A stretch of 61,792 bases of DNA, filler included, from Basidiobolus ranarum (lineage: Eukaryota): NCBI GenBank assembly GCA_040143965.1. It is 9 parts of 9 records of this genome, joined end to end, with 100 filler letters (N's around TTAATTAATTAA, not from the genome) between each part and the next. Parts side by side here need not be neighbours in the genome. Positions count along the whole stretch, not along the records: positions 41,299 to 48,067 come from JASJQH010001249.1; 8 more parts are not named here. The stretch is one strand, 5' to 3'. The notes beneath the pieces are model-generated. The model saw only the letters and a program-made list of their open reading frames with translations, searched no databases and was not told the origin of the DNA. Both the position numbers and the translations under genes were made by a program. This document shows, in pieces, positions 1 through 61,792 of the stretch (its first letter is position 1; each line of letters begins with the position of its first letter).

Positions 1-3000
1 CTAAAGTATTTCACTAGTCCATCAATTCTTGTTACACGATCTTAATATGCTTATGATCGGCTTTCCCCAACAACAAACGATGGCCATTCACCGGCAGAAT
101 CGGTTTTCATAGGCAACAGAATTTGGACCCAGCCTTGTGCTACAATCCAAAGGTCAGCATACCCATGAAATCAGACAGCTGGATTGGAAGTCTAATGGAT
201 GGGACCAGGGCAATAGTGAACGAATAACAAACAATATTTGCTGGAATCAACGTACTTTATCAGTGAAAGGTGCAGTTCAGATCTCAACGAGGAAGTTGGG
301 CATCGTCAAGAATTCACTGGTGAAGGAGTCCCCGTGATTCGAATCAACAGTTACTGTTACCTCAATGGAAGAAGTCATTGTATTTCTACGGCTGTGGATG
401 TAGTAGTCCTCAACAATCTAAACTCGATTGCTACTCATTACCAATTTGCGTTGCGCGTATATTTGATTCGCTGTATACTTCGATACATGATGGCTACTGT
501 GATAAATGCCATTTCTATTACCAACCTTAATTTACTATCAAGTTTCTCACTCAGAAATCCTCTGGATAGATGCCTTTTTTAGAACTTAAACAAATGCAGA
601 CTATCGTAGTACGGATGGATAGTGAGGATGCATTATGGCTCACGTTTGCTACCTAAAATATTGTGTTGGGTGTCAGTACAGGTCTGTGTGAGATGAACTT
701 GCTTCATGCTATATACGAGGGCCACAATATCTCGCAAAGCTGAGGTATGACATGATGCTTACTGAATCTACCATTTTCCCACCTAGAGAGATCTTCCCAT
801 TTGCGGAAGTTCAGGCCAACAAAACTCAGGTAGGTTAGTGCAAGCAAAAGTCAGCAATAATGATATCAAGAGCAGGTACAGTGTATCCAGGAAATCTGAG
901 CTATTTTTGGTATACTTTGACCCCAAATGACTTTGCCTGCCCTGCCCATACTTTTTACACAATTTGGTGTATGCTCCTTTGCACTATGACTAGTGGCAAT
1001 GGCCTAAGTCTCCAGATTGTCGCATACAAAAATTATATACTTAAATGCTCGAATAAAAGTTATGTAGGCAGTCTTTTTGAAGCCCTAGCCGTACTTGTGA
1101 AATCTCACTTGCTTTGAACGTAAGTTCGTAGGTATTGCTGTTCAGATTTGTAATTGGAGTCAAACAAGTAACGCCTTCCGAACATGAAGTGGTTGATTTC
1201 CAAGCAAGTTTTCATGAGTTACAATTGTATGTTGAGAGTTGATTGAATTATCGAGTGCGGCAGAACTGTCAGGAAATAATGTGTATTCGGATAGCTTGCT
1301 GGTTCTTGCTCAGATGTTGCACACAATACAAATTGTATAATAATTAATGAATTTGACAACAATTTTTGACACGCTCCTATATCCAATGGGTAGATAGGAA
1401 TGGGTAGGTTTTGATGAAACCAAATGACTGCAGTATGGTATCTAGTTGTAGATCGTTCCTTCAGATAGCGTGTTTCAAATGGAGGTTTGAGTTACTGAAT
1501 AACTGGATTTAGGGACTGCATTGCGAATAGCTGGAGATCCATACCTTTTAACATGGAAGTTTCTAGTGCTTGTCTGGAATACAATCGAGTTCCATCAAAG
1601 CGTAAGCGCTGCATACTTACCTTGATTTTGAAATTGGTTACTATGATCTAGCCAACAAGTCATCTTATATCTGATTGAAAGTAAACAATTTTTTGAGGCA
1701 AATGAAGTTGTATTTGACCGCTATAGGCTTAGCGCTCTCATTTACTCTTTGTATACCGCTTCTTTTTTCCTGACAAAAAGAGTCATACCGTGGTTACGCA
1801 ACCTCCAAAGCTGCTTTGTTTGTGCATGTCAGAAATATTTCCTGGCAAACTATTTCATCTTGTATGCATTATATTATGCGCCAATCGCAATGGTAAAGAA
1901 ATCGGTTGTATTGGCTCAGATGCTATTTCCGGTTTTGGCTTAAATTACATCGACAAATCACTTTACTTTTGAAATGCACAACCCAAAATTCAACTACAAA
2001 GTGAATCCAAGTTCATCACTCCAATGGCAATATGGTTAGCTAGGGATTCCAAGAAAAAAGAAGGTTGGTAAAACAAAGAATATAGCACCCTAATATGCCT
2101 TGTCAAGGTATCGAGCAAAAGTTGAAGCCTTTAATATAGACATAAGTTTACTTTGGAATTGCTTGCACGGTCGAATGACTTGTTCAGTCGACGCGAAGAG
2201 AACTCATTTTCTTAGTAAACACTTCACTACTTGATAGCCTGCCTAATAGTCTAATTCTAATTTGCCGATTTAACTAGATTCTATAGAGGGGATTTAATGA
2301 AAGAGATAACTTAAAGTGAATACCTTAACATCAATTGACAACAGATTAGACACTTTATCAAGTATAGTGTTTCCGTATTTACCCCGATGCAGTCTAAATT
2401 CTACCTTGTTTTCTTCATCGCTCATTACAAAATGATTATTATGAAATAGGCATTTGACCTCAGCGGTAGCTTTTCATATTGGATGTTCAATGCTAAGAAA
2501 TTCTTTTCCATACGATTGATTGCGTGAGGTGAATGTAGAAGTATATATGTACATGAAGACCTGAGTAATTGTATTTTCAATATGGACTATCGGCATACTT
2601 CAACAAAAGGGGTTTTGATTGTATAGAGTCATATTATTCATTTGCTAGAATGGTACATAAAGTATATCGTAATTTTAAAGATAGATTTATATCAGAAAAC
2701 TACACAAAGTACAAGTGAAGCATGGTTTAGAAGCGGAAAGCACTCTTAAACTATATAACTCAAGCTGGAGAGAGTATTGGCTCCATGGCTAATAGTAAAA
2801 TCATTCGGTTGTTTCAAACTATGTGGCTAAACTTTGTGTCATTGTATGAAACCAATCAGTGATTGTAATGAGCCAAATTGCTGAATATCGACAAGTGAGC
2901 ATTCTATTTTGGTGGCTTGTATTCAGATTGAAGCCACGTATACTAGAGATTAGCATTTACGACTGTCTGTTAAAAGAAGCATTACTACTACAATGAGCGG

Positions 3001-3538
3001 CCTATTCTATGGAAATCCAACAATTGGTTGAAGTAACTATAAAACACCAAGTCAGCTTTGCCCATAAGCATCAGTTAATCTACAGAAAGGTATTTTCTGG
3101 AATCAGTCATTGGTGTGAACCCACTATAGTCTTACGCAACATAGATCCAGAGGGAATGGAATGGGCTTCCACTGATGGGAGTCACTCAAGCGCATACTCT
3201 CTTGTTGCAGTGGGCAGTTCTTTGATAATTCAATTGCCACATTACATTATATCAGTGCAATGAATCACTACTGACTACTTGGACGTCATCATAGTTACAA
3301 ATCCGCTTCATACATCTTTTTCAGATTCCGGCTGACAGGAAGTGCAAAGTTTCGTGATGGTTGTATGATCAGTTCACTCCATAGCAATGGTTTACCATGA
3401 TGTCAACCCGCGCATATGATTGCCAGTGGCTCTATGGAGCATTATCAGTATATAAAATGACCGGGATGGCATTACTTAACTCATAAAAGCTGGCTATTCT
3501 AAGCTTCTTACTCTGATTATTCAAAGAAAAACTTCAAC

Positions 3539-5133
3539 ATGTCTATGCTTGATCATCTTCGCCATAATCCTGATCACAAAGCCACTGCTGCAACAACCTC
3601 CGGTGAAGGCAATGTTCTGACAATGAAGGCGGTAGAGTGGGTGAGCACCGCTAAAGTTCATATCAACGATCATAGAGTTCGCGTTGGTTTGACTGTAAGT
3701 TTTGATATAAGAATGTTTTTAGTGAAGTGATCTTGTCGCACTCAACTTGACCTCACTGTAGGATCCTCGCGAGGCAATTGTCAGAATTATTGCTACTACT
3801 ATTTGTGGTAGCGATCTGCACTTATATCATAAAGCTATACCTGGAATGAAATCTGGCGATATAATTGGCCATGAAGGAATTGGCATTGTTGATGAAGTAG
3901 GCGCCAAGTGTACTAAGTTCCAGAAGGGAGACCGCGTCACTATTTCGGCAATAATTGCTTGTGGTGAATGCGAATACTGTAGAAAACAGCAATTCAGTTG
4001 TTGCGACAACACTAATCCTAGCAAAGATATGAATCAAATGTATGGCCATCGCACTGCTGGGCTATTTGGGTACAGCCATCTGACTGGTGGATACTCTGGT
4101 ACTCAGGCTGAATACGTCCGCGTCCCATATGCTGATCAGTGTCTGCTGGCACTTCCTGAAAACATATCTGATGAGAATGCTCTACTCCTCTCAGATGTTG
4201 CTTGTACTTCTTGGCATGCCAATGAGCTTGGAGAAGTTCATGAGGGTGATGTTGTATGTATTTGGGGTGCTGGTAAGTTGAGCTAACATTGATGATCCAC
4301 ATGTCAGCTAATAAATGTTGCTTTGTATCTCATTCGTCAGGTCCAATCGGATTAGCCACTTCTTACTGGGCCAAATTTCGCGGCGCCTCACGTGTTTTGG
4401 TGGTTGACAACGTTCCTGAAAGGCTTGAACTTGCAAAAGTTCGTACTGGAGCAGAGATTATCGATTACAATGATGGGGATGTATCCGAGCAATTGAAGAA
4501 ATTGGTTCCAGGAGGTGTTGATGTTGCAATAGAGTGTGTCGGCTCACGATATACTAAAACCTTATCGCATAAAATTCAAATGGCTATTGGCTTGGAAACA
4601 GATAGTGTAGATGTGCTCATTGAGTGTATAAAGTCCGTGAAAAAAGGTACCTTTGACGTTCTTTCTCGAAGCAAATGAATGTTGACACTAGAGCTATATT
4701 GTAGGTGGTTGTGTTTCTATCATCGGTGATTATGTGGGACTGGCAAACCAATTCCCCATTGGTAAGGCATAATGAGTTGAGTAGTTTTGGAAATATTGTT
4801 AACTGAGTTGTAGGTGCCATGGTGGAAAAATCACTCACTGTTCGTGGAGGACAGCTGTTTGCACAAAAATACTGGCCGTACTTGATTGACCTCTTTTCGA
4901 GTGGGAAGGCTGATTTGAGTTGGGTCTTCACCAATCGTATGGATCTGGAACAAGGTAAAGAATAGTACAATCGTCATACTGTGAAATCATCAGCATCACA
5001 CTAATTCTTGCTAAAAGCGGATGATGCCTATGTCATGTTTGATAAAAAGAAAGAGGGATGCGTGAAGGTTGCATTGTATACAGCCTTTGGCAGATCCTTA
5101 ACCCAGGATGCAGTAGCTCCACAAGGCCTTTGA
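3539..5133 (+). CDS. Zn-dependent medium-chain dehydrogenase (glutathione-dependent formaldehyde dehydrogenase-like/YbdR-like), 6 exons
   Basis: Spliced by hand with introns 3695-3761, 4273-4340, 4647-4704, 4762-4813 and 4955-5017. Motifs: ICGSDLH, GHEGIG, structural Zn CGECEYC..C and Rossmann GAGPIG. Stop TGA at 5131-5133. Confidence 0.9.
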
Positions 5134-6119
5134 GTCAGAATGAATATTCTAATGCAAGAAAACTATTTCCATATAACCTATGGATCCCAAACTATCTGAT
5201 AGCAGAATTTATTTCCCTGTACTTCAATCCATCTTCTTGGCTAACAATTTCAGAATAAGAACATGCATAAGAATAAAAATTACTACTCAAATATAGGCTT
5301 TCCCATAGAAGTTGACAGTGTGATGAAGTTACATTTATTGCACCTCTATTCATAATGTAAATAATGCCAAATCGATGCGTTTCCAGAAGGATTCAAGTTC
5401 TAAAAGCACAGAAGTGGAAACTAACTTACTATTGGCTTGATGGATACAATCACTCATTGCGATTCAAACAAATGTAAAGAGGATAAAATGCATCGGAATG
5501 GTAGGATTATGAGGATGAATGTCACCCAGTGAGTGGGTACTGTCTCCTTTAAAATACTAAATAAAAAAGCAAAATATAGTAGTATTACTCTTAAACATAG
5601 TGAAAAATATTGGATAAAGCATCGAATACTGTTATAGAGCAATATATAAAGTTACATAAGTTATGTATTCATAAGTAACTTATATGAGGGTTTTGATAGT
5701 GTGTTACTCATATATGTATAGTATTGGTAGAAAGTTGGTTAACTTATATAATTGTTACATGTAAATGAGGTGCAATGCGCCTACTTGATGAAGTCCCAGT
5801 AAGATCGTTACCAGGTGAACGCTATCTTATAATTAAAAATGATTAAAATATAAGAACATACTCCATTCCAACTATTCGGTGTTAATTTCCACTGACAGCA
5901 ACTATGAATCATTAGGTAGGCAGCTCCAGTGTTGACGAGTATTCTAATATTGGTGGCTTGATTTAGACTCTCGTTCTTGTATCAGTTTTGCAGTGCTCCA
6001 AGTTTGATACATGTAAACAGAGGTTTATTGAATCTCGAAAGCAACTCTATTATATCATACATTATAGGTATATATATATATATTTGAGTGTCATTGACAA
6101 GTCAAAATAGTACGTCGGT

Positions 6120-6795
6120 ATGCATCCCAATCTCAATTTACTCTTTATCTCCGCTTTCATGGGCCAAGTATCTGTTGGAGTTCCTTTGAGTGCGTCTTCT
6201 TCCAGTTATAGTAATATAGCAGCACCACGATCTAATCAGTTGATGGGAGGCATTGAGGATCAGTTCTTATCTACGCAACCATCCAAATCAGACAGTCAGT
6301 CTAAACAGTTCCCGCTCCTCAAGCAATTAGTTGGTACGGTCGCCAGGAAATATGCCAATCTAAATCATGCCAGCGTCAATAGTCAAGGAAAGCCAAGCAC
6401 TAAATATCAGTTTGGACCCAACTTTGGAGCCGAAAGTACCATACAGAAATCTAACCAAGGTGGACTCAGGGTTTTCAAGTCAAATGCTGCGGTTAACATC
6501 TTTGCTGGATTGACTAATACTCCACAGGAAACTCAAGGTGATGAAGCAAACTACCCAATACGGTCCCTGAGGAATTCAGAGTCAGGAAGCAGAGCGTCAG
6601 TCCACCAATTTGGGAATGCTTTGGGTAAATCTTTACCTCAGCAAGCCTTACTTGATCGAGTTCAACAGAATTCAGCACAGACTGGACACGCTTTGTCAGA
6701 TTCCAATCAGTTTGACCAAATACAACGGATTGATCAAACACTATATCAGCGATTTCGGCCTGTACAGGACTCTGAGCCTCCTCAAACTTCAAATG
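6120..6795 (+). CDS. Putative secreted Ser/Gln/Asn-rich protein, truncated at contig end
   Basis: Open frame of ~225 codons runs to the contig edge; hydrophobic N-terminus MHPNLNLLFISAFMGQVSVGVP; TATA-rich sequence upstream; no recognisable domain. Confidence 0.55.
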
Positions 6796-6895
6796 NNNNN
6801 NNNNNNNNNNNNNNNNNNNNNNNNNNNNNNNNNNNNNNNTTAATTAATTAANNNNNNNNNNNNNNNNNNNNNNNNNNNNNNNNNNNNNNNNNNNN
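6796..6895. other. Artificial contig linker
   Basis: N44-TTAATTAATTAA-N44, giving stops in all six frames. Confidence 0.98.
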
Positions 6896-7074
6896 AGCCC
6901 CAAACTTTGCACACATGTTCCTGGGACCTTCCTTAACATATTCTACACGTTAGTTTGCTTACATCTTGACAAAACTATAAATGTCAACTGAATACTCAAT
7001 AAATCAATAAGTGAAAACCACCAATTCCTCTAATTCTCAAAACCACTTCCAACAGGCTCCCAAATACTTTAACA
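6896..7074 (+). mobile_element. Partial copia-family LTR (3' part)
   Basis: Matches the copies at 40531-40710, 40827-41003 and 61634-61792 (reverse complement); ends ...TACTTTAACA. Confidence 0.8.
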
Positions 7075-7085
7075 GTATTTAAGCT

Positions 7086-7140
7086 AAATAAAGTCCACAC
7101 CATCTGGTGCTTTTTATCCCCCCATAATCCTAACCCTAAT
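7086..7140 (+). repeat. Dispersed repeat AAATAAAG..CACACCA-CTGGTGCTTTT-ATCCCCC with telomere-like CCTAACCCTAA tail
   Basis: Recurs at 7330-7369 and at 13907-13943 on a different contig. Confidence 0.65.
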
Positions 7141-7828
7141 TCACCTGTATATCAAATAGTAGAAATAAAGCTAACTGAACCTTTTGTTCAGTAAAGTTCA
7201 AGATGTTTTATCTACTTTTCTCTTGAACATAACAGTCCTCAAGTTAAGTATAGATATGATCCAGTATTATCACAGTATCTTAGAAGATTATTGTCTTGAT
7301 TGTCATTTTGTTTAGATTCATATATAAGCAAATAAAGTTCACACCACCTGGTGCTTTTCATCCCCCTAAGGGGCTATAGTTATGTTGCATTCTGTTTCTG
7401 ATATATGTACTATAACTAAAGTTAACTAAGATGTTGAATAAAGATTAATTATCCAACACTATTAGCACTCACTATTTAAGATTGCATTGACTTTACACAC
7501 TCCATTATCTCTTGCCTGACAGAAGTGACTGATTGAACAATATTCAGGTAACAAATGGGACAGCCATTACATGATTAGATCCGGAGTAAACAAGATTACT
7601 CTATGCACAGCCTACAATAATGTACTACTATAATCAAATGAGCATATAAAATCTGGTTGAAAAAATTACCGTATTTTCCTCGAACTATTTTTTTTTGCTA
7701 TGATTGAGACTTTGGAGGAAGCAATACTTGCTTGACTGCTGTTGCCATCTGGAATTAGTGTTTATATTCAGCGTATCAGGAATGTTTTTTTTATTCACGT
7801 AGAGCATGTTGAGACATTAACCTGTTGG

Positions 7829-8575
7829 TTAGAAAAGTGCACAATAATTCTTAGCGCAGGAGGTACTTTCAAAGCCACAGTCTTGATCCGTAGTGCATCT
7901 TTGATATGAGGTTCCACTACAGATGAGTAAGATTAATTACTGATGCAAGGAGTACATGACACTACGGTTGGAGTTAGTGAATATCATTGCTACCTTTTAA
8001 TGTTATTTATATAACACCACTCAGGAGCACTCTGTGGTGGAGCTGCGTATCCAATGCCAAATGAGAGGATTCCTATACCACCATGGCACTTGCAACAATA
8101 TTAATGAGCTTTTCTATGAAGCAGCCATAGTTACTTTGGTACTTACCCTTCTCCAGCAATACCCTTTGTGACAGCCACAGATATCCTTCCCGCCTTTCTG
8201 TTTGGTGACTCCACAGGTGAGGTCACTCTTTTCCCAAGAGTCAATGACATGGTTCAAACGATCAAGAGCATCGAAGAATATATCCACTCCATCAGACGCG
8301 TCACGCTTTTCTACCTTATGATCTGGTTGGCCTAAGCTGGTGGTGAATTTCTGTATCACCTTCACACAATCTTTAAGCCTTGCTTCCTTACTGACTGGAA
8401 CGAAAGTCAATGTAGCCGGGAATTCTTCACTGCACTCTTTAACATTTCTGTATAGCTCCACATACTCCGGGGCGGCAGTGAGCTCGGGATCGTAACGATC
8501 AAGAGGGCCAGCAAAAGCAGATGCAAGCATCAAAGCCATGGGAATACTAGTCAAGAGGTTTTGGAAGAAATACAT
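7829..8575 (-). CDS. Secreted prepro-protein with KR (Kex2-type) site and 10-Cys C-terminal domain, 3 exons
   Basis: Exons 8575-8147, 8088-7994 and 7916-7829 splice in frame via GT-AG introns. Signal peptide MYFFQNLLTSIPMALMLASAFA; EKR|DAS; C-terminus ...ICGCHKGYCWRRC...EWCY...YQRCTTDQDCGFESTSCAKNYCALF*. Confidence 0.8.
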
Positions 8576-11547
8576 TTCAATTGTTGGTTTATGTTGACAG
8601 TATAGTCGATTTACGTATTTTATAGATAAAACAAGGGCAGGCACATAGTGTTGAGCTGGGCTGAAAAGATACTTTTTGAGAGTTTCTCTGTTACGTGACC
8701 CAACCGGCCTTTCTAAAAGGCTCTCTCGTTTGGGCACTTGCACTCATCTTCACTAATTAGTTATATTGCAAGCGACTTGTCATACACTTCACCATGTAAG
8801 TGGAAATATTTGCCCATTGACATGTTTTCTCAATCAGACTTATGCGTTGCCCATAAGGACACTTGACGCACTTTTACATTTAGGTTAAGACATGGGCAGT
8901 CTACGGTTAGAGTACTATAGCCCAGATATAATTCCAGAATTACTTCCACTACTGGTATTATTTCATGCACAAAAGCCACATCCCAAATTAGGGAAACAAA
9001 CAAAATAGGAGAGACGATCAGGCCAAACATATATGATAATTTTGGGATGTTAGGGTTAGGGTCATATTGATACAATTCGTAATAAATATTTGTGATTTGT
9101 TAATATATAAAGGTCACAATTAATAATAAGTTCGTCACTCAAATAGTCAATAAGTGGATTTGGAGCGTTTATGGAAATGATGATGAAAAAGGTTGAAAGC
9201 TCCTTTCTGATTGACTGGTAAAAACATTTGGAACCCCATGTAGAACCGGCATTCGTGATACTACCATTTATCTTGAATTCGCGGACTAGGATCTGATCAA
9301 GTATTCTCTCAGGTGATCCTATTCTTGAGCTCATTATTGTTATGGTGGCCACAACGCATAAACACCTTATGCTTCAAAAATTTATTACTTACTACATTTT
9401 AGACCATCAATGCCTGCTTTGGAGCTATATTAAGTTTAGAATTGGCATTGTTTCCGGTGCGCTTTCTCTAAATGAGAGTAAGACTGTTGATGTATGGACC
9501 ATTAGTTAATGGAAGGACAATGAATGTTTATGAGAACCATTTTCATTGTCAAAGGGATGCTTGTTTGTGTATCAACAGGTTTGCTGTTGGTCCAACAATG
9601 TGTGGGCTAAGTTGACAGACCTGCATACCAACAATCGCATCAGCTTCACTACTGTGCTAACTCCTCTGCCACTCATTTTGCTAATGACTAACAATAATCC
9701 ATAAAATATATTCCATCAGTATTTCATCTTTACATTGGAATGATCATCTTTTCATACCTAAATACGTTACATTTCTTCACAAACACATCAAAGTTAGTTA
9801 GGTTGAATATTATCTCATGTATTGGCGCACTAATATTTGGGAATATTGCCATGAATCAAGAATCAGGAATTTTGAACTTCAAATCTCAATATCAAACAAA
9901 GTCAATAGATGACTCATACTCTTCCTACAGTTACTGTGAGTGTGATTCTATCGTATTTTTGGTATGCAAGCTTCTGGCTTGCTTAGTAACGTTTCCTGCT
10001 GGCTTGGGTTGTTACCTTTGCAAACCTTACTATCACCTTATATGCATCAGAGGTACCTTGAAATAAATCTTTTTTAGCTCCATTAATCTAGGGTAACATA
10101 TCTTAGCTTTATGACATAATTAAGCCCTTGACTGCTTTAAAACTTGAATATTGTAGCTTCATAGCCATGGATCAACAGTTTGCTATTTTTCAGTAAATTG
10201 TACATATAGAACTCTATTCTAGATATCACTGAGGTTTCCTAACGCAGTGGGTAATTTTTAGATCCAACCACCGGCTGGCTTTCCGCCTTTATATGTGAGC
10301 AATCTTCCCAGTTTCTACCTTAACTGTGGCATGAAATACCAAACACTTATATGGTGGCATATCATTTGCTAGGTGAGGGCTTTGGTAGACAAATCAATAT
10401 CTGGAAGTTAGTCATCAACCGAATAGTGACTATAATTTACAAAGTCACAACTAAATATGGTGAATTTCTTATACTGAGTTTTGAAAAGGAAAGGTCTGAA
10501 GGTAGTAGCGAATACTTCTATATCATAATCAAGCCAATGAAGAGAGTAAAGAGCATAATTCACTCTCTTAGCTCCATGCGTAACACATTACGGGCAAGAC
10601 TATTCTAGATGTTATCAGTTGTAGGTTAAAAGTTAGTATCTCGAATCCACAGCATGTTACAAATCACTCGCTCTAGATGACATTTGCAAGCACTTTCGGT
10701 AATCTAGCAGTAGCTTGTTTTAGTATACTACGTATATAGTCAGGTCATTCTATTAAGTGATCGTTCGAGTTGTAGCCTTTTTTCCGTATGTAACCTCCCA
10801 TCGGAGTCTAGATTCTGTATTTTACTACTGTGTCGCTCTTGCTGCCTTCCTTCATAAGCAGTCTTGAGTCGTAGAATTCGGTTTGGTAACTGCATCAATA
10901 GATTACTAATCACTCCCTATTGACACACTGATGAACTAAAACCTGATTCGGTGGTTTTATTTGCTATATAGTGACAGCCATACTTTACTTTGGTAATAAA
11001 CTCTGTCCCACTTTAAGGTATGGTTGTACCTACTACTGGTAATACCATCTACCCCTTAGAAAACCCATTCTGCTGATTGAAGACACTTTAAATAAAAATC
11101 TACGAGGTGTATGTATCCATAGTATCGCACAACTAGTGCCTAATTTATTTTTTGCCAACAACTCCCCACAGCAGTCAGCATACATAAGAAGAGCTATTAG
11201 CTCTAGAGAAATATTACTAAAGGTTAGAGACCGATTAGTAAAACCTAACTTTAAAATTTGGAATTTCTATTTTGGTCGCATTAGAAGCAAACCCGTAGTT
11301 ATGGACCAATGGATCAAGATTTACTAATCAGATTTACCAGAAAAATCACTTGTATCACCAAAATGACAGTTGAGTCCTATAACGCTGGATGACACCATTC
11401 TAACAAACTATTTGACCATTGCTTCCAATATCGTGAGAAAGAGTTTTCATGTGCGAAGGTTGGATTTCTGGCTTTATTAGATGAACTATATAAGAAGGTA
11501 CTTAACTTGATATCACTCTATAAACACTACTCTATAGCAATCACATC

Positions 11548-12716
11548 ATGACAGCTGCCATTCCTGTTCTAGACCTATCGCTTTGGACATCTGAAGATCG
11601 AGTACACAAAGCCATGTTTTTGAAGGAGCTTCGCCATGCGCTTATTCATGTTGGCTTCTTCTATGTTCGCAATCATGCAGTATCTCCGGAACTAATTGAG
11701 GATATTCTTACGCAATCTAAACAATTTTTTCACTTGCCGTTGGAGGAAAAACGTTCTCTGGAAATAGAGAACAGTCCCCAATTCAGAGGATACACTGCCA
11801 TGAGTAAGTACTATAATTGTTTGGCCATTCAGACAAGGTTACTAAGCAAGAGTTTAATTTACCAGAGAATGAAGTGACCGATCACAAGCTTGACAACCGC
11901 GAGCAAATTGACTTTGGGTCCGAGTTACCAATTAAAACCGACCTTACCAGTGATTCACCCACTTTCTTGCGTCTCACAGGTCCAAACCAATGGCCTAATA
12001 AGGATTTACTCCCGAATTTCAAACCAACAGTACTTCAGTTTATGAAAGAAACCGAACGAATCTCTTTATCTCTAGTTCAAGCTATTGCAGAGACTCTAGG
12101 ATTACCAGGAAATTTCTTGGAATCCACCTTCAATACGGAGCCCTATTACCGTCTCAAAGTAGTACGCTATCCATCTATGGGTGACCCGGTGGATCAACCT
12201 GAGGAGCATGGATTAGGTGTTGGGCCACACAAGGTTAGTTTATCTATGATGTTTAGGGCTAGAGTTAGAGCACTAACGTAACCATTTGTCGTATAGGATT
12301 ATGGCTTTTTGACTATTTTACTACAAGATAACGTTGGAGGCTTACAAATTCAAACTCAACAAGGAGAATGGATTGATGCCCCATCTATTCCGGACACATT
12401 CGTAGTGAATATTGGAGAAGCCTTTGAACGATTAACTCAATGTTGCTTTGTAGCCACCACCCATCGAGTTCTTAATAATCGTTCTGGTAAAGATCGATTC
12501 TCAGTTCCATTCTTCTTCAACCCTTCTTTGGATGCCATTGTTCCCAATATTAATGTACCCGAGGATATCCTGGCCGAATGTAGTAAAGTATACATTTCTG
12601 ATGTCAAACAAGAGCAATTACTTCAAGATCCGGCTTATGGAGTGAATGCATTTGGTGGTCTTTGCCGATCACATCCAAGTGTTGTAGCAAGACATTATCC
12701 TGAACTTCGATCCTAA
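11548..12716 (+). CDS. 2-oxoglutarate/Fe(II) dioxygenase, isopenicillin N synthase-like (DIOX_N + 2OG-FeII_Oxy), 3 exons
   Basis: IPVLDLS and GFFYVRNH; H-K-D motif spans intron 12234-12296; distal His in THRV; RFS motif; first intron 11804-11865. Confidence 0.92.
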
Positions 12717-13689
12717 CTAATAACACTCCTCTCGATGCTACCAGCCTATCATTGTATTATGTCACCACTTTTGAATGAAACATATATAAACGCTTTCCTA
12801 ATGATTTTAACCTTTGAAATCTTTAGTGAAATTCTCTACCATTCTTGTACTTTGCGTTATTGCCACTATATTGTCATCTAAAATTATACTGAGCATTTTT
12901 TCTTGTGAATCTATCTTAAAAGCCCAATACCATCTTTACAAATCTATTCTACTCAATCATTGGACTCCTATTTTGTCAACGCTCCAACACTCTTACTGAT
13001 ACTTGCCAATTATTGAATGCCACACTGGTATCACACAGTTATCAAGTCAAGAAAGTCTCTATATTGATGAATTCTTGCAATGGAAACGTAGGAGAGTCTG
13101 CATGACAAATATGACTTTCATATAGTAGCAGTAATAATGAAAGATTGGCTTCAAATGAACAATATAATATCAGTAATTGAATTCTAAGTGAGGTACCCGA
13201 ATTTTTTACCATGGCCATACACTTACTCCAGCATGTCATAATAGGCCAGAAAATATTGTAATCTGGCTTGCTATATCAGGCTTTAATAAATGGAAACTAA
13301 TTATAACTTCTTGCTCATATAAGCTCATTGGACATTTCATAATTGATCTTTCAATTTAACAGCACCACAAACAAGATTACTTTCCTTAACCTTTGATTGA
13401 ACTATACCACTATATTTAGAGTTAAAGAATAAGCCCACAATTAAATACACTAGAAGTTTCTAAAATAGATATATCTCCTATGTATCTTTCATGGCTGTGA
13501 GTAAAAAATCTGATATTCTTAAATTGATATTGACACAATGATATTACTTAAATGGAGAGTACCCCAATTGACTGGATACCATATATCTGACAGGTAGTCC
13601 TAAATTGGACAAGTGCTTAACCATGATGTAGTCATGATTGAAGCTGAAAATGATCTTGGCTGTGTAGAGCATCTATATCTCAACAAATA

Positions 13690-13789
13690 NNNNNNNNNNN
13701 NNNNNNNNNNNNNNNNNNNNNNNNNNNNNNNNNTTAATTAATTAANNNNNNNNNNNNNNNNNNNNNNNNNNNNNNNNNNNNNNNNNNNN
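13690..13789. other. Artificial contig linker
   Basis: N44-TTAATTAATTAA-N44. Confidence 0.98.
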
Positions 13790-13906
13790 ATTCATACAAA
13801 TACTCCTGATCTCCATACATTAGTTAAGAAACTACAAAAGTAGTTATGGCTTCTTTGTTTTGTTTGAAATAAAGATTTCACCTTTGGGTGACTGTCTCCC
13901 GCCCTA

Positions 13907-13943
13907 TCTGGTGCTTTTCATCCCCCCTAACCCCTAACCCTAA
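13907..13943 (+). repeat. Copy of the dispersed repeat with telomere-like tail
   Basis: TCTGGTGCTTTTCATCCCCCCTAACCCCTAACCCTAA. Confidence 0.65.
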
Positions 13944-30758: not shown

Positions 30759-31905
30759 ATGGAGCTTACTTCTGTTAATACCTTGAGAAAACAGTATGTA
30801 TGCTTACCATCATCGAATTAGAAAATATCCGTGCCTTTCTATTACTTATCCTCATGATCTCCCATACTCAATCTCTTTCCCATTCGTAGACCTTCCCGTT
30901 CGGGCAGCACAGCCTCAAACTCGTCGATCCCATCATCTTCTGGCTCTAAGCTTATACAATTACAACGCTCCAATTCCAGTATCAACACAGCTAATATTGT
31001 AGCTCCTAATGGAGGAAACGTAGCTCTTGCAGCTGTACCTAGCTCCACAGGTTCCTTAACTTCATCTCCTGGCTCCATAACACCTGCTGGCAATGTCAGC
31101 CAATCTACACCTGGAATCCATCCTTTACATTATACTTGGGTTTTCTGGTTCATGCATAGACCTCCTGGTCAAAAGATATTAAACTACGAGAGTGCCATGA
31201 AAAAGATTGCTGCTTTTTCTTCAGTAAGCTATATTTTTTTTAGATCGAGGGTAGTTGTGGATACTAAATATTACTTTATCTTCGAAGATTGAGGATTTTT
31301 GGGCTGTTTATTCTCATTTACGTAGACCACACGAATTACCAACCATTAGTGATTATCATTTGTTCAAGCAAGGTGTTCGTCCAGTTTGGGAGGTACATGT
31401 ATAGATTTATCTATGGTAAAGTGAGCTCAAAGCTAATATTTAGCATTCTCAAAGGATGATACAAACATCAATGGTGGAAAATGGATTGTACGCTTGAAAA
31501 AGGGACTGGCTTCACGATATTGGGAGAGCTTGGTACGTGTTGAACTTTATTAGTCCGCTCGCAATGTTACGCAATCTGATTGTTTACCGATGTTTAGGTT
31601 CTAGCTGTAATTGGCGATCAATTTGATGTTGGTTCTGAGATCTGTGGTGCTGTACTTTCCATTCGCCATTCAGAAGATATTCTTTCGGTATGGAACCGCT
31701 CCGCTAATGAGGGACGGATTAATCTTAAAATAAGGTAGGCCATCTTTTATAAGCTTTCTACTTTCCATATCTTAATGGTGATGTCTCTAGGGACACTTTG
31801 AAGTATGTGTTAAACCTTCCAGGCGATACTATAATGGAATATAAAACTCACAACGATGCACTCAAGGATAACTCGAGCTTCAGAAATACCGATGTGTATA
31901 AATAG
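30759..31905 (+). CDS. Class II cap-binding protein eIF4E (eIF4E2/4EHP-like), multi-exon
   Basis: HPLHYTWVFW, NYE (Tyr at the Trp56-equivalent position), IEDFWAVY, DYHLFKQGVRPVWED, NGGKWIVRLKKGLASRYWE and YKTHND; stop at 31903-31905. Divergent from the dynein intermediate chain gene. Confidence 0.9.
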
Positions 31906-32834
31906 TCTAGTGTCAAAATTAAAACATTTGAATTCAATACAAATAGCATGTTGGTACTCATTTTTGATGTAATTTATTTCGAAGAGCCACTGGTGCCGAT
32001 TTTGCTTGATATAGACTTGTTCCTTCGGGCTTGGGGTCAATGAACCTCTGCTTATAGTAATCTATTGTGGTGATTGTTTCAAAAGGCTCCAGATCCATGT
32101 ATGATTCTTTAAAGATGATTTGTATAAAGAAGATATACCCCCAATTTGGCCCAGTCCGAAGGAATTTAACTATTTCTAACTTTAAGTTTGTGCCTTCCAT
32201 CTTTGAGCATATTATGAGATGCCCAACGTTTATGGCGTCCCACCAAGACTGTCGCAGTCACATCAAAGCCTGGTAAGATTAAGAAAAGATGGGCCTGAGG
32301 TAGTTCTAATTGATGGTTTTTTCTCTAAACTCAGCTAGAGCATGTGCAAGCGGTTAGATGATCTTGTCATTGGGACATAAAGTGATCCATATCTATTCTT
32401 CAACAGATTCTTTTTCAAATTAATCTTAACTGTGGCATATGTGTCATCATTGCTCCATATTTTATCTATACTCCAGGAGTTTCAGAAATCAGTGATTTTT
32501 CATACTGAAGCTCCTTCCTCAAAACAAAACAGTGAATGCCCCAATTGATTTCGTTCACGGACATTCTTGTGATATGAATTCTTTGGCGACGGTGACTGGT
32601 GAGGCGGTATAAGGTTTTTGTTGTCGGCTAATATGGCAGGAATTCGATTGATTTAAGGAATTACGGTTTATTTCGTGGCGCCGCAGTACCGTGGGGATGT
32701 GAGAATCGTATTGAATAATCTGCTAATAAGCATGAATCAATGGGCGAATGGAAGCAAAATACTAGTCATATCGAGGCTACTCATGAAAATTCTAACACTT
32801 TGCTGGTACCTTCTCACAAATAATACATCAAACC

Positions 32835-33632
32835 ATGAAAGGTAAGAGAACCGTAAGGAGGGGAGATATCAAACTGGCTACTTTTACAGATCCCTATCTT
32901 GAAGAGTTTACGGAGGCGAACAAAGTTAAGATCCAAATTCAGCCATATCAGCGTTTTGCCGTTGCTTATCTTATAACGGTGCTTTGTGGTAGTTTTGCCA
33001 ATCTTTTAATCGACTCATCTACACATACGCACTATTTTACTCACAAGGGGAACTTGTTTAACGCGTATTTCGTCAAGTATGGCTGGGCGTGGACTAGTGG
33101 ATGCTTTCTTTTATTTTCCATTTTCTCTTTATCCTACCGAAACAAAAAGAGAATCCTCGCCTCTTTATTACGTTGGTTGTTTGCTAGCACATACTGGTAC
33201 GTCATTACTCAAAGATTCTTCGGACCTCCTATTATGGATCGCGTTTATGTTTTATCCGGAGGGGCTTGCTCCCTGCCTGGAGTCTACGATTCTTTATCCT
33301 GTAAAAGAAAAGGAGGTTTGTGGTTCGGTGGACATGATTTGTCGGGACATTGTCTACTCTTAATTCACTCTTCACTCTTCTTATGGGAGGAACTTCGCGT
33401 TTTACTGTTTGATATTAGACTTTATAAGCGTATCCGAAAGAGTTTCTGGCAACGCAATCTAAGTAATTTTTTGATTTGCCTCTGGGGATTATGGTGGTGG
33501 ATGTTAATTATGACTTCAATTTATTTTCATAACTTCTACGAAACATTTACTGGTTCTTTATGTGGTTATGGTTTTTGGTTTCTTGCATATGTAGTGATAT
33601 ATCCTAATACTGTATTCCCCGGTGCACCATAG
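32835..33632 (+). CDS. SCS3: FIT family (Scs3/Yft2) acyl-CoA diphosphatase, ER membrane protein
   Basis: K.NLFNAYFVKYGWAWTS, GGHDLSGHCLLL and MTSIYFH motifs; several hydrophobic segments. Confidence 0.9.
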   Translation: MKGKRTVRRGDIKLATFTDPYLEEFTEANKVKIQIQPYQRFAVAYLITVLCGSFANLLIDSSTHTHYFTHKGNLFNAYFVKYGWAWTSGCFLLFSIFSLSYRNKKRILASLLRWLFASTYWYVITQRFFGPPIMDRVYVLSGGACSLPGVYDSLSCKRKGGLWFGGHDLSGHCLLLIHSSLFLWEELRVLLFDIRLYKRIRKSFWQRNLSNFLICLWGLWWWMLIMTSIYFHNFYETFTGSLCGYGFWFLAYVVIYPNTVFPGAP

Positions 33633-34328
33633 ATTCATCTTGAATAGTTTCTTTCTTAGAGCATCTATTCAACGCGATATTACCCATTTCATTCGTCTCA
33701 TATGTCATATGACTACCACTCAAGCAATAAACCACTCCATTCATGTACAACCACTTTGGGTACAACATCCAGTGCGAGAAGAGGGAAATAAGAACAAATT
33801 TAGATAGTGAAAGATGAGTGTATCGAAAGTTATGTCGGTCATCATCGAAATATCCGCCTTAAGTGATGCATGCGCTTTGCAAAGGTACCATTTGAGAGTC
33901 CCAGGAACTTGATACCATTGCCTAATTAAACAAATCATCTGGGTATCTTTAAATCTGAAGTTAGGAAAGATTGCACTCGTAATTATAGAATGATGAACAA
34001 AGTTACCCGTAGCATTATAAAATAAAGAAACGTTATCAAGACATATTCATACGTTTGCATCCTGTGATTCATATACAAATATACTTTGTTAAGCGGACTC
34101 AAACAGTATTTACTCCATGTGGTGGTAGTAATGTCTGAAAGATTAGATATTTATTAATTATGAGATCATATGAAACAAATCAGTAGTGTAATATTGATAT
34201 GTTCAAGTGTGAAAATGGGATTTAGCCAAAAGGCTTCCCAGGAATGTAGCTGCCACTCTGCTTCTACCAATTTGAATATTCCCAAGATTCCTGTACCAGC
34301 CCCCTCTCTTGAGCCTAAGAAAAGCTAC

Positions 34329-34428
34329 NNNNNNNNNNNNNNNNNNNNNNNNNNNNNNNNNNNNNNNNNNNNTTAATTAATTAANNNNNNNNNNNNNNNN
34401 NNNNNNNNNNNNNNNNNNNNNNNNNNNN
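34329..34428. other. Artificial contig linker
   Basis: N44-TTAATTAATTAA-N44. Confidence 0.98.
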
Positions 34429-37400
34429 CCCCCCCCCCTCTTGCTGGTCAAAGATCTTGCTAGTATTGTTAACAAGTATCTCATCACGGGAATCTATTTT
34501 CACTCATCGTAATATTCTATTATAGCACCATGACTATTCTAAGGGGCCATCGGATCTGTAGAGCTTCAAATGTACTCTCAAAAAAAGCTCTAATATCTTA
34601 GTTCATAATATTCCCCAAAGTTATTAGTCATGTTTTCATCGATCTTTCTTCCCACCAGCTTACTATTATACAACCATGGGTTTGGCAACAAAACTGTCAT
34701 AGTGATTGATACTCACTCTGCTCCCTAGTGTGATGAACTCTAATGATAAAAGAAGATAAACAATTTAAGGATGTTGTCAGTTCTCCAGAATAAGAAACCC
34801 CGATAATATTTGAGGAACGACTTTTTCGTGGAGGTTGTAGTCATAGGCTTAAGCGATAAGTCACCTAAGGTGTCCTAGTAGAACAAATCAGGAAGTTTTG
34901 TATGAAGTAATGTGAAGAGAAGTTGCAGAATAATTGTCGCAAATGGTGGTGCGAACTTGGCACATTGAATTAGCCAAGATGTATATGGCTAATTCATCCA
35001 AATCTATTTTTGTACCTAAGCCTAGGAATTTTGAACCTCTTGCTATATAATCAGATAGTGAGATGATCAGTTTCATTACAATCCGAAATAATGAAGTCTA
35101 GCATCCTCCACTCTCTCATCCTTGCCACCTGCTTTTATCGGTCAACAGAAGCGCTCCCCAAATTCGACAAAAGTACAGCTAGGGTAAGCGGGATTATGCT
35201 TTCCTTTACTTCAACACTCCTACTGAGGGCGCTCACTTGAGGCCTGGTCAGATAGCTAAGCTCAACTGGAAGGTAGGCCAATGAGGATCCAGTGGTGATA
35301 TGATAACTACCTGCGACCTTCGTTTGTATAACAGCCTTGAGCATTCCTTTGCAAATAGATTACCTCTGATCAAAAACACCTTAAACACCCAGATTATCGA
35401 TAATCTCTCTAACAAAACCGTAAATTACTCTTGGAGGGTTCCCCATGTCAAGCAAAAAGGGATCAACCAGAACCTGCACTATATCCGAGTCACCACTTCA
35501 TCAGAATCCAACCCGCAAATGCCTACTCTTTTCGGAATTGCGGGGCCATTCACCATATCCTACCTAGCAAATAAGTCACATTTGATTACAATAAAATATA
35601 CAATTTTCTGGATTTCAAGTAATGTCTATTTATATATTTTTGCATGCCCAAAAACCGTCCAGGAGATCACTACGCACGCTATTTTGTTTTAAAGAAATAG
35701 TACAACGGAATAGAATAGCATGAGCAATTTTACCTACCTTGCTTGATCTTGAGGAATTGTTGTTATTTGTAGCAGGCAGGATTAGTGCTTAATGGAGCAA
35801 GCTTATTCCACTAAATACCAGGTATTATTCTCTACCCTCAAGTTTGCATACGCATCAGATTGAGAAAACCTTGCTAAGAGTATCTACCGCTGTAATTACT
35901 TGGTTAATTACAGTTCTTTAGATAATTGTAGGAAAGAAAGTCTGAACTGGAATTTGCATACCAATATTTATATATTTCTTTGTGGCACTCTTAAGCATTT
36001 CGAGCACTTATATTGAACACATGTATGAACTCACATATGCTAGTATCTGATCTGAAGGAGCAAGATTAGGATTCCAGAGTATTATTGGTAGATATACCAA
36101 TATAGTTGAGCGAGCAGTAATGTAATGCAAGTACGATATAACTATGGATGGAAATACTATTAGTATTCAAAAGATTTAGTTTTTAGAGGTTAGCGTGTTC
36201 TGTGAAATGCTAGTATTGAAGGATTGATTAAACGTTTGGCATGAACGATTTGGAATATACATTGGGAATCTTACAAATAACCTTTCAAAATTTATCGAAG
36301 ATAGAGCTACCAAATATTTTGGCTCTGGTGAATAACATCCGGCTGGAAGACTATACTATATATGTCCGAAAACCATAACAGAATCAGCGTATCCCTCCTA
36401 CCATTATTTAATCATGACCACCATTAAGAGGATTTTGCTTCAGATGTCAAGCAATGGTTTCCCGTCCTCGAGATTGAGTCCATAGATTACACTCTTGACG
36501 GAGACAAATCGCAAATATGGACTCTATAGCTAAGGATTGCTTTAGCTCCAATCTAGACTTCCTTCAGAAGAGATTGTCTATTCGATTGTTGATAAAAACA
36601 TTGGAAAGAAACTTGGCCCAATTAATCGCGGAACGATTTTCAGTATTTTCCGCGAACATGATAGAGCTGGAATAGCTTCTATTAAAGAAAAGCTGGCTGA
36701 GCTTGATGCTACATCGCCATGCTCAAAAAGGACATATCTAGGTTTATAGACGTCAGGTGGAACTTCCATTTACAGATATTAGAGTACCATTATCAATCCT
36801 CAGGGTGTTCTTAAAAGGATGACCAATAAGTCCGCTGATCGTTTTGATTGGCAAAACGTGGTATTCAGGGCAGCAAAGCAATACACCCTATTTTCCGGAA
36901 CAAGCCCCAATTTTTGATTGGAACTCTTTAACTAGCCAGTACTATCGAGTGCCAGATTTCAATGCGGATAGCCTATGATATGGCATTACGTTTGTCTATG
37001 ATTGCTTAGGCAATATTTTGAATGGACTTTGTCGGTGTTGAGTGATTTATGCCTATGGCTCTCGGTAACACCTTGTATATTGATATATTGACCTCACTAA
37101 TGACTTCGGTTGTTTTCCAATGGTCATGTCTATACGTGTACCATTGTGAATAGCTTGCGTACATTGGCCTAACCCCACCTGCATTCATCATTCGCTTATG
37201 TTCTAATAGTCTATCTTTGTACAGAAGATACCACTTCCGGCTCATCAGCACAATCTTATCATAGTGGCTCTCGAAATTCTGATCAGAAATACTTCAAACC
37301 GGATTGGGCAAATCTGACCAGGATTCATCAGATGACTGCATCGGCTCCCGCATCAATTACTTTACCGGAACGTCGGTGGTAACTGAACTAATCTTTCCCA

Positions 37401-37707
37401 GCAGTTATCTACCCATACATGTTACACATTCTACGCATTCGATCATTTCGAGATAACCTATACAAATCTAGAATATCACATTTACAATCAATTCCGCGTT
37501 CGAGAGATGTAGTTGCGTTCGAACCAGTATGCGACAAAACTCCACTCTGGCGTCATCTGCATTTGGATCGTATCAAAGACTTGGAGGAATTTTCGAGGCG
37601 CAGCTTGATTTTGTATGTAGTGAGCTTAACCAGAATTTGGTATAAAACCGAGCAACTATCTGATTCCTTCAAGCTATATCGCAAACTAGACATTACTTGC
37701 AACATCG

Positions 37708-38388
37708 ATGAATATTATTCTTGTACACGGAGCATGGGCAGATGGATCCAGCTGGAGAGATGTCATTCCAACTTTACAGCAAGCTGGTCATAAGGTGATT
37801 GCTGCCCAATTGCCCCTAACCTCGCTCTCCGACGATGTGAACAGAGTCCGAATGCTTCTGGAGAGAGTTCAAGGCCCTACCATCTTAGTCGGGCATTCTT
37901 ACGGTTGCGCCGTGATAACTGGTGCTGCAACTGGTGTAAGTCACGTGGTTGGCCTGGTTTTCATTGCAGGTTTTGCACTTGATGAAGGTGAATCTTTAGC
38001 CGATATATTTTCAAAGTATCCTGCTTTGGAGAGTGGGCAGCATATCAAGCCTGATAACCATGGTTTCCTTTGGGTACAGCCGGAGCTCTTCCCCAAATAT
38101 TTTGCTGCTGATGTAGATCTAGAAAAGGGTAAACTCATGGGCGTTGTTCAAAATCCTATTTCTGCGAAAAGTTTCACTGACAAAAGTGGACCACCTGCTT
38201 GGAAGACGTTACCCTCTTGGTACCAAATCTCAGACAATGATATGATGATCCCTCCAGAAGCAGAACGCATGATGGCCAAACGTGCCAATTCTACCACTAT
38301 CTCGTTGCCCTCCAGTCATGCATCCTTATTCAGTCATTGGAAAGAGGTTGCCAACTTCATTCTACAGGCTGCTAAAGAGTTACAGTAA
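37708..38388 (+). CDS. Alpha/beta hydrolase (Abhydrolase_6), intronless, bacterial-like
   Basis: LVHGAWADGSSW; nucleophile GHSYG; catalytic Asp region DNDMMIPP; His in SSHAS; TATAAAA at ~37641; AATAAA after the stop. Confidence 0.92.
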   Translation: MNIILVHGAWADGSSWRDVIPTLQQAGHKVIAAQLPLTSLSDDVNRVRMLLERVQGPTILVGHSYGCAVITGAATGVSHVVGLVFIAGFALDEGESLADIFSKYPALESGQHIKPDNHGFLWVQPELFPKYFAADVDLEKGKLMGVVQNPISAKSFTDKSGPPAWKTLPSWYQISDNDMMIPPEAERMMAKRANSTTISLPSSHASLFSHWKEVANFILQAAKELQ

Positions 38389-39182
38389 AGACAAGGCCCA
38401 TATATGTACGTACTGCTTAACTTGTGAGAAATAAACTGAGTTGTAAAATTTCTGTGATCAGCCTAACTTTTGGGGATCTCCGAATTGGTTAATGATTTCA
38501 TGTATGTCAGATATGTTTAGTAATAGTAACGGTAATGGCTGCATGTTATTCAACTAAATAAAGGTTACCAATGGTATAGTGAATGTACAATATAGTTACA
38601 CCAACCTTATTTCTAAATAAAATCCTGCCGTTAATGGAAGGTTATTATCCAGGCCAGAAATCACCTAATAATCTTGAATCTCTCCACAGAAGCGTGCGAA
38701 CTGGCCACTTAGTGGAAAAATAATTGAATGCGCCATGGGTTTCGTGTCACTATTATCAACCCAAGCCCAAGTTAAAAAACCAACGTCAATGATTTTCATA
38801 CCCTTCATATTAACGGAGATACAGAAGTATATGATCATGATTTAAAGGTGCATTATTAGAAAAGGTTAGTATAATGAAGATCTTTTTTCTATTGCTATCA
38901 ACTTGTATGTTACAGGACACATAATGAGAAAGCTTTGCGATGGATTATAATGTCAGCTACATACAGAATACAATATTAAATCATATGCACTGTCAATGTG
39001 CAACCGGAGATAAAGTTGTTTCGGCAGTTTTTGTATTTGGCTAGCCAAAAATTCTCATGAACCTTAACTTTATTGCTGAATATTTCGTGTATACATATAT
39101 AATAAAGTTTTTGCATACAATTCCTTATCGAATAATCATACTGTTAAAATTAGCATAGCCTAAACATCTATATAGTTATATA

Positions 39183-40419
39183 CCAGGGGTATGCATATGA
39201 AACCGCCCTTTTCCTAGAAGGGTCCTAGCGGTCAATTTTGGTACTATACAGACGAGTAATTGAGTTTGTTTGTTTTGGTTCTGTCTGAGGAATATTTAGA
39301 ACTTGAAATAATTCAAATTTCATACCCGCAACATATTTTTTTACAACGTTAAACACGTCAAACTTTGTGCCTCAAAATAGCGATGTGCGGACAGCATTGG
39401 TTTTTTGTTACCATTGGAAGAAAACTGCTGCAGAATATCATCGAATGCTTGTGGAAGCTTACGGCGACCATGCTCTTAACCAAATACAGTGTAAAGAGTG
39501 GTTTAGAAAATTCAAAAGTGGTGATTTTGATATTGGAAACAAAGAACGTGGTCAGCCGGCCAAAAAGTTCGAAGACACTGAATTACAAGAATTGTTGGAA
39601 GAGGATGCTACTCAAACGCAACAACAACTCGCGGATCAATTAAATGTGACCCAAGAAACCATTTCTAGACGTTTAAAAGCTATGGGAAAGATTCAAAAGA
39701 TTGGAAAATGGTTTCCACATGAACTGAGCGAAAGGCAGCAGGAGAACCGGAAGACCACTTGTGAGATGCTGCTCGCCAGGTACAAAAGAAAGTCATATCT
39801 TCATTGAATTGTTACTGGAGACGAAAAGTGTATCTATTTTGAGAATCCTAACCTTAACCATCAACATTGACCGCAAGGCCAAATCGCTATGGACGGAAGA
39901 CAATGCTCTGTGTTTGGTGGGACCAGAAGGGCATTATCTATTATGAGCTGCTGAAACCTGGCCAACCTGTCAATACTGAACACTACCAACAGCAAATGGT
40001 GAAATTGAACCAAGCTTTGCATCAAAAAAGACCAGAATATCAAAAAAGGCAGCACAAAGTCATTTTGCTGCAAAACAGACGAAAGAAACAATTGAAATAT
40101 TTGGTTGGGAAATTCTTTCTCCTGCGGCTTATTCACCAGACTTGGCTCCATCTGATTATCATTTGTTTGCTTCGATGGGACACGCGTTGGCTGAGCAACG
40201 CTTCACCGACTACGAAAATGTCGAAGAATGGCTCGACGACTGGTTTTCCTCGAAAGTAGAAAAAATTTTTTGGCGAGGGATTCACAAATTGCCAGAGAGA
40301 TGGGAGAGTTGAATCGCTATCGATGGAAATTACTTTGAATAAAATATCTTTTCTCACCTTCATAAAATATACGTTTATGTGTACAACTCAAAAGGGCGGT
40401 TTCATATGCATACCCCTGG
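39183..40419 (+). mobile_element. Mariner DNA transposon (Mos1/mauritiana-like), full-length but defective
   Basis: Perfect 30-bp terminal inverted repeats CCAGGGGTATGCATATGAAACCGCCCTTTT at 39183-39212 and 40390-40419, flanked by TA; ~1.24 kb. Confidence 0.96.
39355..40342 (+). pseudogene. Mariner DD34D transposase pseudogene
   Basis: WFPHEL (WVPHEL motif), TGDEK and YSPDLAPSDYHLFASMGHALAEQRF. Lesions: start ATG>ACG, TGA at 39805-39807, deletions (including the HDNAP catalytic Asp) with a frameshift, and a late TGA. Confidence 0.93.
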
Positions 40420-40737
40420 TATAGCTTAGTACTTAGTTATACTATATTTCACTAAGATATCACTCACTATTCTCAATCAGAATTTACTTACAAGTTCTCA
40501 GATATATAGATTTTTCAAACTTTTGCTAGAAGCCCCAAAGTTTGCACGTGTGCTCCTAGGACCTTTCTTAACACATTCTACATGTTTGTTTGCTTACTTG
40601 TTGACAAAACTATAAATGTTACTCTCTATTCAATAAATCAAATAAGTGAAAACCATCAATTTCCCTAGCTCTCCAAACCACTTCCAACAGGCTTCCAAAA
40701 TACTTTAACAGATACAAGATACACTTGGGTCTGTTTA

Positions 40738-41198
40738 TGTTGAGAAATTGGCTAATGCTGTATATCCAATCCATTCATATTGACACTAACTTAGAAGTTC
40801 TCAGATATATACATTTTTTCAAAGAGGCCCCAAACTCTGCATACATGTTCCTGGGACCTTCCTTAACACATTTAACACATAACCTTGTTTACATCTTGAC
40901 AAACCATAAATGCCAACTCTCTACTAAATCAATCAACAAGTGAAAACCACCAATTTCTCTAATTCTCCAAAACACCTCCAACCAGCTCCCAAATACTTTA
41001 ACAGGTTATGAGCTCCAAGCTTGCCCTCTCTGTGTTGTCTACTTCTCAAATTTATGGAACTTTTCCCTCTTCTGAAAAATTGGATGGAACCAATTTTCAA
41101 GTTTGGAAAATTAAAATAATATAAGAAAAAGGACTTAGGGACACTGTTGTAGGAGACAAGAACAATGCAAAACTATCTAAAACCAAAGTTTTACTCCA
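40738..41198 (+). mobile_element. Ty1/copia retrotransposon 5' end: LTR (40738-41003), primer-binding site (41004-41015), degenerate gag start
   Basis: TGTTG...TAACA LTR immediately followed by GGTTATGAGCTC; gag-like EKLDGTNFQVWKIKI remnant at ~41071-41120. Confidence 0.85.
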
Positions 41199-41298
41199 NN
41201 NNNNNNNNNNNNNNNNNNNNNNNNNNNNNNNNNNNNNNNNNNTTAATTAATTAANNNNNNNNNNNNNNNNNNNNNNNNNNNNNNNNNNNNNNNNNNNN
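41199..41298. other. Artificial contig linker
   Basis: N44-TTAATTAATTAA-N44. Confidence 0.98.
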
Positions 41299-41410
41299 AT
41301 TGGGCTCCTGATGTATATGATGGAGTACCAACATTAGTAACTTCATGGTTAGCAGTAATACCAAAGATATCACTTCTAGTATTTATGTTAGAATTATTTG
41401 CAGGAGTATA
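41299..41410 (+). pseudogene. nad2: Mitochondrial nad2 fragment (NUMT)
   Basis: Translates as [32 protein letters not shown] with mitochondrial-style A/T-ending codons; the similarity then ends. Confidence 0.8.
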
Positions 41411-42759
41411 TAGACCACAGCATACCTATTACATTCTTGTAAATTTCCAGTAGAACATGGATCCAAGTGGTTTATCTTACCCGGTTAATTTTACAATATA
41501 CGCATTGAGCCAGTGCAGCTCAGGTTCAAAATGAAATCATGTAATGATGCTAGTACGCAACCAATGAGCTACCTAATCAATATCATATTTCAATCAAGAA
41601 TTTTACCGCGCTTTATCTTACCGCGCTGTAGTGTATCCAAATCAGGTTCACTCAAACCACCTTCAGAAAACAATAATTCCTACCTCCCCTTACATTTGTG
41701 ACAAAAACTTGCGTGCAGATAATATCCAATACTGAAATATGGTAAATTGTGTGAATTAGGTGTTGGTGCGGATGTACAGAGACAAATGTAATCAGCCGGG
41801 ATACTAGTATGTGAAATTTGCATTTTATTGTTCATAAAGAAACTACCCATACATACGTATGCATGAAACCAGAAAAAACAAGGTCCTTTTTACAAGTTTC
41901 GGAACATCTCTCTCTAGATGAGGCAAGAGATCAGGAACAGATGGCCTAACACCTCCGTCATTGATGAAACGAGGGCTTATATAGTTACTAACAGTTATTC
42001 AAAAATTGATGCACGAGAATGGTTACACTCGAAACTCTATTACAAGATGATCTTCCCAAGTTGTCACATTGTATGCGATTACACGGATTTGTTTTACGAA
42101 TACGCCGAGACTCAACGGTCAAGTAAGATTTCAGTAGTCTAAGGGAATATAGAGATGTGGTCACAGGTGGCAGCGGTTGCAAAAGGAAGTGTGGTCCCAA
42201 TGTTTCAACATTTTTAAGAATCCCCTGCCTACAGCTAAATCTATTATACGCCAAGAGCAAAAATCGAAAGCTACAGAATAAATATATGCAAGCTTACACA
42301 TGTGGTAGTGTATATTGTTAAGCCACGAACGTCCGAGTTCACCTCCACCGAAATGGCAAGATACTGCCTGGGCAGGATACACGGTTAAAGCAAGTATCTG
42401 GCACAAATACAATGTGTACTCGAAATTATTCGGAGAATTAAAGCTTGAAAATGGATCAGAAATCAATGCAGATAGATGAAACAAGTAATTCACGGGTTGA
42501 ATCCATAATTACCGCTCAAAATCCATGACAAATGGATACATTGTTTCTCATTCCAACTAAGGCATTGTCACAATTGCGAGCAATGTATTGTACTAGAGAT
42601 GAAACCAATAACTCTGGATTCGGCTATCTCTCTTCAAATCCGATATAAACGGATCCCTTTCCCATGTAGAAAATCACCAAACGTCACCTCATTGGACTTC
42701 CGGCCTGGTCCAACTTTCCTTAGTTGCTTTGCTTAGTTTTCCGCTATCCTTCCTTTCCA

Positions 42760-43197
42760 ATGCGTTTTTATGAGGTCCTATTTCCATTGCTGGTAATTTG
42801 CATTTCTCTTGCTTATGCGGCGATCCCAGATCTTTCGAATTTCAAGGATAATGAGCCAGATGTAGTCCAGGAATTAAGAAGACTTCACAACGAAAAGGTC
42901 CTCCCAGTGATCAAGGAAGTAACCAAGCAAATCCTTCGACCTGAGTTTGACGCTATGGAGGCATTGAAGAAATTAAAACGTATGAAAGATGAGTATCAAA
43001 ATGAAGGAGAGTCGCTAATGCAAAAATACTCAACCCAAGCACAGTATAAGAAGGCTCAGTTACATAAAGTCAACAAGATTGTCACTTCCGAGATACAAGT
43101 AGTCACAAACCTCCTAAAAAAGGCTGCTGTGCCGAAGGCTGAGGAACCCTATTTCACGTTGGTGAGGAGAAAAAATGAAACTTTACATGAACTTTAA
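42760..43197 (+). CDS. Secreted alpha-helical protein A (145 aa), unknown function
   Basis: Signal peptide MRFYEVLFPLLVICISLAYA; charged amphipathic mature region without Cys; TATA at ~42644. Confidence 0.72.
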   Translation: MRFYEVLFPLLVICISLAYAAIPDLSNFKDNEPDVVQELRRLHNEKVLPVIKEVTKQILRPEFDAMEALKKLKRMKDEYQNEGESLMQKYSTQAQYKKAQLHKVNKIVTSEIQVVTNLLKKAAVPKAEEPYFTLVRRKNETLHEL

Positions 43198-45124
43198 CGG
43201 AGTATCAATATATTCGTATTCGATAGAAATTTATCCTTTGGTGATTGTCTAGCTTCACTTGATTGCAGTTATTCTTTTCCGCCCACACCAAAATTTCGTG
43301 TATTTCGATTTCCTATGGTAATCTAATGTCTCTTGTACTATATGCTCAATAAACCTCCAATTTTGAAACCTACATTACCCTTTTCTCTTAAAATAAGTAC
43401 TCTGTATGTACCATCCGCCTTAAACAAACTCAGCACATACAAAGTTTGGCCTACTACACTTACTGAATAACCAGTTTGCAATATCTGCCGCGCACTCTAG
43501 TGTTAGACAACAAGAAATAGTCATGTATGTGTTCTTTTGAAATTCACCAAGCCACTATATATTGCTGTAAGGTGGTGGCTCGCCGTTCAACGAATTTAAT
43601 TGTAGTGAGCGAAGTATGTTTAAGATAATGTCTAGACTGCTACAGAGAAGTTACTATAAGACTTGTAAGAAAGTATTCTTGGAGTTGAGGTCGGTTGAAT
43701 TCTGTTATTTTGATCTTCCGAAAAACATGGGGAATGTCATTATACTGGTACTACCAAGGCTTCGATGGTGCTGGTAAAATTAAATGATAGCTCCGGGGAT
43801 CCTAACTGTATGCTAATGAACCAGGTCTAAAGGATGGTATGTCAGATTTATTTCACTGCTTTTGAGAAGCCAATCCAGTTCAGTAACGTGGACACGGATC
43901 ATCTACATGAGGCCGTATATCTTCCTTTATTCATCTGGCAGCTCCACTTGATGTGAGCGTGGATACCACGGATGCGGATACTTGTTTTCGCCAGTTTTTT
44001 TTGAAACTCACATTTATGCAAAATAGTTCATTTCAAGATAATAATATTTCCCTAAGCCTGAGATTCAATATAGTAGCATTAATGTGAACTGTAATCAACA
44101 CTGAGGTAAATCATGGTTGGGACCATACGTCGGTCAGATTTGCCTAGTCTGAAGAACTGTCGATCACGGTAAGTATAATGAGCATTATGCACAATGATTA
44201 AATGTTATGCGCTTCATGGATATTGATAGTCCCTTGAACTTGCAACAGACACGTTACTATTACCTGAACAAGGATCGACGTACAGGGGTGCCGCAAGTAA
44301 TATAGAGTGTTCTCATATTGAAATTATCAGTAGTTGATCACATACGCACCCTGTCATTCAAAATAGTTTCTAAGCTCCGATTTATTGTTCTGAATCGTTT
44401 CATAAAGATCAACGCTCATTATCTGGTCGTTACAGAGTTTCACCATGTGAGGGTTGAAGAAAGACAGGTCATAACATATGAAAAGGTATGATGTATCTCG
44501 GTTGAACCTGGAGGTCAAGTGCTCTATGTCCTGTTCTTTGTGAAGAGCACCTTCGAACAATTTCAACTTCGTCATTAGATAGGAATGACAACAGGACTTA
44601 CTTCATCTATTGCTTCAATAAATGAGCTTCGTATCATTCTGGTCTATTTAGGTCTATTTGGTTTCGTATTAAATCTACGGGTGCAATCCGAGTATTCAAG
44701 TCCATAATTTCCTCTGTCAGAAAAACGATGTTTTACCCGAGCAGTTGGAAATGTTCAGCCCTTGATAGTGCCACATGCACCTAAACACCTTCCAGATTTC
44801 CACAGGTAGTGGGGGGTAGTAGTAGTACTTCTTTGTATAGTTTTATAGCGTCATAAAACACCCATGAGCTAGTCATTCGTTTCTATCTCTATCAGCGTAT
44901 CCTACTGCATAGATCAGTTCGTTTGTACTGTCCCATGCAAGTAGCTGAGGTGTGCGATTCATGTGTTGTGGCAATCATACTATATCTAGACCTTCAAAAT
45001 AAAGTTATAAAATCGAGCAGTGATCGGCTCCCATTAATTTTCTTTCAAGGTTTAACGTCTTACCCTTCACCTTCCTTAACAACTCTTTAACTAAACCGAA
45101 CAGTACATTCGAATCTTCAGCAAG

Positions 45125-45469
45125 ATGCAAGTCAAACTCATACTGACCTTGTCAATATTTTTGCCAGGGATTTTCGGGCTTCCTGGAATCGTCGAGGAGC
45201 TCTTGCGCCTTCGCTCTCAGCTTTTTGACCCGTTCAATGAGTTTCTTCAACAAAGAGAACTCTTAAGCGCTTATACAAACCCACATATTCGCCAACGTTT
45301 CAACCGCCTGTTGGGTAATTACATCCAAGCTGAGAAAATGCTCCTGATGCGTCACAGAATCGAAGCATACAAACATCGGGGACAAATTGATATTGAAAGA
45401 AAAATTACTAGAGAAGCTATTGATCAATTCAGAAGCTTCTTGAGAAATGACCGATTCATTGTTCAATGA
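45125..45469 (+). CDS. Secreted alpha-helical protein B (114 aa), distant paralog of A
   Basis: Signal peptide MQVKLILTLSIFLPGIFG; TATAAAA at ~45006; AATAAA downstream; aligns without gaps to A. Confidence 0.72.
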   Translation: MQVKLILTLSIFLPGIFGLPGIVEELLRLRSQLFDPFNEFLQQRELLSAYTNPHIRQRFNRLLGNYIQAEKMLLMRHRIEAYKHRGQIDIERKITREAIDQFRSFLRNDRFIVQ

Positions 45470-45799
45470 CCAAGCGTGTACTGTTCAGATCAATCATTTG
45501 AAGTTACTATTTAATAAATTTATGCAGTCTACTGGACCTGTGTTCTTTTCTGAATGATTCAGTGACTTAGTTACGTTCTACAGGGTAGTGCCTGGTCTGA
45601 AGCACAAATCTTTAGCGGAAATTGACTTCACATAAGCGATTAACATACATTTTGTGCACCCTTTAATAATTTCAAACTTCAGGTTTATTTATTTTTGATC
45701 TGAGGGTTTCTCTCATCTCATAAAGAGAACGAGCACTAAATACTAAGCAAAGATAGAAGAGAATATAAAGAGAATTTCCAGTCTAGCTGGAATGATCTT

Positions 45800-46580
45800 C
45801 TATTTACCATACCAGATGAAACTGACTCCTTTTCCAGTTTCAAAATCGCCGTACGATTTCACGCCAACTCCACCTTTGCCACCAAAGCGGAAATTGTAAT
45901 TGCTGGTATACACACTGCCATCAGTATTGATCCTTTCAACCACAGCAACGTGGCCTGGCCCACCAGCTCCTTGAGATCCTGGTTGAAGTACGATGATCGA
46001 CGGAACCTTAGGCTTGTCTGCTTCAGTCCACTTACTGTCAGCTTTGGCACGTGAGCTCCATAATCTTGCATCTCCCGACCATGATATATGATGTCCAGTG
46101 ATTTGGGCGTATCGAGCATCCGCCCAGTCAGTACATTGTCCATTACGAAATTCAAATACTAATGGATAGTTCTCCACACCCAAAGTTGAAGTGTAACTGT
46201 CAGTAGAGTTATTTGAGTTGTCAGGATTAGTACCATTCGAACATTTGGGATTATTTTGACTATCCCCAGAGACTGCTTGATCACCAGAAGGCTTACAATA
46301 GTCAGGGGAGCCGGGCTTATCTTGATAACAGCCATATTGACACTTTTCAATGAGTTTGAATGAACTTTTCCCGGAACATCTATAGAGTACGTCTTTCTCT
46401 CGACCTAATTTGAAAAGCGGTTGATTCAACGGCTACACTTAAGAATCAATGGATTACAAACTCATAGTTACCTAATACATCTCCACAGTATAGTCCATTT
46501 CCATATGGGCAATGCTTACGAGCATTAACACTCAAAAAAATGGTTGTAAGTGCGGAAACAAAAGTCAAGAATTTAAGCAT
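45800..46580 (-). CDS. Secreted CHAP-domain amidase/peptidase with N-terminal Cys-rich domain, 2 exons
   Basis: Start MLKFLTFVSALTTIFLSVNA at 46580; intron 46405-46471; catalytic Cys in GQCTDWA and His in GHVAVVE. Confidence 0.9.
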
Positions 46581-47851
46581 CTCGGATGTAGGTGAATAAG
46601 TGTTTGTTGAAGTTCACGATGGAAATGGCCTCTTTTATATTGAATGTATCTTGGCTCACTACCTAGTACATTCAACATTCTTATTGATGGACCCAATCGC
46701 TTTAGACTGCGCTCAAACTGAGCCTTTGGTACATGGTAGCTTAAACACGTTTGCCAGTACTTGTGAGAGCTACCAGCCCCGGTTCACTTCTGAGAGTGTA
46801 TCTCACTTTCGCATATGAAGAAAGTGATATTCATTATTGCATACTACACTTGGATGCCTCATTTGAGATAGCATAGGTGTAGATAACAAATGGAATGGAA
46901 AGAATAGCATAGAGGTAATATTGCATTCAATTGTATCCAATCCCAACGACATCCCTAAATATTCCAATATATTTTCCGAGTCTCTTCAGTGTGTCCACTT
47001 CCTCTGATCCAGCTCATAGATTATTTGCTCCACTGATTGATCAACCATTGCTTGCCTTTCATTAATCTCGATCAGGAAATCAGATGAAACGGGCCAACGA
47101 TCAGGTCACGGTAATCTCAGAAGTCGTTCTGGAAGATTTGACCCGCTCAATCATTTGAGAATGCAATTCGGAAAAACTCTGGCTTGAAGCGGCTGCTCCA
47201 ATACCGAAGAGGGTTGATTTGCACTCATTTTAGAAAGCCAATAAGCTCCTACCAATAAAATGATAATATTTAAGTTCACTTCTGATTGCACAGAAATGAT
47301 TCAACTAATCGACTAAAGTACACAAAATTTACTTTATACAAATATTAGGCAGTCAAGACCTGTACTATGTTGTTTGTTTGGTGTACATAACATCTCGAGT
47401 GAAACAAGCATCGTGATGATTATATGAGAGACTGACTCGGTGATTTGAATCTCTTAGCTGCTAGATTAAAATTAATATGTTCACATCTTAGGCGACAATT
47501 CAGTTTCCTAGTCCGACTGTGAAGTAGTACCTACAAAGACACCAGAATCATAGCACAAAACATCCTACATATTACAGTGAAAGATAGGGAGAGCAGATAA
47601 TATCTTATCAGTCTCAGTACATGAGCCACCCAAAGTGTACTTCTACCGGATGTATGAAAGTCAAGTGAAGATTAATACTCGTACCATATTGTGCAGAGTG
47701 ATTTTTACAATAATGATAAACAATACGGCCAGGATTTGACTTGTCAAAAGTGTCTAATTTTATTGGGTAAATCTTATGATACGAAGATATTTAAATAACC
47801 GAGAGATAAGAGCCTACTTGAGGCTCACCAGTCGATAAAAACGCTTCATCC

Positions 47852-48067
47852 TTATTTCCAGATGAAGTCGACTCCGTTACCAGTACGGAAATTACCATAT
47901 GCCTTGATATAAGGTCCACCATTGCCATTGAAGCGATAATTGTAATTGCTAGTATAGACACTTCCATCTTTGTTAATTTTCTCAACTACAGCGACGTGTC
48001 CGGGCCCACCCGGTCCGTGAGCACCAGGGTGAATAAAAAAGATGGTGGGAACCGTGGGACTCTTGGA
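47852..48067 (-). CDS. Second CHAP-domain protein, 3' end only
   Basis: PTVPTIFFIHPGAHGPGGPGHVAVVEKINKDGSVYTSNYNYRFNGNGGPYIKAYGNFRTGNGVDFIWK*, a clear paralog of 45800-46580. Confidence 0.88.
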   Translation of the reverse strand, partial: SKSPTVPTIFFIHPGAHGPGGPGHVAVVEKINKDGSVYTSNYNYRFNGNGGPYIKAYGNFRTGNGVDFIWK

Positions 48068-48167
48068 NNNNNNNNNNNNNNNNNNNNNNNNNNNNNNNNN
48101 NNNNNNNNNNNTTAATTAATTAANNNNNNNNNNNNNNNNNNNNNNNNNNNNNNNNNNNNNNNNNNNN
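48068..48167. other. Artificial contig linker
   Basis: N44-TTAATTAATTAA-N44. Confidence 0.98.
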
Positions 48168-49762
48168 AAGGATGCTGACTAGTTTATGAGATCATCTTTG
48201 TAGAAAACCCCACATAAAACACGATACAAGCCGAGACCACTTCGGCATAGCAATAAAATGAATGCGCATTTGTGTGGAACTTGCGATGTAAAACTTGTAT
48301 AAATGTACAATAGCACAAGGGTAGCTGGGGATATCGGCATGAAGACCCGGAGCCTCGCGGGAAAATGTGTTGACTGACCCCTTACATATCGAACCGACTG
48401 CTCCTGATAAAAGATTGCAAGCAAACAGTTGGCTATGTAGGGTCTCAAGTTATCGCCCAATGCTACTGCATGTAAGGCACCGATTAAATCTGATTGATTC
48501 TTGTGCAGGCACTCTTGATATTCAGATACCATCATCGCGACGTATTCGAGGTGCACCAGAGTCCTGATAAATCGAACCTCCTGAATATATGGCACGTTTT
48601 CACTTTCTATCATTGATTTGAGCTTGCTGCCTTTGTCGTGGCTTAGATTTGGTTTGGGATCTGGTCAGTGCCAATCGATATGGAGTAATCCAAGCAAATT
48701 AGTCTAAAATCAACTCTGCCAGACATAGATATAAATAGTACGGATCACCCCCAATTGGAGGCCGTGGAATGAGGGTTTTTCAGACCTGGTTTTTGGGTTA
48801 CTAATCGCTGGAACCTCAATTCAATCATGACCGTATTACATATTATACTGATCCCTGCCCACACATACCTACACATTAACGGATTGGCGAAGTGGGATGA
48901 CTCATTTCTAATTAGTATTGTTTTATGATCTTCAAGCCCAAATGTCCTCAGAATAGTTGTAGTGTAGTAGTTGAAACAATATGTCGTATAGCTTCTTGTG
49001 AAAATCTACTACATACACCACTCACTCTATTCGGCCAAATTCATTGGGGTTATTTTCTCAGCCTAACAATGAGATCCTGGTAAGTGGCAAACCACTAGCG
49101 GACATGGGTTCGGCGAGCACTAGTTATTGCAGGTACATAGCAATAATTGACTTGCGTTTAAGATTTTATATTTTAAAAGACTGTCTTGTCACACGGTCTT
49201 AAGCAAGTAAGTACTTAGCTAATCATTTGCTCTTTTAGCGCGCGAGTATGAAGCGCAGAATACCAACTATACTAGCGAAAAAACCTCATAGTAGACTTCT
49301 TGGTTTATTTCAGAGTCATATACCTTATTCGTGCTTATAATCTGCCTTCATTTTGGTGCTCTCTATATCTTACATTCGACGCATCAGGGAATTTATGATT
49401 CTATAATAATTTGGAAATATATTGTTTTTACCAATTGTTCGACTATAATCCAAACACATGTGTAGTAAAGGGCAACAAATCGATGTTATGTCCTTGGATC
49501 TACCTTGATTAGAATTTCTGTTGCCATCACCAAATGGTGTGAGTACTTTTACATACTTTATATTTATAAACATTTCTCAATAAATTTATCTGTACAACTC
49601 CCAGTATTTTGTTGTATCTTGCGCCGATTCATGTTCAATTAACCCCCTCCTCTAATTTTTAAGTTTCGAAAGGTAATGCAGCAAAAGAATTTTTATAAAT
49701 TCAAATCTATCTACAATCAAACAAAAATAGTATTATTATTGTCAAATGAACCTGACTAGATT

Positions 49763-50310
49763 TTAGTCTTTGGTAGAACCGTCGCGGGGTCTATATTTGA
49801 TACCGCGTCTATCTAGCTCATCCTCAACATACTCGGGAATACGACCAGAAACACGAACTGCATAGAGCCCCTTGGTAAATTTATCTTTCAAATTCAAATA
49901 AAAGTTAGAAAAAACTCAACTTAAGAATAGCAATGTCAAATTTACTCACCAATCCGCTGCCAACGTGCCACCCAACTCTCATCGGGTTTCATCATGGCGA
50001 TACAACTGATACAAGTTCTATTAGTATGAGAGGCACTGTCAACACTGGATAAAAGTCAAATAACTATACCCGTCAAAAGTCGAGCTAGTACATTCCATGA
50101 CGCGATCGTTACTTCCACGCATGCGTAGAATTTCTTCGCAATTATCGCAGCCAGTTTGCCTGAATTGTGCTGCATTCTAAGTAGTAACCACAATGTGAGT
50201 TTTAGTAACTGTTACATGATATAACTCTAGTAGTGGTATTTAACCTTCACAAGAGAGCACAGCAAACAAGCTCTTAGTTGGCGTTTCTCCGTAGGCACTA
50301 TGTTCGACAT
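49763..50310 (-). CDS. SPT4: Transcription elongation factor Spt4, 4 exons
   Basis: LRACLLCSLVK|NAAQFRQTGCDNCE...ECTSSTFDG|CIAMMKPDESWVARWQRI|DKFTKGLYAVRVSGRIP...YRPRDGSTKD*. Confidence 0.95.
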
Positions 50311-51237
50311 AACTCGGGGAAACTTCTAAATACAGGCGAAGATTTCTATGAGTGTCTTGAATCAACACTAACAGACCCAAAAATTTAATTTGATGCCTCG
50401 GTTCACACAAAACGGTTTTAGTATATTTATGTCATCTCTGTCATGATTGGCTAAAAAGCGGCTATATCAACATTTTTACATTGCAGTAGCCACCTTAACG
50501 TATCCACGTAAAATAAGAAATTCCCAAGTTCTCTGAAGAGCCGTGTCCTTTCTGGATTTTAGGAAAATTAGATCCCATGGAGGTAAGAACTTACAGAGAT
50601 CTGCCCTTTTGAGCAGAGAATGAATGGCTCCCGCTAAACAGTTCGACATGTAACAGAGGCTTTGGCTTAGAAACAAGCATTGAATCATCGGTGCATATTG
50701 GACTTATATCACCGATGTCTTGGACTCGGATCCAATGTTACTTGTAGTTTCACTCTGCTTTTCTTGTTTTCCTTTTATCGGCATATATGCAAAATACATA
50801 GGCGGACGTTGACCAATGGTTGCAGGTTCTCTGGTCTTCTCGCACTTGTGCCAATAGATTTCCTCTCTTTCATTCGTAATATCCATTTTTGGTTAGAAAC
50901 TGATTAATTCAGCGCCAAAGCCATTACATTTTTGATCTTTGATTTAATTTATGTTGAGCTTGAAGAGAGTGGACACATGAGAGGGTTATTATTTTCCCCG
51001 TTAAAAGCCCCGTCCTATTTAGTTAGGGCTTGGTCCATATTTTTTCAGTTACTTCTCTAACTGCTAATTTTAACCTCGGAGTATGTTTCCATATTGTTGA
51101 AATATCTAAAATAGCTTCCCATCACTCCACTTTCTTCTAATATATATCAATACGTCTATACTTTAAGCTGCAATAACTCTTCAACATAGTTTTTTGTGTA
51201 GTATATTCAAGTCGGCTCTCTTGCTGAGAAAACTACC

Positions 51238-52533
51238 ATGACTACTTTCGCTAATCTACACACCATCTCAGAAAAGGAGAATGTTATCCTCGATACTAAA
51301 CTTCTCAAGCGTTTATCGCAGGATTCCGCTCTAAGCTCCCCTCCTGCTGAATATCGTTTAAGCCTTGGATCCCTTCCGGAGACTGACTTGGAGCTTGAAT
51401 CCCATAGCGCACTAGATCATATTAACTTGGAATCTAGTCCTTTGAATAGTTCTGAGGTTTCGACAATATCACTCGACCTTGAGCTTGAACATCTCAGCTT
51501 TCCCTCGCCTGTTTTGCTTAAAGGTCCTTTTCAATCCGCTCAACCCATAGTATATACAAAAACCTTTCCACAAACTGATAACTCTTATTGGGAGGATTTG
51601 GTAAATAATTTTAGTCAAAGATACCAAGATGCGCCTGACTTAGTCCGTGAAAAGCTTTACGATGGAATTCCATCTACTTATCGAGGTCGTTTATGGAAAA
51701 TTATGAGCAAAGGAGACCTTACTTTCTTGGAAACTTTATACGCACAGTTGGTAAATGAAGCATCTCCCCATGATTGGGATATATCTCTGGATCTACCACG
51801 TACATTTCCAAGACTGGAGATGTTCCAAGATAAAGATGGACCTGGTCAAACGGGAATGAGAAATGTTTTAAGGGTTTACTCCACCTATGATTCACAGGTA
51901 GGCTATTGTCAAGGGTTTGGCCACATCGTTGGTGTACTGTTGATGCAACTGGAGGAATGCGAGGCATTTTGCGTTTTTGTAAGGTAGGACACTAGTCTCT
52001 TTAATCCTCTAACTATGGTAATCTCAATAGAATCTCATTGACGTTTTAGAATGATGGAGAGTTACAATTTACGTACCACATATCTACATAACATGATTGG
52101 TCTTGAATTACGAATATACCAGCTTCGGTCATTGATGTCCGCGCACCTTCCTAAACTTTTAAGTCATTTGGATGCCTACAATGTCAAGACTGGGATGTAC
52201 TCTACTCAATGGTTCTTGACTCTATTTGGATGCTGTTTCCCACTGCCATTAGTACAGAGAATATTCGATGTAATGTTCATCGACGGAATTGACGTAACTC
52301 TCCTGAGAGTTGCATTAACGCTATTGAAACGAAATGAGGCCCGGATACTTCAATTGAACCAATTCGAAGACATCATGATGGTTCTAAGCAACAGACTATG
52401 CGAACCTTATGTTGAAGCAATTGGAGATATCATAACCGAGGCCAAGATGCTGGAGCAAACAGTAAATAAGAAAAGCTTAAGTGTATATACCCGAAGACAT
52501 GAGCTTTTACGTAAGATATTTGATCGTAGTTAA
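51238..52533 (+). CDS. Rab GTPase-activating TBC-domain protein (Gyp5/EVI5-like), 2 exons
   Basis: GIPSTYRGRLW, ISLDLPRTFP (Arg finger), VGYCQG (Gln finger) and MYSTQWFLTLF; intron 51984-52049. Confidence 0.9.
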
Positions 52534-53111
52534 TTCTTAGTAGAAGTCGGTAGTTTTTTGTTCGGTTCACTAAATTCATAGCTCTAGTGAAACGCTTTCC
52601 TTGTTCTTTAACCCACATTCGATTGTGGTTAACATTACAATGTATAACTCCACTCCTTCATTATGCTCTTCTCTCATTGTTACTTGTCGGCCAATCCTTC
52701 TCTTGTACATCAATACGCACGTAAATTATATTCAACCCTTGAACGGGTAAAGCATGCATGTTAAAAGTACTATTTTTCTGTTCTATTAACAACCTGGTAT
52801 AGTCTTGTCACTATATTTCAAGCTGTCACTGTCCAGATATCTAAACGAGTATTTCATACCAAATATATACTGCTTACAAATTTTATATGAAACACTAGAT
52901 TCTCTCATCAATTATGAAAGTATCAGTAAGAAATAATTGATCAATGTAAATTACATATCCCCCTGTGACTGTCCGAATACGTTTATCCAGTAAAAATAGA
53001 ATTTCATATAGTTCTAATGAAGTATATCAAATCGAATTTTTCACTCATTTCAAGATTACCTTTGGTTCTTTCTTCAGCTGGAGTGTGTAGTATATTTACA
53101 AAAGGCACGAC

Positions 53112-54195
53112 ATGTTTAAGTTAACCTCCAAATATTGGCTCAACTCTATCCGCTCCGTCCAGAGTAGAGATGTTGCAAGACTTTACTCACCCATATTGAT
53201 GTCTGGTAAGTCTTGAATCCGAAAGAATCCTCTTCTTGTTAGCTTTCTTTAGTTACTTGAAGGAAGAGAAATTTCTAAGGATTATACTTCCAATTTAAAC
53301 TAGGACTTCAACCGGTTATTTATAACTCCTCTTTTTATATAGCAAGAAAATTTGACTTGTCAAATACACAAACTAGAAAACGGGAATATTCTTTACATCA
53401 CTTTGATACCAATAAGTTCATTACTCGACTAGAATCTCAAGGGTTTGACAGAGAACAAGCACAATCCGTATTAGTGGCCATTACGGAGGTATTAGATGAT
53501 AGGTACTTATTTTACACCTTCATTCTTATATATCATTGACCTCTAACCTCAACTTAGCATTCCAAATATGATTCAAAATATGGTAAACAAAGCTGAACAG
53601 GAAAAGGTACGAAGAGTCTTTTATAGTATCATATAGCATTTACATCATGATAAACTTGATATTTAACCGCATTTGTTCATTGGCCATCATAGAACGTTCA
53701 TACGTTAAAGGTCGACTTTGCCCAATTAAAATCGGAAATGCAAATGTTGGAGAAAAATGACTTCGCAGTAATGAAAGCAAATAATGAACGTTTGGTCGCA
53801 GAAGTAGAGAGACTGGATCAAAAATTAAGAGATGAAATCTCCAGAACTCAAGCAAGTATTCGATTGGATCTTAACCTGGAGAAAGGAAGAATACGTGATG
53901 AGGCCAGTGGACATGAACTTAAAATCACCGAGACCGACACTAAGATTGAATCAACTATAGCCAGTCTGAGAACACAAATGGAAACTATCAAATTCCAAAT
54001 TCTACAATATATGATAGGTATGTACCTACCCATTCCACTCTTCAGGCCTTGAATTAACATTGCTGCTTCACTCAGGTACAATAACTGGCACTAGCGCTCT
54101 GATCTTAGGTACAGTACTTGTCTTTACCCTCGAGAATGCTCTCCACTTTCTAACATACAAGGTCTTCTTTAGCATATATGAGGATGTTCAGTTAA
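53112..54195 (+). CDS. DUF1640/CCDC90 (Fmp32/MCUR1-like) mitochondrial coiled-coil protein, multi-exon
   Basis: HHFDTNKFITRLESQGF, QKLRDEISRTQASIRLDLNLEKGRIRDE and a C-terminal TM segment IGTITGTSALIL..YMRMFS*; basic N-terminal presequence. Confidence 0.88.
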
Positions 54196-54766
54196 CTATA
54201 CTGGATGATCGTCTACAACGGTCATTGGACTTTTACATATCCGAAAGTGTGTGTGTAAGAGACATTCAGATGGCCAATACAACGGATTAATGTAAGATAA
54301 TGTAAGCAGTAAACGCAAGCTATTTTGAAGAAATCGATCAATTTTTCTTGAAGAATAAAGCACATGCTGGTGATTGATTTCGATCAATTACGCCCATTTT
54401 GATCAATGATTATATGCCACTTGGTATCATACTCGAATGTATGTATAAAAATTTATTCGTTATGGATGCGGGTAAGAGGGAATGACATTTCTTTTAGAGG
54501 ACACCACATTGAAGATGAAAAGAAAATCGAAGAAAGAATTGAAAGTTACTACTATTCACCTCATTATTTTCATAATGAAATAAACTAGGAAATGATGCCA
54601 TTTTTTAAGTACAAAGTGAGAGTGAAAACGAAATGAAAAATGAATAGAAGTGGTAGTGTTAAGAAAAACCAAAGTGCTATTGTATGGTCTAAAAGCTAAC
54701 GTTGGACTTTCTTTACAAACACTCATTCACTTATTCACTTGCTATCTGTCTCCCGACTTGATTAAT

Positions 54767-54933
54767 TTACTTGGGAGGGTTGTAGACGATCTTTCTGTTC
54801 TTAAGTACGCTCCACTTGTAGCGTTTAAGCCAGATTGAGATGACAAACAAACCAGAAAGAATAGCAACGGCCTTGAGACCTAACTTCTTACGTTCATCAT
54901 GTTCGGGTTCGGAAGCCCAAGATAAGAAAGTAG
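54767..54933 (-). CDS. CYT1: Cytochrome c1, 3' end only
   Basis: TFLSWASEPEHDERKKLGLKAVAILSGLFVISIWLKRYKWSVLKNRKIVYNPPK*. Confidence 0.93.
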
Positions 54934-55033
54934 NNNNNNNNNNNNNNNNNNNNNNNNNNNNNNNNNNNNNNNNNNNNTTAATTAATTAANNNNNNNNNNN
55001 NNNNNNNNNNNNNNNNNNNNNNNNNNNNNNNNN
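54934..55033. other. Artificial contig linker
   Basis: N44-TTAATTAATTAA-N44. Confidence 0.98.
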
Positions 55034-55044
55034 CACCATGGTCA

Positions 55045-55239
<195 letters not shown>

Positions 55240-61792: not shown

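What the first reader, a model, noticed from the sequence alone, without database searches (positions are those of the whole stretch)
45800..48067. Tandem fungal CHAP peptidoglycan-hydrolase genes: probable domesticated bacterial HGT
Seen: two same-strand CHAP genes. The complete one has a signal peptide, a spliceosomal intron (46405-46471) and intact catalytic Cys and His. Established: CHAP domains are mostly bacterial and phage peptidoglycan amidases/endopeptidases, and fungi have no peptidoglycan. Inference: a horizontally acquired antibacterial enzyme that gained an intron and duplicated. The intron argues against contamination.
Basis: partly seen in the sequence, partly recalled or inferred. 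Interest (0 to 1): 0.76.

Follow-up and report, generated by a model that had tools for sequence, protein, structure and literature searches.

The report
Bacterial-origin cell-wall-cutting genes in Basidiobolus
Two neighbouring genes of the fungus Basidiobolus ranarum encode secreted enzymes of a bacterial type that cuts bacterial cell walls, part of a large gene family that fungi of this group took over from bacteria long ago.

Summary
On the minus strand lie one complete CHAP gene (exon 46580-46472, 67-nt GT..AG intron 46471-46405, exon 46404-45803) and the 3' end of a second (48067-47855), which is cut by a contig end and not broken. The spliced product equals the annotated 237-aa Basidiobolus ranarum protein K7432_013160.

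Pfam CHAP scores E 3e-15. Cys127, His188 and Asn205 are conserved, and the model matches staphylococcal and phage CHAP lysins.

The nearest non-fungal relatives are all Ktedonobacteria-type Chloroflexota (44-61% identity). In a careful tree all 26 fungal rows form one clade (99/99): Basidiobolus, Conidiobolus, Entomophthora and Massospora. That points to one old transfer, followed by expansion to at least 33 Basidiobolus copies. An AU test (p 0.52) leaves open whether the fungal clade is nested in Ktedonobacteria or sister to them.

New here: gene 1 also carries a six-cysteine module with no Pfam, NCBIfam or PDB match. In bacteria this module sits on M23, CHAP, amidase and GH25 wall hydrolases. 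It was added secondarily within Basidiobolus, and the intron lies inside it.

Lytic activity and splicing are inferred, since no RNA data could be reached. This is a new member of a known kind (domesticated bacterial lysins).

The parts
41299..48067 (.). The 6,769-base contig that holds the finding. The window is nine contigs joined by artificial linkers.
   Evidence: N-run and linker map. The length equals the contig length given for K7432_013160. GC is 39.3% against 38.5% for the window.
46472..46580 (-). Gene 1 exon 1: start codon, signal-peptide-like leader (residues 1-20, 46580-46521) and the first third of the six-Cys module (Cys24, Cys32).
   Evidence: spliced product = P0003. Hydropathy scan.
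46405..46471 (-). Spliceosomal-type intron: 67 nt, GT..AG, phase 1, 34% GC, lying inside the module-coding part.
   Evidence: The joined product runs without a break through alignments with paralogues and with intron-less bacterial modules. Not tested on RNA.
45800..46404 (-). Gene 1 exon 2 with stop codon (45802-45800): rest of the module, a disordered Asn/Ser-rich linker (46288-46169) and the CHAP domain.
   Evidence: The model has pLDDT below 50 for residues 77-109.
46295..46511 (-). Six-cysteine module (residues 24-73: Cys24, 32, 46, 58, 62, 73), interrupted by the intron.
   Evidence: Alignment A2 shows all six Cys invariant. The profile search found 50 proteins, mostly bacterial wall hydrolases. 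There is no Pfam, NCBIfam or PDB sequence match.
45803..46168 (-). CHAP catalytic domain (residues 116-237): Cys127 (46135-46133), His188 (45952-45950), Asn205 (45901-45899), Asn207 (45895-45893).
   Evidence: Pfam. PDB sequence hits 5t1q, 2k3a, 2lrj. Model pLDDT above 90 and Foldseek matches to CHAP structures. Conserved columns.
47852..48067 (-). Gene 2: last 71 codons plus stop of a second CHAP gene, cut by the contig end. Catalytic His codon at 47998-47996. It sits 1,271 nt upstream of gene 1's ATG, head to tail.
   Evidence: Best match is B. meristosporus P0005 at 80% identity over 70 aa.

Best explanation
The locus holds two head-to-tail members of a family of secreted CHAP cysteine amidases/peptidases of Basidiobolus ranarum.

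Origin. The CHAP domain descends from the membrane-anchored CHAP proteins typical of Ktedonobacteria (Chloroflexota). It entered fungi once. The resulting clade is shared by Basidiobolus and the Entomophthorales (Conidiobolus, Entomophthora, Massospora). In fungi the bacterial cytoplasmic tail and membrane anchor were replaced by a eukaryotic signal peptide. In Basidiobolus the family grew, largely by tandem duplication, to at least 33 distinct copies in two species.

The added module. In one Basidiobolus sub-clade, which includes both genes here, a six-cysteine module was added in front of the CHAP domain. This module is otherwise found on bacterial peptidoglycan hydrolases. An intron arose later inside it.

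Likely mechanism (inferred). The protein is secreted. The disulfide-rich module holds it to a glycan wall polymer. The flexible Asn/Ser linker gives reach. The Cys127-His188-Asn205 triad cuts an amide or peptide bond of peptidoglycan, killing or digesting bacteria that share the fungus's gut, dung and cadaver habitats.

Shown here: gene structure, family membership, conserved catalytic residues, fold, bacterial affinity, fungal monophyly and host-like composition. Inferred: secretion, splicing, substrate, and the binding role of the module.
For: Gene model and identity to K7432_013160.

CHAP membership:
- Pfam E 3.4e-15.
- PDB sequence hits to staphylococcal CHAP proteins, E 1.6e-7 to 1.6e-4.
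- AlphaFold model with pLDDT above 90 over the domain.
- Foldseek hits 5t1q (E 5e-6), phage phi812 CHAP, 2k3a, LysK CHAPK and PlyC-type lysins.

Catalytic residues in 40 fungal proteins plus the gene-2 fragment:
- Cys in 38 of the 39 rows that cover the site.
- His in 40 of 41.
- Asn or Asp at the third position in 41 of 41.

Bacterial affinity:
- After 29 Basidiobolus rows, the remaining 91 of the 120 listed hits are unnamed metagenome proteins or are named Thermogemmatispora, Ktedonobacteraceae or Chloroflexota, at about 54-60% identity over the domain.
- All 77 best loci among 185,579 prokaryote species genomes carry Chloroflexota/Ktedonobacteria titles.
- The best Atlas structural cluster is Chloroflexota, TM 0.88.

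One fungal clade:
- FastTree of 369 rows: Basidiobolus 33 rows at 97, with a sister group of six Entomophthorales-type rows at 85.
- IQ-TREE LG+C20 on 111 rows: all 26 fungal rows at 99/99, Basidiobolus 99/92, Entomophthorales 97/95.

Not contamination:
- The intron.
- CDS GC 43.1% and GC3 34.2%, against a median of 54% and 52% in 111 bacterial ORFs.
- Homologues sit on fungal contigs of 96-316 kb.

Loss of the anchor and gain of a leader: hydropathy scan.

Module:
- A 578-aa M23 protein carries six copies and was hit at E 2.6e-16.
- The profile search gave 50 proteins. Of the 27 with a Pfam domain, 22 carry M23 (13), CHAP (7), Amidase_2+SLT (1) or GH25 (1).
- The module-bearing rows P0003-P0006 form a clade at 95/96, nested inside Basidiobolus.

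Precedent for the function: Aspergillus fumigatus CwhA (signal peptide + bacterial SH3 + NlpC/P60) is described as a secreted fungal endopeptidase that cleaves peptidoglycan (PMC12332128, abstract start and passages).
Against:
- The AU test does not reject a tree in which the 76 bacterial ingroup rows form their own clade with the fungi outside (p-AU 0.523, and that tree is 1.12 log-likelihood units better). The fungi may therefore be sister to the sampled Ktedonobacteria-type proteins instead of nested among them, and the exact donor is open.
- The DNA patterns used in the genome scan were taken from this subfamily and favour it.
- Only the 150 best of 663 representatives were visible, and the Entomophthorales rows lie near the bottom of that list. 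More divergent fungal members may therefore have been missed.
- CHAP domains also act on non-wall substrates such as glutathionylspermidine. Those structures appear as weak hits.
- The third triad residue is Asn or Asp. By my own recalled numbering, LysK has Glu there.
- The module's fold matches are weak, with best Z 4.3.
Confidence: 0.7

Rival explanations
1. The genes are real and of bacterial origin, but the enzymes are not bacteriolytic weapons. They might trim or scavenge peptidoglycan fragments for nutrition, or to blunt host immune sensing of bacteria in insects and amphibians. They might instead act on a non-peptidoglycan amide substrate of the fungus or its host.
For: CHAP is a broad amidase fold. 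Glutathionylspermidine and trypanothione amidases appear as weak structural matches. The family is kept in insect pathogens (Entomophthora, Massospora, Conidiobolus), where interaction with the host is as plausible as competition with bacteria. No activity data exist.
Against: The best sequence and structural matches are wall hydrolases and phage lysins. The added module occurs in bacteria on four different classes of wall hydrolase. A secretion leader is present in most family members.
Confidence: 0.2
2. Basidiobolus and the Entomophthorales acquired the gene separately, from closely related unsampled bacteria or by fungus-to-fungus transfer. There was no single acquisition followed by descent.
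For: The placement of Basidiobolus is contested. A 2023 review says it does not belong to Entomophthorales and was inferred either as sister to Mucoromycota or as the earliest branch of Zoopagomycota (PMC10386755, passage read). NCBI now lists the two groups in two phyla. No homologues from the lineages in between were seen.
Against: All 26 fungal rows form one clade at 99/99 with no bacterial row inside. The two fungal groups are each other's sisters within it. That pattern fits one bacterial-to-fungal entry. Fungus-to-fungus spread after that entry cannot be excluded.
Confidence: 0.12
3. Bacterial contamination or a chimeric assembly: the CHAP genes are not part of the fungal genome.
For: The contig is short (6,769 b). 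The neighbouring ORFs have no recognisable family, so the flanks do not themselves prove a fungal origin.
Against: The GT..AG intron is required for the reading frame. GC3 is 34%, against a bacterial median of 52%. Contig GC equals that of the other eight contigs. There are 33 paralogues in two Basidiobolus assemblies, on contigs up to 204 kb. The protein is only 44-61% identical to any bacterial relative found.
Confidence: 0.02
4. An old eukaryotic gene inherited vertically and lost almost everywhere, with no transfer from bacteria.
For: None specific. In principle the sister position allowed by the AU test does not give a direction.
Against: Named eukaryotic members in the clade come only from Basidiobolus and Entomophthorales. 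Identity to Ktedonobacteria-type proteins reaches 61%. More distant Chloroflexota CHAP proteins root outside both groups at 100/98. CHAP is overwhelmingly bacterial and phage-borne (Atlas clusters).
Confidence: 0.03

Closest known systems
Ktedonobacteria (Chloroflexota) membrane-anchored CHAP proteins, annotated 'surface antigen' or 'CHAP domain-containing' (Thermogemmatispora, Ktedonobacter, Dictyobacter and others)
   Same: Same CHAP subfamily, at 44-61% identity over about 115 residues. Shared runs include VPSIIVLQPG..QGAG..GHVAVVERIN.DGSVYTSNYN. The family is also multi-copy and arranged in tandem in these bacteria: 3-10 matches per genome, and six in a row in strain brp13.
   Different: The bacterial proteins are about 310-350 aa, with a long N-terminal tail and an internal hydrophobic anchor at residues 110-145. 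They lack both the six-Cys module and any intron, and their GC is 47-63%. The fungal proteins have an N-terminal leader, low-complexity linkers, and in this sub-clade the extra module.
Staphylococcal CHAP wall hydrolases and phage endolysin CHAP domains (PDB 5t1q, 2k3a, 2lrj, phi812 hub CHAP, LysK CHAPK 4csh, LysGH15 4olk)
   Same: Same fold and same Cys/His catalytic pair. Foldseek probability is 1.0 at 21-30% identity.
   Different: They are distant in sequence. They use other targeting domains (SH3b, LysM, amidase partners). By my recalled LysK numbering, their third residue is Glu where this family has Asn or Asp.
Aspergillus fumigatus CwhA (PMC12332128)
   Same: A secreted fungal enzyme built as signal peptide + bacterial-type wall-binding domain + papain-like Cys/His wall hydrolase. 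The paper describes it as an antibacterial endopeptidase that cleaves peptidoglycan (abstract start and passages).
   Different: CwhA has an NlpC/P60 domain (PF00877) and an SH3b domain. The Basidiobolus protein has CHAP and the six-Cys module. It comes from a different fungal phylum, and the term 'horizontal' does not occur in the paper's main text.
Saprolegnia parasitica secreted CHAP family (PMC3681718)
   Same: A eukaryote associated with aquatic animals has seven secreted CHAP genes. The authors regard them as probably acquired from bacteria and expanded by duplication (passages read).
   Different: Saprolegnia is an oomycete and not a fungus. No donor is named, and I could not compare the sequences. 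No oomycete-named row appeared among the proteins I looked up.
Other domesticated bacterial wall hydrolases in eukaryotes: Trichomonas vaginalis NlpC/P60, GH25 lysozymes spread across domains, tick Dae amidases
   Same: The same evolutionary pattern: a bacterial lysin gene taken over by a eukaryote and used outside the cell. Trichomonas (bioRxiv 10.1101/320382, PMC10461829) and GH25 (PMC4241558) were seen only as search listings with abstract starts. The tick case is recalled and comes from no call.
   Different: Different catalytic families, recipients and donors. None carries the six-Cys module, as far as these listings show.

Membership tests
CHAP domain (Pfam PF05257; MEROPS C51 in UniRef naming) | Profile match above the curated gathering score | tested here: met
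   56.7 bits against a cut-off of 26 (E 3.4e-15) for gene 1. 28.2 bits against 26 for the 71-aa gene-2 fragment.
CHAP domain (Pfam PF05257; MEROPS C51 in UniRef naming) | Catalytic Cys near the start of the first helix, and His in a beta-strand, both conserved | tested here: met
   Cys127 and His188 are invariant in the 120-row alignment and align with the GQCT and GHVA motifs of 5t1q, 2k3a and 2lrj. Fungal rows: Cys in 38 of 39, His in 40 of 41. Gene 2 shows only the His, because its Cys region lies beyond the contig end.
CHAP domain (Pfam PF05257; MEROPS C51 in UniRef naming) | Papain-like alpha+beta CHAP fold | tested here: met
   The model has pLDDT above 90 over residues 130-237. There are nine PDB chains at E <= 0.001, all CHAP proteins.
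CHAP domain (Pfam PF05257; MEROPS C51 in UniRef naming) | Amidase or endopeptidase activity on peptidoglycan | not testable with these tools
   This needs purified protein, zymography or muropeptide analysis, and a Cys127Ala control.
Gene acquired by a eukaryote from bacteria (HGT) | The closest relatives outside the recipient lineage are bacterial | tested here: met
   All 77 best genome loci are Chloroflexota/Ktedonobacteria.
Gene acquired by a eukaryote from bacteria (HGT) | The eukaryotic sequences form one clade placed inside a bacterial radiation | tested here: inconclusive
   One fungal clade at 99/99, and rooted outside by distant Chloroflexota CHAPs at 100/98. Nesting within the Ktedonobacteria type rests on nodes of 80/75, 92/88 and 83/82, and the AU test does not reject the sister arrangement (p 0.523).
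Gene acquired by a eukaryote from bacteria (HGT) | Narrow distribution among eukaryotes | tested here: inconclusive
   Every named eukaryotic row is Basidiobolus, Conidiobolus, Entomophthora or Massospora. However, only 150 of 663 representatives were visible, and only 20 were looked up by name.
Gene acquired by a eukaryote from bacteria (HGT) | Physically part of the recipient genome, not a contaminant | tested here: met
   The intron is required for the frame. GC and GC3 are host-like. Paralogues lie on fungal contigs up to 204 kb, and up to 316 kb in Conidiobolus.
Six-cysteine module of bacterial wall hydrolases (no library family found) | About 50 residues with six conserved Cys and the motifs C-P-x-G-N-G-x-Y-C-G, L-Y-x-C, x-G-C and P-D-x-C | tested here: met
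   Alignment A2 shows 15 invariant columns, including all six Cys. BLASTP of P0003 against the metagenome protein P0309 gives 44% identity over 52 aa, E 9e-13. A six-repeat M23 protein was hit at E 2.6e-16 in 1.84 billion representatives.
Six-cysteine module of bacterial wall hydrolases (no library family found) | Binds a wall glycan (peptidoglycan or chitin) | not testable with these tools
   Only an association is available: 22 of the 27 partner proteins with a Pfam domain are wall hydrolases.
CBM14 / tachycitin-type chitin-binding domain (considered for the module) | Shared small disulfide-rich beta fold | tested here: inconclusive
   VIA-align scores: Der p 23 Z 4.3, Blo t 12 3.0, Avr4 2.8 and 2.7, tachycitin 2.6, CHIT1 CBM14 2.4. 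All are far below the Z of 8 that the tool treats as meaningful. Foldseek found nothing at E <= 0.001.
Class IIa bacteriocin (Pfam PF01721; considered because of the YGNG motif in exon 1) | Profile match above the gathering score | tested here: not met
   E 0.4, 11.2 bits against a cut-off of 24.5, over 9 residues. The YGNG belongs to the six-Cys module motif.

The most novel reading that the evidence does not exclude
The CHAP clade is a single bacterial gene capture found only in Basidiobolus and the Entomophthorales. That makes it a rare genomic change bearing on the contested placement of Basidiobolus. In the gut-dwelling Basidiobolus the family then radiated into an arsenal of more than 30 secreted lysins. 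Within that radiation a mosaic gene was assembled inside a fungus from two bacterial parts of separate origin: a Ktedonobacteria-type CHAP domain, and a six-cysteine wall-targeting module otherwise found in myxobacteria, cable bacteria and their like. This mosaic later acquired an intron inside the bacterial module. The module itself would be an undescribed domain family of bacterial wall hydrolases.
Probability: 0.35. Interest if true: 0.65.

Novelty: new member of a known kind. Interest (0 to 1): 0.5.

Why it matters
Eukaryotes that take over bacterial wall-cutting enzymes are a known theme, but one with few examples. This case adds four things.

1. A named donor lineage. Ktedonobacteria are soil, mycelium-forming Chloroflexota.
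2. An old transfer shared by two fungal groups whose relationship is disputed.
3. One of the largest expansions seen for such a gene, with at least 33 distinct copies in two Basidiobolus species.
4. A mosaic with a second bacterial module that has no entry in Pfam, NCBIfam or the PDB.

If the enzymes are active, they are candidates for how a gut fungus of amphibians and reptiles, and insect-killing relatives, control the surrounding bacteria. They would also be a pool of natural lysins with varied front ends.

The gene itself is already in public databases as a hypothetical 'Peptidase C51 domain-containing' protein. Heavy bacterial gene transfer into Basidiobolus has been published. This is therefore an extension of known biology and not a surprise of kind.

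Tried and rejected
- The window's own genome is not held, so copy number in this assembly rests on the protein databases.
- Word-based search with the module region alone found only the query. The profile search over longer proteins then worked.
- Pfam and NCBIfam give no family for the module. A PDB sequence search with the module profile gave one chance hit at E 0.91.
- The Foldseek search of the two-module model gave nothing at E <= 0.001. The VIA-align search gave only weak rows.
- The class IIa bacteriocin reading of the YGNG motif was rejected.
- The neighbouring ORFs 42760-43194 and 45125-45466 have no Pfam family and are not alike.
- Earlier findings of this scan: three look-ups, nothing held.
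- Literature, full-text searches:
  - The listing (20 of 168 papers shown) has no paper holding 'CHAP domain' together with Conidiobolus or Entomophthora.
  - In the three papers of the listing that I read, 'chap' was 'chaperone' or similar, or was absent.
  - Tabima et al. 2020 (PMC7466969) reports 806 transfer candidates in B. meristosporus. 'Peptidoglycan', 'amidase', 'Chloroflexi' and 'Ktedonobacter' do not occur in its main text.
- I did not use complex prediction, because no binding claim is made.
Full report
WHAT IS THERE

The window is not one stretch of chromosome. It is nine contigs of about 6.8 kb joined by N44-TTAATTAATTAA-N44 linkers. The finding lies on contig 41299-48067.

Both genes are on the minus strand. 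Gene 1 is laid out as follows:
- Exon 1 runs from the ATG at 46580 to 46472.
- A 67-nt intron follows (46471-46405, GTAACT...TTAG, phase 1, 34% GC).
- Exon 2 runs from 46404 to 45803, with the stop codon at 45802-45800.

The long exon-2 frame contains no methionine, and reading through the intron meets stop codons. A start codon and leader are therefore reached only by splicing. A script that joined the exons gave a 714-nt CDS whose product is letter for letter the public 237-aa protein K7432_013160 of Basidiobolus ranarum.

Gene 2 (48067-47855, stop 47854-47852) is the last 71 codons of a second gene, 1,271 nt upstream of gene 1 and head to tail with it. It is cut by the end of the contig and is not broken. 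A tblastn of the whole window found only these two copies.

FAMILY

Exon 2 matches Pfam CHAP (PF05257) at E 3.4e-15, and the gene-2 fragment at E 2.7e-6. Both are above the curated cut-off.

Sequence search of the PDB finds three staphylococcal CHAP proteins (5t1q, 2k3a, 2lrj), with the GQCT and GHVA motifs aligned.

An AlphaFold model built on 120 sequences has mean pLDDT 78.6. It is above 90 over the CHAP domain, 75-89 over residues 25-75, and below 50 over the Asn/Ser-rich linker 77-109.

Foldseek against the PDB gives nine chains at E <= 0.001, all CHAP wall hydrolases or phage lysin parts. LysK, LysGH15, PlyC-type lysins and PcsB follow just below.

Cys127, His188 and Asn207 are invariant in the 120-row alignment, and Asn205 is nearly so. 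In 40 fungal proteins plus the gene-2 fragment:
- Cys is kept in 38 of the 39 rows that cover it. The exception is P0189, which has Phe.
- His is kept in 40 of 41. The exception is P0124, which has Tyr.
- The third position is Asn or Asp in 41 of 41.

That Asn205 sits where LysK has Glu is my own recalled numbering and comes from no call.

RELATIVES AND ORIGIN

The word-indexed search of 5.8 billion proteins gave 219 hits at E <= 0.001, of which 120 were listed.
- The first 29 are all Basidiobolus: 15 from B. meristosporus and 14 from B. ranarum.
- The other 91 are unnamed metagenome proteins, or are named Thermogemmatispora, Ktedonobacteraceae or Chloroflexota. They show about 54-60% identity over the CHAP domain.

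A scan of one genome for each of 185,579 prokaryote species kept 77 loci. Every one is titled Ktedonobacter, Ktedonospora, Dictyobacter, Thermogemmatispora, Tengunoibacter, Thermosporothrix, Ktedonobacteraceae/-ales, or 'Chloroflexota'/'uncultured Chloroflexia' MAG, at 38-61% identity. The two DNA patterns used came from this subfamily and favour it.

These bacteria hold several copies. Three genomes gave 10, 3 and 9 matches, including six in a row in strain brp13.

In a sample of 301 Chloroflexota genomes, 55 had a match at E <= 1e-5, and about 23 of these were at E < 1e-19. This tally includes two genomes marked unpublished, G041 and G274, each with a weak match. No other claim rests on them.

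The exhaustive search of 1.84 billion representatives gave 663 hits at E <= 0.001, 237 at <= 1e-10 and 12 at <= 1e-30.

I looked up 20 of the listed proteins by name.
- Nine are fungal. Four are further Basidiobolus proteins. The others are Conidiobolus coronatus (P0226), Entomophthora muscae (P0204, P0259, P0261) and Massospora cicadina (P0220).
- Two are Ktedonobacter or Ktedonobacteraceae clusters.
One of these, P0232, is 87% identical to the Conidiobolus domain.

TREES

I cut the CHAP domain out of all stored proteins and out of the ORFs of the 77 loci. This gave 369 rows. P0189 was dropped as too short.

FastTree puts the 33 Basidiobolus rows in one clade (97). Its sister group (85) holds exactly the six Entomophthorales-type rows. 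The other 330 rows fall on the other side.

For a careful tree (IQ-TREE, LG+C20 PMSF, 118 columns) I used 111 of 381 rows:
- 73 of the 330 bacterial rows, after thinning to below 63% identity.
- 3 further ingroup rows.
- 26 of the 39 fungal rows, after thinning to below 85% identity.
- 9 distant Chloroflexota CHAP rows as outgroup.

Results of the careful tree:
- All 26 fungal rows form one clade at 99/99.
- Within it, Basidiobolus (99/92) and the Entomophthorales (97/95) are each other's sisters.
- Ingroup against outgroup is 100/98.
- The fungal clade sits among Dictyobacter, Thermogemmatispora, Tengunoibacter and brp13 rows, behind nodes of 80/75, 92/88 and 83/82.

That nesting is not secure. 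The AU test does not reject a tree with the 76 bacterial ingroup rows held as one clade. That tree is even 1.12 log-likelihood units better, with p-AU 0.523.

The safe statement is therefore as follows. There was one entry into fungi, from a bacterium carrying the CHAP type now known only from Ktedonobacteria-like Chloroflexota. Whether the donor was inside or beside the sampled radiation is open.

The direction bacteria to fungi rests on three points: the outgroup rooting, the bacterial breadth of CHAP, and the narrow fungal range.

HOW OLD, AND WHAT IT SAYS ABOUT THE FUNGI

NCBI now places Basidiobolus and the Entomophthorales in different phyla. A 2023 review states that Basidiobolus does not belong to the Entomophthorales. 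It says the genus was inferred either as sister to Mucoromycota or as the earliest branch of Zoopagomycota (PMC10386755, passage read).

A single captured gene shared by just these two groups therefore allows three readings:
- The capture dates to a deep common ancestor, with losses elsewhere.
- The gene moved between the fungi after capture.
- The shared gene is a rare character in favour of the traditional grouping.

I cannot decide between these. Only the best 150 representatives were visible, and the Entomophthorales rows lie near the end of that list (E 3e-18 to 7e-15). More divergent fungal members may exist below it.

DOMESTICATION

The bacterial proteins are about 310-350 aa, with a long N-terminal tail and a hydrophobic anchor at residues 110-145. 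Most fungal proteins instead start with a hydrophobic leader. The exceptions look like truncated gene models.

The composition figures are:

| Sequence | GC | GC3 |
|---|---|---|
| Gene 1 CDS | 43.1% | 34.2% |
| Contig 41299-48067 | 39.3% | not computed |
| 111 bacterial ORFs | median 54% (46.9-63.1%) | median 52% |

Consecutive locus tags on single B. ranarum contigs show that tandem arrays are the usual way the family grew. Examples are 005993-005995, 012408-012409 and 005503-005504.

Gene 1 groups with B. meristosporus P0004 (100/99). Gene 2 is closest to P0005, at 80% identity. P0004 and P0005 are both reported from a contig of 96,038 bases. The pair is therefore probably older than the split of the two species. 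Adjacency in B. meristosporus itself was not checked.

THE SECOND BACTERIAL PART

Residues 24-73 of gene 1 form a six-cysteine module (Cys24, 32, 46, 58, 62, 73).

The exhaustive search hit a 578-aa metagenome protein with six tandem copies of the module in front of an M23 peptidase, at E 2.6e-16.

A profile of five modules found 50 proteins at E <= 0.001 among 772 longer candidates. Their Pfam content is:
- 13 carry M23.
- 7 carry CHAP: four Basidiobolus proteins, plus P0299, a Candidatus Electrothrix protein (P0308), and P0322.
- 1 carries Amidase_2 + SLT.
- 1 carries GH25.
- 5 carry other domains.
- 23 carry no Pfam domain.

Several of the proteins with no Pfam domain end in a Cys/His region that looks like another papain-type hydrolase. 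Named sources are Myxococcales, Electrothrix and Doudnabacteria. The Atlas structure search pointed independently to Myxococcota M23 and Amidase_2 proteins.

The Electrothrix CHAP domain is of a different, more distant type. The module has no match in Pfam, NCBIfam or PDB sequences.

A model of a two-module protein has pLDDT 79.9. It gives only weak fold matches. The best are Der p 23 (Z 4.3) and PAFC (Z 4.1), followed by several CBM14-type chitin-binding domains at Z 2.4-3.0. This is a lead towards glycan binding and nothing more.

The module-bearing rows form a clade (95/96) nested within Basidiobolus behind nodes of 96/72, 97/83 and 98/85. Neither the Entomophthorales nor the Ktedonobacteria proteins show the module. 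The module was therefore most simply added later, inside Basidiobolus.

The intron lies between Cys32 and Cys46 of the module. The spliced sequence aligns without a break to intron-less bacterial modules, at 44% identity and E 9e-13. This is the best available support for splicing, and it shows that the intron arose after the module arrived.

FUNCTION

The most likely function is a secreted peptidoglycan hydrolase. The module would serve as a wall-targeting part and the linker as a tether. The enzyme would be used against bacteria in gut, dung, soil and cadavers.

This rests on family, fold, conserved catalytic residues, the company the module keeps in bacteria, and the precedent of A. fumigatus CwhA (PMC12332128). 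No activity or expression data could be obtained.

A non-lytic role is the main rival. This could be fragment scavenging, interference with the host's immune sensing of bacteria, or action on another amide substrate.

WHAT IS KNOWN

Heavy bacterial gene transfer into Basidiobolus is published: 806 candidates, about 5% of the genes in B. meristosporus (PMC7466969, passages read).

A secreted CHAP family of presumed bacterial origin is described in the oomycete Saprolegnia parasitica (PMC3681718).

My four full-text searches listed no paper that discusses CHAP genes in Basidiobolus or the Entomophthorales.

VERDICT

This is a new member of a known kind, with a moderately interesting evolutionary history and an undescribed accessory module.

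Noticed in passing
window 6796-6895, 13690-13789, 20578-20677, 27454-27553, 34329-34428, 41199-41298, 48068-48167, 54934-55033: The window is an artificial chain of nine contigs of about 6.8 kb joined by N44-TTAATTAATTAA-N44 linkers. Neighbourhood across a linker means nothing.
   Followed up: yes
proteins P0231, P0278-P0322; window 46295-46511 for the fungal copy: A six-cysteine module of about 50 residues, often in 2-20 tandem copies. It sits on bacterial M23, CHAP, Amidase_2/SLT and GH25 wall hydrolases (Myxococcales, Ca. Electrothrix, Doudnabacteria). It has no Pfam, NCBIfam or PDB sequence match and looks like an undescribed domain family.
   Followed up: partly
protein P0303 (B. ranarum K7432_016563, 124 aa, on a 2,978-b contig): Leader plus one six-Cys module, 63% identical over 100 aa to the front of B. 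meristosporus P0005, which is the closest relative of gene 2. It may be the missing 5' part of gene 2, sitting on another small contig. It could also be a separate paralogue.
   Followed up: partly
protein P0321 (353 aa, unnamed source): A GH25 muramidase with a eukaryote-looking leader and two six-Cys modules at its C-terminal end. This may be another eukaryotic wall hydrolase that uses the same module. Its organism is unknown.
   Followed up: no
proteins P0288, P0291, P0297, P0300, P0301: Bacterial module-bearing proteins without any Pfam hit. They share a C-terminal region with conserved Cys and His (WSD.CL.FV ... GHVVI.NGDGTVSTS) that looks like an unrecognised papain-type hydrolase.
   Followed up: no
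genome handle G003, contig 1, 6649322-6656443 (Ktedonobacteria bacterium brp13, locus L019): Six CHAP genes of the same subfamily in a row on one strand, one of them with an internal TAA. The family is therefore expanded in tandem in the bacterial relatives as well.
   Followed up: partly
proteins P0124 (B. ranarum) and P0189 (unnamed source): Family members with the catalytic His replaced by Tyr (P0124) or the catalytic Cys replaced by Phe (P0189). They may be decaying copies or non-catalytic binders.
   Followed up: no
window 42760-43194 (+) and 45125-45466 (+): Two small ORFs on the same contig with hydrophobic leaders and helical, charged bodies. They have no Pfam family and no likeness to each other. 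They may be small secreted proteins or nothing.
   Followed up: partly
window 46505-46485 (-), residues 26-32 of gene 1: YGNGLYC resembles the YGNGV-x-C box of class IIa bacteriocins. Pfam gives only E 0.4. The motif is part of the six-Cys module consensus C-P-x-G-N-G-L-Y-C-G.
   Followed up: yes
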